In this document: positions 1 to 64,000 of the stretch, piece by piece
How positions within the stretch are numbered: position 1 is the stretch's first letter
How the letters are laid out: each line of letters opens with the position of its first letter
Virus genome (UHGV): UHGV-1384413
Length of the DNA: 64,000 nucleotides
Reading direction: 5' to 3' (one strand)
Source of the DNA: a virus
Program-made: the position numbers and the translations under genes
Notes under the pieces: model-generated
What the model was told of the DNA's origin: nothing
What the model saw: only the letters and a program-made list of their open reading frames with translations
Databases searched by the model: none

Positions 1-380
1 ATTGCAAACTCTAACTGATTCTTAGCAGGAATGCAAGCCGGAGAATCATCCACCCATATGTCAGGGTAGATATCAAACTGTGCTAGGTAGGCTGCCTTCT
101 GCACACCGCCTGTGTAGAACACACCTACGTCCAACTCCTTGCGCCAATACTCGATGTCCACGTTGTCTTGAGTGATGAATCGGGAAGTCACAAGGTATAC
201 TGTCCACCCTTCCTTTTTCAAGTCCTTAATCAGGCGGGAGAAGATGAAAGGACTCGCATTAAATGTTCCATCAAAGTCAATGGCAATGATGTGTGTGCCG
301 TGGCGAGTCTCATATGGGTTGCTCGTGGTGAGATTGCTGTAGTTAAAAGGGACTTCTTCCCCGCAGTAGCTGTAGTCCAT
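1..380 (-). CDS. HAD-superfamily phosphatase (nucleotidase-like), partial; continues beyond window start
   Basis: Minus-strand reading frame open from ATG at about 378-380 to position 1; N-terminal IAIDFDGTF matches HAD motif I (DxDGT); GGAG upstream of start. Confidence 0.55.
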   Translation of the reverse strand, partial: MDYSYCGEEVPFNYSNLTTSNPYETRHGTHIIAIDFDGTFNASPFIFSRLIKDLKKEGWTVYLVTSRFITQDNVDIEYWRKELDVGVFYTGGVQKAAYLAQFDIYPDIWVDDSPACIPAKNQLEFA

Positions 381-382
381 AT

Positions 383-658
383 TCACACCTTCTCGTTGAT
401 AAATTTACGGGCGGTTTGGTGAGTTGTTTCTGCTGTCTTCAGAATGATATTAATTTTATCGTCAAGATCATTCATCTCAGCAGTTAATTCAGGGATCTCT
501 CCGGCATGCATGGTGAAATCATACATAGACATACCCAGGATCTCATTGATTCGGCGGTTGCATTCTGCAGCACGCTGATTCATTTTCCAAGCTAACACCA
601 GAGCCTCTTGCGTAGCCTCCAGCGCAAAGTCTAATACGTCAGCTTCTTCTTTCGTCAT
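383..658 (-). CDS. hypothetical protein (91 aa)
   Basis: ORF in tightly packed minus-strand operon; no recognised motif. Confidence 0.5.
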   Translation of the reverse strand: MTKEEADVLDFALEATQEALVLAWKMNQRAAECNRRINEILGMSMYDFTMHAGEIPELTAEMNDLDDKINIILKTAETTHQTARKFINEKV

Positions 659-713
659 CTCAGTCTCTCTTGTTGTATTGTTGGTAGGTGCATGAACACC
701 TTATAGCTCACTT

Positions 714-1280
714 TTATTCAAACTGCAATAGCAAGTCCACCACCGCACTAGGTCTGTCAACAAATTCCCCAGGCCCACATGCCCATAGAGGATATCCGTC
801 AACATACCGCCATATCCAACCTGCAGTGTGGAGCTCAAGTAGGGCAGTGCCGTCCTTACTGTCAACCACTCTTTCCCATAGTGTTGGGCAGCGAAGCTTG
901 AGAATCGGGTCCCCACCCTTATACCCGTCCATGTAGATACTCATTGCAAAGTTAAGCATCATCTTTTTGTGCACCGATCTTTTACTGAGGGTGCTCATCA
1001 CTTCCTCTTTGTGAATGTTTGTAAGCTTCTCTTTGGCTATCCGTAGATCGTTGCAACCATTGTTCAGCAGATCTTCCAGGCACTTGATCCGAAGGTCATG
1101 AATGTCTTTGTCGTGTACCGTTGGTACAGGGTCGTAGCGATAGAGCACCGTTGATACAAGGTTGCTCGGGTGTGGGTCTGACAGCAACCCATAACCCCAA
1201 TACTCCTCTGTATCTGAAAGGACAAGACACCCAATGTCTCTGTCAAGCTTTCCTGTGTTGTAAGCCACATTGACCGCCAT
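714..1280 (-). CDS. hypothetical protein (188 aa)
   Basis: ORF with GGAG-type RBS upstream of ATG; abuts neighbouring genes. Confidence 0.55.
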   Translation of the reverse strand: MAVNVAYNTGKLDRDIGCLVLSDTEEYWGYGLLSDPHPSNLVSTVLYRYDPVPTVHDKDIHDLRIKCLEDLLNNGCNDLRIAKEKLTNIHKEEVMSTLSKRSVHKKMMLNFAMSIYMDGYKGGDPILKLRCPTLWERVVDSKDGTALLELHTAGWIWRYVDGYPLWACGPGEFVDRPSAVVDLLLQFE

Positions 1281-1282
1281 AA

Positions 1283-1528
1283 TTATAGCTCCACTAGCAA
1301 AGTGCTCTCAAAATGCCTCTCATGCAGACCACTATAAGGAACCACTTCCACAACACCGTCGCGGATGTATGGAGTCATCATGGTGACATAATCACCGAAC
1401 GGGTTGGCATTATCACTAACCACGACTACATGCTGCCCCTCCTTGGCAGAGTGCCAGATAGATCTGCACTTCATCATGTGTTCGAGAGCGCCAGGTAAAA
1501 TCTTGTTACGTTCTTTACGGGTCTTCAT
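1283..1528 (-). CDS. hypothetical protein (81 aa)
   Basis: ORF, 4-nt overlap with upstream gene in same operon. Confidence 0.45.
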   Translation of the reverse strand: MKTRKERNKILPGALEHMMKCRSIWHSAKEGQHVVVVSDNANPFGDYVTMMTPYIRDGVVEVVPYSGLHERHFESTLLVEL

Positions 1529-1974
1529 AACAGATATAGCTCCTTATGAAAGTGGGCTTTCAATTTCTCACCGAGAAACTTCTTGATACCTTCCTCTAAA
1601 GTGTTTTCGATGTAGTCCAGCTTAACTGCTTCAATAGACATATCATAGATCGCCAGCTCTAAGCTGTCAAGTCCCATCATAGCATGAACCATAAGATTTT
1701 CATCTTCAGATACATTCAGGGGACTTCCTATAACATCGGGAGGTAGAATAGTTTCCCAATTATTCTGGGCGGTAGATCTCCCGCCATCCACCTTACGTCT
1801 CAGCTCGAATGTATTCTTAGTGTAGAACACTTCATAAGAGACGATACGACTGTCACTTTCATAATAGACGAAGTTCAAGTAGGAGCCTAGCCGCAGTCGG
1901 CAAACTTCTACCCCAAACCATTGTTTCTTATAGGAATTTAGGCTAATGCTGTCGCATTCACGTTTGCTCAACAC
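1525..1974 (-). CDS. hypothetical protein (149 aa)
   Basis: ORF in minus-strand operon; no recognised motif. Confidence 0.5.
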   Translation of the reverse strand: MLSKRECDSISLNSYKKQWFGVEVCRLRLGSYLNFVYYESDSRIVSYEVFYTKNTFELRRKVDGGRSTAQNNWETILPPDVIGSPLNVSEDENLMVHAMMGLDSLELAIYDMSIEAVKLDYIENTLEEGIKKFLGEKLKAHFHKELYLL

Positions 1975-1990
1975 GGCTCTCTCCTTTTTG

Positions 1991-2224
1991 TCAATCTTCG
2001 TAAATAATGATTTCTGCTTTAGGTTTTCGTGCTTTCAGGTCCAGCTCTATCCAGTGTACCATAGCTGTTTCAAGAAAAACAGCCTGGATGCATCCGTCTT
2101 CAGCGTGCCCTACCAGCATAACAAGATCTTCACCTTCATCATCTGCATCACGAACATACAGAATCTCTCCAGATTCAAAGTCTTTCACAACCTGATTGCT
2201 GGATAATTTACGAATTTTTGCCAT
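1991..2224 (-). CDS. hypothetical protein (77 aa)
   Basis: Short ORF packed between neighbours. Confidence 0.45.
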   Translation of the reverse strand: MAKIRKLSSNQVVKDFESGEILYVRDADDEGEDLVMLVGHAEDGCIQAVFLETAMVHWIELDLKARKPKAEIIIYED

Positions 2225-2225
2225 A

Positions 2226-2489
2226 TCAGAAACCCTCTAAAAAGCTCTTGTAGAAAATAATCTCAGTATCCACACCAGTCACGATCTTGTCGTTCCTGAT
2301 TTCATCTGTAAGATAGGTGTCAAAACGCAGCACCTGTGTGGTATTGTCACACATCCACTCGGCTGTTACCATGGCAAAAATCTTAGCATCTTCATTATCT
2401 GGTGTAAATGTTACCACCTCACCGCATTTAAACTTTTCGATAGGTTGCGTGTTAGCTTTCGGTTCTGCAATAGTGATTTTTGTAGTCAT
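2226..2489 (-). CDS. hypothetical protein (87 aa)
   Basis: Short ORF, 1-nt spacing to neighbours. Confidence 0.45.
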   Translation of the reverse strand: MTTKITIAEPKANTQPIEKFKCGEVVTFTPDNEDAKIFAMVTAEWMCDNTTQVLRFDTYLTDEIRNDKIVTGVDTEIIFYKSFLEGF

Positions 2490-2755
2490 TACTCTTCCTT
2501 CATAGTTTCACCAAATACTTCGATACGAGCGTCAAGCTCTGTTGCTTTCAGCTCCCCAACAAAATCTTTCAGTTCTTTCTCGTCAAGATCGTATGCCCAC
2601 ACACAAGATGAGCATGCAGATTTCACGATTAGCAGTGTAGATACACGGCCTGACTCTGTAATCATGCTCACAATGGTTCCTACAGGGAACGTGTTGATAG
2701 CTTTTTTAACTGGGCGTTCAGCTTTAATTACTACCTCTGTTGCCATAAATACCAT
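2489..2755 (-). CDS. hypothetical protein (88 aa)
   Basis: Short ORF packed between neighbours. Confidence 0.45.
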   Translation of the reverse strand: MVFMATEVVIKAERPVKKAINTFPVGTIVSMITESGRVSTLLIVKSACSSCVWAYDLDEKELKDFVGELKATELDARIEVFGETMKEE

Positions 2756-2761
2756 CCTCTC

Positions 2762-4243
2762 TTACTTAGCGTACTCGATTAATTCCACAGTTTTCCCAAA
2801 GCTCGGGATATAATTTTTATTATACCCTTCGGTGAGAACCCATAAAGTATCGTACTTTTTCCACTTGTTGTCAACAGCCTTTTGTTCAAAGTTATGCTCA
2901 AAGTATAGGTCGGTCAGGACGATGACATCTTTTGCATTCGGTATATTGGCATCCAGATACTTGAACACGCAAGCAGCTGTTGTGCCCCATGTTGAGTGGA
3001 TCTCATAGTTGATCATCTCATCTATGTTACCGCGAGTGTATACTTTAACCTCTCCAACCTCAGTTGACCAACAGAACATTGTAACCTTAAACTCTTTATA
3101 CAGATTGCACAATCCGGTGATTTCATTGAACATTTTCTTTAAAGTTCTTTGAGAGATCGAGCCAGAAACGTCTAAAGCCACAACAATATCTATAGTGTTT
3201 TCCGGATTACGACCAGGAACAATAACGTGCTGGTTCTTGTTTATGGCCCCAACTTTTCGCATTGTGCTGGTCAAAGACCCAGATCGGCGACCAGGTTTTC
3301 TGTAGGTCAGTTCAGCCTTTCGTTTAGACAACATGCGTTGCTTAATAATGTCTATATAGTTGATTACAGGCTTACCTCTGTTCTTGACGAACTCACGCAC
3401 CGCCTCGGGGCAACGACCTCCGGAAGCTTGCATTGCTGCCTCCAGCATGTCACCAGAGTCCTGCATGGCCTGATCTTTATCAGATTGGCTGATTACAGGT
3501 TGTGGCTGATCATACCCCATAGCCTTTCCAAGATCATCACTGGTGCCACCGTTCCCGCTCATGTGATCATCGGTTTGTCGTTTATCTCCTTGAGAGTTCT
3601 CACCTTTACCGTTCTTACTTTTACCGTTATTCTGATCTCTTTGTTTATCGAGAACTGCATAGACGTTTTCAGCAATCCATCCATGAAACTTCATGTCGCA
3701 GTAGCAATTAGCTAAGAAGCCAAAAGGCTTACCTTTTACGAACGTAGTGCTTTTCCCCTTCGGGAAGAAAACACAAGGAGGCTTGCTAAAGTCAACCACA
3801 AGGCCTGTGTTGATAACGTGATCACAGGCAATATTGAACAGCTCCGGCTCAAAGCTTTTACCACGGACCAAATGATCGCAGATAATATGCCCCACCTCAT
3901 GTGACAGAAGAAAGGCCACCTCTTTCACAGATTTTGGAGAATAGAAAACCTCAGCCATCTCAAACTGCTCGTCAGTTAGAGAGGCTTTAAGAATGGTTTT
4001 GCGCTCATCTGCCAACCCCATAATAAACTCAGGGCTGTAATAGATGCGTTTATGGTCTGTTGCCATAGTGGAGCACCATGTGTGGTTTTCTACGAACTGC
4101 AACCCTGATAACAGTGTGCCATAAAACGGCAGCTTTTCAAGGAGATACATACGTGCAGCCTGCAACATTCTCAGGGCATCATCTTTTTGCGAGGCAATGA
4201 TTTCTGAACTTCTGCTATCCATTAAAACTCCAGAAGGGGCCAT
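2762..4243 (-). CDS. VWA-domain protein with N-terminal HExxH metallopeptidase-like motif
   Basis: 493 aa; HEVGH motif in N-terminal half; C-terminal VVALDVSGSIS matches VWA MIDAS motif (DxSxS); Gly/Asp-rich low-complexity linker. Confidence 0.7.
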   Translation of the reverse strand: MAPSGVLMDSRSSEIIASQKDDALRMLQAARMYLLEKLPFYGTLLSGLQFVENHTWCSTMATDHKRIYYSPEFIMGLADERKTILKASLTDEQFEMAEVFYSPKSVKEVAFLLSHEVGHIICDHLVRGKSFEPELFNIACDHVINTGLVVDFSKPPCVFFPKGKSTTFVKGKPFGFLANCYCDMKFHGWIAENVYAVLDKQRDQNNGKSKNGKGENSQGDKRQTDDHMSGNGGTSDDLGKAMGYDQPQPVISQSDKDQAMQDSGDMLEAAMQASGGRCPEAVREFVKNRGKPVINYIDIIKQRMLSKRKAELTYRKPGRRSGSLTSTMRKVGAINKNQHVIVPGRNPENTIDIVVALDVSGSISQRTLKKMFNEITGLCNLYKEFKVTMFCWSTEVGEVKVYTRGNIDEMINYEIHSTWGTTAACVFKYLDANIPNAKDVIVLTDLYFEHNFEQKAVDNKWKKYDTLWVLTEGYNKNYIPSFGKTVELIEYAK

Positions 4244-4255
4244 TGGCCCCTGTCA

Positions 4256-5242
4256 TTATTTAACGTGTTTGAAAATACTCGCCAACTCGGTCATCGTCAT
4301 GCGGGTGGTCTTCATAAGGTCTGTCATAGCTTTTTCCATAATCGGTGATACTACCATGAAGTTACCTTTAGTGAAACCTTTGTTCCAATCGGTTACCAAC
4401 AGAGGTTTGATTCCTGCCCCAAGACGCTCACCAGTTAAAGCACAGCATTTGCGGATGTACGCACTCTTAAATTGGCTGAAGGACAGATCAACTTTCATAC
4501 CTGCATCGTAGAACGTTTGGCAATAGAAAGTGTAAGCCTTGGCAATCTCAACATCATCAGGCAGTGCAGGAACCTCTTCTGCAACCTCCTCTTCGACCTC
4601 CTGAGGCTCTTTTTCCTCTTCAAAGGGCTGTTGCACCATTTCTTCAATTTCTTCTGTCACAGGCTCGTTTACGATGTCTGAAATGTGTTTGTTGGCTGCA
4701 CGCTCTGCCATGAAATTCTTAAAGTCCTGCATTGGTGACATATCTTCCTCCTCTTCGTCAAATAGTGCTAGTTTATCTTCTTCTGTCCCGTATTGCAAGA
4801 TGAAATCTTCAAAAGTATATTCATCTTTTAATTCCTCCATCCTCTCTTCGCTCAGGTGGAGCATCATTTGTTGGACAATTTTTCGATCAGTTTTGTCCTT
4901 AATCAAGATTGCGGTCGTTTTATCTACCAGACAATCCTTGAGAGAGTTGCACCGAAGTCCCACCACACAACAGTTATCAATTGCGTAAGGACCTTCATCG
5001 TTTATCCGCTCCAAAGATGGGTAGAACGGATTCCCCAGCCCGTTTTCATCTGTGTGCATGTCAAAAGGAATAAGGGTGTAGTCGCATACCCCCTCTCCTA
5101 AAAGTTTTTTACCGAATAGGAGGTATTCTTCCCACGACAGGTCGAACACTATACCTCGTTTTCGGGCATTATTCTGTTTGCGTCTGTATTTTTTGAGCAG
5201 GCGTTCTAGCTCTTCTGGTGTATAATATTTTTCAAGATTCAT
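4256..5242 (-). CDS. hypothetical protein with internal duplication and acidic linker
   Basis: Start moved to internal ATG (M66 of track ORF) because the longer ORF overlaps the divergent plus gene; two related segments (FDLSWEEY / VDLSFSQF) flank a Glu-rich linker. Confidence 0.5.
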   Translation of the reverse strand: MNLEKYYTPEELERLLKKYRRKQNNARKRGIVFDLSWEEYLLFGKKLLGEGVCDYTLIPFDMHTDENGLGNPFYPSLERINDEGPYAIDNCCVVGLRCNSLKDCLVDKTTAILIKDKTDRKIVQQMMLHLSEERMEELKDEYTFEDFILQYGTEEDKLALFDEEEEDMSPMQDFKNFMAERAANKHISDIVNEPVTEEIEEMVQQPFEEEKEPQEVEEEVAEEVPALPDDVEIAKAYTFYCQTFYDAGMKVDLSFSQFKSAYIRKCCALTGERLGAGIKPLLVTDWNKGFTKGNFMVVSPIMEKAMTDLMKTTRMTMTELASIFKHVK

Positions 5243-5315
5243 GAGTTGTCTCTTGTGCTCTGTAGGTGAAGAAATCTTATCAAGTGCCTCGACAGATGTC
5301 AACCTCAAAAACGTA

Positions 5316-5344
5316 TTGACTTTACTATAAATCCACGATATAGT
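5316..5344 (+). promoter_or_regulatory. sigma70-type promoter in divergent intergenic region
   Basis: TTGACT, 17-bp spacer, TATAGT about 40 bp upstream of ATG 5385; approximate coordinates. Confidence 0.5.
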
Positions 5345-5384
5345 GCACCCATTCGAAAGAAAACGAACACAGGAGCACTTAATC

Positions 5385-6284
5385 ATGGCAAATCTTAACA
5401 GCTTTAGCACTCGGTGGAAACAAGATATCACAACCAATCTCTCAGCAGGTGATATCCTTTCTGCAATTTACGAGGCTTTGGATGATAAAGCTACTTCAAA
5501 ATCGGTTTGTACCAACCCGCTAATTCCTATAGTAATGAAGGTTATTGAGCGTAGGCTGGTATCCGGATCTGATAAGTGGACATATCTGGATAATGGAGGC
5601 CACACTTACTCCAATGGCTATGTCGATATAAAAGTAGAATATGCGGTATCATATCGCCGGAGCGGCTCTGTAACTTTCAACTTCTCTGGTGGTTTCCGAT
5701 CTCTGGCAACTTCACCTTTTGTTTCCTCAGAGGAGAAGTTTGAACTTCCGTTCCTTTGGATGATGGCTAACGCGACAGGCAAAACCCCCGTAAGCATTCG
5801 CGTAAAATACAACTACAACGGATCTAGTAAGATCTATGCCGAGAGTGTCTCAGCAAGTTTTTATTTTGTGATGGGGGATGGAATCCTCAAACATATAAAG
5901 ATGTGCGATATGCATGATGTTATAAATGAAGTGACTGATAAGAATGTTCTGGTGAAGGATCTCAACAATTTTTATACACCTGGAGACTATTACGTCAACC
6001 GTCCACTGTGTATCTTTAATGCCGCACACCCTTTAGGTGAGTATCTGATCGCCAATAGCGATATTGCCAATAACCGCTTCGAGGTAGCAAGAGTGCAGAA
6101 TGAGGTGTTGACATCTTGCAAGAGCGGTGATAAGTTTACCGAAGAAGAGATGGGTGTTTTAGAAATGATGGGATATAAGTGTAGCCTTTGGGTGGATGAG
6201 GTGTTTAATGACGGCATCTACGGACAGGGTATTTACCCGTTAAAGAAGTATACTGATTCCAGTCTAATTTACGCGGAGATTTGA
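5385..6284 (+). CDS. hypothetical protein (299 aa)
   Basis: ATG at M15 of track ORF preceded by AGGAG; first gene of plus-strand operon. Confidence 0.55.
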   Translation: MANLNSFSTRWKQDITTNLSAGDILSAIYEALDDKATSKSVCTNPLIPIVMKVIERRLVSGSDKWTYLDNGGHTYSNGYVDIKVEYAVSYRRSGSVTFNFSGGFRSLATSPFVSSEEKFELPFLWMMANATGKTPVSIRVKYNYNGSSKIYAESVSASFYFVMGDGILKHIKMCDMHDVINEVTDKNVLVKDLNNFYTPGDYYVNRPLCIFNAAHPLGEYLIANSDIANNRFEVARVQNEVLTSCKSGDKFTEEEMGVLEMMGYKCSLWVDEVFNDGIYGQGIYPLKKYTDSSLIYAEI

Positions 6285-6286
6285 CT

Positions 6287-6559
6287 ATGATGAAGTCATG
6301 TGGTAGTGTATATTATGTTGGTGAGAATGTTCAGGCAGACAATGTGTGGAAATCCATTAAGTCCACCACCGACGATGCCTTCTTGAGTGGGTTATGTTTC
6401 CCAAATCCAGGAGACATTCTCCCCCACTCCGGAGATTTTGTTGTCAACAAGACGGACGGTTATACCGTGTGCCTGATGGTTGAAAAAATCTTTTTAGACA
6501 CTAGACACAATCACCGCCTTGTGTTAAAATTTCAAGAATGTAAAATGACAGTTGCCTAA
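6287..6559 (+). CDS. hypothetical protein
   Basis: ATG at M3 of track ORF, GGAG 8 nt upstream. Confidence 0.5.
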   Translation: MMKSCGSVYYVGENVQADNVWKSIKSTTDDAFLSGLCFPNPGDILPHSGDFVVNKTDGYTVCLMVEKIFLDTRHNHRLVLKFQECKMTVA

Positions 6560-6571
6560 GGAGGCCTACCA

Positions 6572-6928
6572 ATGTCTAAAGTTACTTATCGTGCAGCTAT
6601 TTACTGCAATGAGCAACCAATCAACAGTGATGGTCACTGCTTTTTTAAAGAAAATCAGTTGGGCTGTATTGCCCTCCTTGATGAAGGGGAAGGGTATATG
6701 ATTGCATTGACAGGGTTTGAGCCTGAAGCCTTGGAAGCCAATCTGGACTACCTGGTAGAGAAGGGTGCTGCAGACTTGGTTGCCAATGGCCTCTCTATAG
6801 GCCTTGAAGAAGTGGAGCGCTTCATGGGCAATTACCGTGTAGTGCGTGAGTTTACTATCGAGGTGGAAACTCCAGAGTGGGGTAGCACTGAAACTAATGC
6901 TGAAGAAAAAGAAGAGGGGGTAGAATAA
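6572..6928 (+). CDS. hypothetical protein (118 aa)
   Basis: ORF with AAGGAGG RBS. Confidence 0.55.
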   Translation: MSKVTYRAAIYCNEQPINSDGHCFFKENQLGCIALLDEGEGYMIALTGFEPEALEANLDYLVEKGAADLVANGLSIGLEEVERFMGNYRVVREFTIEVETPEWGSTETNAEEKEEGVE

Positions 6929-7185
6929 TGAAAGTACAGATCTTGACCAATGCCGAGAAGATGTTTATTGAAGATACGCCTTTTGAAACTGGTGAGCTAC
7001 AGTTTGTATATTTTGTTGACTTAGATAAGGTTTTTCCTGCGCTGAATTTAGGCTTGGAGAAAGTACCTTATAAAACCCTGTGCCAGGTTGTCCGTGCCTT
7101 AGCGGCAGATGGGGAGTTCCACACCCTTGAAGATATTCAGACCTATGGGTATCTTGAACTGCAACGAGAAGAAGAGGTGGATTGA
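6928..7185 (+). CDS. hypothetical protein (85 aa)
   Basis: ORF coupled to upstream stop (TAATG). Confidence 0.5.
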   Translation: MKVQILTNAEKMFIEDTPFETGELQFVYFVDLDKVFPALNLGLEKVPYKTLCQVVRALAADGEFHTLEDIQTYGYLELQREEEVD

Positions 7186-7187
7186 TA

Positions 7188-7568
7188 ATGGCCCAGTGGA
7201 AGACAACAGTTGACCTTCATGATCAGTGGTTAGGACGCATAGCTGAAGACGGGAAACTGGTAGAGTGGGACAACAAGCATGTTAGCGAGTTGGCAAGTAT
7301 TGTGGCTGGCAAGTTACGCTCCAAGTTCCCTGAACAACTGGATCCTGATAGTTCAAAGTTCGATCCTGAGTTGGAGGATGTTGTATACTACTTCGATACC
7401 GTTGATGACTACGACGCGTGGTTTGCAGCACTGGAGCTTTACCCACAAGGCTCTGCTATGCGCCAGATGGAAGAAGATTATCCTCCGTGTGAGCAATTCA
7501 ATAGTGCAATGACTTGCCTCTATGATTGGGCAGATAAGAACCTTGTCTGGATTCGGACTGCATTCTAG
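7188..7568 (+). CDS. hypothetical protein
   Basis: ATG at M3 of track ORF with GAGGTGG RBS. Confidence 0.5.
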   Translation: MAQWKTTVDLHDQWLGRIAEDGKLVEWDNKHVSELASIVAGKLRSKFPEQLDPDSSKFDPELEDVVYYFDTVDDYDAWFAALELYPQGSAMRQMEEDYPPCEQFNSAMTCLYDWADKNLVWIRTAF

Positions 7569-7612
7569 TGGGCAGGAATGGCGGCAAGGATGCTGCTTAA
7601 GGAGCAGTAGAT

Positions 7613-7882
7613 ATGTTATACCAGCAGTACGAACTTCATGCAGAAAAAGAATTAAATTTTGACAGAGATATTCACAGATATTATTATGGGAAAGTTAGAG
7701 GTCAAGCAAGAAAGTGTACTCCAACACTCTTTTATGCCAGCAGACGACTAGCGCCAGAAGAGGCAACAGCAGAAAGGGTTGCGTACAACTGGAGAGTCAC
7801 GTATGATATTGACAGATCCGATGTGATATCTGTTTTGGAAAACTTTGAAAACACTTACACACAAGTAGAGGACTTTTACTAA
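7613..7882 (+). CDS. hypothetical protein (89 aa)
   Basis: ORF with GGAG RBS. Confidence 0.5.
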   Translation: MLYQQYELHAEKELNFDRDIHRYYYGKVRGQARKCTPTLFYASRRLAPEEATAERVAYNWRVTYDIDRSDVISVLENFENTYTQVEDFY

Positions 7883-9066
7883 TGTCAAGAAATGTATTCG
7901 AAAGTGGTCAAATCACTGTCCGCGAGTTGCCAGCTATTATTCAATTTGCCCAGCGTCATAACCGATCTGTCCTGATTTTAGGACCGATGGGTGTGGGAAA
8001 GAGCCAGGTGATGAAGCAGATTGCTGATAATATGTTCGGTGAGCGAGATGACAACCTGGTTGACGTGCGGCTGTCAGATAAAGATCCTGCTGACTTATCC
8101 GGACTGCCTATCCCTGTAGAGTCAGATGGAACTACACGTACAGTGTTTGCAATTCCAGAATTTTGGCCTGCAGATCCGAACTGGAGCGGAATTATCTTTC
8201 TGGATGAGCTTACTCATGCAGATAACTACCTGCAGAAGGTTGCAATGCAAATTATGCTCGACAACAAGTGCGGCACCTATGCATTTCCTAAGGGCTCTGT
8301 TTTTGTAGCTGCAGGTAACCGTGCTACAGATGGTGCTGTTCTTTCAGCGCTCGAAGCCCCTCTGGCTAACCGCTTTATCATTGTAGAAGTTACAAGCAGT
8401 GCAGAGGTATTTATTGAGGACTACGCATTCCTTAATGGTGTACACTCCTCTGTAATTGGATATCTGAAAAGAGTTCCATCAGCTATCGATAATTATGAGG
8501 CTATGGCTGAGATTAATTGTCCATCTTTTGCCACACCGCGATCTTGGGTTGCTGCATCTGACATCTTGCACGATTTTGACAGCGGTATTATTTCTGACGC
8601 TATGGCTCGTGTTCTTCTGCAAGGTGCTATTGGTCACACTGCAGCGGTGGAAATCTGGACCTACCACACTAAGAAACGAAACTTGCCAGAAATCGGTCGG
8701 ATTATGGCAGGGGGTTGCAAAGAATATGTAGGTCCTAAGCAGCCAGATATCTTGTGGATTCTTGGGTCTGAAGGTTGTATTGCTATTCGGAATATGATGG
8801 AAAATGCAAGTGTCTCGGACGAAGACCTTGTTAGCTGCGTGGCAAACTTCCTCGATTTCCTTTGGGAAAATTTCAAAGATGAAAACCGAGACTTTGTATT
8901 CTCAGTCTTTATGGCGATGATGAAACCAAACGCTCTAGGAAATGCCTTGCTTATTGGTAAAGGCAGGGACAAGATCGTTGCTCAGCTGATCAAAGCATAC
9001 CCAAACCTGATGAAGATTGTAAAAGAGTTTGGTGAAGAGTTTAGCGCCATTTTAGCTAAAGCTTGA
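7882..9066 (+). CDS. MoxR-type AAA+ ATPase
   Basis: Walker A LILGPMGVGKSQ; Walker B region IIFLDELTHAD resembling the MoxR DEhNRa motif; 394 aa. Confidence 0.7.
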   Translation: MSRNVFESGQITVRELPAIIQFAQRHNRSVLILGPMGVGKSQVMKQIADNMFGERDDNLVDVRLSDKDPADLSGLPIPVESDGTTRTVFAIPEFWPADPNWSGIIFLDELTHADNYLQKVAMQIMLDNKCGTYAFPKGSVFVAAGNRATDGAVLSALEAPLANRFIIVEVTSSAEVFIEDYAFLNGVHSSVIGYLKRVPSAIDNYEAMAEINCPSFATPRSWVAASDILHDFDSGIISDAMARVLLQGAIGHTAAVEIWTYHTKKRNLPEIGRIMAGGCKEYVGPKQPDILWILGSEGCIAIRNMMENASVSDEDLVSCVANFLDFLWENFKDENRDFVFSVFMAMMKPNALGNALLIGKGRDKIVAQLIKAYPNLMKIVKEFGEEFSAILAKA

Positions 9067-9075
9067 GGAGGTTGT

Positions 9076-9456
9076 ATGGCTAAAGCAGGTAAGAGGGGAA
9101 ACTACCTGGTGATATTGACCGAGGAGCCGGAGAAGGAGTACGAATGCAGCTCCACTTGCGTGATCGATATCCGAGAAAAAGATGTAGATGAAATCTGGTT
9201 TAAAATATTGGACGCTTGCGACAGCAGTGACTATTTCTTCATCTATGTCAACGATAAAGCGGGGTTCTTCCATGACGATGGTGAGTTACCGTATGAAATC
9301 TATGAACTTGTAGAGGCTTGCCATCGTGGAGATGCGGAGTTGTTTGGTCTACGGCTGAAAAGCGGTAAATTCTTCTATCAAGATGAATGCATGAATCTTC
9401 ACAACTTCGTAGAGGGGACTTGCAACGATGGAGAGATTTTGGCACACTACGATTAA
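9076..9456 (+). CDS. hypothetical protein (126 aa)
   Basis: ORF with GAGGAGG RBS; followed by terminator. Confidence 0.55.
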   Translation: MAKAGKRGNYLVILTEEPEKEYECSSTCVIDIREKDVDEIWFKILDACDSSDYFFIYVNDKAGFFHDDGELPYEIYELVEACHRGDAELFGLRLKSGKFFYQDECMNLHNFVEGTCNDGEILAHYD

Positions 9457-9469
9457 TTTCTAAGACACA

Positions 9470-9490
9470 CCCCGCTTCGGCGGGGATTTT
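9470..9490 (+). terminator. intrinsic terminator
   Basis: CCCCGC-ttcg-GCGGGG hairpin followed by T-run; approximate coordinates. Confidence 0.6.
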
Positions 9491-9505
9491 CTATTTGGAG
9501 TTATT

Positions 9506-10006
9506 GTGAAAATTAAGATCTTTGCTATTATTTTGAGCGCATTTTTATCGCTGCCTGTTGTTGCAGCACCAAAACAAAAAGTGTATCACACCTGCAAGCC
9601 GTCTGATACTAAGGAAAACATTCTGGCATGCAATATCTACAGGGAGGCTAGAGGGGATGGCACGATGGGTATGCTGGCATCTGGGTTTGCCACACTAAAC
9701 AGGAAATCTCACCCCAAATACCCAGACACTATAAGAAAGATTGTCTACCAACCTAACCAGTTTTCGTGGACAAACCACGGCAAAACTTTTAAGGTGACAG
9801 AAAAAGATTCATGGGATCACGCTAAAAGTCTTGCAAAGATGCTTCTAAAGGTCTATAATAACAACCATGTTGCATACATGGCTATGGATATAACAGGTGG
9901 AGCAACACACTACCATACAACAAAAGTACGACCGAAATGGGCAAAAAAGATGCAGAGGACAGCTCAATTCGGGAGTCATATCTACTACAAGGAGCGCAAT
10001 AAATGA
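9506..10006 (+). CDS. SleB/CwlJ-type cell-wall hydrolase with N-terminal signal peptide
   Basis: GTG start; hydrophobic N-terminus ending AAP; NIYREARGD...NRKSHPKYP...QFSWTN collinear with Hydrolase_2 family motifs. Confidence 0.6.
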   Translation: MKIKIFAIILSAFLSLPVVAAPKQKVYHTCKPSDTKENILACNIYREARGDGTMGMLASGFATLNRKSHPKYPDTIRKIVYQPNQFSWTNHGKTFKVTEKDSWDHAKSLAKMLLKVYNNNHVAYMAMDITGGATHYHTTKVRPKWAKKMQRTAQFGSHIYYKERNK

Positions 10007-11985
10007 TTGTAAACAGCAATGAAACTAAAGCGGTGCTAACTGGGAATATGGAGGTAACCAGGGGATCAATTTCTCTGAACAAAGAGACTTTTGGGCTAAT
10101 CATCAAAGGGATTTATGAAGATAAGGTACTGGCAAGCTGCCGTGAACCGATCTTCAATGCTGTGGACTCCCATGTTGAGTCTGGACGGGGTGATGTTCCG
10201 ATCATCATTCACTCCCCTACAGACCTTGAACCATACTTCTTTGTGCAGGACGTTGGATTAGGCATGTCAGAAGAGATGGTCCGCAACACCTTCATGAACC
10301 TCGGAGAGTCAACCAAGCGCAACAGCAACGCTCTGGTAGGCAATAAAGGTGTTGGTTCAAAGGCCCCGTTCAGTATGGTGGACACTTTCGATGTAATCAG
10401 TGTGCACAACGGTGTGGAAAGCACATACCTATTGTTCTTGGACCAGGGTATCCCAAATGTCACCAAGATCCGTGAGCGGAAGACTGAAGAGCACAATGGG
10501 GTAAAAGTTCAGTTTCATGTTAAGAAAGAGCATGTTCTGAAATATCGCACCGCTATTGCATCATGCCTGCGCTATGCAAAATTTCCGTTCACTGTCACCG
10601 ATCCGATGACGAGCAAGATGCTGGAGGGGGACAAAGTAGAGGCGCAGTATTATTATGAAAAAGATGGTTGGAAGATGACCATCCTGAAGGGCTACACCAG
10701 CTCTGACGAGAGTCGTGTGGTAATGGGTCACCAACCTTATCGTTCTAAGTTCCTGGAGACACTAACAGATTATCCTGCAATTTGTGTAGAGATCCCTATC
10801 GGAGATTGCAATATTAACCCAGGGCGTGAATGGACCATAGAAGGTCACGACGATGGTGGATTCCAAGAGCGTTTGGAAGCTTTTGTCAAAGAAGGCATTC
10901 GCCTTCGTGGAGCAGAAGTTGTTGCAGAATTGGAGACAGCAAAAACATCCTCAGAAGCACGCGAGATGATGAAGAACAGCGGAGTGTTCGGGCACATCTT
11001 CGGTAAGAATTTTATGTATGACCGCTGGGAAGAAACAGGGCTAGGGAATTTGGGAGACTGCGAGATCTTCGCAGGTGGCTTAAACAAAGGCCGCATAGGC
11101 TACTCTTGTTACGGAAAGGTAGAATTCCTACGGGGAATCTATTTAGTATTTAACGACGGAGACGGAAAATACAACCGGAATAAATGTAACTACTTAAGCG
11201 AGATTACCGGACGCAACGTTTTCTATTGCCGTAACACGGATCTGGTGAAAGAGTTTAAAGAGGCGGCACACCATCCGTTTTTTGCAGATACGGTCAAATT
11301 GTTATCGGAGCTTCCACGCCGACCTACGAAGAAAGGTGAAACCAAAACCCGTTATGAGCCCGGTTATTGGGTTAAAAAACTTGAGAAGGATGGTTACTTC
11401 CGCCGTGAGCGTATTACTAAGGCAGAGTTCAGGAAGATTAAGCACTGCATTCCTTATGAGGGAGATATTCAACGTGGAAGTTGTTGGCTGGGACAAATGA
11501 GTAACATCTACCAGCAAGATTATGACCGTGTTCGTGCGGCACTCCAGATTCCTGAAGGGGAAGACCTATACCTAGTATCGGAATCTCGCCTGCTTTGGAC
11601 TGATCCTGATTGCCAGTATGTTACAGAGAAAAATGTGGAACATTTGTTGAAAGAGGATGCTTGGAAATTCTTACTAACTCGCGCAGCAAATGAAACTTCA
11701 TATGACAGCCTGTACAGACAGTTAGGTAAAATTATCCCCATGCAGGATTTTGGAAATTATCGGCCACATTTCCACAAGTGGGAAGGTAGCACCACGTGGA
11801 AGTACGGTGAGCTAAATCATCGTGCCAAAATCTTAATCGCCAACCGGGTTAAGTGCGGGAAGGCCTATATTGCAAGATTGGAAAAGAAATATCCACTTTT
11901 GAAGCATGTAGGCTTGAAATATTGGGACACTCCTGCTATGATTGAATACCGTGAACTGATTGATACAAAGAATAACATCAAATAA
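10003..11985 (+). CDS. GHKL-type ATPase, rIIA-like
   Basis: 660 aa; N-terminal GHKL boxes (EPIFNAVDSH, DVGLGMSEEMV, GNKGVGSKAPF); size and position fit phage rIIA. Confidence 0.5.
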   Translation: MIVNSNETKAVLTGNMEVTRGSISLNKETFGLIIKGIYEDKVLASCREPIFNAVDSHVESGRGDVPIIIHSPTDLEPYFFVQDVGLGMSEEMVRNTFMNLGESTKRNSNALVGNKGVGSKAPFSMVDTFDVISVHNGVESTYLLFLDQGIPNVTKIRERKTEEHNGVKVQFHVKKEHVLKYRTAIASCLRYAKFPFTVTDPMTSKMLEGDKVEAQYYYEKDGWKMTILKGYTSSDESRVVMGHQPYRSKFLETLTDYPAICVEIPIGDCNINPGREWTIEGHDDGGFQERLEAFVKEGIRLRGAEVVAELETAKTSSEAREMMKNSGVFGHIFGKNFMYDRWEETGLGNLGDCEIFAGGLNKGRIGYSCYGKVEFLRGIYLVFNDGDGKYNRNKCNYLSEITGRNVFYCRNTDLVKEFKEAAHHPFFADTVKLLSELPRRPTKKGETKTRYEPGYWVKKLEKDGYFRRERITKAEFRKIKHCIPYEGDIQRGSCWLGQMSNIYQQDYDRVRAALQIPEGEDLYLVSESRLLWTDPDCQYVTEKNVEHLLKEDAWKFLLTRAANETSYDSLYRQLGKIIPMQDFGNYRPHFHKWEGSTTWKYGELNHRAKILIANRVKCGKAYIARLEKKYPLLKHVGLKYWDTPAMIEYRELIDTKNNIK

Positions 11986-11995
11986 GGAGACCAAG

Positions 11996-13201
11996 ATGAT
12001 TTTCATCTACGAACATTTCAAAACTCGTAAAGAAGCACGTGACCGCCGTGCAGAGCTTGAGAAGAAGGGTTTCACATGCGCTATTGAGAAAGGTAACACA
12101 ACCTGGACACTGGCAGTGGGTGCCCCAGAGTTGTTCGATCCTGACCGTGACAGCGTCTGCTACACCCGTGAGGATTTTGAAACCCGTGAAGAGGCCCGTT
12201 TATTTCGATATGGGCTGGAAGATAACGGTAAGTACGCCATGATCTTAGACTTAGGAGAAGGTTCCGTTAAACGTTGGAGCGTGGTATATCCACTGTGTGT
12301 TGTTCACGGTGTAGGGTTCACCGGGGTAGCAATCAAATCAGAAGAGCCTTCGGTAGAAGTCAAAGATCCGGTGCTGGAGGTGGTGAGTAGTGTGTCTCAA
12401 CAACAGACCCGAAGCATCGAGCCTTTGGTGGTTATTTGCGGGGAACTCCTCCAGATCACCTGCAACGAAGGTATTTTTGAAATTCGCCGCAGTGAAAGTG
12501 AGGAAGTTTACCAGAAAGTCTTCGACCATATCTCTGTTCAGGAATATGACGAGGCAATTGGTGAAATCCTTGTCTGGTTGGAACGCAAGAATGAGTTCAC
12601 TACACTTGCAGACAACCTAATCATGAAAGATGGTAAGCTCTACTACTACGGTGTAGAGATGCGATCCACCATTGCAAAGAAAATTGAGAAAGATTATGCA
12701 GACGGAACACTGGATGACCGCTATGTGAAATTCCTCGTTCGCCTGCTACGCAATCCTTCTGCAAAATCTGTAAACATGCTCTACGATTTTATGCAGGCAA
12801 ACGACATTCAGATTGCAGAAGATGGTCGAATCATTTGCTACAAAGGGGTTCAGTTTAACGGCGACAAGTGGGTGGATTGGCACAGTGGTAAAGTCCCACA
12901 ATACCAGGGAGCTTTTGTATCCATGCCTCGTAACTTTGTAGAGGATGATCCGGAAGCTGCATGCTCTTATGGTCTGCACTGTGCCAGCAAAGAGTATGCA
13001 AAGAGCTACGGCACTGTGATGACGGTTATGGTTGACCCTGCCGATGTAGTCAGTGTACCTTACCAACACAACAGCGCTAAGTGCCGTGCATGCCGCTACG
13101 AAATCGTAGTAGCTCCAGAATCGCGCAAAGATGGAGACCCAATCGAGTACGTGGTTGACCGCGACGGTAACACTATCGACATTATCTACGAGGAGGCGTA
13201 A
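11996..13201 (+). CDS. hypothetical protein, possible rIIB-like partner
   Basis: ATG at M13 of track ORF with AAGGAGA RBS; lies directly downstream of the rIIA-like gene; assignment is positional only. Confidence 0.4.
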   Translation: MIFIYEHFKTRKEARDRRAELEKKGFTCAIEKGNTTWTLAVGAPELFDPDRDSVCYTREDFETREEARLFRYGLEDNGKYAMILDLGEGSVKRWSVVYPLCVVHGVGFTGVAIKSEEPSVEVKDPVLEVVSSVSQQQTRSIEPLVVICGELLQITCNEGIFEIRRSESEEVYQKVFDHISVQEYDEAIGEILVWLERKNEFTTLADNLIMKDGKLYYYGVEMRSTIAKKIEKDYADGTLDDRYVKFLVRLLRNPSAKSVNMLYDFMQANDIQIAEDGRIICYKGVQFNGDKWVDWHSGKVPQYQGAFVSMPRNFVEDDPEAACSYGLHCASKEYAKSYGTVMTVMVDPADVVSVPYQHNSAKCRACRYEIVVAPESRKDGDPIEYVVDRDGNTIDIIYEEA

Positions 13202-14571
13202 TGGAAAAAGGGCAGTACGATGTAGGCACAGATGCTGCCCTTGTTGCAATCATGAGTGGTGAGAATGTCTTCGTAAGCGGACCTGGTGGGACCGGGAAGA
13301 CATATCTTATCAACATGATCCAGTCCATGTATGGAGACTCTTGCATAACGGTTGCCCCGACAGGGGTAGCCGCTTTAAACGTTAATGGAGCAACAGCTCA
13401 CCGAACTTTCGATCTTGCCGCAGGTGTGAGCATGGAGTCAGACTGGACAGCGATAAGGGCAAAAACAGCAAAGCCTCTGAAAAGCAAGGCATTTACCATT
13501 CTAATTATCGATGAAATCTCTATGATCCGTGCTGACAAGTTCATAGAGATGGATAGAAAACTCCGCTTTCTTCGGAAAAATGACAAACCTTTCGGAGGCA
13601 TTCAGGTGCTATTGTTTGGAGATTTCTACCAAGCACCTCCAGTTGTCTCTTCCATGGAGAAGGAAGCCTACTTCAACTTCTACCACACAGACCTGTGTTG
13701 CTATACAGAATCCTGGGAGGATCTTAATCTTCACAACATAGCCTTAGTAGACCAGTTCCGTCAGGAATCTGTTCGCTTCGCCACAATGTTGAACTGTGTT
13801 CGTGAAGGCCGTCGCATAAAAGAGGTTGTGGCAGAGCTTAACACCCGTTGCTATCATGGTGGTGTCCCAACAGATGCCTTGACCATCTGTGCCACCAATA
13901 AGCAAGCAGAGGAGGTGAACAGACGTTTCTATGATGCCATCAAGGCCCCAGAGAGGACCTACATTGGTAAAATGAAAGGTAAGTTCCCTTCCACACTGCC
14001 TGTGGAGCAGGAAATGAGGCTGAAGATAGGTATGAAGGTTATGATAACCTCAAACGATGTTGACCCTACTCATAAAGTTCCGTATTATGTCAACGGGACA
14101 CGTGCCACAGTGGTAAAATTCAAGACCAAATCCGTGGTAGTTGAGCTAGAAGACGGAACACAGGTTGAAATTGAGCCGAGATTGTGGGAGAATAACGAGT
14201 ACAAACCTTCCCAGAGGTACAATATTGCCGAAAGGAAGATGGAGAAGTTTATAGAGAGGGTTGTGATCGGATCTTATGAGCAACTTCCTTTGAAATCTGG
14301 GTACGCAGTAACATCGCATAAAAGTCAAGGACTTACGTTAGATTGTTACAACCTAGACCTCGGAAAGAACGGAGCTTTCTCTCCCGGAATGACGTATGTT
14401 GCCTTGAGTCGGGTTAAGACGATACAAGGAATAAACTTGTTGCGTCCATTAAGAGAGGTGGATATTATTGTTGACCCGAGAGTCGTAGAGTTTTATAATA
14501 CAACTTTCCCTGGCTTAGACGAGAAAGTCAGGAAAGATTTTGAAACTAGAGCAGAAAAGGGGGACGTATGA
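13201..14571 (+). CDS. SF1 DNA helicase, Dda/RecD-like
   Basis: Walker A VSGPGGTGKT; DEISM Walker B; 456 aa. Confidence 0.7.
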   Translation: MEKGQYDVGTDAALVAIMSGENVFVSGPGGTGKTYLINMIQSMYGDSCITVAPTGVAALNVNGATAHRTFDLAAGVSMESDWTAIRAKTAKPLKSKAFTILIIDEISMIRADKFIEMDRKLRFLRKNDKPFGGIQVLLFGDFYQAPPVVSSMEKEAYFNFYHTDLCCYTESWEDLNLHNIALVDQFRQESVRFATMLNCVREGRRIKEVVAELNTRCYHGGVPTDALTICATNKQAEEVNRRFYDAIKAPERTYIGKMKGKFPSTLPVEQEMRLKIGMKVMITSNDVDPTHKVPYYVNGTRATVVKFKTKSVVVELEDGTQVEIEPRLWENNEYKPSQRYNIAERKMEKFIERVVIGSYEQLPLKSGYAVTSHKSQGLTLDCYNLDLGKNGAFSPGMTYVALSRVKTIQGINLLRPLREVDIIVDPRVVEFYNTTFPGLDEKVRKDFETRAEKGDV

Positions 14572-14906
14572 GTTTGTGGAGAAATATAGTTAACTACGTG
14601 TGCGGTAATCCAAATCCTGAAGAGAAGGATGTTGTGATTCACGATTTTACTAAAAGATCTCGTGAAAAAGACCTCCTGCTAACAAAGGTGATCGATAAAG
14701 ACCCTATAGGGGACTGGGCAGGGTTTGCGTTTACATCTGACAAATACACCTTTAACAAAGGTGACTACCTTGTTGTGGATTTTAACGAAGACATCGAGGG
14801 TGCTGAACCTTACTATCAGACCCTTATCGTTGCAGAGTGTGTTGAGCTCTCTGCAAACATGCATAGTTTGATTCTTTTTGAGCTTGACTCTGAAGACCTT
14901 GAGTAG
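14568..14906 (+). CDS. hypothetical protein (112 aa)
   Basis: ORF with 4-nt overlap to helicase gene. Confidence 0.5.
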   Translation: MSLWRNIVNYVCGNPNPEEKDVVIHDFTKRSREKDLLLTKVIDKDPIGDWAGFAFTSDKYTFNKGDYLVVDFNEDIEGAEPYYQTLIVAECVELSANMHSLILFELDSEDLE

Positions 14907-14966
14907 TAAGATGTGAGTCTAAAGGGGAGGAGTTCCTCCCCACAAAAACTAAGGAAGCACTAAACG

Positions 14967-15269
14967 ATGAAACGTTATAAACCATACACTTTTGAAATCG
15001 ATTTCGAACTTGACGATATGCTTACTGTGGAGGCTCAGGCAGTTGTCCAGTTGCCAGACCCGGAGTGCCGTGATTCTGATGTTGATTATTACGGATTTAG
15101 ACAAATTACCGATGTGCATGTTTACCACAACGGTGAAGAGGTGGACTTCCACCAACTGCCAAACGATATGCGCCACTCGATTTACAAACGGGCAGCACGT
15201 GAACTAGAGTCCTATCTGGATGCAGCAACAACAGCGGCTGCATTTGCTGAAGAGACAGGAGGTTTCTAA
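14967..15269 (+). CDS. hypothetical protein (100 aa)
   Basis: ORF with AAGGAAG RBS. Confidence 0.5.
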   Translation: MKRYKPYTFEIDFELDDMLTVEAQAVVQLPDPECRDSDVDYYGFRQITDVHVYHNGEEVDFHQLPNDMRHSIYKRAARELESYLDAATTAAAFAEETGGF

Positions 15270-15664
15270 TGATTACAGATGTGAAGATTATCCAATACCA
15301 CCTAACCAAATTAGAAGATGCTGAAAAAGAGCTTTCAGAAGTTCTGAACAGTGGGTATACTTTACTGACATGCTCCTGTTCAGACACATACATTGTGTGG
15401 ACACTTGCTAAGAAGGAAGAACCAGCCGGAATCTTGGTGCCAAACCCTAAGATTATTAGTGAGGTGGACTACTACTCTCAAGATGGCCTGCCAGAAGGCT
15501 GGGAAGCATGGGAAGGTGGTGAAAACCCTGCACCAGGTAAGTGGGTAAAATACAAACTACGTAGCGGTGCACAGTATGCTGACTACTCTGATGACCTAGA
15601 CTGGAGTCACTCTTCACCAGGATCATCTGCAAGTGCATATGATATTGTTGCTTTTCAGGAATAA
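15269..15664 (+). CDS. hypothetical protein (131 aa)
   Basis: ORF with AGGAGG RBS. Confidence 0.5.
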   Translation: MITDVKIIQYHLTKLEDAEKELSEVLNSGYTLLTCSCSDTYIVWTLAKKEEPAGILVPNPKIISEVDYYSQDGLPEGWEAWEGGENPAPGKWVKYKLRSGAQYADYSDDLDWSHSSPGSSASAYDIVAFQE

Positions 15665-15676
15665 GGAGAGAGTGTT

Positions 15677-16159
15677 ATGTCAGATTTTATGTGGAAGGTA
15701 GGTTATGCCTCTCCTGAAATGTGTGAGGCTTGCTTTGTGAAAATAGGCCGCGAGGATATTGACAAAGTGATCCTTAAGTTTCGTGATGTGTCTGTAATCG
15801 GCAACCGAGTTCTTAAGCACTTAAAGAATCTGAAGCTCACCAAGAAGAAGTTCTTCGGACTTTTCGAAGAGAAAGTTGATGCTTGGACCCATTGCATTCA
15901 GGAAGCTAAATCTCACTACAGTGCTATCGTTACTCCGGAACGGGTAGCCAAGATGGAAGGATTCATCAACAGCACGGAGTTTGAGTGCCTAAAGGCTGCC
16001 CTTGATAGCTATCCAAAGTGCCTCAAACACCTTGACAAGTATGTAGAAAAGGATGGTGAAATGTATCTCACCCTAGACGCATACTATGAGATGCAAGAAA
16101 TTTTAAATTTAGATTTGACATTGGTATCTACCGAGTATACAATAGGTATCCGGGTTTAA
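15677..16159 (+). CDS. hypothetical protein (160 aa)
   Basis: ORF with AAGGAGAG RBS; followed by terminator. Confidence 0.5.
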   Translation: MSDFMWKVGYASPEMCEACFVKIGREDIDKVILKFRDVSVIGNRVLKHLKNLKLTKKKFFGLFEEKVDAWTHCIQEAKSHYSAIVTPERVAKMEGFINSTEFECLKAALDSYPKCLKHLDKYVEKDGEMYLTLDAYYEMQEILNLDLTLVSTEYTIGIRV

Positions 16160-16165
16160 CACTAG

Positions 16166-16192
16166 GCCCTGCCCGAAAGGGTGGGGCTTTTT
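16166..16192 (+). terminator. intrinsic terminator (copy 1 of duplicated hairpin)
   Basis: GCCCTGCCC-gaaa-GGGTGGGGC hairpin plus TTTTT; identical hairpin recurs near 26325. Confidence 0.65.
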
Positions 16193-16210
16193 GCATTAGG
16201 AGACAGCAAA

Positions 16211-16975
16211 TTGAAATTTATCTACAAAGAACACTACCACAAAGGTGTTGTGTGGAGTCTATTTGACGGGTCTGGTGGTGCAGTTATTGACTGGGCAAAA
16301 GCTGGGTACCTGTGCCTGTGCTTTAATGCAGAAGGTGCTGACCACGGTAGTTATGCAGAGGTGATAACCGATCATCCTAACATTCACTATGTGGATTATT
16401 GGATTGATCCATGGTTCCCTCAAGAAACTTTTTGCATGTATCCAGCTCCAGACTTTATTCTTGCATTTCCTCCGTGCACGCATTTAGCAGTATCCGGAGC
16501 TGCACACTTTAAGAAAAAGCTGGCTAAGGATCCTCTGATCCAAATTAATGCTGTGAAAGATGCTCGGGTTGCAGAAGAGTTGGGAGAGATTTACGATTGC
16601 CCGTGGCATGTAGAGAACCCTGTAGGAGTTATGTCAACACTGTGGCGAAAACCTGATTACCGTTTTCATCCTTCGGATTATGGCGGGTATTTACCAGAGG
16701 ATGATGTAAACCCATGGTTTCCTGAATTTATAGCTCCACGTGATGCCTACCCAAAAATAACTTGCGGTTGGATAGGTAATGGATTTATAATCCCCGCCAC
16801 AAAACCTGTCCCGCAAATAGTTGATGCGGTTAGCGGTTATTCCATGCAACACGCTAAGCTAGGTGGAAAGAGTGCAAGGACGAAGATGATTCGAAGCCTT
16901 ACACCACGTGGCTGGGCAAGAGCTGTATTCTTAGCAAACGAGCCTGCAGTAAGGAGAAGAATTAATGGGCAGTAA
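16211..16975 (+). CDS. C5-cytosine methyltransferase-like protein
   Basis: Motifs in canonical order: I LFDGSGG (FxGxGG), IV FPPCTHLAVSG (PC catalytic Cys), VI HVENPVG (ENV); no in-frame ATG before motif I, so TTG start with AGGAG RBS chosen; track GTG start lies inside the terminator hairpin. Confidence 0.5.
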   Translation: MKFIYKEHYHKGVVWSLFDGSGGAVIDWAKAGYLCLCFNAEGADHGSYAEVITDHPNIHYVDYWIDPWFPQETFCMYPAPDFILAFPPCTHLAVSGAAHFKKKLAKDPLIQINAVKDARVAEELGEIYDCPWHVENPVGVMSTLWRKPDYRFHPSDYGGYLPEDDVNPWFPEFIAPRDAYPKITCGWIGNGFIIPATKPVPQIVDAVSGYSMQHAKLGGKSARTKMIRSLTPRGWARAVFLANEPAVRRRINGQ

Positions 16976-19043
16976 ATTCATGGCATCTGCATACAACCGT
17001 TTCGGTGAGCCAAACCCGAAAGCAACTAAGTATAAAAGTGGGGGAAGTGTGAAACGAGACTATCGTGATGAAAAAGAAGTTGAAACTGTAGAGACTGTTT
17101 TAGAAAATACTAAAATTGTCCCTGTTCCACAACAAAATATTGGACTGATGGCTGCACAATATTTTGGTGTACGATCATCGCTATCTCAAGAGGATGGTGT
17201 AACTGTTACTGCCACCTACTTCCCGTATTATGACCGCTACGGTAATCTATCCGGCTTTAAAAAGCGGGACTGGACAATCCCTAAAGAGCAAAGGGGCCAT
17301 TTCTCGGTTGTTGGCATAGTAAAGGCCAACTCCCAAATGTTTGGTCAAAAGCTGTGTGCATCCTCCAACAACCGTAAGCAGATTAACGTTTGTGAGGGAG
17401 AAGGTGATGTTATTGCAGCATGGCAGGCTGCATATCAGGTGCAAGTAAAAGGAATTCTCACCAATGCTAAAGCCCCAGCGAAGGTGAAGCAGTGGGCTAA
17501 AGAGGTCCAGGATGGGATCGATGCAGTTATCAACGGCGGCGATCTTGCAGGAAAACCCTGCCTACCTTTTGTTGGAATTAACTGCGGGTGTGCAAACGCA
17601 GTAGACACTTTTGCGAACAATGAGAAATTTATCCGTAGCTACGGAACAGTGGTCCTTGCAATGGACAACGATGCAGCTAACGAGGTAGAGAAGCAAAAAC
17701 ACGTTATCAAAGGTGTTGAAGCCACACATAATATCGCAGCATTTTTGATGGCTGATAACGTTTACCACGTGGAATACCCAGGTGAGGTAAACGACCCTGA
17801 TGGTGTAAAAGATATTCGTGACATGCTGAAGGCTAAAAAGCTGGAAGATATTGTCAACATGTTCCGTCACCCAGTCAAATATGTGCCTGATGCTGTATCT
17901 GATTTAGAAGACTTCTCCATTGAATCTCTTCGTAAGAAGACTTCCAATGGCGTGGATATTAGTGCAGAGTTCCCTAAACTGCAGAAGATGCTGAAAGGAC
18001 TCCACAAAGGCACCTTGATGATGCTGACAGGCCCGTCTGGCGGTGGTAAAACAACTGTAGCCAAGAAGCTGGAACATTGCATTGCAAGATACTTGATGGA
18101 TCCAACATGCCCTAAAGCTGATGATTATGAAGAGGATGATCGCCTGTGCCTGATTCACCTTGAAGAGGATCCTGAGGAAGCAATCAACTCTCTGTACGCT
18201 AACCAGCTGGGGTTTGATGTTAAAGAGTTTGTTGAAGACCCCAGTCAGTTCCTGACCGATCAGGAGCACGCTGAGATTCATCAATCTTGGGCCAAGGCCG
18301 GAAAAATCAAAGTGTTCAAGCATTTCGGCTCCATCCCTGTAGATGAGCTGATCACTAAGCTTAAACAAATGGTGTGCCTGTATCACTGCCGTTACATTGT
18401 GCTGGATCACTTGTCTATGGTGATTTCAGGGCTTAATGTTAAGGATGAGCGTAAAGAGCTTGACATGGCTATGACTCAACTAGCCGCGTTCTGTAAGCAG
18501 TTTAATGTGTTTATCTTGGTGATTGCTCACCTGAAGCGCACAGAGATTGTACCTCCGAAGGATAAGGATGGAAATCCGTTACCTTTCTGGTACCCTGTAC
18601 GAAAAGAGAACCTTCGTGGTAGTGCCGGATTGGAGCAACTTAGCTGGGTGGTTGTCGGGGTAGAGGCAGAGGAGATGGTGGATCGTTCCCGTGGACGTGT
18701 CCGACTGGTAGGTCTTAAAAACCGCCCAGCAAAAACCTTAGGTATTGCAGACACTCTAGTTATGGATCCCCACACAGGCAAGTTCCATGATGCCAGCAAC
18801 TGGTACTGGGACAAAGAAATGCAGATGTTTACAGACGGGGAAGGTGGGGAGGTTGTTTGGAGACCTCAGGCTATGTTTGAGGATCAGGAGCATGCAGTTG
18901 TAGAAACACCTGTAGGCAAGGTTGTGGCTGATAAGGTTATAACCCCTGCTGTTAACCCTGTTGACACACAGGAAGATCTTCAGTATGATGATCCGTCCTC
19001 TAACCACGTTCCTGGTTTTGAAGACGACGAAACACCTTTTTAA
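16965..19043 (+). CDS. primase-helicase (Toprim primase plus DnaB-like helicase)
   Basis: 692 aa; N-terminal acidic Toprim-like motifs (CEGEGDV, LAMDNDAANE); Walker A LTGPSGGGKTT in C-terminal half. Confidence 0.75.
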   Translation: MGSKFMASAYNRFGEPNPKATKYKSGGSVKRDYRDEKEVETVETVLENTKIVPVPQQNIGLMAAQYFGVRSSLSQEDGVTVTATYFPYYDRYGNLSGFKKRDWTIPKEQRGHFSVVGIVKANSQMFGQKLCASSNNRKQINVCEGEGDVIAAWQAAYQVQVKGILTNAKAPAKVKQWAKEVQDGIDAVINGGDLAGKPCLPFVGINCGCANAVDTFANNEKFIRSYGTVVLAMDNDAANEVEKQKHVIKGVEATHNIAAFLMADNVYHVEYPGEVNDPDGVKDIRDMLKAKKLEDIVNMFRHPVKYVPDAVSDLEDFSIESLRKKTSNGVDISAEFPKLQKMLKGLHKGTLMMLTGPSGGGKTTVAKKLEHCIARYLMDPTCPKADDYEEDDRLCLIHLEEDPEEAINSLYANQLGFDVKEFVEDPSQFLTDQEHAEIHQSWAKAGKIKVFKHFGSIPVDELITKLKQMVCLYHCRYIVLDHLSMVISGLNVKDERKELDMAMTQLAAFCKQFNVFILVIAHLKRTEIVPPKDKDGNPLPFWYPVRKENLRGSAGLEQLSWVVVGVEAEEMVDRSRGRVRLVGLKNRPAKTLGIADTLVMDPHTGKFHDASNWYWDKEMQMFTDGEGGEVVWRPQAMFEDQEHAVVETPVGKVVADKVITPAVNPVDTQEDLQYDDPSSNHVPGFEDDETPF

Positions 19044-19101
19044 TGTTTAACCAAGAGTGGGAGGGGTAGTACAACCGCCTCCCCTTTAAGGAGAACTGTA
19101 T

Positions 19102-21879
19102 ATGAGTATGTGGTCTTTCGATTTTGAGGCCTCTGGCCTGCTGGAAGATCCAGATCTTTATTATCACTGCGGTTTGTTTAAAGAGTTGAATAAGAACCGT
19201 TTTATGCTGTTCCTTCCTCTAAATGACCGCACACACTACTCTGAAGAGGATGTGGAGAAAGCTAAGAACTTCATTCTGGCAAAGAAGACCCTTTATACAG
19301 ATTTTGATGTTCGCATAGCAGATTTTTCAGAGTTGGAGGGTTGGCTTACAGGTAACTCAGACTGGTCACCTACAGCTTTGAACTGTCATAACTGCTACAG
19401 CTACGACTTTATGCTGATGGAGAGATTATCCGGTATTCATTTTGATATGTTCCGTGATCCTAAATGCATGGGAACTATCAACGACCACCAGGTTAATCTG
19501 TTTGATACGTTAGCGATGAGTCGAATCTTGTGGCCTGACCGCCCTTTGCCAAAAGGTTGTCCGGACGCAGTATTCAATCCAGTTACCAAGAAAATGCAGC
19601 CTGTTGGACCTCATGGTCTTATGGCATGGGGCTATGCCCTTGGTAACCAGAAAGTTCAAATCGATGACTGGCGTGAGCTTCCGCTGTGGAAGTATGTGGA
19701 TCGTGTGTTCGAGGACGTTATCATTCAGGAGTTGCTCTGGAAGGAGTTGGTAGCGGAATCAAAAGGTGTATTCTACGGCAAATCTGACATGCAGAACTTT
19801 ATGTACGATCCTGCCAAAGAGAAGCCGAAAGGCTTCAAGAAGATCACCTGGAAGAACGCATTACGCCGAGGCATGTTACAGCACTTCCTGATGGAGCTGC
19901 AGGCTCGACAGGGGGTGTATTTCGACATAGATGGGGCTATTGCTTTACGTGACCGTTGCGATGCGTGGATGAAAGAGATCGCTGATCGTGTTGAACCACA
20001 ACTTCCTTTAAAAGAGCTATCAATGTCTCAGCGGCCTAAGTTTCCTGAAAAGCCGTTTAACCAGGATGGGACAATCTCCAATAATGGTTGGAAATGGTTA
20101 AAAGACAAGCTTGGCTACCCTGTAGACATGAGTGCTTTAGAGTTCAAAGCTCCTCCTAAGCGAGCATTTACCTCCACAGGGGATGTAAGTAAGATGGGGA
20201 TAAAATGGTGTGAAGAGATGGGCTGTAAAGACCCCGATAAGATGGCTGATTTCTTAAGGGGGTATATCAAAGGAACTTCTACACCACACCCTTTACCTAA
20301 AGAGCTGATGGATCAGGCGATAAGTGACCTACAGCAGAAGCGAATGCCTGACTGCAAGATACCTATGAAAATCAGCAATCAGGACGACATCAAGCGATAC
20401 CTGATCAGTGCTGGTTGGCTCCCAACAATGTGGAGAACTAAGGATGTAACTAAGGACAGCAAGAAGAAAGCTTTACCTGATGCAGATGTTGATGCACGAG
20501 TATATGCATATATGGACGAGCTTTTGGAGTCAGAGTATTGTGACCTAATTATCAACTTCTGGAACAAAACTGATGCTAAGTTTCAGACAACTGTACATAA
20601 GTTCAGAAGCTTCCCTAACTCTGAAAGAATTAAAAAGGAAGTGTTCGGGAAAATACGTAGAAAAGCCAGAGCGCTTATTACTTCTCCGCAACTGAAAGAT
20701 ACGTTTGGACACCTATGTCCGAATCTTGAAAAATTGAACGGAGAGATGGCTAAAGATATCGTTTTGTGGTTATCATTGCGAAACCGCAGATCGGTCCTTG
20801 ATCCAATCAAGGAAGATAAGGTCGATACTGGTCTTCTTAATCATCCACGTTTGAAGATTGACCACAAGCTTCCTGCTAAAAGTTCTGGATTAACAAACAC
20901 TTCCAGACAGAAACATAGTATTTGTGCAAACATGCCTAAACCATCTCCTAAAGTGGTTATGGGTAAAGAGATGCGTAGTCTGTGGGGTGTTCCTCCGGGA
21001 TACTTTGAGATCGGTATTGACGGATCCAACTTAGAGCAACTCATCGGGGCCTGGGGTGCCTTTGAGTTTGACAACGGTCTGTATTATGATGTTGTAAGTA
21101 ACGGGGACGCGCACCAAAACAATGCTGAGGCATATACAAAAGTAGCAGGTAGAGAGGTGTCTCGTAACGATGGTAAACCTATCACGTATGGGGTTATGTA
21201 TGGGGCACAAAAAGATAAAGTTGCAGATATGCTGGATATCTCTCCAGAACTGGGGCAGAGAGTAATTGATGCTCTCTGGGATGCCAACCCAGGTCTTAAG
21301 GGGCGCAAAGAGGATCTGGAGAAATTCTGGGAAGCAACAGGTAAGAAATTTATCTACTCTTTTGACGGGCATGCCATTTGGACCCGCTCTAAACACTCTT
21401 TGCTTAATGCATATCAGCAAAATGGCGGTGCATCGTTGTGCGACTTGGTCGGAATCCTCATGCACCACCAAATGGTGAAGCGTGGATGGTATGATGAAGG
21501 TGTTCGTCGTATTATTTATTACCATGACGAATATCAGCTTCAAGTGCCTGACACCCCTAAGTATAAAACTGTATACACCTTCGACACAATTGAAGAGCTG
21601 GAAACATTTAAGGCCAAGCAGGAGGCTAAACTTCATGTGTTCGACGGTCATAAGTACAAAAAGGCACGCAAGGATGAGGATGGAAACGAAGTGGTTGACA
21701 AGGACGGAAATACGGTATATGATCCTATCTTGAATGATGACGGAAAGCTTGAACTTATCTGGAGCCCTGTGGGCGAAATGGTGGTGCATTGCTTCTGGCA
21801 GGCTTCTAAAATGATGGGCGTTCCGTTCCAGATCACAGGTGAATACTTGTGCGGTCGTAACTGGGGCGATTGTCACTAA
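19102..21879 (+). CDS. DNA polymerase, family A, with 3-prime-5-prime exonuclease domain
   Basis: 925 aa; Exo I-like FDFEASGL; motif B-like KPITYGVMYGAQ; motif C YYHDEYQLQV. Confidence 0.85.
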   Translation: MSMWSFDFEASGLLEDPDLYYHCGLFKELNKNRFMLFLPLNDRTHYSEEDVEKAKNFILAKKTLYTDFDVRIADFSELEGWLTGNSDWSPTALNCHNCYSYDFMLMERLSGIHFDMFRDPKCMGTINDHQVNLFDTLAMSRILWPDRPLPKGCPDAVFNPVTKKMQPVGPHGLMAWGYALGNQKVQIDDWRELPLWKYVDRVFEDVIIQELLWKELVAESKGVFYGKSDMQNFMYDPAKEKPKGFKKITWKNALRRGMLQHFLMELQARQGVYFDIDGAIALRDRCDAWMKEIADRVEPQLPLKELSMSQRPKFPEKPFNQDGTISNNGWKWLKDKLGYPVDMSALEFKAPPKRAFTSTGDVSKMGIKWCEEMGCKDPDKMADFLRGYIKGTSTPHPLPKELMDQAISDLQQKRMPDCKIPMKISNQDDIKRYLISAGWLPTMWRTKDVTKDSKKKALPDADVDARVYAYMDELLESEYCDLIINFWNKTDAKFQTTVHKFRSFPNSERIKKEVFGKIRRKARALITSPQLKDTFGHLCPNLEKLNGEMAKDIVLWLSLRNRRSVLDPIKEDKVDTGLLNHPRLKIDHKLPAKSSGLTNTSRQKHSICANMPKPSPKVVMGKEMRSLWGVPPGYFEIGIDGSNLEQLIGAWGAFEFDNGLYYDVVSNGDAHQNNAEAYTKVAGREVSRNDGKPITYGVMYGAQKDKVADMLDISPELGQRVIDALWDANPGLKGRKEDLEKFWEATGKKFIYSFDGHAIWTRSKHSLLNAYQQNGGASLCDLVGILMHHQMVKRGWYDEGVRRIIYYHDEYQLQVPDTPKYKTVYTFDTIEELETFKAKQEAKLHVFDGHKYKKARKDEDGNEVVDKDGNTVYDPILNDDGKLELIWSPVGEMVVHCFWQASKMMGVPFQITGEYLCGRNWGDCH

Positions 21880-21930
21880 TGTAAACTATCAACACACGGA
21901 AGTGTTGTTAGACAAAGAGAGGAGACTTTT

Positions 21931-22215
21931 ATGGTAGTAGAACCAACAAAAACATTTACCTCCATGACTATCCCTGTCATTATGCAGGTAGAGTGCGTTC
22001 AGGTGTCCCAAGTGTGGCCCGGTACTAAAATTCCAACAGGGCCTGATTTCTTTCAGGTCGGCAAAGTGTATAATGTCTGGAAGGCACCGGATTGTTACCC
22101 TTTCATTAAAGATGACCGTGGAATGTTATGGTATCTGGGGAATGATTTGACACTGCATCTTGGAAATGCTATTATTGCAGTGTTCCGGCTCAACAAGAAG
22201 GAGACAGATCAATGA
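21931..22215 (+). CDS. hypothetical protein, paralog 1 of 3
   Basis: 94 aa; shares GKVY..W....D..G..WY motif with next two genes. Confidence 0.5.
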   Translation: MVVEPTKTFTSMTIPVIMQVECVQVSQVWPGTKIPTGPDFFQVGKVYNVWKAPDCYPFIKDDRGMLWYLGNDLTLHLGNAIIAVFRLNKKETDQ

Positions 22216-22439
22216 CAACTTTGGTTAAAGCTACGTTTGTAGAAGAAAAGATGACAGACCTGTCATTCTTTGAAGAAGGTAAGGTCTACAAGGTTTATTA
22301 CGATAAGGATCGCAGGAACAATATGATCGAAGACGAGGACGGTATCTCCTGGTATATCTCCCATCTGGCAAATGGTGAGTATCATATCTATGGGACCACC
22401 CTACTTGCCAAGTTTGTAGTTGTTGAAGAGGATCTATGA
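22212..22439 (+). CDS. hypothetical protein, paralog 2 of 3
   Basis: 75 aa; EGKVYKVYYD...GISWY motif; 4-nt overlap with neighbours. Confidence 0.5.
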   Translation: MTTLVKATFVEEKMTDLSFFEEGKVYKVYYDKDRRNNMIEDEDGISWYISHLANGEYHIYGTTLLAKFVVVEEDL

Positions 22440-22630
22440 AAGTAAAGTATCTGGCTGAAGGTATGAGTAGGTATTTTACCCTTGGGGAAGAGTATTGGCC
22501 CTTCACGGAAAATGGAGATGTATACGTGAAGGATGACCAAGGTGTGCCGTGGTTTCTGCACCATAATGGGTTGGGATATTCCATCTACTGCGGTGCGGTG
22601 AACAACACAACCCTTGCAGAGTTTGTATAG
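22436..22630 (+). CDS. hypothetical protein, paralog 3 of 3
   Basis: 64 aa; GDVYVKDDQGVPWF motif. Confidence 0.5.
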   Translation: MKVKYLAEGMSRYFTLGEEYWPFTENGDVYVKDDQGVPWFLHHNGLGYSIYCGAVNNTTLAEFV

Positions 22631-22640
22631 AGGAGGTAGA

Positions 22641-23012
22641 ATGTTAGTAAAAGGTACCCACACAGTCAAGCAACGTATTGAAGTTGAGATTGATGACTGC
22701 GAGCTGAAGCATATTTTACAGTCATGCTCCAACGTTTTGCTCCTCAGTATTCTCCAGGAGCGAGCGGAGAACGAGTTCTTAAATGCACTGGCAGGCCGCC
22801 CCGGTGACTTCTGTGTGCGTAAGCGTGGTGACAACAAGTCATGGTTGTGGGAAATCGATGCCGACTGGGATTACCACAAAAATGAGGGTATAGATGAGCC
22901 TATTCGTGAATTGACAGACAAAGAGATTCAGATGTACAATGAAGTTTGTCATTGGGCAAAACGCCAACAAATTTACCTCGACCCTGTGTGGCTGATTGAA
23001 AATAGCCATTGA
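22641..23012 (+). CDS. hypothetical protein
   Basis: ATG at M10 of track ORF with AGGAGG RBS. Confidence 0.5.
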   Translation: MLVKGTHTVKQRIEVEIDDCELKHILQSCSNVLLLSILQERAENEFLNALAGRPGDFCVRKRGDNKSWLWEIDADWDYHKNEGIDEPIRELTDKEIQMYNEVCHWAKRQQIYLDPVWLIENSH

Positions 23013-23087
23013 CAAGAAGTAAGATTAGATATAAGATGCTTCACACAAACAGAGCGTTGATTTCAAATAATTAAGGAGACCTCCAAG

Positions 23088-23342
23088 ATGAAAATCACTT
23101 TGAAGCCAGAATGCGTTGCAAATGACCGAGCTTTTAAAGATTGCACAGTCGGTGCAATTTATGAAGCAGAGTTTTGTGAGAATCCCCTGGTAAAAGCCCT
23201 TCTGGAAGAAGGGGCCCCTTTATCACAAGAAGAGATTGATGAGCTGGAAAACTCAGCACAGTGCCTTACCTTTAAAGATGATGAAGGAGACTCTGTCTGG
23301 TGCACTGTTAATGAAGTAGTTTTTGTAAAACCTGAACATTAA
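23088..23342 (+). CDS. hypothetical protein (84 aa), paralog pair with 23406..23678
   Basis: AAGGAGA RBS; DCTVGAIY...DDEGD motif shared with next gene. Confidence 0.5.
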   Translation: MKITLKPECVANDRAFKDCTVGAIYEAEFCENPLVKALLEEGAPLSQEEIDELENSAQCLTFKDDEGDSVWCTVNEVVFVKPEH

Positions 23343-23345
23343 TAC

Positions 23346-23374
23346 TTGACAACAGTGATGGGGCCTAATATAAT
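23346..23374 (+). promoter_or_regulatory. sigma70-type promoter
   Basis: TTGACA, 17-bp spacer, TATAAT; approximate coordinates. Confidence 0.5.
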
Positions 23375-23405
23375 GGCCCTATCAAAACGAAAGGAGACCA
23401 CAGCA

Positions 23406-23678
23406 ATGACCAAACAATATCAACGAATTAAAGCCAAGGTTAAGCCAGACTATCTGGAGAAGGACTCTGCTTTTCGGGACTGCACAGCAGACAAAATTTA
23501 CACAGGGGCCGTCCTGCTAAACGATGAATTTGAAGTGGATGTGCTAGGTAAGGAGGCTACTATCAAGGATGACCAGGGAGATTATGTTTGCTGCACCACA
23601 CGTGAGCTAGAAATCTTAGAATACTTCGGTGAAATCTTCACCTCTCTTGATGATTACTTAGATGACGAGGCAGAGTGA
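23406..23678 (+). CDS. hypothetical protein, paralog of 23088..23342
   Basis: ATG at M21 of track ORF with AAGGAGA RBS; DCTADKIY...DDQGD motif. Confidence 0.5.
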   Translation: MTKQYQRIKAKVKPDYLEKDSAFRDCTADKIYTGAVLLNDEFEVDVLGKEATIKDDQGDYVCCTTRELEILEYFGEIFTSLDDYLDDEAE

Positions 23679-24079
23679 TGAAAAACATTTGGGATATTAA
23701 TATCTTTGAAGCCTCTGAGCTTGACGGTGCCGATGGGGTTATTATAGTTTCTGATGGAAAGGCAACACTGACCTCTGGACTGACCTATGAGGACACTACC
23801 TACGCACTGGGAGATCTTGCCTTGTTGAAATCAACAGGTGACTCTCTGGAAGAACGTCTGCAAGGATTTGCCTTTAAAGAAGGCACAAGCACCACACTGA
23901 TGTGCACTACACGCACTGTTCAGTTGGGCAACGGGGTCTATATGGTCATTGCAGTGTGCCCCAAATTTAGCAACATCAATAAAGATGATGCTGACGCTGT
24001 CAACGACGTGGTTGTCCTCTTCGTTGGTGACGCTATGGCAGATCTGATGAATGCAGGAGAAGCAGCAAATGAAGACTGA
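23678..24079 (+). CDS. hypothetical protein
   Basis: ATG overlapping upstream stop (TGATG). Confidence 0.5.
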   Translation: MKNIWDINIFEASELDGADGVIIVSDGKATLTSGLTYEDTTYALGDLALLKSTGDSLEERLQGFAFKEGTSTTLMCTTRTVQLGNGVYMVIAVCPKFSNINKDDADAVNDVVVLFVGDAMADLMNAGEAANED

Positions 24080-24371
24080 AAACATCAACCCAACAGGATT
24101 CTTGAAAGTATACCGTGAACTGCTGTATACTACAGAAGATAGTGTTCTAGAGTATCCAGAATATCTTTTGCTGTATAAGTATCTACAGGAAGCTGGTGAA
24201 AATCTACCAGTTAGTGCAGAAGGCGGTCCGAACTGGATATACAGCGCATGGAGAAAGGTTGACATTCTCCCAGATCCAGGAAAAGATATGGTAGTTTGGC
24301 AGCTTATCAACAACATCGGGATTCCAATCTTTGATGAGGCTGTTAAAATCTATTTTGAACTTGACGATTAA
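24069..24371 (+). CDS. hypothetical protein
   Basis: ATG at M7 of track ORF with AGGAGA RBS. Confidence 0.45.
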   Translation: MKTENINPTGFLKVYRELLYTTEDSVLEYPEYLLLYKYLQEAGENLPVSAEGGPNWIYSAWRKVDILPDPGKDMVVWQLINNIGIPIFDEAVKIYFELDD

Positions 24372-24388
24372 TATCAGGAGACCTTAAG

Positions 24389-24634
24389 ATGGCTGAAGTA
24401 GTTGCTCGCGCAGGACAGAAAGTACGTTGTGTTGAAGTTGGTTTCGGCGGCAAAGGTTGCCAGAACCTAACACAAGGTAAGGAATACGCTGTTATTTCTG
24501 GTGGTGGCGATAAGAGCATTGTGTTCGATGACCATATTCTGGATGTTGAAAACTTTGAAATAATTGACGATGATGGTGATCCGATCACCTGCCTGCTGAA
24601 CGGGAGTTGGGGTACTTTCGAAGTAATTGGCTAA
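24389..24634 (+). CDS. hypothetical protein (81 aa)
   Basis: ORF with AGGAGA RBS. Confidence 0.5.
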   Translation: MAEVVARAGQKVRCVEVGFGGKGCQNLTQGKEYAVISGGGDKSIVFDDHILDVENFEIIDDDGDPITCLLNGSWGTFEVIG

Positions 24635-24717
24635 CAAATACCTGTTGTAATTTGCAGAAGGAGATGCTAAAATGGTGTCTCCTTCTATGTTGTTCAAATA
24701 AAATCGGAGATTCCATA

Positions 24718-25083
24718 ATGGAACAAATGAACGATCAAGCGTCGGTTGCGATGAACGAGCAAGAACAACCTCAAGAATTTTTCTTAGGGTTAAGTAAAGA
24801 TCAAGTGTCTCTTCTGCTAGTGCTTTCTTCTTTCATGGGAAGACTTCAGGAGCTTACACAACAGCCAGAGGCTGAACAATTATTCCAGGCTCTGCGTGAA
24901 GAAGAAAAATATCGTCGTTTGGACTATGCCTTAGGTTGGGTAGCTCAACAACGAGATATGCTGATGGCCCTCTCTGGGACCACAAGTTTTGCAATGGGCC
25001 TGTTGGCTCAAGTTCAGGACAAATTAATTCAAGCAGGGTTTGCACACACGGCAAACACTAACGAAGAACAAGGAGATAAATAA
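24718..25083 (+). CDS. hypothetical protein
   Basis: ATG at M38 of track ORF with GGAGA RBS; upstream part of track ORF is Cys/Leu-rich and lacks an RBS. Confidence 0.45.
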   Translation: MEQMNDQASVAMNEQEQPQEFFLGLSKDQVSLLLVLSSFMGRLQELTQQPEAEQLFQALREEEKYRRLDYALGWVAQQRDMLMALSGTTSFAMGLLAQVQDKLIQAGFAHTANTNEEQGDK

Positions 25084-26309
25084 TGAGCGTTATTCAACAA
25101 TTCGCTAACCCGATGAATCCGCGTGAAACTGTTTTACTGGCTCACGGCATGATTAAACGTGTCAGCATCAAGCCTATCAAAGGTGCTGATCCTACAACAG
25201 GTATTAAAACCACTGTGTGGCAAGGTAAGAAAATTGAATCCAGCCACACCATCTCTTTACTGATTTCTGAACTGGATTCCTCTGATAACCTGCTTCAAGG
25301 TGGTGAAGAAGTTTGGATCAGTATGGGTGATAAGCTGCTTAAACCGGGTCATCAAGACTCTGTCTCTGTTAAAATTGATGACAAGTGGGAAACTGTAACG
25401 CCAGGATGGATCGTAAATATCCCTTTGAAGGCAAACGAGCATAACGGTAAGACCTATTACAAAGGCTCCCTGGCTAAGATGGTCAAGCTGGGTGCAGGAG
25501 AGGCTCCAGCAGCGACTCAGCAGCAAAAACAGCAACAAGGTGCACAATCACAAGGCCAGAAGCAGAAACCTCAGCAGAATGCCAATCAGGACGTTTTACG
25601 CATCTATGGCGATGTGACTCAGATTGTTGGCAACGTGGTTACTGTCAATGATCACAAGATTGGTGAAGGTGCTATGGTTGTCTCTGATGAGCAGCTTAAA
25701 GACCTGGTGGTAGGTGGTCGTGTTGCAGCTATTGTTGACAAAGACACCGGGAATATTATCAGCGGTTTTAAAGCCTACCCCCCAAAGGCAGAGAACAGCA
25801 CTCAAGGCTCTGGTGGTAAGCGTAAATCTTCTTATGATCCTATCGGTGTAGAAACAGGGCATAGCATCAATGCGTTGCAAATCATCCTGGATCGCGGGTT
25901 TAAGGTAGACAATCCTTTAGACGTGGCTAAAACACTACACGTTGTCACCATTGAGCTTAAGAAAGAGTACGCTCAAGCCACCAACCGAACTGAAGATGAA
26001 GTAGGTGCCAGTGTTGGTAATGCGGTATTGAACGCTTGTCGCCGTATTGACAAGAAAACGAAAGTTGACGATTTTGCAGTAGCAATTACTGCAGAAGCAA
26101 AAGATGTCTTGACTAATCTTGCTGAACCGTTGTATGATTGGATCAAGAACGGTGCTGGGGCCACTGACCATCAAGAACCTCAAGCTGCCAAACAGGAGGC
26201 CGCTCCACAGCAAAACACTGTAGACGCTCCTCCTGTAGATGATGGGGAAGACGACCCTATGGATCAGAATCCAGCACAGTACGCCTTTGATGATGACATT
26301 CCTTTTTAA
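25083..26309 (+). CDS. SSB-like protein with E. coli SSB-type C-terminal tip
   Basis: 408 aa; ends in DDDIPF, the E. coli SSB C-terminal tip as I recall it; Gln-rich linker; N-terminal domain not recognisably OB-fold by eye. Confidence 0.5.
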   Translation: MSVIQQFANPMNPRETVLLAHGMIKRVSIKPIKGADPTTGIKTTVWQGKKIESSHTISLLISELDSSDNLLQGGEEVWISMGDKLLKPGHQDSVSVKIDDKWETVTPGWIVNIPLKANEHNGKTYYKGSLAKMVKLGAGEAPAATQQQKQQQGAQSQGQKQKPQQNANQDVLRIYGDVTQIVGNVVTVNDHKIGEGAMVVSDEQLKDLVVGGRVAAIVDKDTGNIISGFKAYPPKAENSTQGSGGKRKSSYDPIGVETGHSINALQIILDRGFKVDNPLDVAKTLHVVTIELKKEYAQATNRTEDEVGASVGNAVLNACRRIDKKTKVDDFAVAITAEAKDVLTNLAEPLYDWIKNGAGATDHQEPQAAKQEAAPQQNTVDAPPVDDGEDDPMDQNPAQYAFDDDIPF

Positions 26310-26324
26310 CATCTAGTTAACATA

Positions 26325-26353
26325 GCCCTGCCCGAAAGGGTGGGGCATTTTTG
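26325..26353 (+). terminator. intrinsic terminator (copy 2 of duplicated hairpin)
   Basis: Same GCCCTGCCC-gaaa-GGGTGGGGC hairpin as near 16166, followed by T-run. Confidence 0.65.
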
Positions 26354-26371
26354 TATAAGGAGGCCTGAAAA

Positions 26372-26788
26372 ATGACATTAGAAGATATCATTGTTAAACC
26401 TGAGAACTATGACCAATACAATCTATCAACTCAATCTGTGGACCTTGGATGCGCCACTGTCAGTGCGTGGCTGGTTAACGGAAAAGAGCTGGATAAATGC
26501 TTAGAAGCTCACATAACTGTTAACAAGTTCCTTGATGAAAATACTCACTGGCTTGAGGGTGCAGGTGTATACGCTTCGTGGCTAGAGAGTATGGGATTTG
26601 ACTACCAATCTGAAGAGGGGTGGTGGAGCTATCTGGCTATCTGTCCGGAGACGTTGCAATGCTTCATGAAATATTCTGAGGATTTGGAGTACCGGGCGGT
26701 GGTTGACAGTGCTATTGCCCGTTATAGCCGCAAACCTTTTTCCCACGACATTAAAACTGTGGGAGAATTTGTTGAAGTTTTCTGTTGA
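26372..26788 (+). CDS. hypothetical protein (138 aa)
   Basis: ORF with AAGGAGG RBS. Confidence 0.5.
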   Translation: MTLEDIIVKPENYDQYNLSTQSVDLGCATVSAWLVNGKELDKCLEAHITVNKFLDENTHWLEGAGVYASWLESMGFDYQSEEGWWSYLAICPETLQCFMKYSEDLEYRAVVDSAIARYSRKPFSHDIKTVGEFVEVFC

Positions 26789-26884
26789 CACAGGTTGTAA
26801 GGTGTGCAATTATAACCTTGTTGAGCTGGAGGATGTGATGAACGAAGAAAACTGGGATGTGTAACTAACAGGAGGCCACTGCCC

Positions 26885-27082
26885 ATGATTTATCGAATCC
26901 GTGTGAGAGAAGATGCACCAGGTTGTTACTTTGACTGGCGTGGGTGGTGGTTTCTCCACCCAATGGATGGACTCACAGATAGAATGCTAGATGCTGCCCT
27001 TTACACAGATACTGACATAGAGTATAATCTTTACTTGAAGGATGGTATCGATAACGGCCTGTTTGAAGCAATTCCTGCGTAA
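26885..27082 (+). CDS. hypothetical protein (65 aa)
   Basis: ORF with AGGAGG RBS. Confidence 0.45.
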   Translation: MIYRIRVREDAPGCYFDWRGWWFLHPMDGLTDRMLDAALYTDTDIEYNLYLKDGIDNGLFEAIPA

Positions 27083-27147
27083 GAGAATGTGATCGCCATG
27101 TTTTATGATCTTCCTGTAGCACCACCTATTGATCCTGGAGAACTACG

Positions 27148-27573
27148 ATGATTTATGAAATGCCAAAACTGATTCGTGACGATGCACGAAACGCCCACAC
27201 CTTTATTATGGGCAAGCGCATGGATATTATTTGTCACAAAGACTTCTGGGAAGGGAGCTACTTCACAGAATATTTTGGAAAAATGGATGATGGCCTACTG
27301 ATCCAGTTTTACACCGATGCGGAAAACAACATTAGTTGGGAGTTCGAGACCGAAGATATCCATAAACTTTTCACCTTCCTAGACATTAAGGTTAAGGCCA
27401 AGTTTGAAGAAGGTGAGTGCGACGATTGTGGATTTTATGAGGTAACAGATTTCTATCTTCCGAGCGGTAAAAACCTTTACTATGAAAGCCACTTCGGTAA
27501 CTCCAATATGCCACAGTGCTGGACTGAGTTTTTTGAAATTGTGGAAGAGGAGCTGGAATATCGTGATTATTGA
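27148..27573 (+). CDS. hypothetical protein (141 aa)
   Basis: ORF with GGAG RBS; immediately upstream of macro-domain gene. Confidence 0.5.
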   Translation: MIYEMPKLIRDDARNAHTFIMGKRMDIICHKDFWEGSYFTEYFGKMDDGLLIQFYTDAENNISWEFETEDIHKLFTFLDIKVKAKFEEGECDDCGFYEVTDFYLPSGKNLYYESHFGNSNMPQCWTEFFEIVEEELEYRDY

Positions 27574-28021
27574 TACTGTGGAGGGAGATTTAATCTCCCT
27601 TTTTAAGAGCGGTGCTGGTCACCTGATCCACGGTTGTAACTGCTTCCACACAATGGGTAAGGGTGTAGCGAAACAGATTGCCCGTGAGTTCCCTCAAGCA
27701 TTGGAAGCTGATAAAATGACTATGCACGGTTGCCTAAGTAAACTGGGCGCGTTCTCCCGCTGGGAGCACTTATCTCCGAGAGGTATTGTCTACGGAATAA
27801 ATCTGTATACTCAGTTCTACCCAGGGCCTAATGCTGAATATTTCTCAATACTGAAAGGCTTTGAGCGAGTCAATGAAGTATTTGAGGGGTCGATTTTACC
27901 ATTCTACATCCCTAAGATCGGGTGCGGCATAGGTGGTTTGAAGTGGGAACATGTAGAGGACATTATTAACCTTGCCACTTTTGATATAGATATTATCGTG
28001 GTGGAGTACAAAGAGTGTTGA
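27563..28021 (+). CDS. macro-domain protein, TARG1/DarG-like
   Basis: GDLISLF...HLIHGCNCFHTMGKGVAKQI and IPKIGCGIGGLKWEHV collinear with TARG1/OARD1-type macro motifs as I recall them; start set at in-frame GTG (V28 of track ORF) overlapping upstream stop. Confidence 0.6.
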   Translation: MIIDTVEGDLISLFKSGAGHLIHGCNCFHTMGKGVAKQIAREFPQALEADKMTMHGCLSKLGAFSRWEHLSPRGIVYGINLYTQFYPGPNAEYFSILKGFERVNEVFEGSILPFYIPKIGCGIGGLKWEHVEDIINLATFDIDIIVVEYKEC

Positions 28022-28046
28022 CAGCTATATTTTAAGGTGGTATAGT
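28018..28046 (+). promoter_or_regulatory. sigma70-type promoter
   Basis: TTGACA, 17-bp spacer, TATAGT; approximate coordinates. Confidence 0.5.
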
Positions 28047-28075
28047 CACCACAACGATTAAGACAGAGGAGCACT

Positions 28076-28276
28076 ATGGAGACTAAAATCTTAATTCTAG
28101 CTGTGATAGATACAACAGAAGGAGCCATGTTTGAATCTGCAGGAGGGTATTTCTACCTGCCCTACGGAAAAAGAACTTCCGAGCCGAGTAAAGATTCAAT
28201 CCTCAAAGTGTTCCCGTGTGCTTTCTGGCTGGAGATCCTGGTAGAAGATTGCAGAGGATTGGGGAGAGAATTATGA
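28076..28276 (+). CDS. hypothetical protein (66 aa)
   Basis: ORF with GAGGAG RBS. Confidence 0.45.
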   Translation: METKILILAVIDTTEGAMFESAGGYFYLPYGKRTSEPSKDSILKVFPCAFWLEILVEDCRGLGREL

Positions 28277-28467
28277 GAAACAAGAAAGAGCTTTACTCTG
28301 GTGAGTGGATAAACGATCAACAGGTAGGAGAGGTAACCTGCTTCCGGTGCTTTACTCGGTACAATCTTAAAACTGCACCAAAAAGTGTTCCAAAGACTGA
28401 TGGTTATTACATAAAAGAACCTCATTGCCCAAAATGCAAATGCCGAGTATACTGGAGTAACCTGTAA
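28273..28467 (+). CDS. small zinc-ribbon protein
   Basis: ATG at M20 of track ORF with GGGAGAG RBS; CxxC...CxxC pairs (CFRC, CPKC). Confidence 0.45.
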   Translation: MRNKKELYSGEWINDQQVGEVTCFRCFTRYNLKTAPKSVPKTDGYYIKEPHCPKCKCRVYWSNL

Positions 28468-28471
28468 AAGG

Positions 28472-28499
28472 TTGACATCTGAAAACTGCGGTGTATAAT
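28472..28499 (+). promoter_or_regulatory. sigma70-type promoter
   Basis: TTGACA, 16-bp spacer, TATAAT; approximate coordinates. Confidence 0.55.
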
Positions 28500-28530
28500 A
28501 TAAACATAAACTAGCAGAGAGGGATAAATT

Positions 28531-28722
28531 ATGGTAATTTTTAATCGAGACGGTATCATAGTTAGACAGCACCCATTCCTTGAATACTATCAAGTTGAGC
28601 AATGGTGTTACGGGGATTGCAGTCATTCCTATGGGCAAAGTTGGGGATATCGAACAGTTTTTGAATCAACAAATCTTGATAAAGTAAAACAGAAAGTCTT
28701 AGAACTTCTTAACAACAAGTGA
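28531..28722 (+). CDS. hypothetical protein (63 aa)
   Basis: ORF with GAGAGGG RBS. Confidence 0.45.
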   Translation: MVIFNRDGIIVRQHPFLEYYQVEQWCYGDCSHSYGQSWGYRTVFESTNLDKVKQKVLELLNNK

Positions 28723-28732
28723 GTATTATACT

Positions 28733-29065
28733 ATGGTAACATTAGAAAGACGTAAAGCTATCGCCGCCACACTGGCAGATATCTTTTGGGATTGCAATTT
28801 AAAAGATACTCGAAATTGTGGCGCATCTGTAGATGTATTATTTCCACGACCTACCATTATTGCGATGGGTAACCTGCTGGATACAGTTACAGGTGCATGG
28901 GATAAGGAGGGCGGTTTCTATATCTGGCAACCTGTCTACGGAGCCTGGAAAGAGGTAAGAGGCGCTGATGACTTTGGGCCTACAGCCGCTAAGATGGATG
29001 GTTGGAAAATTTATGTTGGGAACGATATGAAGCTGAAAGGTGAGATTGTTTACTGGTTACCTTAA
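28733..29065 (+). CDS. hypothetical protein (110 aa)
   Basis: ORF; weak RBS. Confidence 0.45.
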   Translation: MVTLERRKAIAATLADIFWDCNLKDTRNCGASVDVLFPRPTIIAMGNLLDTVTGAWDKEGGFYIWQPVYGAWKEVRGADDFGPTAAKMDGWKIYVGNDMKLKGEIVYWLP

Positions 29066-29085
29066 TAAAACGCAGGAGATAAAGT

Positions 29086-29331
29086 ATGAACAAAGGGTGG
29101 ACATTTGTAGACGGCGTTAAAAACATGCCTCTCGGAAAGTATATCGTAGCCATGGCTGACGAGAATGGTAATGTGGATTTCGGAGTTTGCGAGATTGTTC
29201 TTGCAGGATCTGGTGACTATGCCCACAAAACTGGGATAATTAACGGTCATTTCTACTTTGATTACAACCCTGTTGTGGCGTATATGGCTATGCCAGAGTT
29301 AGAGCTCCCAAAGGAGGGTGCAGATGTTTAA
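29086..29331 (+). CDS. hypothetical protein (81 aa)
   Basis: ORF with AGGAGA RBS. Confidence 0.5.
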   Translation: MNKGWTFVDGVKNMPLGKYIVAMADENGNVDFGVCEIVLAGSGDYAHKTGIINGHFYFDYNPVVAYMAMPELELPKEGADV

Positions 29332-29521
29332 GCTTAAATCTGCATGGAACATTGCTGTGGGTGATGAGATCCGCATTCCGGGTGGGAAGACCGTTATGAA
29401 GATATCCCGTATTGAATACGAAGGCGACCGTGTATTCCACATCTTTGCAGAAGATGGTCGGGAAATTTATGTACAAGCAGGCTCTCACATCTATATCCGT
29501 AAGAAAGGGGGTGACAAATGA
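29324..29521 (+). CDS. hypothetical protein
   Basis: ATG at M3 of track ORF with AAGGAGG RBS. Confidence 0.5.
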   Translation: MFKLKSAWNIAVGDEIRIPGGKTVMKISRIEYEGDRVFHIFAEDGREIYVQAGSHIYIRKKGGDK

Positions 29522-29847
29522 CAGAGATCATTATTTCAACTGCAGGGTATGTATTCCTGACAATCATTGCTCTGACCATTTTGGTGGCGGTATATGGATT
29601 TGTTATTCTACCTATTCTTGAGACAATTAGTTTGTGTCGGTGTTGGAGAAAGGCTTACGGTCCACAGCCGTGGAGGGACTGGCCCCACCTGGTTCGCATA
29701 GCGTTCTCTTATGCTTATGATCACGCCAGCAGTGCATGCATAACCGGGTATCACGCTCACAATTGGAACTGGGAAGGGTTGGGTAGATGGAATGTTATAA
29801 AGACCATACCTCTACGTATGCACAAGCCTAAAAACAAAGACAGTTGA
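29518..29847 (+). CDS. predicted membrane protein (109 aa)
   Basis: N-terminal hydrophobic helix (YVFLTIIALTILVAVYGFVILPIL); GGGGTGA RBS. Confidence 0.5.
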   Translation: MTEIIISTAGYVFLTIIALTILVAVYGFVILPILETISLCRCWRKAYGPQPWRDWPHLVRIAFSYAYDHASSACITGYHAHNWNWEGLGRWNVIKTIPLRMHKPKNKDS

Positions 29848-29878
29848 TACTTGAAAATCCCTGGCACATCAAGTATAA

Positions 29879-29905
29879 GGAGGATTTCTAAAATGGATTT
29901 CCTCC
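29879..29905 (+). promoter_or_regulatory. hairpin pairing the RBS with an anti-RBS across the start codon
   Basis: GGAGGA ... TCCTCC inverted repeat enclosing the ATG of the 35-codon ORF; approximate coordinates. Confidence 0.35.
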
Positions 29906-30000
29906 TTTTGATATTTTACCTGGCCGGATATTTTAAAATCCTTAGAAAATCAGAAAATGGATCGAAAACTAAAATGGATTTTTCAAGACAGGCGCGATAA
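29893..30000 (+). CDS. small hydrophobic peptide (35 aa), tentative
   Basis: ATG with AGGAGG 7-8 nt upstream; MDFLLLIFYLAGYF...; not in ORF track (below 60 aa); approximate coordinates. Confidence 0.3.
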   Translation: MDFLLLIFYLAGYFKILRKSENGSKTKMDFSRQAR

Positions 30001-30156
30001 GATGTGCTGCTCATTCTATCGTTCGCACCGTACTTTAAGTCACTATTCCAGATTTTCCGCACATACTCTCACCCTTCTACCAGAACTTTCCCAGCTTACC
30101 TCTGACCTTTTATAACAATAAGTCCATTATTATCAGAAAGTTTCGGCACATCTCTC

Positions 30157-30340
30157 TCGGTACTCGATCTGTTTTTCATTTCAAAGACCTGATTTTCTGA
30201 AAATTTTTCTCGATAAATTTCTTAGTACTCGATCTGTTTTTCGTTTTCTGAATCAGATTTTCTGGAAATCGTTCCGGCGCTCGACCTAAAATTTTTGGGG
30301 ACGAAATCGATTTTTCGTTTTCAGAAATGGATTTTTAAAA
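30157..30340. repeat. tandem imperfect direct repeats (about 66-bp units) in AT-rich non-coding region
   Basis: GTACTCGATCTGTTTTTC(A/G)TTT...ATTTTCTG(A/G)AAAT occurs twice in tandem, with further degenerate copies (TCGATTTTTCGTTTTC); approximate coordinates. Confidence 0.5.
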
Positions 30341-30487
30341 TTTATATATGGGAATATTTTATTGGATATTGTTTTATAGGAAATTGTTACGGAGGGTAAT
30401 TAGCATGCTAATTAAATTTATTAAATGCGAGGAGTTCTCATTTAGAATTTTGAATGATAATCATTCTCGTTTGCAGAATAACGGGCA

Positions 30488-30522
30488 CCCCCGGTGATTG
30501 TCTCCCGGCCCCTGTTGCCCCG
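30488..30522. repeat. GC-rich element, copy A
   Basis: CCGGTGATTGTCTCCC core shared with 30623-30659 and, inverted, 39596-39640. Confidence 0.5.
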
Positions 30523-30622
30523 GCTTGTTATTATAGTATCACACAGGACAAAGAAAGCAAGGATTTTTTGCATGAATTTTTAAACGATAATGATAACAGT
30601 TCTCATCTCATGCAACGCCCAT

Positions 30623-30659
30623 CCCCGGTGGTTGTCTCCCCCGTCACCGGTGCCTGCCG
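30623..30659. repeat. GC-rich element, copy B
   Basis: CCGGTGGTTGTCTCCCCCGTCACCGGTGCCTGCC; about 90 percent identical to the reverse complement of 39596-39640. Confidence 0.5.
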
Positions 30660-30868
30660 TCCTTCCGATAAGTATATTGTGCCACCTAGCGGGGCCGCTG
30701 TCAACACCTTTTCAAAAAATTTTCTAACCTGGTTCGTCCACCGCCGCAACCTGGCGGGGCCAACCATGCCGGGGGGCAAAATTATAAAAGTGGTTGCGCC
30801 TGGTCCTGAAAGGCAGTATAAAAGAATCAGGAAAGAGAGATACCCAACAAGGCGAGGAGGAAAATAAA

Positions 30869-31039
30869 ATGAAAGGTAAAAATAAAAAAGATATCTCAAT
30901 GAACTGCAAGGATATTAATGCAAAACGTGAAAAAGCGGCCCGTGATGCCCTGGTCAACTGGTTGGACTATGAAAAAAGGATGGTTGAAGCTGCAGGAGCT
31001 GCCGCCGGAGCTTTTTACCCTAAAAATAATTTAAGATAG
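30869..31039 (+). CDS. small basic protein (56 aa), tentative
   Basis: ATG at M26 of track ORF with GAGGAGG RBS. Confidence 0.35.
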   Translation: MKGKNKKDISMNCKDINAKREKAARDALVNWLDYEKRMVEAAGAAAGAFYPKNNLR

Positions 31040-31128
31040 CTATTGACAACGTGGCGAGTAACCTGGTATTCTTATCCACAAGATGAACAACACCGCTACA
31101 CCATGCAGCTAACAGAGAGGAAAACAGC

Positions 31129-31326
31129 ATGAACGCATACGGCATTAAAGTACGTCGCAATATTCGCCAGGTGGTCACCGATCAAATGGTTTGCCGGGTG
31201 GATGTAACCATCAACAATGGGCAAGGTCTTTATAAATTCCGTCGCGGTCAGAGCTATACCCGGCAACAGCTTAATCGTTGCGCCCTGACAAAAGGACAGA
31301 TCAACCACTGGTTTAATAAAAAATAA
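31129..31326 (+). CDS. hypothetical protein (65 aa)
   Basis: ORF with GAGAGGA RBS. Confidence 0.5.
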   Translation: MNAYGIKVRRNIRQVVTDQMVCRVDVTINNGQGLYKFRRGQSYTRQQLNRCALTKGQINHWFNKK

Positions 31327-31329
31327 GTA

Positions 31330-31358
31330 TTGACATATAGTCCGACACCAAATACACT
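31330..31358 (+). promoter_or_regulatory. sigma70-type promoter
   Basis: TTGACA, 17-bp spacer, TACACT; approximate coordinates. Confidence 0.45.
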
Positions 31359-31390
31359 AAAAGCACAAAAGACACTGAGAGGATAAAATC

Positions 31391-31789
31391 ATGAAAACCA
31401 CTACCTTTAATTTTGATAATGCGGACTTTTCTTTTTCTGATGTCAAGAACTGCCGTCGTGATCGTGGATTTTACAAGGCTTATAATCTGGTGGGCCTGGA
31501 CGATGACAATAATTTGCACGAAGTAGCTGAGATCCGGTATTATGCCGCCGCCAGCGGGAACACTCAATACTGCGTTTTTTGGATTCACGACAACAAGAAC
31601 AATAAGTACGGTTATACTGGCGGGAAGGCGAGCGGTCACGGTTACGATAAAGCTAATGCAGCACTTGAGAGCGCATTAAATGCTATGGGGATCACTGCCA
31701 ACGGCTGGATCTATGAAGAAGAGTTTTTGTCGGCACTTGCTAACCACCTGGGCTATAAAAAGCACATTGTAACATGCGCCCACGAATAA
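31391..31789 (+). CDS. hypothetical protein (132 aa)
   Basis: ORF with GAGAGGA RBS. Confidence 0.5.
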   Translation: MKTTTFNFDNADFSFSDVKNCRRDRGFYKAYNLVGLDDDNNLHEVAEIRYYAAASGNTQYCVFWIHDNKNNKYGYTGGKASGHGYDKANAALESALNAMGITANGWIYEEEFLSALANHLGYKKHIVTCAHE

Positions 31790-31871
31790 AAATTGTTGAC
31801 ACGCTGCAAAATTCAAGTAAACTAATCACAAAAGGCGGGAAACATTCCCGCCAACACAAAGGAAAAAGATC

Positions 31872-32276
31872 ATGAATAAGAACGTACGCCGCATCATGAA
31901 CGAGCTGGCAAACGATGAAAAAATTATTGACATGCATTTGATCAACATTTGCCGCCGTTGTGTAACATATAACAACCGCGCCGCAAAAGCGCGTGAGATG
32001 AACGCAAAAGGCACCTTAAAGCCCTTCCAGGTGGTGGTAAAGGCCATTAAAGATGTAACTAATACGGCAAACCAGGTACAGGGGAACACCAACGAGAGTA
32101 CCAGTATTGATCCGGCTTACATCATGAAACGGATCCGGACCTGCAAGAACAAAGAGCAAGTGTATAACGTCATAGACTGGTTGGATTCCATGGGCGACGT
32201 GGTGTACAATAGGTTTTCTGCAGCTATCGAGATCCAGCTTGACAGGTTGGACGGGAAAGTACTGAAAACTTACTAA
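31872..32276 (+). CDS. hypothetical protein (134 aa)
   Basis: ORF with AAAGGAAAAAG RBS; TTGACA promoter-like hexamer about 75 bp upstream. Confidence 0.5.
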   Translation: MNKNVRRIMNELANDEKIIDMHLINICRRCVTYNNRAAKAREMNAKGTLKPFQVVVKAIKDVTNTANQVQGNTNESTSIDPAYIMKRIRTCKNKEQVYNVIDWLDSMGDVVYNRFSAAIEIQLDRLDGKVLKTY

Positions 32277-32277
32277 G

Positions 32278-32322
32278 TTTATTTTTAGATGGCCTTGACT
32301 CCAGGGCCATCAATAAAGTAAA
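32278..32322. repeat. conserved 45-bp hairpin element, copy 1
   Basis: TTATTTTTAGATGGCC-ttgactccag-GGCCATCAATAAAGTAAAC directly after stop codon; 7-bp stem GATGGCC/GGCCATC. Confidence 0.55.
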
Positions 32323-32356
32323 CTAATCTCAGTTAAGCGAAAAAGGGGGCTTTAAG

Positions 32357-32476
32357 ATGAGCACTACACGCCAATACACAAAGGTAACTATTATCGTTTG
32401 CGTTGTCGGTTACATCCTGGCGCAAATGTTAATGAGTAGCGCTAACAGTTTTGCAAAATTTTTCTTAAATTTTTAA
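32357..32476 (+). CDS. small hydrophobic peptide (39 aa), tentative
   Basis: ATG after GGGGG RBS; TM-like KVTIIVCVVGYILAQMLM; not in ORF track; approximate coordinates. Confidence 0.3.
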   Translation: MSTTRQYTKVTIIVCVVGYILAQMLMSSANSFAKFFLNF

Positions 32477-32504
32477 TTGACAAGCTAACTTAGATTGATA
32501 TACT
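32477..32504 (+). promoter_or_regulatory. sigma70-type promoter
   Basis: TTGACA, 16-bp spacer, TATACT; approximate coordinates. Confidence 0.55.
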
Positions 32505-32555
32505 TAAACACGTAAACGGGAAAACTTCCCAGAACACACAAAAGGAGAAAACATT

Positions 32556-32906
32556 ATGAATACTTCCATCACTATGACCGCCGAAGAAAAAGCCCTGCAG
32601 ATCGCCGCTCTGAAAAAACAGATTGCAGAACTTGAAGACAAGATCGACAATTTTGAAATCGACGAAGACAAATACGACGATAAATATGATGAATGGCTAG
32701 ACGAAATCTATGGCGAAATTATGATCGGTTGTATCTCTTTTCTTCCGTCGCATATCCTCAAAGAGCTAGATCCTATCGCTTACCGCTGTGGCTTTAGTGA
32801 TTATATTGATAGCCTAGATATTGAAGATGACGAAGACTATCAGGAATTGCAAGCGGAGCTTGAAGAAGTGAAAGAAGAGCTTGCAGAACTGGAAGAAAAC
32901 GAGTAA
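32556..32906 (+). CDS. hypothetical acidic coiled-coil protein (116 aa)
   Basis: ORF with AAGGAGA RBS; Glu/Asp-rich with heptad-like repeats. Confidence 0.5.
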   Translation: MNTSITMTAEEKALQIAALKKQIAELEDKIDNFEIDEDKYDDKYDEWLDEIYGEIMIGCISFLPSHILKELDPIAYRCGFSDYIDSLDIEDDEDYQELQAELEEVKEELAELEENE

Positions 32907-32907
32907 G

Positions 32908-32952
32908 CTTATTTTTAGATGGCCTTGATTCCAGGGCCATCAATAAAGTAAA
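32908..32952. repeat. conserved 45-bp hairpin element, copy 2
   Basis: Near-identical to copy 1, directly after stop codon. Confidence 0.55.
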
Positions 32953-32995
32953 CTTTACACTGTTAACACTGAACTAATACAGAGGAGTTAAAACC

Positions 32996-33241
32996 ATGGC
33001 CGCACTAATTACCAAATATTATGCCCCTACCAACACCAAAAGCGCCCGTATCATGGTAAAAGGCTTCGGACGTAAAAAGGTTTACACCTGGGATTATTCC
33101 CTAGACATGGAAGACAACTACACCAACGCAATGACCGATTTTATTAATGATCTGAATAAACAGATCTTGACCGACTACAAAGTGACCGATATTGCCTACG
33201 TCGGGGAAGGCGGGATCTGTTTTGTAGGCATTGTGAAATAG
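32996..33241 (+). CDS. hypothetical protein (81 aa)
   Basis: ORF with GAGGAG RBS. Confidence 0.5.
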   Translation: MAALITKYYAPTNTKSARIMVKGFGRKKVYTWDYSLDMEDNYTNAMTDFINDLNKQILTDYKVTDIAYVGEGGICFVGIVK

Positions 33242-33287
33242 TTATTTTTTCGGTGGTCCTGGCTGCAGGGCCATCTATAAAGATAAT
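33242..33287. repeat. conserved hairpin element, diverged copy 3
   Basis: TTATTTTTTCGGTGGTCCTGGCTGCAGGGCCATCTATAAAGATAAT; same position relative to stop codon. Confidence 0.4.
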
Positions 33288-33316
33288 TTATTAACACCAT
33301 GAAAGGAGAAAGTAAC

Positions 33317-33670
33317 ATGATCAGCGGTGCAAGTTTTATCATTGGCGCTATTGCTACGGCTTTAATTGTAAACAAGATCCAATCCAAAAACGAAAAAGAG
33401 AGCAACGCCTTTACAGAATACCCATTTTGGGTATTCAACGACAACGAAGACTATATAATCAAGTACAAGGATGAGAAGGGCGACCAGGTAACACCACGAC
33501 CGATCCCGGCTTACAAGATGCAAGAAACACTATACCGCCTAAAGGCTGGAGGCGCAAAAATCGTAGACTTTTGGGGATATGATTGCAAGGATCAGGAGGT
33601 TATAAAACGGCGTATCCGTGCGATTCAGGCAAATATTGAAATCAGTAAAGGGGGAAGTTATGAAAATTAA
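33317..33670 (+). CDS. predicted membrane-anchored protein
   Basis: ATG at M7 of track ORF with AAGGAGA RBS; N-terminal hydrophobic helix. Confidence 0.5.
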   Translation: MISGASFIIGAIATALIVNKIQSKNEKESNAFTEYPFWVFNDNEDYIIKYKDEKGDQVTPRPIPAYKMQETLYRLKAGGAKIVDFWGYDCKDQEVIKRRIRAIQANIEISKGGSYEN

Positions 33671-33857
33671 TTTCGAAAAAATTGTAAAGCGCCCTCATGA
33701 TTCCGAAGAGTTGCCGAAACGCCGCCAGCGTAACAATAAACTGAATAAGCCAAAAAGGTTTGGGAAGATCTGGCGGAATCACTATGATCGCAAATTACCG
33801 GGCCTGCTTTTGGAACGTGAACGACAGGCAGAACGATACCGCCATAAAGACAAATAA
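33660..33857 (+). CDS. small basic protein
   Basis: ATG at M15 of track ORF with GGGGGAAG RBS; Lys/Arg-rich. Confidence 0.4.
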   Translation: MKINFEKIVKRPHDSEELPKRRQRNNKLNKPKRFGKIWRNHYDRKLPGLLLERERQAERYRHKDK

Positions 33858-33868
33858 CAACCAACGCC

Positions 33869-33893
33869 CCGCCATTGTGCGGGGCTTTTTATT
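33869..33893 (+). terminator. intrinsic terminator
   Basis: GCCCCGC-cattgt-GCGGGGC hairpin plus TTTTT; approximate coordinates. Confidence 0.6.
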
Positions 33894-34038
33894 TCTATCC
33901 CGCCGATAGCGCCCCTGGTTGGCCCCACAAGCCCCCTAAAAGCCCCTACCTATGCAATCCCCTTTCTTAACCTGAAAACAGCGCCCAGGGCCGTTTTATG
34001 GCGTTAAAAATATTATTGACAGTGATTTTATTTAAAGC

Positions 34039-34066
34039 TTGACATCTTAAACAGGTTAGATATACT
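34039..34066 (+). promoter_or_regulatory. sigma70-type promoter (second TTGACA 23 bp upstream)
   Basis: TTGACA, 16-bp spacer, TATACT; approximate coordinates. Confidence 0.55.
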
Positions 34067-34098
34067 AACCACATCAAAGAGAGAAAGGAGTAAACGCC

Positions 34099-34359
34099 AT
34101 GCGTAAATTAAAAAATTTTGATAAGGTTGATGTTGTCCTGAATAATTTTTACTACTGCAACAACAAGGCCATTTGGTGGCGTGATAGTTCCACCGATAAA
34201 GTCAAGGCGCGCTTTCTCCAGGGGCACTGGCAAGGCCGCCCAGTGATTAAAATCATGGGGCAATTGGCAGCGTTTAAAAATTGCCGCCGTGTTGATGACG
34301 TTGAAGAGATTTTAAACATTTTGCGCCACAATAATTTAAAAAATAGCGTTGACAAGTAA
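34099..34359 (+). CDS. hypothetical protein (86 aa)
   Basis: ORF with AAAGGAG RBS. Confidence 0.5.
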   Translation: MRKLKNFDKVDVVLNNFYYCNNKAIWWRDSSTDKVKARFLQGHWQGRPVIKIMGQLAAFKNCRRVDDVEEILNILRHNNLKNSVDK

Positions 34360-34375
34360 ATCTAGATAAGTATAC
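34348..34375 (+). promoter_or_regulatory. sigma70-type promoter overlapping the 3-prime end of the upstream gene
   Basis: TTGACA, 16-bp spacer, TATACT; approximate coordinates. Confidence 0.5.
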
Positions 34376-34433
34376 TTAAACACACAGGCGGGAAAACTTC
34401 CCGCCACTAACAAAGAAAATAGGAGAAAATATC

Positions 34434-35057
34434 ATGACCACCGTTAACATTACCACAGGTTACAATTTATCTTTCGACGTGCTGACCGATGAACAAAAAG
34501 AAAAAGCTATTGAAATGGTCCGCGAAAGAGAAGAACACAGCGGGGATAACTTTTTTGCAGAAAGTGTAATTGAAGACTATAAAGAATATATCTTTCCAGA
34601 GTATGGCCTTGAAGATACCAAGGTACATTGGTCCGGCTTTTGGTGCCAGGGTGACGGCGCGTCAATCAGTGCGGAAAACGTGGATTTAGAAAAATTCTTG
34701 CGTAAAGTCAAGTCTCTGACTAAATTCCGCTCAATTCGTCACTTGTTCGGCACAATGCACGATGGCGAGCTATCCGCAAGTGTTGAGCGTGATCCATATA
34801 GCCGCTATAGTCACGAAAACACTGTAAGCGGGTACATCGATACTACATGGCTAGACCTGACAGCCAAGCAAGAAAGTAAGGTTGAAGAGCTGGAAGAGTT
34901 GATCACCGAGACGGTGCGGGAGCTATCCCGCAAGGTTTACGTAGACCTGGAGCAAGCTTATCTTGAACAATTTACTACCGAAAACCTGATCGGCCTTATC
35001 GAGGCCAATGATTGGCGGTTTGATGTGGATGAATATGGCGAGATGACTTTTTCATAA
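34434..35057 (+). CDS. hypothetical protein (207 aa)
   Basis: ORF with AGGAGA RBS; HWSGFWCQGDGASI motif not assigned to a family. Confidence 0.5.
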   Translation: MTTVNITTGYNLSFDVLTDEQKEKAIEMVREREEHSGDNFFAESVIEDYKEYIFPEYGLEDTKVHWSGFWCQGDGASISAENVDLEKFLRKVKSLTKFRSIRHLFGTMHDGELSASVERDPYSRYSHENTVSGYIDTTWLDLTAKQESKVEELEELITETVRELSRKVYVDLEQAYLEQFTTENLIGLIEANDWRFDVDEYGEMTFS

Positions 35058-35065
35058 ATAAAGTG

Positions 35066-35093
35066 TTGCAATAACCTAAAAACCTGCTATATT
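35066..35093 (+). promoter_or_regulatory. sigma70-type promoter
   Basis: TTGCAA, 16-bp spacer, TATATT; approximate coordinates. Confidence 0.45.
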
Positions 35094-35145
35094 AAAACTC
35101 AAGGGGCAAGACGTTTGCCCCACACAAAACAAAGAGGAAAACATT

Positions 35146-35526
35146 ATGAAAAGCACCACTAAAGCCATTGACACCGTTATGTTTAACCTGGTTACCTTTC
35201 GTGAGGATATGAAAGATCTTCCACGTGAAACAGTGTGCGATCACATCGAAAACTATCGCAAACTGATCAAACAACTGCCTTTAAAACGTGACCAATATGC
35301 GGCTAACGCTATGCTTAACGCCATGATCAAAAAGATGATCCAGTGTGATTTAACTCTGGCCTATGATTATGCAGGCGGTCGTTTTGCAGTATACAATCAG
35401 CCCGTGCCCGGTATGAGCACCACTGAAGAATTGCACGCGTTAAATCTAAAACAAGATGTATGGGATAGCATGCCCCGCGTGGTGGTGTGGGCAGAAAGCG
35501 GAAAGATTTACGGCGATAATTTTTAA
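35146..35526 (+). CDS. hypothetical protein (126 aa)
   Basis: ORF with AAGAGGA RBS. Confidence 0.5.
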   Translation: MKSTTKAIDTVMFNLVTFREDMKDLPRETVCDHIENYRKLIKQLPLKRDQYAANAMLNAMIKKMIQCDLTLAYDYAGGRFAVYNQPVPGMSTTEELHALNLKQDVWDSMPRVVVWAESGKIYGDNF

Positions 35527-35593
35527 TCAGGTAACAGGCGGCGGCATATTTGCCGCCTTATTGTTAAGCAGAATTGTAAGAGAGGTACACAGA

Positions 35594-35965
35594 ATGGAAT
35601 TTATTATTTTGGCTGTATTAGTTGCCTTGTTCAACGCCTGGATAGCTGGCAAAACAGGTAGATCCGCTTTTCTATGGTTTGTTATATCTATTTTCCTGGG
35701 AGTGGTTGCAACCATTGTATTAGTTATCCTTGCAATTGTTGACAAGGATAATAATAAGAAAGGTAAAGTATTTTCCGACCTGTATGACGCTCAAACTTTT
35801 GTTAACGCCTATTATAGTGATCTTCCGGTCTCCTTGCGCTGCAGCCTAGCGCAACAAGTTTTCGATGAAGCTAAAACCAGAGAACAGGCCCATGAAATAT
35901 GTCTAACCGAGGCAGATCGCCTATTCGAGAGGAATAGAAAATATGTGGACCAGCCGTTTAAATAA
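35594..35965 (+). CDS. predicted membrane protein (two TM helices)
   Basis: ATG at M47 of track ORF with AGAGAGG RBS; two hydrophobic stretches. Confidence 0.5.
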   Translation: MEFIILAVLVALFNAWIAGKTGRSAFLWFVISIFLGVVATIVLVILAIVDKDNNKKGKVFSDLYDAQTFVNAYYSDLPVSLRCSLAQQVFDEAKTREQAHEICLTEADRLFERNRKYVDQPFK

Positions 35966-36184
35966 TGCCACGTTAATTAATCCCTTTAGTGAAGATTTGA
36001 AGCCAGCGGCCTGGCGTGAGGGATTCAACACAGAAAGATTTATTTTCAGGCCTGACCTTGAGGAATTTTATAACAATGGATCGAACAACGACAGAGATAA
36101 TTTTTCTTGTAATGTGCGTGGTGATAATACTCCTGGGGGCCATTACAAACCACGTCACTGCTAACAGGAGGAAAGGGGGAGACG

Positions 36185-36304
36185 ATGACAACCAAGGATA
36201 AGCCCCGCACCGATAAGGTGCGCCGTGTTATGGTATGGCTTGAGATCATCGCCCTTGAAATATTGTTAGGCGTAGGGATGTACTTTATCGCTGTAAGTAA
36301 CTGA
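36185..36304 (+). CDS. small membrane peptide (39 aa), tentative
   Basis: ATG with AGGAGG/GGGGGAG RBS; hydrophobic C-terminal half; followed by terminator hairpin; not in ORF track; approximate coordinates. Confidence 0.35.
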   Translation: MTTKDKPRTDKVRRVMVWLEIIALEILLGVGMYFIAVSN

Positions 36305-36308
36305 TAAC

Positions 36309-36338
36309 GGCCCCCAATCCCTGGGGGCTTAACTTTTT
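36309..36338 (+). terminator. intrinsic terminator
   Basis: GCCCCCA-atccc-TGGGGGC hairpin then T-run; approximate coordinates. Confidence 0.5.
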
Positions 36339-36360
36339 CAAAAATTTTTCTTCTAGGGTG

Positions 36361-36389
36361 TTGCAATCCGGTCCGGAATATGGATAATA
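36361..36389 (+). promoter_or_regulatory. sigma70-type promoter, extended -10
   Basis: TTGCAA, 17-bp spacer, TGgATAATA; same ATATGGATAATAA box as promoter near 37170. Confidence 0.5.
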
Positions 36390-36440
36390 ACAATCAACGG
36401 GGAGCAATCCCCACCACAAAGACTAGAAAGGAGAAACAAA

Positions 36441-36641
36441 ATGAGTAACAATATCCGCGTTATTAACTTCAAAAAAGAAGAAAAAATTGCCGTGCTGATT
36501 GACGGTCAAGAAATCTTTAAAGGTGATTATGAAGATCATCAAACGGCGATTAGTATCACTCGCGTGATTGGTTACCATAATTTTTACCCTCAAGGCGCTG
36601 AGGCAGCAGTAAAACGAATTAAAGAGATTGTAGGCCTGTAA
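36441..36641 (+). CDS. hypothetical protein (66 aa)
   Basis: ORF with AAAGGAGA RBS. Confidence 0.5.
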   Translation: MSNNIRVINFKKEEKIAVLIDGQEIFKGDYEDHQTAISITRVIGYHNFYPQGAEAAVKRIKEIVGL

Positions 36642-36643
36642 AA

Positions 36644-36688
36644 TTTATTTTTAGATGGCCTTGATTCCAGGGCCATCAATAAAGTAAA
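36644..36688. repeat. conserved 45-bp hairpin element, copy 4
   Basis: Near-identical to copies 1 and 2, directly after stop codon. Confidence 0.55.
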
Positions 36689-36726
36689 TTTAAACCCTGT
36701 TAAAATAATCAGTGCAAAAAGGAGTA

Positions 36727-37044
36727 ATGATCATGTTTATCCAGGCTAATAATCTTTATTTCTTTGATGGTCAGATCGTAGACGGCGTGGAGGTGGAAAT
36801 CACTGGGTGCCCTGGCGGTCAGGTTATGACTTTTCGGAATAATGCCTTTGATGATTCTCATATCGTTATGAGAATGGAAGTTAGTAAGCTGGATGATAAG
36901 AAAACATTGATTGACTATTCCGTCAAAGATCATCCAGACTACCACATGATCTATGGTGATTTGTGCATTGTTGACCGTGACAAGGTGAACGGCATTGTTA
37001 TAGCCATTGTGAACGATGTTTTCTCTGAGTATTCCGGCAAATGA
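36727..37044 (+). CDS. hypothetical protein
   Basis: ATG at M6 of track ORF with AAGGAG RBS. Confidence 0.5.
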   Translation: MIMFIQANNLYFFDGQIVDGVEVEITGCPGGQVMTFRNNAFDDSHIVMRMEVSKLDDKKTLIDYSVKDHPDYHMIYGDLCIVDRDKVNGIVIAIVNDVFSEYSGK

Positions 37045-37089
37045 TGCAAAATAAGGCCCCTGGCAGGGCCTGCAGCGATATAATCACAT

Positions 37090-37123
37090 AAAGGCTATGC
37101 GGTTGCATGGCCTTTATTATTTT
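37090..37123 (+). terminator. intrinsic terminator
   Basis: AAAGGC ... GCCTTT hairpin followed by ATTATTTT; approximate coordinates. Confidence 0.45.
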
Positions 37124-37169
37124 AGCGTTACAGCTGCCCCCAAGGCGCTTAAAAAATTTTTAAAGAAGT

Positions 37170-37198
37170 ACTTGCATCAAGCCCCACAATATGGATAA
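37170..37198 (+). promoter_or_regulatory. sigma70-type promoter, extended -10
   Basis: TTGCAT, 17-bp spacer, TGgATAATA. Confidence 0.5.
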
Positions 37199-37255
37199 TA
37201 AGAGTTGTCGAGGGGGCTATGCCTCCAATCATTAACAGAAACAGGAGTTAAAACT

Positions 37256-37540
37256 ATGGCTATTGTTACCGCTGGCGATGTAGTAGAAATGGAAGCAAAA
37301 TACTTAAAAGCGGGTATGCATATCCTACGGAATGATCAAGAGTTATTATTAACGATGGTCGACTATAATCCCGGCCAGGATTATCCAAGCATCGACTACT
37401 TTTTTGAGTATGTTGATGAAGAGTTGAAAGAGGATGAGGCCTATTGCGGTGAGTTCTGCAACTTCTTTTGTCCTGATGAGGTTGTAAAGGTTATTTATCA
37501 ACCTGGCGTAGCTTTCCCGCTGCACGCTATCAATAAATAA
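37256..37540 (+). CDS. hypothetical protein
   Basis: ATG at M18 of track ORF with AGGAG RBS. Confidence 0.5.
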   Translation: MAIVTAGDVVEMEAKYLKAGMHILRNDQELLLTMVDYNPGQDYPSIDYFFEYVDEELKEDEAYCGEFCNFFCPDEVVKVIYQPGVAFPLHAINK

Positions 37541-37595
37541 ACCTGGCGGGGCCGAAAAGGCCCCCAATTATGAAAATAAAGATAGGTTAATCATC

Positions 37596-37829
37596 ATGAT
37601 GGAACAAATTAAACGCGCCGAGGCTATTAATGGCAATGTGATCTATTCTGTCAGCAAAAACGAAAAAGGCGTACCATATGCGGCGGTAATAGTACAGCCT
37701 GACGGCGATTATTGGCTTACTGTGTACGGCGCGTATTCTTTCGGTCGTCCAGTGCATGATAAAATTTTGAAAGTAGCTAACCCTACGGGGAAGAATATCA
37801 CGGCAGAAAAATTTTTTGAAAATAATTGA
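37596..37829 (+). CDS. hypothetical protein (77 aa)
   Basis: ORF; weak RBS. Confidence 0.45.
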   Translation: MMEQIKRAEAINGNVIYSVSKNEKGVPYAAVIVQPDGDYWLTVYGAYSFGRPVHDKILKVANPTGKNITAEKFFENN

Positions 37830-37854
37830 CATGACCGCCTGAAAGTGTAGTATA
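37827..37854 (+). promoter_or_regulatory. sigma70-type promoter
   Basis: TTGACA, 16-bp spacer, TAGTAT; approximate coordinates. Confidence 0.5.
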
Positions 37855-37901
37855 TAAATCAAAGGGCAAGCCCCGCCAACCACAAAGAGGATAAAAAAAT
37901 C

Positions 37902-38081
37902 ATGGCTATTATTGCAAAGACCGAGATTGCAGGTTTAGATTCTATTCTCCTGGCATATGAGGAAGCTATAGAAATGTATGTGGTTTCCTATGGTGAGTAT
38001 ATCCGTGAATATACATCTATTGATCTGGCTTTTGAATGTTATATCCGCCAGGTAAATAAAGCATATGATGATTATCGTTAA
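37902..38081 (+). CDS. hypothetical protein (59 aa)
   Basis: ATG after AAAGAGGA RBS, downstream of the promoter above; not in ORF track; approximate coordinates. Confidence 0.4.
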   Translation: MAIIAKTEIAGLDSILLAYEEAIEMYVVSYGEYIREYTSIDLAFECYIRQVNKAYDDYR

Positions 38082-38172
38082 AATAGTTTGACAACAAACA
38101 ACTATCTAACAAAGCATAATACATAAGGTGGTAGAATGATCCGCCACCTGGAACAAAGAAGAGGTAAACACC

Positions 38173-38418
38173 ATGAAAAGCAATAAAGGTTATAACGGTC
38201 ACAAAAACAAAACTCATTGGAATGTAAGCCTTTGGATTAATAACGATGAATCATTATACTTATACGCTGTAGGCTTAATAAATGAGTGCGGCAATAAAGA
38301 TAAAGCGGCGGATCTAATGTGCTACAGATTAAAACAGGACGGAATCACTCATACACCTGATGGTTTCAAGTATAGTAAAACTGCAATCCGTGCCGCTATG
38401 GTAGGAATGAAACACTAA
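38173..38418 (+). CDS. hypothetical protein (81 aa)
   Basis: ORF with AGAGGTAA RBS. Confidence 0.5.
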   Translation: MKSNKGYNGHKNKTHWNVSLWINNDESLYLYAVGLINECGNKDKAADLMCYRLKQDGITHTPDGFKYSKTAIRAAMVGMKH

Positions 38419-38492
38419 AAGCACATAGCCGCCTTACCCTGGGGCTGTGGTAGCGGCCCCATGAATAAGGTTACTAACAAAGAATAGAAAAC

Positions 38493-38597
38493 ATGAAACA
38501 GAAATTAATTGATGCGGTAATCCTGGTTATTGCCCTGGGTATTGGCCTGATTGCAACCATGGCTAATATGATCTTGTCTTCCAACGGTATCGGATAA
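38493..38597 (+). CDS. small hydrophobic peptide (34 aa), tentative
   Basis: ATG followed by a single TM-like helix; weak RBS; not in ORF track; approximate coordinates. Confidence 0.25.
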   Translation: MKQKLIDAVILVIALGIGLIATMANMILSSNGIG

Positions 38598-38606
38598 GGT
38601 GGGCAA

Positions 38607-38822
38607 ATGATCACCAACAAAACAGGCAAAACAGAATTTTTACGCAACTTGCAGATCGGCAAGCCCGAGATCTGGTATTGCACTAAAACACCACGTGACG
38701 AAATGAAAGACTTCACCGCCACGCTGCAACGGGTAAAGATATCTATCACGCAGAAAAAAGCCTTGATAGTGGTTGAAGGTGAGATCCCTCAAGCCGTTGT
38801 TATAATTGAGCGTACAGCATAG
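38607..38822 (+). CDS. hypothetical protein (71 aa)
   Basis: ORF with AAGGTGGG RBS. Confidence 0.5.
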   Translation: MITNKTGKTEFLRNLQIGKPEIWYCTKTPRDEMKDFTATLQRVKISITQKKALIVVEGEIPQAVVIIERTA

Positions 38823-38913
38823 TTTAATTTATACAGATACCCGAAAATTAACCAACAAAGCATAAACAGGCGGTTACCGCCGCCTTAAACGTAGCAGAAA
38901 GAGGATAGACAAC

Positions 38914-39198
38914 ATGAAAAAGATGATCGCAGTGGTTGCCCTGGTTGTTGGACTTAATGCGCCTGTAATGGCTAAAGAGCTGGCAAAAGAGGTTGATCTA
39001 ACGGATATCCATGCCGTCAATCAAATCGGGGTTACTTATCGCTTATGCCTTGCCGCTAAAACTTTTAATGACGGTACAACAGAGTACTACGGATTCGAGG
39101 GTATCCGGTGCGGTGAGCTTGCTCGCGACCTTAAGGAAGATCCAGACCTGGAGGATCTGCCCATCACCGTAAACGGTAAAGCTTACGTAAACCGTTAA
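38914..39198 (+). CDS. predicted secreted protein (signal peptide)
   Basis: N-terminus MKKMIAVVALVVGLNAPVMA resembles a Sec signal peptide; AGAGGA RBS. Confidence 0.5.
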   Translation: MKKMIAVVALVVGLNAPVMAKELAKEVDLTDIHAVNQIGVTYRLCLAAKTFNDGTTEYYGFEGIRCGELARDLKEDPDLEDLPITVNGKAYVNR

Positions 39199-39343
39199 CC
39201 ATGAGAAAGATGATCATCACCTTGGGGATTGTGGCGGGATTGCTGGCGCTCTTTCCCCTTATGGTTAGGTATGTGCTGATCAGTGTTGTCCTGGTAGTCA
39301 GCGATCTAATGTTATATATTAACTCATTGTTTTAGGTGGAATA

Positions 39344-39535
39344 ATGACAGCAGAAGAAGTTAAAAAAGTACTGGCAGTACTACGTTACCATAATCATTGT
39401 AAGGTGAAGAATGATCCTGATTATCTCGATTCATCCCTTGAAGAGGATACACTACAAGCCATAAGTAACATGCAAGAATTGCTAAAGCGCATGACAGAGA
39501 AAAACCGACCGGACTACATAGGCGAAAAAATATAA
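39344..39535 (+). CDS. hypothetical protein (63 aa)
   Basis: ORF with GGTGGA RBS; followed by terminator. Confidence 0.45.
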   Translation: MTAEEVKKVLAVLRYHNHCKVKNDPDYLDSSLEEDTLQAISNMQELLKRMTEKNRPDYIGEKI

Positions 39536-39550
39536 TCCTTATTGACTAGA

Positions 39551-39579
39551 AAACAGGGCTTGCAATGGTCCTGTTTTTT
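39551..39579 (+). terminator. intrinsic terminator
   Basis: AACAGGGC...GTCCTGTT hairpin followed by TTTTTT; approximate coordinates. Confidence 0.55.
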
Positions 39580-39595
39580 GTTATACTTATTCCAC

Positions 39596-39640
39596 GGCAG
39601 GCACCTGGCGACGGGGGGAGACAATCACCGGGCCTGCCTG
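39596..39640. repeat. GC-rich element, copy C (inverted relative to copies A and B)
   Basis: Reverse complement matches 30623-30659 over about 35 bp; flanked by GGCAGGC/GCCTGCC inverted repeat. Confidence 0.5.
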
Positions 39641-39663
39641 TCATATAAGAACTATAAAAACCG

Positions 39664-39692
39664 TTGACATCTGCCAGGGGGTGGGGTAACAT
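39664..39692 (+). promoter_or_regulatory. sigma70-type promoter
   Basis: TTGACA, 17-bp spacer, TAACAT; approximate coordinates. Confidence 0.45.
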
Positions 39693-39746
39693 TTATCTTG
39701 AAGGGGCAAAAGTGCCCACACAACAACCAGAAGAGAGGAAAACATT

Positions 39747-40019
39747 ATGTCAAGCTGGATTAATCAAGAAGTCGAATCACGTTTTAATGCTATCTGGGAT
39801 CTCGTAGAAAAAGAGGACGGAACATCAAGCCCCTACCTCAACAATTTGGAATTCCATTTTGTGGAAGCGATGAACGCAGAACATGATCACGAAGGTGGCG
39901 CGGATGAGTTCGCTAAAGGTTATGGCTTTAACAATGCCAACGAAATGATCGAGTCGGTTGTACTCCAAGCCGAGGAAGATTATCAATTAAAAACGCTTGA
40001 ATTCTGCCGCCGCAAGTAA
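39747..40019 (+). CDS. hypothetical protein (90 aa)
   Basis: ORF with AGAGAGGA RBS. Confidence 0.5.
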   Translation: MSSWINQEVESRFNAIWDLVEKEDGTSSPYLNNLEFHFVEAMNAEHDHEGGADEFAKGYGFNNANEMIESVVLQAEEDYQLKTLEFCRRK

Positions 40020-40079
40020 TAAGATAATGACAAGGGCCGAAAGGCCCACTAATCAGAACCGCACAAAGAGGAAAACATC

Positions 40080-40343
40080 ATGAAACGTCTTGATCAGCTC
40101 AAATTAGTTCAATATATGGCTTATCGTGTTCTTGAAGTACAGAAAGGCAGCAAAAAAGAAGTTTGCGAGAAAGCGTACAAGATCTTTACTCGCAAAAAAG
40201 ACGATTGGATGTTACGCCAGACTAAAAAGGCTGACATCTTGGGGTACCTGGAAGAAGAGATCCGGCTTGAAGAACAAGAAGAGATCCGCCGTAGTGAGGC
40301 AGATTATCAGGCAGCTTGGGAAAACTGGATGAGCAACAAATAA
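40080..40343 (+). CDS. hypothetical protein (87 aa)
   Basis: ORF with AAGAGGA RBS. Confidence 0.5.
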   Translation: MKRLDQLKLVQYMAYRVLEVQKGSKKEVCEKAYKIFTRKKDDWMLRQTKKADILGYLEEEIRLEEQEEIRRSEADYQAAWENWMSNK

Positions 40344-40406
40344 TACAACAAGTTACATGGTCAGGGGCAATAAAGCCCCTTGATCACACAAAAATTATGC
40401 TATCCT

Positions 40407-40435
40407 TGTTGACAGAGATCGGCAGTTTTGCTATA
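40407..40435 (+). promoter_or_regulatory. sigma70-type promoter
   Basis: TTGACA, 17-bp spacer, TATATT; approximate coordinates. Confidence 0.55.
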
Positions 40436-40485
40436 TTCTTTTTGAAGGGCAGTTGTAAGAAAATTAACTAAGAGGTAAAAACACC

Positions 40486-40905
40486 ATGAACATTAAATCT
40501 GATAATCCGGCATATAGCTTTGATAACGCTTTTTGTCACGGTCCGGCGGCGAAAGGATTCGAAATCGATGGTAAACTAATTATTGTCAATGTTGACGGGG
40601 AAGAGGTTGCAGTATATCCGGTGGCAGACGTTAAAAGCCGTCTACAATGCCGCATCGATGTTACCGCCTACCAGCTTGATCCGGTCCGGGTAGTTGCCCT
40701 GGTCCTGGAAGAAGAAATTAAAGCAATGCACCACAGCAACAAGTTTATTGGTGACGCTCAAGATAATATGCAGGTATGCCGCTATAAAGTTAATGAAGTG
40801 CTTAAAGAGTACGGCTATAAGGATTTAATGATCAAGCGTGATGAAAAATTCCGCTACCGTAACGACCTGGCAAATCGGATTTTTGAAATATACGAATCAT
40901 TATAA
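40486..40905 (+). CDS. hypothetical protein (139 aa); last gene of plus-strand block
   Basis: ORF with AGAGGTAA RBS; followed by strong terminator. Confidence 0.55.
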   Translation: MNIKSDNPAYSFDNAFCHGPAAKGFEIDGKLIIVNVDGEEVAVYPVADVKSRLQCRIDVTAYQLDPVRVVALVLEEEIKAMHHSNKFIGDAQDNMQVCRYKVNEVLKEYGYKDLMIKRDEKFRYRNDLANRIFEIYESL

Positions 40906-40923
40906 TTTCTTAACTGAATTATC

Positions 40924-40950
40924 AAGGGGCTTAAAGGCCCCTTTCTTTTT
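40924..40950 (+). terminator. intrinsic terminator closing the plus-strand block
   Basis: AAGGGGC-ttaaag-GCCCCTT hairpin plus TCTTTTT; approximate coordinates. Confidence 0.6.
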
Positions 40951-41539
40951 GTCTGCTCTTCTCCTACCATAAACGGCCCTACCTGGCAAGTGGAATAATT
41001 GACTAGCCATCAATCCCACACACTGTATAAATATACATGGAAAATAACTATTGCATAATTTTTCATTGTGTGGTAGCAAGGCCATTTTTACCCGTTTTCT
41101 CTCCCAAAATTGCACGTAATGCCGCTATTGCACAAAATTTAACCTGATGCACATCTTCAACATCTTGTCAATAACTAAAAATCTTTATAAGTCATACACT
41201 TACACAACCATAAAGCCGTGTTCTACGTGAAAAATCGAGTATAACTATAGCCGCCAGATCTCAGAATTTACGTACGTTCACCATTCTATAGCCTGCAAAG
41301 TATTTATTCCAACCACAGAATAACGGAATAGTCAATACCTGCATAAAATAATTATTCGTGTAAACTGCATAACATAAATCAGCTCAGGTGTCAACATTTT
41401 TCGTAAGCAGTTCGAAATTGTCACGATAAGTTATTATACACAAAGAAATCTTTAGTCGTCTAATGGTTACTATACATTACTAATCTGACTGGAATCATTA
41501 GATGACTAAGAGAAAGATAAGAAATAATTAATAATGTAA

Positions 41540-41850
41540 TTGTTTTACCTGTAACAATAAGGCAACTATGCAAACGAATGGCATGGCGCGACGGAGTCGC
41601 GACATAATATAAAAGCAGTAACCATCACCCCCGTGATAGTTTTTCTGCAATCTATTACTCAGATCATAGTTGCCTTGTATTTAGTTAATCATGACATAAC
41701 AAGCAAGGCAACTATAGATCTTCTAATAGTTGCCCTGCTTTTATATTATGTCATAGAAACGCCCGAAGGGGTGACCTAGTCACCTGGCATAGCCAGCGAA
41801 AGATTATTATCTTGTTAATTGTTTTCATGCAAACGAATGTCATGGCTTAT
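41540..41850. repeat. iteron / inverted-repeat cluster (candidate origin or regulatory hub)
   Basis: 9-mer GGCAACTAT in alternating orientation near 41560, 41667, 41707, 41726; 18-bp perfect inverted repeat GACATAATATAAAAGCAG near 41601 and 41735; flanking direct repeats ATGCAAACGAATG(G/T)CATGGC near 41568 and 41826; small palindromes GCGACggaGTCGC, GGTGACctaGTCACC. Confidence 0.6.
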
Positions 41851-42596
41851 CATCTATGCGTGAACTATCCAGGCGTAAACAGTCTATGCGGGAACAATCT
41901 ATACGGGAACAGTGAGGCATGCAATAGTAACAACTGTTATTGTATCCGGTGTGTTGAGTATGCCCGGTGTGTCACTATTATGTCACATTATGTCAGACAA
42001 GTTTTTCTCCTCTTTGTCAAGTGCTGCATGAAAAATTTACAAACTGGTATGGTAGCATTTTTGCGGCCCTGTTTACATTCAGAAATGTATGTATAATCCT
42101 TGGTGTGTGGGCGTTTAGACGTCTGGACGGTCAGAAGTCCGCAGGTCAATATCTAATCTATTGGTTGCTAACTATATCCCACACAAATAGTAAGAAATAT
42201 AATTGTTATGTGCGTAAACAGTAACCCATGTTATCAATCCCTGTATGTATCGCCAGTGGTGCGCATAATGGGTATTATGTTAAATTGCCCGTAATGATAA
42301 CTATTCTCACAATGATAGGTATTCTCATTCATCCCCACAAGATAGATTGCAAATGTTGTGCCACTGTGTGAACGGCCTGGTCTATTAATTTGCCTCACTG
42401 CCTCGATATTTGAGAATTATTATAAAAATGAGAAGTATTCCCATTCCGTCCGCCTGGCAGCACTCCTGTAGGACAAGCACAAAATCGGGGCATAACTGAC
42501 CTGTTCAGATATTTCTGGCTGACTCTTCAGGTCTGTGTGGGAAAAGCCAACCTCTCCGGCGGCGGGGTAGGGGTCAATTAAAAAATTTATGCGGTG

Positions 42597-42652
42597 TATG
42601 AAACCCTCTTCAGGCAAGGTGTGTATTATGGTATGAAACCCTCTTCAGGCAA
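42597..42652. repeat. two perfect 21-bp direct repeats
   Basis: TATGAAACCCTCTTCAGGCAA twice, 35 bp apart; related CTCTTCAGG and CGGCGGGGTAGGGGT motifs recur nearby; approximate coordinates. Confidence 0.55.
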
Positions 42653-43411
42653 TGATATTTGTGGGTGTGATATTTGCTGGAAAGCCAGATATGACGGGAC
42701 TCCCGGCGGGGCAGGGGTAGTACAGACAGGGAAAATGTGGGGATGTAGTTGGGGAAATTGATCAGACAGGTAGAGTATGGAATATGTTATGAATATGTTA
42801 AATATGGAGGGTGAATATCTGTAGGATTTGTGTGTAAAATCAAAGACTTAAGTGGTGTTGTGGTATTTTCTATAAATAATTCAAGTTTAATAGGTAATAT
42901 TTGTCTCTATCCACTTTGTGTGGTAAACAGATTTAGATGAAATTGGTTTACAAGTGTATACATAATATACAAATTAAAGATACAAGAAACCCCCCTCCCC
43001 CTTCGGCTACCATTCACCTTTTCCTCTGACTGGTACTTAAACACTTATTCAGACTCTTCAGGTTATCACCCATATACTATATGGCAGTGACTGGTGTCCT
43101 CCGGCCCCTCTTTCGTCACCCGTCCGCTTCGCCAAGCTAATGCCATAGCCAAATGTTCGGTTGTTCACCCTGTTCACTCAGGTGTATCTCCATACCCCTT
43201 CAAACCGAAGAGAACAGAAAACCCGAATTACTCGGTAAAAGAAAAGAGAAGAACTTAATTTTATCAAGATAGGCAAGAATGTCAAGGGATGACTGCTCAC
43301 TAAACAAGCAAACAGTCATGTGTGGTAGGTAAGTGATTGTAGTGGTGGAAAATTTAGTTGAAAGATGTGTTATAGTGCTCCCAGCACTTTAGCCGGGCAG
43401 CTAATTGTGTG

Positions 43412-43627
43412 TCAGTCCAGAGGTTCATCCTCCACTTCACTGAAATCAATGTTCATGGTCTCTTCCCAACCATCGATCTCAGCACAAGAGTGAAGTTCTT
43501 TAGGGTTTACTCCCAAAGCCTCAGCAACAGAGTCTATATTTAACACCTCTGGCAGGTATGATTCATCAAATTCAAGGTAAATCAGGCCACGAGTGTTGTC
43601 AGCCCCACCAAATATTTCTATTTTCAT
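43412..43627 (-). CDS. hypothetical acidic protein (71 aa)
   Basis: ORF with GAGGAG RBS; last gene of minus-strand block. Confidence 0.5.
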   Translation of the reverse strand: MKIEIFGGADNTRGLIYLEFDESYLPEVLNIDSVAEALGVNPKELHSCAEIDGWEETMNIDFSEVEDEPLD

Positions 43628-43746
43628 GAAATCTCCTCTGGAAATGAGAGTGTGAACAGGGTTATACGTTCCAATATGATGGAATTATGCACGTTTGCCT
43701 CTTCAGGCCATGCTTTAGCATGATAAACTTATGTGGGCTCGGTGCT

Positions 43747-43959
43747 TCATAGTCTCCCACCTCTGAACTCTTCGTGCTCAGGCATAATAGAGAACCAGAT
43801 ATCTACGATGTCTTCCCACGTTAGGTCATCAGCCTCAGGATCTACCTGGAGCGAAGATGGAGAATCTTCAGAATCGAAGTTTTCCTCTTTCACTGGCTCA
43901 GCCAAGGGACATATGGTCACTCCTTTGGATGTCTCTTCAGATGCATGTGTGTTGATCAT
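43747..43959 (-). CDS. hypothetical acidic protein (70 aa)
   Basis: Minus ORF preferred over overlapping plus ORF on composition and operon direction. Confidence 0.4.
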   Translation of the reverse strand: MINTHASEETSKGVTICPLAEPVKEENFDSEDSPSSLQVDPEADDLTWEDIVDIWFSIMPEHEEFRGGRL

Positions 43960-44265
43960 GTTCCACCCGTGAGTATTCCGGCAACAGCTGCTATGGACGT
44001 GATGATCATCAGGATCACCACTAAAACCTCTGACAATGTTTTCATTGTGTATTCCATATTATCCAAACAATGTGTGGATATTATCACAGGAGCGGTAATG
44101 TGTCAACAGAAGCGCCGCGAGGGTTTGGTTAAAATCCGAGCGTATGGTGATTTGGGTCAAAACGGACGTGCGTTCTCGCTACGCTCGAAATAGAGAGTTG
44201 TTTACAGGCCGTCCTTAAACGCTCTGTAATAAGATTATCCATCTAAGGTATGCAATCGTGCACCA

Positions 44266-44295
44266 GATAAAGAAAAGGACGCCACAGAGCGTCCT
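44266..44295 (-). terminator. intrinsic terminator (minus strand)
   Basis: GGACGC-cacaga-GCGTCC hairpin followed on the minus strand by a T-run; approximate coordinates. Confidence 0.45.
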
Positions 44296-44319
44296 AGGTG
44301 CCTTAAATTTGATATTTTG

Positions 44320-44631
44320 CTATACCCATGAGGGCTTGTCCAGGTTGGAGTAACTGAAAGGGGTCAAAAGGTGACTGTCAAAATCTTTCAAACTGTCCAG
44401 ATCTTTTTCCTCGTCCTGACACCATCTGTGTCTACATTTATTGTTGTAGTGCATGGAATGCATAGCGTTCTGCAACTTAATAGGCACAAGTGATTCAGGA
44501 GTAGATAGAATTGTTGGGTATGCCAGGACTATCTCAAACAATGGAAACACATCGAAACTGAAGTCTATTTCTGCTGAGGTTGCTGGCATATAGGAGTATT
44601 TAGCTGTCGTTGTAGACATAATCCACCTCAC
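44320..44631 (-). CDS. hypothetical protein (103 aa)
   Basis: ORF, 4-nt overlap with upstream gene. Confidence 0.5.
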   Translation of the reverse strand: MRWIMSTTTAKYSYMPATSAEIDFSFDVFPLFEIVLAYPTILSTPESLVPIKLQNAMHSMHYNNKCRHRWCQDEEKDLDSLKDFDSHLLTPFSYSNLDKPSWV

Positions 44632-44960
44632 ACAGGCTTGATAATACCTTCACCGAATAACTCTTTATATTTAATCTTATCAGGATCCCACTCCTGGATA
44701 ATTTCGAAGACAATATCCAGCCCGGGGATAATCACTTCTCCAGTATCAAGTCTGGCAAGAACAAAACCGGAAGGTTGAATGGTTTCCCAGTTACGGCGAT
44801 CAGAATAGAATACTTCGAAAATATCACCAACCTCAATCCGTTTCTGTTGCTCAAGATGATCCAGGTTCTCTTTCATGCGGATGCAGCGTATTTTACGTGC
44901 AGGCCACAGGCCACCTGCATCACGTTCATTTAGCTCTTTTACAGTAATCGGCATTAACAT
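44628..44960 (-). CDS. hypothetical protein (110 aa)
   Basis: ORF in minus-strand operon. Confidence 0.5.
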   Translation of the reverse strand: MLMPITVKELNERDAGGLWPARKIRCIRMKENLDHLEQQKRIEVGDIFEVFYSDRRNWETIQPSGFVLARLDTGEVIIPGLDIVFEIIQEWDPDKIKYKELFGEGIIKPV

Positions 44961-45014
44961 CTCTGATCTCCTTCATAGGTAGTAAAAAGAGGGGCTTTGA
45001 GCCCCTCTTTGTCA

Positions 45015-45320
45015 TTATTCTACAGAGCGTTTGAACAGAATGTCTGCTTCAGACATGTGCTCAACCTCCTCTTCGATTTTAGCTCGACGTTTTTCAGCTT
45101 CGTAGCGGATATCGAACTCGGTAGCCACCAATGACTTGATAAACTTAGGAGAATACAAGTGATCCTGTTTCTCGACAAGAATAATATCCTTGATAGCGTC
45201 TTTCAGATCTTTAATCTGAAGCTGAAGTTCCACCAGCTCTTCAATTGTTTTACGGAGGCGATCACGCTCTGCAATGTCAGAAGGAAGAGAGGTGAACAGT
45301 TCAACTTTAGATTTAGCCAT
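45015..45320 (-). CDS. hypothetical coiled-coil protein (101 aa)
   Basis: ORF with AAGGAG RBS; charged heptad-like sequence. Confidence 0.5.
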   Translation of the reverse strand: MAKSKVELFTSLPSDIAERDRLRKTIEELVELQLQIKDLKDAIKDIILVEKQDHLYSPKFIKSLVATEFDIRYEAEKRRAKIEEEVEHMSEADILFKRSVE

Positions 45321-45348
45321 AGTAAGAGTCTCCTTATATTGTTTTAAA

Positions 45349-45600
45349 TTAGCGTTCTACAAAAATACCGTTCAGTTCGATAACCAGGAATTTCTGGTCT
45401 TCACTATCGTCACGTGCCAGCACCTCACAGACGTAACGGTCATCTCCGTCATCATCGCAGTCAAATACAAGGCTGAGGACTTTATCATGATAAACCTTCG
45501 CCACTACCGCCTCGTAAGTGTTGCCGATTGTGAATCCAAGATAGTCCCCGATGCATTTGACAACAACATGGTCGCCAGCATTTAAGTCAATCTTCGCCAT
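45349..45600 (-). CDS. hypothetical acidic protein
   Basis: Start moved to internal ATG (M23 of track ORF) with AAGGAG RBS. Confidence 0.45.
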   Translation of the reverse strand: MAKIDLNAGDHVVVKCIGDYLGFTIGNTYEAVVAKVYHDKVLSLVFDCDDDGDDRYVCEVLARDDSEDQKFLVIELNGIFVER

Positions 45601-45755
45601 TACTGTGCTCCTTGGGTGATAATATGGTATGTAAAACTTTAACCAGAGATGTGAATAACGCCCCAAAACACACAGATAGCGCTAAAACGGATAAGGCCAT
45701 CATTAAAGCTTCAGTAAAATCAGTCATTCCTCACCTCTTGTTAGTAACTATACTA

Positions 45756-46019
45756 TCATTTATCTTTGCCGTCAAGAACTTTTTTAAATCTCTCAGGAAT
45801 ATCTCCTGTTCTTAGATAGTTCATGACCTCACAAGGTTCCCACTTAAACTTCTTACACAGCAGGGCGGCTGAGATTGTCTCATTGCGAAAAGAAAGGATA
45901 TCAATATCCCACTCTGAGAACCCTAATTTCCGAAGAGTGGCTATAGAAATCCTCACAGCAACCCAACAAGAGAGGCACGCAACAAACGCTACTGCTACAA
46001 CCCACACCAAGATGTTCAT
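45756..46019 (-). CDS. predicted membrane protein (87 aa)
   Basis: N-terminal hydrophobic helix; AAGGGGG RBS. Confidence 0.5.
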   Translation of the reverse strand: MNILVWVVAVAFVACLSCWVAVRISIATLRKLGFSEWDIDILSFRNETISAALLCKKFKWEPCEVMNYLRTGDIPERFKKVLDGKDK

Positions 46020-46108
46020 ACAGCCCCCTTAATGAAATACAAGACATAGTGCCAAGGTCACTATCCCGCAAATAATTAACAGTGTCGTTGCAACCTTGGC
46101 AAGATTTA

Positions 46109-46396
46109 TCATAGCGTCTCTAAAATTTCATACCCTTCGGGTCGGAAAACAAGCCACTCAGGTGCTCCATTTGGTCGATACGCTTTATACAGAACAACCT
46201 GATCTCGGCACATACACATTGCTACATAGTTTTCATCCACACCTGCAGCCTGCATTGCATCTTCTTCTCCGGCAACCGCTTTGCTTACAACTTCCTTGGT
46301 AGGCAGGTGGGCGATCAGCTCGTCACCATCGTTAATTCCAAAATGGCTGAGTTCTCCATTGGTGTCTTTAATCTTGATCTTAACCAAATCTTTCAT
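46109..46396 (-). CDS. hypothetical protein (95 aa), small-paralog cluster
   Basis: ORF abutting neighbour; MK..VKIKIKD N-terminus. Confidence 0.5.
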   Translation of the reverse strand: MKDLVKIKIKDTNGELSHFGINDGDELIAHLPTKEVVSKAVAGEEDAMQAAGVDENYVAMCMCRDQVVLYKAYRPNGAPEWLVFRPEGYEILETL

Positions 46397-46725
46397 TAGT
46401 CTTCCCCCAAGTTCAAAGGTCCTAAGATCTCATATGCCAGATTAGAAGTTACCAGAGGATCTTCTGCATCTTTAGTATTATACCACCCGTGAATAACCAG
46501 AGTCCCACTTTGCTTCATGTCTAACTGGAACTGTTCTGCCGTTTCCTCATCCATCTCCAAGATCTCCATGAGGTATTTGATGTTAGGAAGGTATGCAGCT
46601 GTTACAGTCCCCTCTACTAGGCCTTCAGGCCAACCTACATCCGGATGACAAGTAGGGACCAGAGAGGTCAGCTTGATAGTGTATGCTTTTTCTGCACGAG
46701 CCTTCAGTAACGGATCAATTTTCAT
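46396..46725 (-). CDS. hypothetical protein (109 aa)
   Basis: ORF, 1-nt overlaps both sides. Confidence 0.5.
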   Translation of the reverse strand: MKIDPLLKARAEKAYTIKLTSLVPTCHPDVGWPEGLVEGTVTAAYLPNIKYLMEILEMDEETAEQFQLDMKQSGTLVIHGWYNTKDAEDPLVTSNLAYEILGPLNLGED

Positions 46726-47075
46726 TATTCTTCCTCCTCTTCGGTGCCTGCTTCCAGTAGTAAGTTAAGAACATCTTCAGCAGAAGGTTCGTAGAACTCT
46801 TGGCCTTCGTTGTCGATGATACGATAGTCATCACCACGAATAATCAGAGGATCGTTATCAAAACCTTCAAGACCTTTAACAACGACAACACGGTCGATTG
46901 CCATCATTGTAAGAACTTTATCAACATCTTCCTCTGCCACACCATACTGCAGCAGGATGTCTTTGGTAGGAGGAACAGCATCAACCACAACACCGTTACC
47001 AAAACCTTCCGGAAGTTTAGCTAAAATATCTTCCGGAACCGCATTCATATCAAAACCTGTGATCTCTACTTTCAT
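46725..47075 (-). CDS. hypothetical acidic protein (116 aa), small-paralog cluster
   Basis: MKVEITG N-terminus, poly-Glu C-terminus. Confidence 0.5.
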   Translation of the reverse strand: MKVEITGFDMNAVPEDILAKLPEGFGNGVVVDAVPPTKDILLQYGVAEEDVDKVLTMMAIDRVVVVKGLEGFDNDPLIIRGDDYRIIDNEGQEFYEPSAEDVLNLLLEAGTEEEEE

Positions 47076-47336
47076 TTACAGCACCTCTTCGTCAACTACT
47101 TCATAAAAATGGCTTGGGATTGCAATGGCGTTCTCGCCTTCACCTAAGAACACTGTCCCACTAACGATTAACATTAGAAGAACGTCTGCGATACCTTCCT
47201 CGGGTACGTTGCCAAAACCTTTAATCAGCTCGTAGGTTGGAAGATTTACCTCTAAGATGTCACCATCCTTAGAACGGAAATCAACACCGTCCTGAATCTC
47301 TGCCGTTTCAAGGTTTTTCAATTTAATCTTCATCAA
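47076..47336 (-). CDS. hypothetical protein (86 aa), paralog family B
   Basis: MKIKL N-terminus and C-terminal G.GE..I..P..YEVVDEE shared with 48500..48769. Confidence 0.5.
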   Translation of the reverse strand: MMKIKLKNLETAEIQDGVDFRSKDGDILEVNLPTYELIKGFGNVPEEGIADVLLMLIVSGTVFLGEGENAIAIPSHFYEVVDEEVL

Positions 47337-47412
47337 TCAGTCTCCTGTCTTGTTAAGATGGAGGTATTATTGCACACAGGGTTGGTGTTGTCAACACCTG
47401 TGTGGCATAAAA

Positions 47413-47808
47413 TTACTGAAATAGTGCAGATAAATTACCTTCTGGTGGGAACTTATCTGCCAGGAATGGGGTTAGAACAGTGGCCTTCTGAATATCAGGG
47501 GTCCACTCATTGTTCAGAACATCCCAGTAGTACGCAATGTTACTGTGTGGGTGCCGCATTACGAACTTTTTCCCTTCGTAGTCAGTTGAAACCTCTACAG
47601 AAGAAATAACAACAGAGTCTTCAAGGGTTTCTTCATAGAAAGATCCACCCTCAAATTTCCAACGAGATGCAAGAGCTCCTGCCTTGAACGCTGCAGATAA
47701 CGGACTGTCTGCAAGAACATACATTTCTTGCACTCTGTCACTGCGATCTTTGCTTCTTACATTGTATACAGTATCCGAGCTATACTCAACACGGTATAGA
47801 CTTACCAT
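47413..47808 (-). CDS. hypothetical protein (131 aa), paralog family C
   Basis: HPHSNIAYYWD...EWTP motif shared with 49615..50013. Confidence 0.5.
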   Translation of the reverse strand: MVSLYRVEYSSDTVYNVRSKDRSDRVQEMYVLADSPLSAAFKAGALASRWKFEGGSFYEETLEDSVVISSVEVSTDYEGKKFVMRHPHSNIAYYWDVLNNEWTPDIQKATVLTPFLADKFPPEGNLSALFQ

Positions 47809-48140
47809 TACCTAACCTCCTCAATAACTTCCACATCTGAACCCACCACAAATGCAAAAGGGCAGGTTTCATGAAAGATATCCGGATCTCCACCAAGCTT
47901 GCTAACTATCTCTCCACCACTAATAAACACAAGCTCACCAATATTCATCAGATTGCTAAAATAGTAGCCATAATGATTGAAGAATGCAGCTGGGTCAGGT
48001 AGACTGGTGGCCTCAAGCTCTACATTGCTTGAGATCACTTTCTTATCATACCCTCTCGCCTTTTGAGATGCAAGATCTGCAGAGTCTTCAGGAGACCGGA
48101 GATGCACAGGAATTGTTTCACCAATAAAGCGTACTTTCAT
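47808..48140 (-). CDS. hypothetical protein, paralog family A-like
   Basis: Start at ATG (M6 of track ORF, which begins TTG) with GGGGTGAGA RBS; C-terminal FVVGSDVEVIEEV. Confidence 0.45.
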   Translation of the reverse strand: MKVRFIGETIPVHLRSPEDSADLASQKARGYDKKVISSNVELEATSLPDPAAFFNHYGYYFSNLMNIGELVFISGGEIVSKLGGDPDIFHETCPFAFVVGSDVEVIEEVR

Positions 48141-48144
48141 ATTC

Positions 48145-48408
48145 TCACCCCACAATCATAGCTTCAAAAGGTGTCATAAACGAATAAACAGCATCATCAT
48201 CTGCTTCAGGGAATGCCCCCAAAGACTTTATGTCTGATCCCTTGACAAATACAAGGTTTTGATCAAAAGCTTCTTGGGGATCAATCCGATACATATCTCG
48301 TAGGATATTGCTTACCTCCTCATCAAGAGGTGAGTATGCTGTGCACGTTTTTCCAATCAAGCTTTGAGAATCAGGGTATCCACCTGAAGTTTTAAAATAA
48401 ACAATCAT
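48145..48408 (-). CDS. hypothetical protein (87 aa), paralog family A-like
   Basis: VFVKGSDIKSLGAF motif; GAGGTGA RBS. Confidence 0.5.
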   Translation of the reverse strand: MIVYFKTSGGYPDSQSLIGKTCTAYSPLDEEVSNILRDMYRIDPQEAFDQNLVFVKGSDIKSLGAFPEADDDAVYSFMTPFEAMIVG

Positions 48409-48499
48409 ATAGTATCACCTCTGGCAAGAGATGGGGATTCCTTTCCCACAAATAATTACAAACCTTCCTTATCGAGGAAGCATGCTAATCCAAGCAGGA

Positions 48500-48769
48500 T
48501 TATTCCTCTACAATCTCATACACATCAGGAGTTACAATCAACTCTTCTCCGTTACCCGGTGCAACAAACACCACCAAGCCTTCAGGTGTGTGCTTTTTAG
48601 CCATCTCGATAACATCTTCTCGCAGAGCTGGCTCCATCAGATCAAAGCCTTCACCCAGGGCATCACGAACCACCTTCATATAGTCCACTGGTTGTGCTTC
48701 AACAATCATGCCTTCAACCAGTCCACAGTTTTTGTCTGCCAGCTCAGTTTTGAATAATTTAATTTTCAT
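48500..48769 (-). CDS. hypothetical protein (89 aa), paralog family B
   Basis: MKIKLFK N-terminus; C-terminal LIVTPDVYEIVEE; GAGGAG RBS. Confidence 0.5.
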   Translation of the reverse strand: MKIKLFKTELADKNCGLVEGMIVEAQPVDYMKVVRDALGEGFDLMEPALREDVIEMAKKHTPEGLVVFVAPGNGEELIVTPDVYEIVEE

Positions 48770-48906
48770 TTAGAGGTCTCCTCAATTATTTGATATTAAT
48801 AGCCGTAACCTAACACATTAACTACAACTACGATTGCAAACATAATTTCAAAGCATGCAATCTCTACATTTGGGACTAATTTCTTAATCATACCCATTGT
48901 AGCACC

Positions 48907-49224
48907 TCATTCTCCAAAGTCAATCTTTACTTTGCCTTTCCCCTTACCTTTCTTTCCACCACATTTAGCCAACTGACGTGCTGCAACATCTACCATACGG
49001 TCAGTTGCCTCGTAAGCATCACTGCCTTTAGCTTTGGCAATAACTTCTTTTCCGGAAGTGTCAAAAATGAACGCCATAACTTCCTGGTGATCATTTTCAA
49101 CTTTTACACTCACACGTGCATAGTTGGCAGAGGGGTGCAAACGCTCCAGCTTAGACATTTTGTGGGAAATGAAAGACACCATACCTTCAGTGATTTCTAC
49201 GTTGCCAGTGATTTCAATTTGCAT
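48907..49224 (-). CDS. ribosome hibernation factor homolog (HPF/RaiA, S30AE family)
   Basis: 105 aa; MQIEITGNVEITEGM...KLERL...VSVKVEN and ...ARQLAK collinear with E. coli HPF as I recall it (MQLNITGNNVEITEAL...KLEQY...VLKVEK...LARQLTK); Lys/Gly-rich C-terminal tail. Confidence 0.65.
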   Translation of the reverse strand: MQIEITGNVEITEGMVSFISHKMSKLERLHPSANYARVSVKVENDHQEVMAFIFDTSGKEVIAKAKGSDAYEATDRMVDVAARQLAKCGGKKGKGKGKVKIDFGE

Positions 49225-49306
49225 AACGTGTTCCTTTTAAAGAAGAGGGAACCAAACCCTCTTTGAAAACAATGATACTAAATCTGAAGCGTTGTGTCAA
49301 CAGTTT

Positions 49307-49597
49307 TTACAGCTTGTCGTCGATAGTTTTTAAAATATCCACAGCAAGATCTGCCATTTTTCGAACATACTCTGCAAACTCAACAGGATCCTTGATCAAA
49401 GAATTCACAGGGTCGTACCCTAGAGCGTTCAAAATGGCTGCAGCATCTACAACCTTCTCATCATTTGCGAAGATCTCTCCATCAAACTTGTAGGTCCATT
49501 TTGAGTCAATCTTGGCAGAGAAGGATTGGTCAACGCTTGTTACACCATCCTTTTTAAACTCTCCAGTGTTATCAGTGTCCAGAACTAAATCCATCAT
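49307..49597 (-). CDS. hypothetical protein (96 aa)
   Basis: ORF with GTGAGGT RBS. Confidence 0.5.
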   Translation of the reverse strand: MMDLVLDTDNTGEFKKDGVTSVDQSFSAKIDSKWTYKFDGEIFANDEKVVDAAAILNALGYDPVNSLIKDPVEFAEYVRKMADLAVDILKTIDDKL

Positions 49598-49614
49598 GTT
49601 AGTACCTCACTGTT

Positions 49615-50013
49615 TCAGTCTAGCTTTTCTTCAACAACCCCATAACTTGGGGCAGAGTCAAGAGCTTTCTGGTTTAAAAGTGGCGTAGCAGAATCTGCAA
49701 ACGGTGTCCAAGTTTTTGTTCTGGCATTCCAGTAATGCTTCACTCTGGAATCTGGATGCACTATAACAAAAACTTTTTCACTTGTCAACACATTAATTTC
49801 TTCTACACCCTTGCTGATAATTTCTCCGTCATAGCCACCAGTCTGGTATCCTTCGTACCAGGTTCTTGCATATGCATAGCCAGCCTGCCAGCATGCAGCC
49901 TCCTCCGAGGTGGAGACTACGTAGAAGTCTTTCTCAAATTCTGGGATACGCCCTTGCTTTACGCTCCAAGACCCGCGAATTTTCATTGTAACTTTGAACA
50001 GTTTATTTTTCAC
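49615..50013 (-). CDS. hypothetical protein (132 aa), paralog family C
   Basis: HPDSRVKHYWN...TWTP motif shared with 47413..47808. Confidence 0.5.
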   Translation of the reverse strand: MKNKLFKVTMKIRGSWSVKQGRIPEFEKDFYVVSTSEEAACWQAGYAYARTWYEGYQTGGYDGEIISKGVEEINVLTSEKVFVIVHPDSRVKHYWNARTKTWTPFADSATPLLNQKALDSAPSYGVVEEKLD

Positions 50014-50025
50014 AACGGTTACCCC

Positions 50026-50280
50026 TCACAGCTCTACAATCTCTGCATCTGACCCTGCCCCAAAGGCATAATAGGATTCTTCCCCGAAATAATATTCCGG
50101 TGCACCAGCAGCGATCAGGTCTGATCCCAAGATAAACACCACGTTGTGGCCTACATAACTGTGATGTTGCCGCACAGGATCATCCCACGGCAACCCTTCA
50201 AAGTATACCGCAGGAACGACCTTTCCATTCAGGAAGGATTGTCCCAAGTAGACGTTAGAATCAAGAATTTTAACCTTCAT
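50026..50280 (-). CDS. hypothetical protein (84 aa), paralog family A
   Basis: MKVKILDSNVYLGQ ... SDLIAAGAPEYYF ... AEIVEL. Confidence 0.55.
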   Translation of the reverse strand: MKVKILDSNVYLGQSFLNGKVVPAVYFEGLPWDDPVRQHHSYVGHNVVFILGSDLIAAGAPEYYFGEESYYAFGAGSDAEIVEL

Positions 50281-50497
50281 TCTCGTCCTCCACTATCTCT
50301 ACATCCTCACCAAGGGCAAAGTTGTAGGTCCACTGACTGTCAAAGCAGTCCTGAGATGCACCAGCGGCAATAAGATCTGCACCTTTTATTTTTAAAAGGT
50401 CAGGATAATCTTCGTTAGGGATAGCGGTAAACACTTTCCCCACTAAGGGCTCCTGACCAATATAGAAGCTTGAATCTAAAACTTTAACTTTCATCAA
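50270..50497 (-). CDS. hypothetical protein (75 aa), paralog family A
   Basis: MMKVKVLDSSFYIGQ ... ADLIAAGASQDCF ... VEIVEDE. Confidence 0.55.
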   Translation of the reverse strand: MMKVKVLDSSFYIGQEPLVGKVFTAIPNEDYPDLLKIKGADLIAAGASQDCFDSQWTYNFALGEDVEIVEDENEG

Positions 50498-50778
50498 CGG
50501 TCTCCCTCAGGCGGTTGTGGAACGTAAACACTGTTACGAATCTCGTCAGCAGTGTAGTAACAAGTTTTCCCCTCTCTGCCCCTGGCAGCAATGTATTCAG
50601 CTATACCAATAAGTGCCATAGCCTTGGTGGCGTATCTCTTAAGCTCGTTAGCTCCCCAGCAAAATCTCTGCCAAAACGGTATGAAACCGAATAGGTACAC
50701 CTTCTGTTTCACTATCCAATAAGTTCCTTTACAGATCACTTTAAACTCTGCAGCACTATTGCTAACACCATTGCTCAT
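50494..50778 (-). CDS. hypothetical protein (94 aa)
   Basis: ORF, 4-nt overlap with downstream gene. Confidence 0.5.
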   Translation of the reverse strand: MSNGVSNSAAEFKVICKGTYWIVKQKVYLFGFIPFWQRFCWGANELKRYATKAMALIGIAEYIAARGREGKTCYYTADEIRNSVYVPQPPEGDR

Positions 50779-50790
50779 TATCTTCTCCTT

Positions 50791-51075
50791 TTATTTTTCT
50801 GGGTTTGGCAGATATTGCACATTGGCAGGAGGAACACCGGATAGCTCCCAAACAACCATAGTGCTGTACCCTGGCACACTTCTAACATTTAAAAGAGTAG
50901 GAGCACCAACACATTTAAACTTCCTTTTCCCAAATCCGTTCTCCATCATAACCCAGTATCCGGTATCCTGATCACCGGGAATTTGTGTTCCATCATCGTC
51001 CACCCAGCGGACGGTCCATTTCGATACAGCAACGGCTCGGTATTTAAACTTTTTAAACCACTCAAACAGTTTCAT
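50791..51075 (-). CDS. hypothetical protein
   Basis: Start moved to internal ATG (M13 of track ORF) to reduce overlap. Confidence 0.45.
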   Translation of the reverse strand: MKLFEWFKKFKYRAVAVSKWTVRWVDDDGTQIPGDQDTGYWVMMENGFGKRKFKCVGAPTLLNVRSVPGYSTMVVWELSGVPPANVQYLPNPEK

Positions 51076-51259
51076 CTTCAGCCTCGCTTGGCAGCCCTTC
51101 CATTTTGACATACCGGAAAGTGTTGCCGTAATAGTTGATCCATGACATCAGCTCACTTTCTTGCTCTTCCTCTGGGATGGACTCTCTAACGCTGACAAGT
51201 TTTAAGAAAACCCAATCACAATCCACCCCCATCCTACCAGACAGACAATAGTGCTTCAT
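51062..51259 (-). CDS. hypothetical protein (65 aa)
   Basis: ORF in operon. Confidence 0.4.
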   Translation of the reverse strand: MKHYCLSGRMGVDCDWVFLKLVSVRESIPEEEQESELMSWINYYGNTFRYVKMEGLPSEAEDETV

Positions 51260-51277
51260 AAAACCCTCCCGCCTGGT

Positions 51278-51472
51278 TTAGAATATTGCTTCTTCCATTG
51301 CACCTGAGAGCAACAAAGAGGTAATCTGGCTAACATTCATCTCAGACTCCACTTCCTCTCCTTTGAAAGGTTCGCGGCAGAATAGGACTGTTTCAGGATT
51401 TTTACTTCGAACAATATAATACAAATCATTCAAAGTGTTGTAGTAATAAGTGTTAAAATGTAAGTTTTTCAT
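51278..51472 (-). CDS. hypothetical protein (64 aa)
   Basis: ORF, 4-nt overlap with upstream gene. Confidence 0.45.
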   Translation of the reverse strand: MKNLHFNTYYYNTLNDLYYIVRSKNPETVLFCREPFKGEEVESEMNVSQITSLLLSGAMEEAIF

Positions 51473-51756
51473 TTTCTAGTCCCCTTTTTAGATTTTTGTG
51501 CAGAAACGCTTTCTGCAATACGAGACAGGCGTTCTTCTGAAGCTTTACCTACCCCAGGTTTCTTGAGCGGGTTATCTTTATGACCGCAATCCAATTGGAT
51601 GCTAGATACATCCCCAACCTTGTAAGTCAATTCTAGCAAAAGGTTGTCGTCCTTGTCAAATGTTTTTACGATAAATTTTTTATCGTCCTCCTTAACTTCA
51701 TATCTAGTACCTGCAGTATACAGCATGGTGCCATCAGCGTAGGATATCCAGATCAT
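51469..51756 (-). CDS. hypothetical protein (95 aa)
   Basis: ORF, 4-nt overlaps both sides. Confidence 0.5.
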   Translation of the reverse strand: MIWISYADGTMLYTAGTRYEVKEDDKKFIVKTFDKDDNLLLELTYKVGDVSSIQLDCGHKDNPLKKPGVGKASEERLSRIAESVSAQKSKKGTRK

Positions 51757-52100
51757 TGCACCTCCTTCTGCTGCAACAGCATCAACTCTTTGTTGGAAAT
51801 CTTTACTGCTGTCTTTATTGTCCCATCTTCACGGAACCACGACCAGAATTCTACAGTATCACCACTATCAAGCAAGGCATGACCATGGTAAAAATCTTTG
51901 TCCTTAGACAGTTTCTCATCTATATCTGCATCGACACATTCGTGATCCATAGCATTCTGCCTGAATGCATCGGTTATGCCAATGCACGCCTTACTCTCAA
52001 GGCTGGTATACCCAATATCTTTTAATTCAGTTTCCCAAGTCCAGTATCCTACAAAAGCTACAACAGCCACCCACATTAATATAGATTTAATCTTTGACAT
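51753..52100 (-). CDS. predicted membrane-anchored protein (115 aa)
   Basis: N-terminal hydrophobic segment ILMWVAVVAFVGYW. Confidence 0.5.
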   Translation of the reverse strand: MSKIKSILMWVAVVAFVGYWTWETELKDIGYTSLESKACIGITDAFRQNAMDHECVDADIDEKLSKDKDFYHGHALLDSGDTVEFWSWFREDGTIKTAVKISNKELMLLQQKEVQ

Positions 52101-52160
52101 TCTCTCTACCTCTTTCTTAGTTTATTTAGTTATGGCACATCCTTTGTGCCATAATGCACA

Positions 52161-52622
52161 TTACTTAAACAACAGTTCAAAATAGTGCAAAATTAACAGA
52201 AGTTGAATTACGCCTAGCACAACTGCAAGTATGTTGATCTTAGAATCAAAAAACTTCTTAACTTTTACCCTAAAAGGCTCCTTAATGTCCTTTACGATCC
52301 TATTTATAGATGATTTCATATCCCTGATTACCATCCTAAACATTAGAGACGGATCTTCCTTCTCTGTAACGGAATCGAAAACATACTCTCTTCGGTCATA
52401 AGGACCTCCAGATCTGCGTATTAACCTCTCCACAGATACCTCGTACGACACACCTGTAACGTAATCATCTATGACAAGTAGTGACGGGTCTTTATCGTCC
52501 AAAGGTATCAAAGTTATCTTTCCAGATTTTGTTAAAATTTCTCCTTTTTCAAGCAGTGTGTACCAATGCTCTCTACCAAGGTTGTTGAGGCACGTTTTTA
52601 CATATTTAACAAACATCGTCAC
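52161..52622 (-). CDS. predicted C-terminally membrane-anchored protein (153 aa)
   Basis: C-terminal hydrophobic segment ILAVVLGVIQLLLIL. Confidence 0.5.
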   Translation of the reverse strand: MTMFVKYVKTCLNNLGREHWYTLLEKGEILTKSGKITLIPLDDKDPSLLVIDDYVTGVSYEVSVERLIRRSGGPYDRREYVFDSVTEKEDPSLMFRMVIRDMKSSINRIVKDIKEPFRVKVKKFFDSKINILAVVLGVIQLLLILHYFELLFK

Positions 52623-52822
52623 CCCTCATCGCACGTCTGATATAGCCATTCTATGAAATCTTGATACCACTCTCCCTCTGAGCGCTCCGTAGGCCAATAA
52701 TCTTCCCCCTCTCTTGCATTAAAATCTGAGTATTCAACTTTCCACTCCTTTACCAGCTCGTGGAGAAGGTTTTCAGCCTGTTCTAAGGATTTATTTTTTG
52801 TCATTACTGTCCCCTTTTTCAA
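52619..52822 (-). CDS. hypothetical protein (67 aa)
   Basis: ORF, 4-nt overlap with downstream gene. Confidence 0.45.
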   Translation of the reverse strand: MKKGTVMTKNKSLEQAENLLHELVKEWKVEYSDFNAREGEDYWPTERSEGEWYQDFIEWLYQTCDEG

Positions 52823-53039
52823 GATAATTATACATCAGCGCCGCGCCACCTAAAATGGCTACCAGCAGTAATACCCCAGAGAGCATTTCAATAAACATGG
52901 CTTGAAACATTAGAAGGCCCCCTAATTTCACGCACCATTTTAAATACATATTCTTTTCCCATAAAGGTGCCCGGCTAAGATCTGCGTAGAATGCAATCTC
53001 TTTAAGAACAGTATAAACAGTTTTAGGTGCGGTATCCAT
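52791..53039 (-). CDS. predicted membrane protein
   Basis: Start moved to internal ATG (M16 of track ORF); hydrophobic helix. Confidence 0.45.
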   Translation of the reverse strand: MDTAPKTVYTVLKEIAFYADLSRAPLWEKNMYLKWCVKLGGLLMFQAMFIEMLSGVLLLVAILGGAALMYNYLEKGDSNDKK

Positions 53040-53259
53040 CCCTACTCTCCTTTTTCCCCTTACGGATATTCTTGTGGTAATCAACTAGGCACATTATTAC
53101 GATGAAGATAACAACAGGCCAAAAGGGCGCAGCAGTGATGATGGTGATAAAATCATCAAACTTCACCCTTCGTGTAGACACGATGCATATACCTGCCAAG
53201 ATTACTGCTGTTAGAACAGCTACTACCAGGTAACCTATCAGCACAGCATCTATACTCAT
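53023..53259 (-). CDS. predicted membrane protein (78 aa, two TM helices)
   Basis: Two long hydrophobic stretches. Confidence 0.5.
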   Translation of the reverse strand: MSIDAVLIGYLVVAVLTAVILAGICIVSTRRVKFDDFITIITAAPFWPVVIFIVIMCLVDYHKNIRKGKKESRDGYRT

Positions 53260-53277
53260 TGGCTCCTCCTTTGTAGG

Positions 53278-53823
53278 TTAAATTGTACACTGCAGGTGGT
53301 TGCCGAGGGTGTCAAGAAAATTATCCCGTTCTTTCTCAGAGTTTTCATGGGTGTAGCTGAAAAACATATCTAGAATAACCTTATTGATATATTCCAGCTC
53401 CTCTGTGTTCAGGTACTTAGCAGGATCTACAATGACATCCCAAATATCATACAAACCGCACTCATGATACCCCCAACGCCGCTCAATTGTCAAACTGAGC
53501 GGCAAATCTTTACCATCACAAACAACCTTCCATCTGCAGATGTTGGTATCTGGACGTACCTGTGTACGGTATACCTGTACAAAATCCAATTTGAATTGGA
53601 GGTACTCGTCATACAATTTAAGTACAAAACTCTCGATTTGTGGAGATACTTTTGCAGCAAACTGTGCGTATTTGTACTTGCACTGGATGATCTTTCTGCG
53701 TTTTGCAGTTAAATTTTTTGCAGCCAGTTGTTCTTCAGTGTACCTCCACCTACGATCAACAAACGCAACAGGGTCTTTGTCCCCATAGAGGTCTTCCCAG
53801 TTAATCAGAAGCATACCTGCCAC
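53278..53823 (-). CDS. hypothetical protein (181 aa)
   Basis: ORF in operon; several Cys/His. Confidence 0.5.
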   Translation of the reverse strand: MAGMLLINWEDLYGDKDPVAFVDRRWRYTEEQLAAKNLTAKRRKIIQCKYKYAQFAAKVSPQIESFVLKLYDEYLQFKLDFVQVYRTQVRPDTNICRWKVVCDGKDLPLSLTIERRWGYHECGLYDIWDVIVDPAKYLNTEELEYINKVILDMFFSYTHENSEKERDNFLDTLGNHLQCTI

Positions 53824-54053
53824 TCCTCCACAACTTCAAGGCCTTTGCCGCCTCGTTCTGGTAGATTACTTAAAGACAGGTAATACGTATAGTCAGGAGA
53901 GATCCTGCCAGACTCTGCACCTGCAGCTAGTAAATCTTTTCCCTTAACCATGACAACATTATCGTTTGCAGATAGCCGTTTTGCTTCCACAATTTTACCA
54001 ACGCAGTCAACCAAGGAAGGGTACCCTAAATCTGTAAGAAATTTAACTTTCAT
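53805..54053 (-). CDS. hypothetical protein (82 aa), paralog family A
   Basis: MKVKFLTDLGYPSL ... KDLLAAGAESG. Confidence 0.55.
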   Translation of the reverse strand: MKVKFLTDLGYPSLVDCVGKIVEAKRLSANDNVVMVKGKDLLAAGAESGRISPDYTYYLSLSNLPERGGKGLEVVEEWQVCF

Positions 54054-54092
54054 GCTACCTCCTGCTTTTACCGTCCCTGGTAAGATAAATTA

Positions 54093-54491
54093 TTACTGAA
54101 CAGATCGCGGAGCTGGGAAGGATAACTCTTCTAAAGAGAAGATTTCATTTCCCACAATCCATGTTGCCGGATCATCCGGGTTGACTGGATAGATAATCAT
54201 CACCTCGTCCGTGTTACATACTCGCTTTTTACCTGTGGAGTTATCAGCAACTAGCATGCGAGGCTCTTCAGAGATACACAAGTATCCACCACGTCCAACT
54301 GTCCCTTCTACAGGATCCTGGCCTTTTATCACGATGAATATCTTCTCTCCTGAGGTGATATTACCTTGCACACTCACCGTTTGACCAACCTTGGATGTGC
54401 CAATCTTAGTGACTTCGAACATTACATCACGGATAACTGTTGCATAGTTACCAGAGACTTTCTTACCTTCTTCAGTAATCTCAATCTTCAT
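54093..54491 (-). CDS. hypothetical protein (132 aa)
   Basis: ORF in operon. Confidence 0.5.
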   Translation of the reverse strand: MKIEITEEGKKVSGNYATVIRDVMFEVTKIGTSKVGQTVSVQGNITSGEKIFIVIKGQDPVEGTVGRGGYLCISEEPRMLVADNSTGKKRVCNTDEVMIIYPVNPDDPATWIVGNEIFSLEELSFPAPRSVQ

Positions 54492-54760
54492 AATCTAGGC
54501 TCCTTAAATGAATCTATATAGTCAATTAAATCCCAAGCATCCCTATGACCTGTCAGAGGGTATACTTCTCCAAGAGGGATCATAGCAATAAGCCTATCAA
54601 AAACCCAGTCTGGACGCAACATTTTATGATGATATTCCCACTCACCTTCCACAGATTTTTTCTGAGTGATCAGAATCTCTGTGTAGTGTTTTGCCTGTCT
54701 TGAGTAAATTGAAAATGACTTATACATAGATGACCCCCTCTTGTTGAAAACAAAATACAC
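54488..54760 (-). CDS. hypothetical protein (90 aa)
   Basis: ORF, 4-nt overlap with downstream gene. Confidence 0.5.
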   Translation of the reverse strand: MYFVFNKRGSSMYKSFSIYSRQAKHYTEILITQKKSVEGEWEYHHKMLRPDWVFDRLIAMIPLGEVYPLTGHRDAWDLIDYIDSFKEPRL

Positions 54761-54762
54761 TA

Positions 54763-55047
54763 CTACCAGGTCACTGTCAAGTAGGCAACTGTGTTATTTT
54801 TCTCCGGGGAGATGCCAACAACATCCACCTGCAGACCTCCTGCCCTCAAATCCCCAACGATGTGTGGGAAGTAGTCTGAGAGGTGTGATGGAAGATTTAT
54901 CGAAAATCCGCATCCCAGAAAGCCTGCTAACGCCTTATTTTGTATCTCCCCTACAATCGCATCATAAATGGAGTTAAGCTCGTCAGGGAGAGTTACAGGA
55001 CGTTTTAGCGCTAACTGGTGCAACTTGTCCTTAGCACTCATTTTCAT
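54763..55047 (-). CDS. hypothetical protein
   Basis: Start at internal ATG (M24 of track ORF), giving ATGA overlap with the Dam stop; GGAGG RBS. Confidence 0.45.
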   Translation of the reverse strand: MKMSAKDKLHQLALKRPVTLPDELNSIYDAIVGEIQNKALAGFLGCGFSINLPSHLSDYFPHIVGDLRAGGLQVDVVGISPEKNNTVAYLTVTW

Positions 55048-55577
55048 TTCAAGTCTGCCTCCGGAGGTGCCAACCACATAAATGGTGGTAGGTCTAAACG
55101 GTTCTTCTTGTCCCACACAAAATATGCATATGCTTGCCCGTCAGTTCTGCCATTCGATTGGAATGATGGACGCTTAGATATTGTGATCACAGTGGTAGGG
55201 GCATTATCAAGCCACCATTCAAATCTGGCCTTGCTTTCCAGAAAATTAAGACGCAAAAGCATAATAACTACGTCGGCATCTTTCAACGCCTTGTCCACAA
55301 ACTCACGAGCCAGGCTGTACGGCGGGTTGGTGATAATACAGTCAACATGGTTGTATTCTGTATTCAGATAGTCAACACCTTCTTGGATTTCTCCCCATGC
55401 AGATCCTAACGGCATACGGGAGTAGAACACACCTGAGGCGCTATTCCTGCAAGGCTCCAAATAGGTCCAATCTTCTGGGAACGGAATGAGGTCATACAAC
55501 CCTTCTGCACACCACTCTGGTGTCACATATTCATCATAGGCGTTACGTTGTTCGTCAGGTTTTCTAGCACAAGTCAT
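55044..55577 (-). CDS. DNA N6-adenine methyltransferase, small phage Dam type
   Basis: 177 aa; DCIITNPPY (motif IV NPPY); size fits small phage Dam-type enzymes. Confidence 0.6.
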   Translation of the reverse strand: MTCARKPDEQRNAYDEYVTPEWCAEGLYDLIPFPEDWTYLEPCRNSASGVFYSRMPLGSAWGEIQEGVDYLNTEYNHVDCIITNPPYSLAREFVDKALKDADVVIMLLRLNFLESKARFEWWLDNAPTTVITISKRPSFQSNGRTDGQAYAYFVWDKKNRLDLPPFMWLAPPEADLK

Positions 55578-55591
55578 GCAAATCTCCAGAT

Positions 55592-55617
55592 CATAAAAGC
55601 CCTCCGAAGAGGGCTTT
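55592..55617 (-). terminator. intrinsic terminator (minus strand) downstream of the protease gene
   Basis: AAGCCCTC-cgaa-GAGGGCTT hairpin followed on the minus strand by TTTTAT; approximate coordinates. Confidence 0.5.
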
Positions 55618-55628
55618 AAGATTAATGT

Positions 55629-56678
55629 TTAAGCTTCTTCGATAATTCCTGCGCCCAGGATTTTTTCATTGAGCTCTTTTGCTGTTTTAATAATATTGTC
55701 CACCAGACGCTTGCGGGTCTTATCTTTAACCTGAACTTCTTCACCTCCGTTCAGGGTGGTTTTCAATTGGGACAAAATGTCCTGAAGCTCTACCACAGAG
55801 AATCGCTGCAGATCTTCCGAGGTAATCTCACTCAGTGCAATCTTAACGGTCTCACCACTCTCCATCTGCAGATTCAGGAACACAGTGTGAACATCACCTT
55901 TCATACCATTTGCTTTTGCAGACTCAACAGCGTGAACCAGCTCGTCCAGAGATGTGCATTGGTGAATCTCTGGCAGGCCTGCTTCGCCTAGCACACCTTC
56001 TTCATCACTTTTTGCCAAAAGCTTTTTCGGTTTCTGCCCATTCTGAATGCGCTGAATGTTTTCATCGTCCAGAATGATAGCACCAGTTCGAGCTGCCAGC
56101 TCTTCTCCATCCAACCACACTTCTCCACCAGCCGTGATGGATGCGATCTCATCTTCTGTCAGAACCCCACCGTAGTATTTTTCGATCAGGCGTTCAAAAC
56201 GTTTCTTCCAGTAGTTGACCTGAGTATTCATGTTCACACCGTTGCCATAGGTGCCACCTTGATAGTAGTGGAACATAAACTCTGTGTCCGGAGCCACAGT
56301 TCGTTCTTTGCAACCCAGCCATAAGATTGTTCCTGCTGAGCAGCACATCCCTTCAGCGTGTACAACAACGCTTGCCTGAGACTCGCGGAATGCCTGCAAA
56401 TACGCCATGGCAATGTGGACGCAACCACCAGGGCTGTTAACAATTACACGGATACTTTCTTCCGGCTGTGCCATACGAATTGTTTGCAAACGGGACATAT
56501 GATCCTGCAAATCATCAAGATCGTCAATATAAAGCACGTGGTCAACAACTGGCGTTGGGTAGCTGTATGTTTCCATAATACCACCAGGCATACCAAACAT
56601 TTTATTACTCATCGGTTCGAAGCCGTTCTGTTTTTCTTTCATGCCGTGTACCATGGTGCTGCGAGGTGTTAAATTCAT
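55629..56678 (-). CDS. ClpP-fold serine protease with C-terminal extension
   Basis: 349 aa; RVIVNSPGGCVHIAMAYLQAF, GMCCSAGTIL and FMFHYYQGG collinear with ClpP motifs as I recall them; about 180 aa of extra C-terminal sequence. Confidence 0.6.
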   Translation of the reverse strand: MNLTPRSTMVHGMKEKQNGFEPMSNKMFGMPGGIMETYSYPTPVVDHVLYIDDLDDLQDHMSRLQTIRMAQPEESIRVIVNSPGGCVHIAMAYLQAFRESQASVVVHAEGMCCSAGTILWLGCKERTVAPDTEFMFHYYQGGTYGNGVNMNTQVNYWKKRFERLIEKYYGGVLTEDEIASITAGGEVWLDGEELAARTGAIILDDENIQRIQNGQKPKKLLAKSDEEGVLGEAGLPEIHQCTSLDELVHAVESAKANGMKGDVHTVFLNLQMESGETVKIALSEITSEDLQRFSVVELQDILSQLKTTLNGGEEVQVKDKTRKRLVDNIIKTAKELNEKILGAGIIEEA

Positions 56679-56738
56679 GTGAGGTCCTTAATGTTGGAAA
56701 GTTAAAAGCGATCTATTTAAACCTGATTCTCATTTACT

Positions 56739-57050
56739 TTATTTAGCAATTACCATGGAATACTTACAATTGTCAGAAGCATCACAGGTCAACGATTGCC
56801 AGTCTACCACATACCACGTGTCATTGTCAACAATTACTTTATCCCCTGTTCTGTAAAATGTGTTGCTTTCAATAACACGGGACTCAGTGAAGAATCGGTG
56901 TCTTCGCTCACGTAGTAGCGCCAAGTTGATTATGTTACCACCGCTGTCCTTAATCCACACATTCTTGTATCCTTTGTTTGCCAAAATTGTCTCACCGTTA
57001 TAGACAAATAGGCAGTATATCTTATTCAGTCTCTCTTGTATTGTAGCCAT
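56739..57050 (-). CDS. hypothetical protein (103 aa)
   Basis: ORF in operon. Confidence 0.5.
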   Translation of the reverse strand: MATIQERLNKIYCLFVYNGETILANKGYKNVWIKDSGGNIINLALLRERRHRFFTESRVIESNTFYRTGDKVIVDNDTWYVVDWQSLTCDASDNCKYSMVIAK

Positions 57051-57149
57051 ACTGTCATTCTCCTTGTTTTGTTCGATAATACCTAAAACTTATCTGTTTG
57101 TCAATAATTGTTTTAGATATTTAAGGGTGGAATAACCACCCTTTTTGTA

Positions 57150-57938
57150 TTACTCGGAAACAGGCGTCCAAATATGATTTGCACGATCCTTAATAAGATT
57201 GAGTGCAATCTGACGACCCAACCCGGAACGAACGACATCATCTGGGCTATCAAAGCTAATCATCCCAACCTCAGGATCTGGATGACGAGTAAAGAAATCC
57301 GTTACCCATGCAAGCCCAGACTTACCAGGGATGTCACGTTGGCTATTATCACCCATGATTACAAGTGTGGCCTGATCAGAGATCCTTGTGATAATTGACA
57401 ACATCTCTTCAGGGTTAGTTTGCTGTGCCTCGTCAATTAGGACAAAGCATCGCTCATCGAAACTACGACCACGAATGCTTTCAACTTCACAGATCTCGAT
57501 ACGACTGTTCTGACCATCTCCCAGCATTGCGGCAAAAGCACCTTTGCCAACACGACGACAAATCGTGTCCATCATGCTTCGGAGATAGGGCCACAGTTTC
57601 TGCATTGCGTTTCCAGGTTTAAACCCTGAAGTCTTTCCTGTCTGAACGTAAGGGCGTGCAACAATGATCTTATCAATCTCGTTCTTACGCAAAAGATCAC
57701 CTGCATATGCGGATGCCATGAATGTCTTACCGGATCCAAACACACCGTTTACAATAATAATCTTACGCGATCCTAGATAATCAAGATACTTTTGCTGCTT
57801 TTTGTTCATTGGTCTGAGAGCTGGAGCTGTGTGCTCTCGTTCGTCAGCAAATTTCTCAGCAGCCTTACGCAGACGATCAGATTTGCGAGCCTCTTTGGCT
57901 TCATCACGCATGCGTTTTGTTTCTTTAGCTCGACCCAT
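57150..57938 (-). CDS. phoH: PhoH-like ATPase
   Basis: Walker A GVFGSGKTF; VLIDEAQQ Walker B; 262 aa. Confidence 0.75.
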   Translation of the reverse strand: MGRAKETKRMRDEAKEARKSDRLRKAAEKFADEREHTAPALRPMNKKQQKYLDYLGSRKIIIVNGVFGSGKTFMASAYAGDLLRKNEIDKIIVARPYVQTGKTSGFKPGNAMQKLWPYLRSMMDTICRRVGKGAFAAMLGDGQNSRIEICEVESIRGRSFDERCFVLIDEAQQTNPEEMLSIITRISDQATLVIMGDNSQRDIPGKSGLAWVTDFFTRHPDPEVGMISFDSPDDVVRSGLGRQIALNLIKDRANHIWTPVSE

Positions 57939-57976
57939 GTTGGGACTCCTTTCAGATTGAGATGTGTCAAGAACTT

Positions 57977-58327
57977 CTACTGCAACAGTTTTTCAATAGC
58001 CGCTTCCATGCTGCTTGCAACAGCCTGAACTCGGATATTCATCTCTTCTTGGCGGATCAGCTCCTTAAGCTCTTTAACGGTGAATTCTTTGGAGAAACCT
58101 TCCACCATAATCTTGTGCAAGGCTTCTTGCGTGTCTACTTGCAAGAACTTTTCCAGTTTGTTGGCAGAGGCCTCTAAATCGGCCCGAATACGTGGGTCAT
58201 CTGTTCGGTTCAGCATTAGGCGTAAGCCATCAAGATTGGTAGAAATAGCGTCTGCATGTTGAGTAACCAACCGTGGCAAAATGAGATCTACAAACTTACT
58301 GGCTAAATCAATACGCTCTTGTGTCAC
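57977..58327 (-). CDS. hypothetical protein (116 aa)
   Basis: GTG start overlapping stop of the upstream small peptide. Confidence 0.45.
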   Translation of the reverse strand: MTQERIDLASKFVDLILPRLVTQHADAISTNLDGLRLMLNRTDDPRIRADLEASANKLEKFLQVDTQEALHKIMVEGFSKEFTVKELKELIRQEEMNIRVQAVASSMEAAIEKLLQ

Positions 58328-58437
58328 TGTTGCACCCCCTCTTCATCTCCATGATATTTCTTTTCACGCTTGTGTTTTTTCTTAAGCTCAAGCGCAATCT
58401 CTTTCTTGTACGCCTTCTTCAAGGCTTTTTTAGCCAT
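58324..58437 (-). CDS. small lysine-rich peptide (37 aa), tentative
   Basis: ATG to TGA read on minus strand; MAKKALKKAYKKEIALELKKKHKREKK...; not in ORF track. Confidence 0.3.
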   Translation of the reverse strand: MAKKALKKAYKKEIALELKKKHKREKKYHGDEEGVQQ

Positions 58438-58499
58438 TTGGCACCTCCTCTGCTTTCATTACGATAATTATAACCAACTTACCAAAGCTTTGTCAACGA

Positions 58500-58973
58500 T
58501 TAGTCAACCTGAACCCAACCGCCTGCTACCTTTTTAAACATTCTTTGGTTATCGCTGCCTCGGAATGGTTTCTTTGTTGGTAAATCTTTTACATACTTGC
58601 CATCAATGATGATATCAGCCAGCTCAAGAACATCACTAGAGATATGCTCAAATGTGAACCCAGTATACACAAGAATAGTTTTCTTGTCACCAAACTTTTC
58701 CTTAATTCTCCTCATAAGTTTAATAATACCGGGCTCATTATACGTAGCCAAAGGCTCTCCACCAAGCAAAGAAATACCGCATATAGATTCATTGTCTAAA
58801 TCTGACAAAATTCTCTGCAAATCTTCTTCGGTGAATTCTCTTCCCTTATCTTTTGACCAAAATGCTTGATTAAAGCAACCAGGACAAGCGTGTGGGCACC
58901 CAGATACCCACAAGGCCGTCCTGAGACCTGGCCCTTCGGTGTAGGATATTTCTGTGTATCCGACAATATTCAT
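58500..58973 (-). CDS. nrdG: anaerobic ribonucleotide reductase activating protein (radical SAM)
   Basis: CPHACPGC (CxxxCxxC); 157 aa; adjacent to nrdD. Confidence 0.8.
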   Translation of the reverse strand: MNIVGYTEISYTEGPGLRTALWVSGCPHACPGCFNQAFWSKDKGREFTEEDLQRILSDLDNESICGISLLGGEPLATYNEPGIIKLMRRIKEKFGDKKTILVYTGFTFEHISSDVLELADIIIDGKYVKDLPTKKPFRGSDNQRMFKKVAGGWVQVD

Positions 58974-59086
58974 AAGTACTCCGCATCACATTTAGGACAA
59001 TGCCAAATAAAATCGTCCAGTGCCTTGCACCAACGAAGATTGCAATGACAACCACACTTGCAAATTTTATAAATACCTGACGACAT
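58970..59086 (-). CDS. small cysteine-rich zinc-ribbon peptide (38 aa), tentative
   Basis: AGGAGGTG RBS; MSSGIYKICKCGCHCNLRWCKALDDFIWHCPKCDAEYL; stop overlaps nrdG ATG; not in ORF track. Confidence 0.4.
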   Translation of the reverse strand: MSSGIYKICKCGCHCNLRWCKALDDFIWHCPKCDAEYL

Positions 59087-59149
59087 ACTGCACCTCCTAG
59101 TTTACTGTGTAACAACAATATGCCACATCCTTGTGGCTTTTGTCAAGTA

Positions 59150-61273
59150 TCAGCAACCACAGCTTCCGTAGTGCTTAACCCGTTCTATAACTTCCGCTTG
59201 CTTACCTTTGTTGTAAGGTCGGGAGTTTGGACTGGACAGATACCCAGATACACGTCTAATCACACTGATCGTTCCATCTTCATGGTTTCCGCACTCTGGG
59301 CATACAAAGCCTTTAGCTGTTGCACTGAACTCACCAGAGAATCCACACTTAAGACATTTATCCACAGGTTGGTTAATACCAAAATACATAATGTGTTTAT
59401 ACCCGAAATCGACAAGGGATTCCAAAGCATCCAGGTTGTTTTTCAGGTTAGGTGTTTCTATGTATCCAATGTTGCCGCCAGAAGAGATCATAGCAAAACC
59501 TTCCTCATACTTCCACTTGTCAAAAGGTGAGCTATTGATCCACACGGGTTGGTGGAAACTGTTGGTAAGGTATTCGTGCTCGTGCTTCAACACTTCAGGA
59601 TATTCACGATCTAGACATGTTGCAGCCTTATAGCACAAGCTCTCTGAAGGAGTGCCGTACAAGCTGAATGCCAGACCACTTTCTTTTTTGTACCGATCAC
59701 AAGCGTCTTTCATGTGTTGAAGGATCCCAAGAGCTAAGGACTTGTCTCCCTCTCTGCCTAAAATCTGGCAGGTTTCATACACACCAATATACCCAATACT
59801 TATGGAAGCATACCCGTCATAGAAGAGTTTATCAATACTCTCTTCAGGATCCAGGCGAGCAAGGGCCCCTTCACACCACATGATGGGGTTCTGCCCTGCC
59901 TTTGTTCCTTTTAGACGGTTAACCCTTACAAGGTGAGCCTCGTATGCCAGATCCAAGTACTCGTCAAGAACTGCAAAGAAATCAACACCTTCCGTTTTAG
60001 CTTTTGCCGCAATCATTGGTAGGTTAAGGCTAACAACACCTAAGTTGAATCTGCCAAGGTATTTCTCCTCTCCTGTTTCCAAGTCATTGTATTTGCTAAG
60101 AAAACTCCGGCAACCCATGCTTGTGACATTACCTTCTGTTGAACCTGTCACTTTTCTATTTAGTGGTACAGATACGAAGTCAGGATAAATCCGCTCTGCA
60201 GAGCATTCCAGAGCTAATCGTTTCAAATCATAGTTAGGATCCCCGGGGTTCATGTTGATACCCTCCTCCAGGAAGAACAGCACCTTAGGGAACACAGGTG
60301 TGATACGTTCTTCACCAAGACCCATTTTGTGGACTTTCAGGTAGTTTTTGGTAATCATTCTACCAAAGATTGAGGTATCCAGTCCTAAACTTAATGTGAT
60401 GAATGGGGTTTGCCCGTTGACAGAAGTTAACGTATTGATTTGGTATAGCAAAGTTTGCATACTATCAAACACGTCTTTATCCGTCATTTGCATTGCAACA
60501 GTCTCAGCATCAGGCAACCATTGTTCCTGACAAAATTTAAGATTCTTCTCATAGGTTGCTTCAGCATACTGCGCCAGATAATGATCAATATGGCTCATGG
60601 TCTGACCACCATATTGAGCACTAGCTACTGCACTAGAGATTTGGCTGAGGATTGTTGTTGCAACCCCTATTGACTTCGGCTTACTGACATGGGCGTTGCC
60701 AATGTTGAATCCGTTTTCCAGCATATCCGGATAATTCACCAAACAACAGTTTGTTAACGGACTGATCAGATAGTCAAGATCATGCACATGGATGAATCCC
60801 TTGTTGTGCTCTTCGGAGACACGATCTGGCAGTATCTGTGTTGATGCAAGGTGTTTGCTAAGGATACCTGCAAGCAGGTCACGATGAGTATGTACATGAT
60901 TAGTGGGCTTATTTGCGTTTTCTTTTGTAAATTCATCACAAGTTCGATCCAAGAAGCCACTAATATCTGCAAGCAGTTTTCCACCTGCCTCTCTGTTATT
61001 ATCTCTTGTCTGTCTATACTGGATATATTCTCTGGCTGCACATTTTAAACCCATATCCATAAGAGCATCTTCAACAAGGATATGGATATTTTTTACAGAG
61101 ATCGTGCACTGGTCGGTTGGTAGATTGTTGGCAACAACTTCATTAACCGCACAAGCGATCCGGTAAGCTTCTTCTTCAGTATGCCCAGATTCAAGTAAGG
61201 CGGACTCTGCCGCCTTGATTACCTTAACTCCGTTATAGACCTCTTCTCTACCGTCCCGTTTTACAACTTTCAC
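59150..61273 (-). CDS. nrdD: anaerobic ribonucleoside-triphosphate reductase (class III)
   Basis: 707 aa; C-terminal RRVSGY glycyl-radical motif; CLKCG...CPECG zinc ribbon; adjacent nrdG. Confidence 0.85.
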   Translation of the reverse strand: MKVVKRDGREEVYNGVKVIKAAESALLESGHTEEEAYRIACAVNEVVANNLPTDQCTISVKNIHILVEDALMDMGLKCAAREYIQYRQTRDNNREAGGKLLADISGFLDRTCDEFTKENANKPTNHVHTHRDLLAGILSKHLASTQILPDRVSEEHNKGFIHVHDLDYLISPLTNCCLVNYPDMLENGFNIGNAHVSKPKSIGVATTILSQISSAVASAQYGGQTMSHIDHYLAQYAEATYEKNLKFCQEQWLPDAETVAMQMTDKDVFDSMQTLLYQINTLTSVNGQTPFITLSLGLDTSIFGRMITKNYLKVHKMGLGEERITPVFPKVLFFLEEGINMNPGDPNYDLKRLALECSAERIYPDFVSVPLNRKVTGSTEGNVTSMGCRSFLSKYNDLETGEEKYLGRFNLGVVSLNLPMIAAKAKTEGVDFFAVLDEYLDLAYEAHLVRVNRLKGTKAGQNPIMWCEGALARLDPEESIDKLFYDGYASISIGYIGVYETCQILGREGDKSLALGILQHMKDACDRYKKESGLAFSLYGTPSESLCYKAATCLDREYPEVLKHEHEYLTNSFHQPVWINSSPFDKWKYEEGFAMISSGGNIGYIETPNLKNNLDALESLVDFGYKHIMYFGINQPVDKCLKCGFSGEFSATAKGFVCPECGNHEDGTISVIRRVSGYLSSPNSRPYNKGKQAEVIERVKHYGSCGC

Positions 61274-61548
61274 TTTTTCTCTCCAAAACCATTCTTAACA
61301 AAAGAGATGAAATCGTCAGCACCACCTATGTGGACACTATCAAGGTTGCTTTCCAAGAAGATCTGAGGCAACGTTCTGGGAACAAATGGACTACACTTCT
61401 CAATAAGCTCTTCTTTTGTGTATCCTTCACCGAGCGTCTTGTATACGAAAGGTATACCTTTGCTTGCTGCAAATTCTTTTGCTCTTACACAATGTGGGCA
61501 GTTATCCTTACCGTAGATGATAATGAAAAAAGATTTTTCACAGCTCAT
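61270..61548 (-). CDS. glutaredoxin-like redoxin (NrdH/Grx-like)
   Basis: 92 aa; CPHC active site; sits between nrdB and nrdD. Confidence 0.65.
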   Translation of the reverse strand: MSCEKSFFIIIYGKDNCPHCVRAKEFAASKGIPFVYKTLGEGYTKEELIEKCSPFVPRTLPQIFLESNLDSVHIGGADDFISFVKNGFGEKK

Positions 61549-61551
61549 GTA

Positions 61552-62640
61552 TTAAAACTCCCAAATTTCTTCTTCAGCGTCATTAACAGTTGTGTTGACG
61601 CGATAGTCGGTGTTAGACATTTCCTGGTTAGCCGTCTGTTGCAGTGAAGGTTTCATCCACACCTGCATAAACGGTAACGGGTCTTTTGTTGGCGGCACAA
61701 AGTCTTTGTCGATGTTATAGTAATCATAAATCGGTGAACAGTTATAGTCAACCCATTCTTTAAGTAATGGTGAGTTAAGCCCTATAATCGCCCTTCCTTC
61801 GCTGAAAATATAGTCACTCCAACCGTACTCCTTGATCCGTACTTCGTCAAGAATCTCTTTTAACTCTCCCTTAATCTCAAGAAAGCTTTGCTCCCATGTA
61901 GGATCATCAAGCAGGATATCGATGATAGCAAAATCACCTTTCGAATGCAGCATCTCATCAAGCATAATTTTTTGAACGAGTTGTGCAACTTGAACAAAAA
62001 TACCTTGCTCAGCTACTGCGAACGTACATGCAAAACTTGCAATAAACTCAATACTCTCTAGAGCTAAAAGTGCAAAAAGTGCTCTAAGGATACATTTCCG
62101 TACAACATCTTCTTCAACACTGGAAGGATCCAGTCGGTATTTTGCACCAATAACCTCAAGCTCTTGCATATATTTGACAATAACTCCAGACCTGCTTAGC
62201 ACGTTCTGGTTTTCCTGAATCTCTTCTATAATCTCACGAGCATTAGGAAGGCATTGTCTAACAATCTCTGAGTAAGTTAGTGCATGAAGAACCTCGATCT
62301 CAGACTGCTTCATCAACAAGGTGAAAAGTTCACTATTAGTGATAAATGGTGAAAACAGACAAATGATAGATCTTGCTGCAACACTGTCTGCCTCCCATTG
62401 CCACATCAGTGTCTGCACCATTACATCGTAAGTTGACTTTGAGCATGTTACGAAATCCGAAATAGACTGTGACAAATCTACTTCGTCCTCTGCCCAATCT
62501 TGTTCTTTTTGTTTTTTGTATAGTTCAAACAGCTGTGGGTACTTTTTGTTAATAGAGTCGTACATCCCCATCTGCTGTCCTAAAAACAGCGGATAATCAC
62601 CAGTTTTATGAGCAGTGTTCTCAGTATTAAATACAGCCAT
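61552..62640 (-). CDS. nrdB: ribonucleotide reductase class Ia small subunit
   Basis: Start at internal ATG (M31 of track ORF) with AGAGGTAG RBS, about 362 aa; downstream of nrdA; call rests on size and operon context. Confidence 0.7.
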   Translation of the reverse strand: MAVFNTENTAHKTGDYPLFLGQQMGMYDSINKKYPQLFELYKKQKEQDWAEDEVDLSQSISDFVTCSKSTYDVMVQTLMWQWEADSVAARSIICLFSPFITNSELFTLLMKQSEIEVLHALTYSEIVRQCLPNAREIIEEIQENQNVLSRSGVIVKYMQELEVIGAKYRLDPSSVEEDVVRKCILRALFALLALESIEFIASFACTFAVAEQGIFVQVAQLVQKIMLDEMLHSKGDFAIIDILLDDPTWEQSFLEIKGELKEILDEVRIKEYGWSDYIFSEGRAIIGLNSPLLKEWVDYNCSPIYDYYNIDKDFVPPTKDPLPFMQVWMKPSLQQTANQEMSNTDYRVNTTVNDAEEEIWEF

Positions 62641-62680
62641 TATTCTACCTCTAAAATGGGGCCGAAGCCCCTTTTTTAAA

Positions 62681-64000
62681 TTACAGTGCACAACTTTCGC
62701 AATACGGATCTTCAACTGAACTATCTGCAATCAAAGGATAGTTCTTTCTGGTTTCATCTTCAGCCTGTTTCTTCGCGTGAAGCTCCTCTGTCAAAGAGTC
62801 ACCAGCACCAACCCGAGAGTTTAAGTAATACCATGTCTTCATCCCGAATTTAGTAGCACGGATAAGATACCCCAGCTGCTCTTTCATTGAAATTTTACCA
62901 TCTTTCAACTTGGTGTAATCAATATATAGGTCAGCACTGATTGCCTGTCCTGTGAATTTTTGAATCACAGCATACATATCAATCATGTCGTTAGTATCAA
63001 CGTCCCAAGCCGAGGTATAATACTCTTTCAGTTCATCATATTCAGGAACGATAAACAGCACCTGTCCTTGTGGCGACTTTTTAAAGATAATGTGCTCACG
63101 GATAGGATAAACCCCGTTAGTGGTGTTTGTTGCCAGCGAAGAGCTTTCATTAGGCATATATGCTTCAAGAACGCTATTACGTAGCCCACCATTTTCAATG
63201 ATTTCTTTACGTAACCCTTCCCAATCCTGCTTAAGAGAAGGATCTTTCACCACACTATCGACCTCTTTGTTATAGGTGTCGATTGGTAACCAACCCTCCG
63301 GGTATTTTGTTTTATGCATCCACTCACAGACACCACGCTCTTTTGCCAATCGTAAACTTGCCTTATGCAAGCTGTAGCTGTGAAGTTCTGCAAGATCGTG
63401 AACAAGCTGTTTACTTTCAGGAGATCCGTAAGTAACCTTGTGGCTGGCAATAAAATGTGCAACATTAGTAAGGCCAACCCCAATGGATCTGCGTTTTTTA
63501 ACAGTGCTCTCCATATTTTCATACGGATATGTCATGATTTCCATAACATTGTCAATCATAAGCACCGTGTAGTATGCAACATCCTCATACTCCTCTGGGG
63601 TAACCCTTCCAGCTACAAGAGATGACAGGAAGCACAATGCAACTTCGCCATCATCAACATCGTACTTGAAGATATTACGCATATCTGAATAGCCTTTTGT
63701 CGGGAGGGCTATTTCTGCACACAGGTTACTTGAATAGATTACATCTTTAAAAGGTGTATGTCTATTCATCTCATCTGTCCAGTATACGTACAGCCTTCCA
63801 ACCTCGGTACGCTGCGTGATCAGCTCAACAGCAAGATCTCTAGCTCGGATCCATGTTTTAGGAATACTGTCATCTTTAGCGATACGATCAACCTCTGCAT
63901 CAAACTCCTCCATAGACATGGTGAAGATACCCTCATGCAGTTGAGGCGCATGCTTATAAGAAACAAGCATCCAATCTAAATTCTTAGCCACACGGTTGAT
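62681..64000 (-). CDS. nrdA: ribonucleotide reductase class Ia large subunit, C-terminal part; continues beyond window end
   Basis: SNLCAEIALP catalytic-Cys motif; C-terminal CESCAL tail; ATG at 63991 in the track is an internal Met. Confidence 0.8.
   Translation of the reverse strand: MNRVAKNLDWMLVSYKHAPQLHEGIFTMSMEEFDAEVDRIAKDDSIPKTWIRARDLAVELITQRTEVGRLYVYWTDEMNRHTPFKDVIYSSNLCAEIALPTKGYSDMRNIFKYDVDDGEVALCFLSSLVAGRVTPEEYEDVAYYTVLMIDNVMEIMTYPYENMESTVKKRRSIGVGLTNVAHFIASHKVTYGSPESKQLVHDLAELHSYSLHKASLRLAKERGVCEWMHKTKYPEGWLPIDTYNKEVDSVVKDPSLKQDWEGLRKEIIENGGLRNSVLEAYMPNESSSLATNTTNGVYPIREHIIFKKSPQGQVLFIVPEYDELKEYYTSAWDVDTNDMIDMYAVIQKFTGQAISADLYIDYTKLKDGKISMKEQLGYLIRATKFGMKTWYYLNSRVGAGDSLTEELHAKKQAEDETRKNYPLIADSSVEDPYCESCAL

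Follow-up and report, generated by a model that had tools for sequence, protein, structure and literature searches.

The ClpP-like protein of rV5-like phages: a ClpP-fold peptidase encoded away from the head module, with a lost ATPase-docking pocket and an apparently orphan C-terminal domain

The closest described counterpart of the gene considered here is that of gp122 of phage rV5, a 349-aa protein listed in 2013 as "ClpP (ATP-dependent) protease subunit" (PMC3606486, Table S3). The rV5 gene, its similarity to ClpP, its promoter and its terminator are already published, and the ClpP label was drawn from similarity alone. Beyond rV5, the systems with which it can be compared are bacterial ClpP itself (MEROPS S14, E. 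coli ClpP, TIGR00493), the ClpP-related head-maturation proteases of phages (NF045542; PHROGs 1684, 94, 2976, 133), and the short 'ATP-dependent protease' family of PHROG 1827 (ICP1 gp211, BF23 ORF45, PR1 gp048). The literature that we searched yielded no functional study of the ClpP-like family, and a 2023 paper describes the function of the T5-like homologue as 'currently unknown'. To this we add that the "ATP-dependent Clp" label is supported neither by the curated protein models nor by the docking pocket, that an XkdF-type protease for the head is encoded separately by the phage, and that the C-terminal domain of the protein appears to be an orphan.

The window, i.e., the whole 64-kb stretch of DNA that was analysed, comes from a Vequintavirus (an rV5-like E. 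coli phage); it is 99.4% identical to S127 BCL3, NHEP1 and ECP26 and is matched by 123 phage records at 90% or above. The ClpP-like serine peptidase gene is a real ORF at 55629-56678 on the minus strand, encoding 349 aa plus a stop codon, with an AAGGA Shine-Dalgarno sequence ~6 nt 5' of its ATG. The protein gives a full-length match to PHROG 5410 (E=3.9e-155; residues 24-344 on profile positions 4-321 of 323), and shares with rV5 gp122 its length of 349 aa, the neighbours gp120 (PhoH), gp121 and gp123, the promoter P121 and the terminator t122, with 96-99.7% protein identity across Vequintavirus records and no material difference. By these comparisons we assign it as the orthologue of rV5 gp122, an object already known and widely annotated, and use that name for it below. 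More than 100 near-identical GenBank records carry a gp122-type gene, and tblastn recovered homologues in 949 phage records, 180 of which cover at least 80% of the protein and are essentially Vequintavirinae. The idea that the gene is an unusual one thus does not survive the database searches, the exact gene having been annotated since the rV5 paper. Among the records are ~19 UNVERIFIED "Campylobacter phage" entries with C. jejuni as the stated host (e.g., MG065690.1); their genomes are those of Vequintavirus, the ClpP-like gene being 96% identical, and the host assigned to them looks doubtful.

The ClpP fold proposed in the original prediction is well supported. Pfam PF00574 (CLP_protease) matches residues 59-169 at 48.8 bits against a gathering cutoff of 20.2, the ORF sequence matches PDB ClpP chains (E=5e-8), and an AF2 model of the 349-aa protein built with 19 homologues as input (mean pLDDT 76.9, core ~90) superposes on solved ClpP over ~160 residues in a Foldseek search of the PDB (E~4e-10, TM(target) 0.63-0.69). 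The fold, the positions of the Ser and His residues and the handle helix are shared with bacterial ClpP, from which gp122 differs in its low identity (~18-23%), in the replacement of Asp171 by Glu or Gln, in its replaced docking pocket, in its dissimilar N-terminal region, and in the ~135-150 aa added at the C-terminus. The equivalog model for ClpP, TIGR00493, is far from being reached (32.4 bits vs 308.6). The true ClpP equivalog models stand at 32-40 bits (cutoffs 228-309), and among other ClpP models 20-40 bits was reached where 228-361 is required. The nearest curated model is NF045542, "head maturation protease, ClpP-related", at 61.2 bits, still below its cutoff of 120; the NCBIfam model for fusions of a ClpP-like prohead protease with the major capsid protein scores 54 bits against 475, and the head-maturation family phrog_1684 matches gp122 at E=9e-23. 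As these NCBIfam scores all lie under their cutoffs, gp122 falls outside both equivalog definitions, and we place it, on these profile comparisons, in a phage-specific branch of the ClpP superfamily (PHROGs 5410 and 1827) that is neither ClpP nor a head-maturation protease in the equivalog sense.

An alignment of 19 homologues (41-69% identity) allows the protein to be divided into several regions, all encoded on the minus strand. Residues 1-43 (56550-56678) are predicted to be disordered (pLDDT <50) and carry a motif of the form N-x-[FYM]-G ... [FY]-x-Y-P, in which G29, Y40 and P41 are invariant. The hydrophobic-Gly-hydrophobic element in this tail (MFGM/FFGM/RFGY) bears a superficial resemblance to the IGF/LGF loops of Clp ATPases. 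The ClpP-fold core follows at residues 44-202 (56073-56549; pLDDT ~90), with the predicted catalytic Ser114 in a CSAGT motif (codon 56337-56339) and His137 in an MFH motif (codon 56268-56270), both invariant across all 19 homologues. The position of ClpP Asp171 is taken by Glu186 (codon 56121-56123), is Gln in most homologues, and is Asp in ICP1 gp211 and PR1 gp048; this variation at the third triad position makes the catalytic efficiency of the enzyme uncertain. After the core comes a conserved motif, LLDxxNIxRxQxGxxP (residues 203-217, 56028-56072; N207, I208 and G214 invariant), and then a linker (residues 218-265, 55884-56027), partly of low confidence, with one helix at 244-257 and with length and sequence varying between genera. 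The protein ends in an acidic domain (residues 266-349, 55632-55883) modelled as a beta-hairpin, helix, loop and long helix, with pLDDT 78-95 in the full-length model and with F293, E297 and R322 invariant. Since the last helices of the core are those at residues 191-198 and 205-212, the C-terminal extension is ~135-150 aa long, shorter than the ~180 aa of the original prediction.

The C-terminal domain is acidic in nearly all family members and matches little outside the family. A profile of residues 200-349 found no matches among PDB sequences and Pfam, and the one significant match of this region in BFVD, a library of viral folds, is a 303-aa protein that is probably itself a family member. 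When residues 262-349 were compared with 1.84 billion representative proteins, six matches were returned: three full-length family members, two fragments and a spurious cadherin-like repeat protein. The C-terminal extension of ICP1 gp211 was considered as a homologue and rejected (hhalign probability 0.4%). These searches indicate a lineage-specific orphan domain, confined to Vequintavirinae-type phages and matching no known fold. The ClpP C-terminus emerges at the apical face, and the simplest reading of the domain is that of a module for protein-protein interactions, held at that face by a flexible tether.

All parts of the protein are under strong purifying selection. By the Nei-Gojobori method applied to four Vequintavirus orthologues, dN/dS is ~0.03-0.05 for the whole ORF, ~0.02-0.05 for the core and 0.03-0.05 for the C-terminal domain (dS ~0.5). 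Residues 1-43 show zero non-synonymous changes in pairwise comparisons of the four, and one variable residue among ten orthologues. An apparent patch of low synonymous change at codons 203-265 was seen with four sequences and vanished with ten, and we regard it as an artefact of sampling or mosaicism.

The genomic setting is largely as originally described, i.e., between a methyltransferase and phoH, among nucleotide-metabolism genes and with a terminator of its own. Downstream of the gene lies a DNA methyltransferase-like ORF (55044-55577); upstream, PhoH (57150-57938) is followed further out by NrdG and NrdD, with the qualification that a 103-aa ORF stands between the protease and PhoH (56739-57050, minus strand; the orthologue of rV5 gp121, PHROG 5456). 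This ORF has an AAGGAG Shine-Dalgarno sequence and is co-transcribed with the protease. The intrinsic terminator (55593-55617, minus strand; AAAGCCCTC TTCG GAGGGCTTT TAT) is a GC-rich hairpin lying 11 nt past the stop codon, GCCCTC-TTCG-GAGGGC-TTTTAT when written out, and is identical to the published rV5 t122, for which a dG of -14.9 kcal/mol has been given. At the other end, a sigma70-type promoter at 57076-57104 (minus strand; TTGACA-17-TATTAT, 11/12 matches) is the published rV5 P121, so that P121 and t122 bound a two-gene unit of gp121 and gp122. In the published rV5 listing the late-promoter motif (TGGTAAAATA-like) is found at structural-region genes only. Because P121 is a near-consensus sigma70 promoter and the late motif is confined to the structural region, the unit appears to be transcribed by the host's RNA polymerase in its unmodified form, which suggests that it is expressed early or in the middle of infection.

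A perfect 8-bp hairpin at 57123-57143 (AAGGGTGG-TTATT-CCACCCTT) lies directly past the phoH stop and just upstream of P121; its U-tract is on the plus strand, with none on the coding (minus) strand, and it is absent from the rV5 terminator list. As to gp121, the 103-aa form is found only in Vequintavirus. The segment D-K-V-I-V-D-N-D-T-W-x-V-V-D-W is common to it and to the 158-164-aa genes that immediately precede the ClpP-like gene in Mydovirus and Certrevirus. The shared segment is short (BLASTP E=2e-4 over 19 aa; hhalign probability 23%) and the genes otherwise look unrelated; gp121 may be a partner conserved across genera. In the window at large (1-64000), Rfam and tRNA scans found no Rfam families or tRNAs, and PADLOC defence-system models gave nothing meaningful. 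The sign of the GC skew switches near 6 kb and at ~42-46 kb, in step with the switches of coding strand between gene blocks.

Comparable settings recur in other phages. Mydovirus DP and Certrevirus PBES02 keep the order PhoH, 3-4 small genes, ClpP-like gene and methyltransferase, and in the unrelated Vibrio phage ICP1 PhoH (gp208) is followed by gp209, gp210 and the ClpP-like gp211 (326 aa), such that a PhoH-(1-4 small genes)-ClpP-like synteny within nucleotide-metabolism clusters is common to Mydovirus, Certrevirus and ICP1. The ICP1 cluster gp176-gp211 peaks at 12 min, in mid-infection and ahead of the late genes, which speaks against late expression together with the structural genes; a capsid protease, gp125, is predicted separately in ICP1 (PMC7567579). 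The homologue in PR1, a T5-like phage, is flanked by a dNMP kinase gene and the lysis genes and is provided with a terminator of its own. The PHROG 1827 proteins are akin to gp122 in their homologous core (hhalign 99.6% probability, residues 43-212) and in their location in early/middle nucleotide-metabolism regions, with PhoH nearby in ICP1; they differ in that ICP1 gp211 and PR1 gp048 keep Asp as the third triad residue, in that the C-terminal extension of gp211 has no detectable homology to that of gp122, and in that BF23 ORF45 has been seen in virions. A placement of ClpP-like genes outside structural modules, which had been thought unusual, occurs in many large lytic phages, including ICP1 and the T5-like, PAK_P1-like and KVP40-like phages.

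The near-identical phage NHEP1 (PQ511146.1), in which the window corresponds to ~32-96 kb and the head module to 1-9.7 kb, shows where the capsid genes lie. The ClpP-like gene is ~30 kb from this module. The genes of the module encode, in order, the terminase, the portal protein (PHROG 113, Pfam Portal_Mu), proteins of 190 aa and 325 aa, a decoration protein and a lambda-E-type major capsid protein, and the module has its own protease between the portal gene and the scaffold-like, decoration and major capsid genes: the 190-aa protein (6021-6593) matches Pfam Peptidase_S78_2, the XkdF-type phage serine proteases (E=1.2e-17), and also the head-maturation PHROG 3017. This gene is labelled 'DNA methyltransferase' in NHEP1 (via PHROG 1530), and with the start as annotated it shares 86 nt with the portal gene; judging from the matches above, the label is likely erroneous and passed on among pharokka-style records. 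The view that gp122 lies far from any structural gene in the window holds with regard to the head module and less well with regard to a gene ~3 kb away, the orthologue of rV5 gp133 (52161-52622, minus strand; 151 aa, one TM segment), which bears the label 'structural protein (MS evidence)'. It sits among small non-structural genes, near a putative holin orthologue (53023-53259), and the MS support for rV5 gp133 amounts to 2 peptides and 2 spectra, making its virion status weak.

None of the 19 rV5 MudPIT virion proteins matches gp122 in length or mass; mature virions often no longer contain their prohead protease, which limits the weight of this absence and of the corresponding one in CB7. In the Certrevirus CB7, the ClpP-like protein has no counterpart among 26 virion proteins, and CB7_5, the orthologous "prohead core protein protease", was detected (PMC7344957). 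The separate S78_2 head protease, the sigma70-type promoter and the absence from rV5 and CB7 virions together support the original suggestion that the ClpP-like protein is not the prohead protease; it is a second protease, apart from that of capsid maturation. The same features, i.e., a position outside the head module, a sigma70-type promoter and another prohead protease in the phage, set it apart from the NF045542-type head-maturation proteases, which are nonetheless its nearest curated relatives by score and which, like it, are ClpP-fold enzymes specific to phages and frequently extended at the C-terminus.

With a ClpP-related head-maturation protease as the nearest curated model, a capsid-linked ancestry or role is possible. 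In its explicit form, gp122 would be a second maturation protease that has been displaced and is directed to proheads by its C-terminal domain, much as scaffold-type tails act in prohead proteases, or a low-copy protein packaged in the virion and delivered with the DNA, and we consider this unlikely. In its favour, the best curated matches beyond the protein's own PHROGs are head-maturation proteases, and the homologous Clp protease ORF45 of the T5-like phage BF23 was found at a low level in purified virions. That signal is weak (3 peptides), and the same preparation also held DHFR, a likely contaminant (2023 paper). The canonical head slot is moreover already filled, by a protease whose CB7 orthologue is seen in virions, and the promoter type, the nucleotide-metabolism context and the failure to detect a gp122-type protein in rV5 or CB7 virions speak against a structural role. 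Lambda gpC/Nu3 is a protease-scaffold fusion, and gp122, in which a protease is joined through a linker to a helical domain at the C-terminus, resembles it in architecture. However, gp122 offers no nested start codon from which a scaffold protein could be made separately (the candidate Met259, considered in the style of lambda C/Nu3, lacks a Shine-Dalgarno sequence and is not conserved), and its C-terminal domain matches no viral structural protein in the viral fold library.

The residues of the E. coli ClpP pocket that receives ADEP and the IGF loops have been listed (bioRxiv 10.1101/2023.03.01.530711). We mapped them onto the gp122 family in an ungapped register anchored by the NSPGG, Ser and His motifs. 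The E. coli ClpP sequence used for this agreed at all 19 residue identities checked. The hydrophobic pocket for the ClpX/ClpA IGF/IGL loops (Y60, Y62, F82, I90, M92, L114 and others) is not conserved in the gp122 family: Y60, F82, I90, M92 and F112 correspond to R77, E99, H107, E109 and T127, each invariant in 19/19 homologues, L114 corresponds to Ala or Ser, and L48, F49 and E51 fall within a 5-residue deletion. With a conserved polar surface in place of the hydrophobic pocket, canonical docking of ClpX or ClpA appears unlikely, and since the curated ClpP models fail as well, the "ATP-dependent Clp" label is probably wrong or misleading for this family.

These observations bear directly on whether gp122 could be a genuine ATP-dependent Clp subunit, forming a tetradecamer that docks host ClpX/ClpA or mixing with host ClpP and so redirecting host proteolysis. 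Such a subunit would need a ClpP fold and the Ser and His residues, and gp122 has both; no Clp-type unfoldase is annotated or was detected in the phage, so that any ATPase partner would be the host's; the phage ATPases considered for this role gave only sub-threshold generic AAA matches, kinase-like matches and a PIF1 helicase. Against this stand the five pocket positions that are invariantly polar or charged and the three more that are deleted, the TIGR00493 score of 32 bits against a cutoff of 309, the lack of conservation of the triad Asp, and an N-terminal region that does not align with the axial loops of ClpP. We judge a genuine Clp subunit to be quite improbable, with a non-canonical ATPase partner possible despite the loss of the pocket. 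A precedent for a C-terminal extension combined with an altered hydrophobic pocket is ClpP1 of M. smegmatis, in which the extension and the pocket composition block ATPase docking on that face of the ring (PMC6889138). The ClpP1 extension differs in being short and lying within the pocket of a genuine ClpP1P2 complex, whereas in gp122 the extension consists of 150 aa of linker and folded domain, and the protein has no known partner ring. That gp122 is a catalytically dead pseudo-protease acting as a chaperone, scaffold or inhibitor of host ClpP, as the Glu or Gln in place of the triad Asp and, speculatively, an N-terminal hydrophobic-Gly-hydrophobic motif able to occupy host ClpP pockets might suggest, is highly improbable in the face of Ser114 (CSAGT) and His137 (MFH) being invariant in 19/19 homologues and a core dN/dS of ~0.02-0.05, which is consistent with a retained active site.

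The reading that we favour, with somewhat better than even confidence, is that gp122 is a non-structural ClpP-fold Ser-His peptidase of early or mid-infection that dispenses with canonical ClpX/ClpA docking and uses appendages of its own for gating and for the binding of targets or partners. It would act in the cytoplasm of the infected cell and be distinct both from the protease of capsid maturation and from genuine ClpP subunits. Its fold suggests by analogy that it most likely assembles into a ring, as a self-compartmentalised peptidase in which Glu186 assists an active site of Ser114 and His137. As the canonical IGF/IGL-loop pocket is not conserved, host ClpX/ClpA would not be recruited through it, and the peptidase may work independently of ATP. 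The choice of substrates, which might be host proteins, as originally suggested, or phage proteins, or of partners would instead most likely fall to the conserved disordered N-tail and to the ~85-aa acidic domain on its ~50-aa flexible linker, these appendages serving as protein-binding bait or as regulators. What the sequence analysis itself establishes is the fold, the catalytic residues, the lost docking pocket, the transcription unit, the distance from the head module and the purifying selection; the ring assembly, the independence of ATP, the part played by the C-terminal domain and the substrates are inferred.

We also offer, as a bolder proposal that we think has a rather small chance of being right, that this peptidase is an AAA+-independent protease of host takeover or counter-defence, with seven acidic baits flexibly tethered to each ring and with the conserved N-tail, not ClpX/ClpA, gating the chamber. 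The bait would hand a specific host protein to the chamber, e.g., a nucleic-acid-binding defence or nucleoid protein, with the acidic domain mimicking DNA. The BF23 virion data hint that a small fraction of the protein might perhaps even enter virions and be delivered together with the genome.

More generally, non-structural ClpP-like genes are conserved across several unrelated groups of large lytic phages, including the Vequintavirinae, ICP1, and T5-like and PAK_P1-like phages, and the strong purifying selection argues that they are in use. The two conserved appendages of gp122 offer pointers for experiments. If the protein does degrade specific host proteins, it would represent a new class of phage effector for host takeover or anti-defence, which would be of relevance to therapeutic rV5-like phages.
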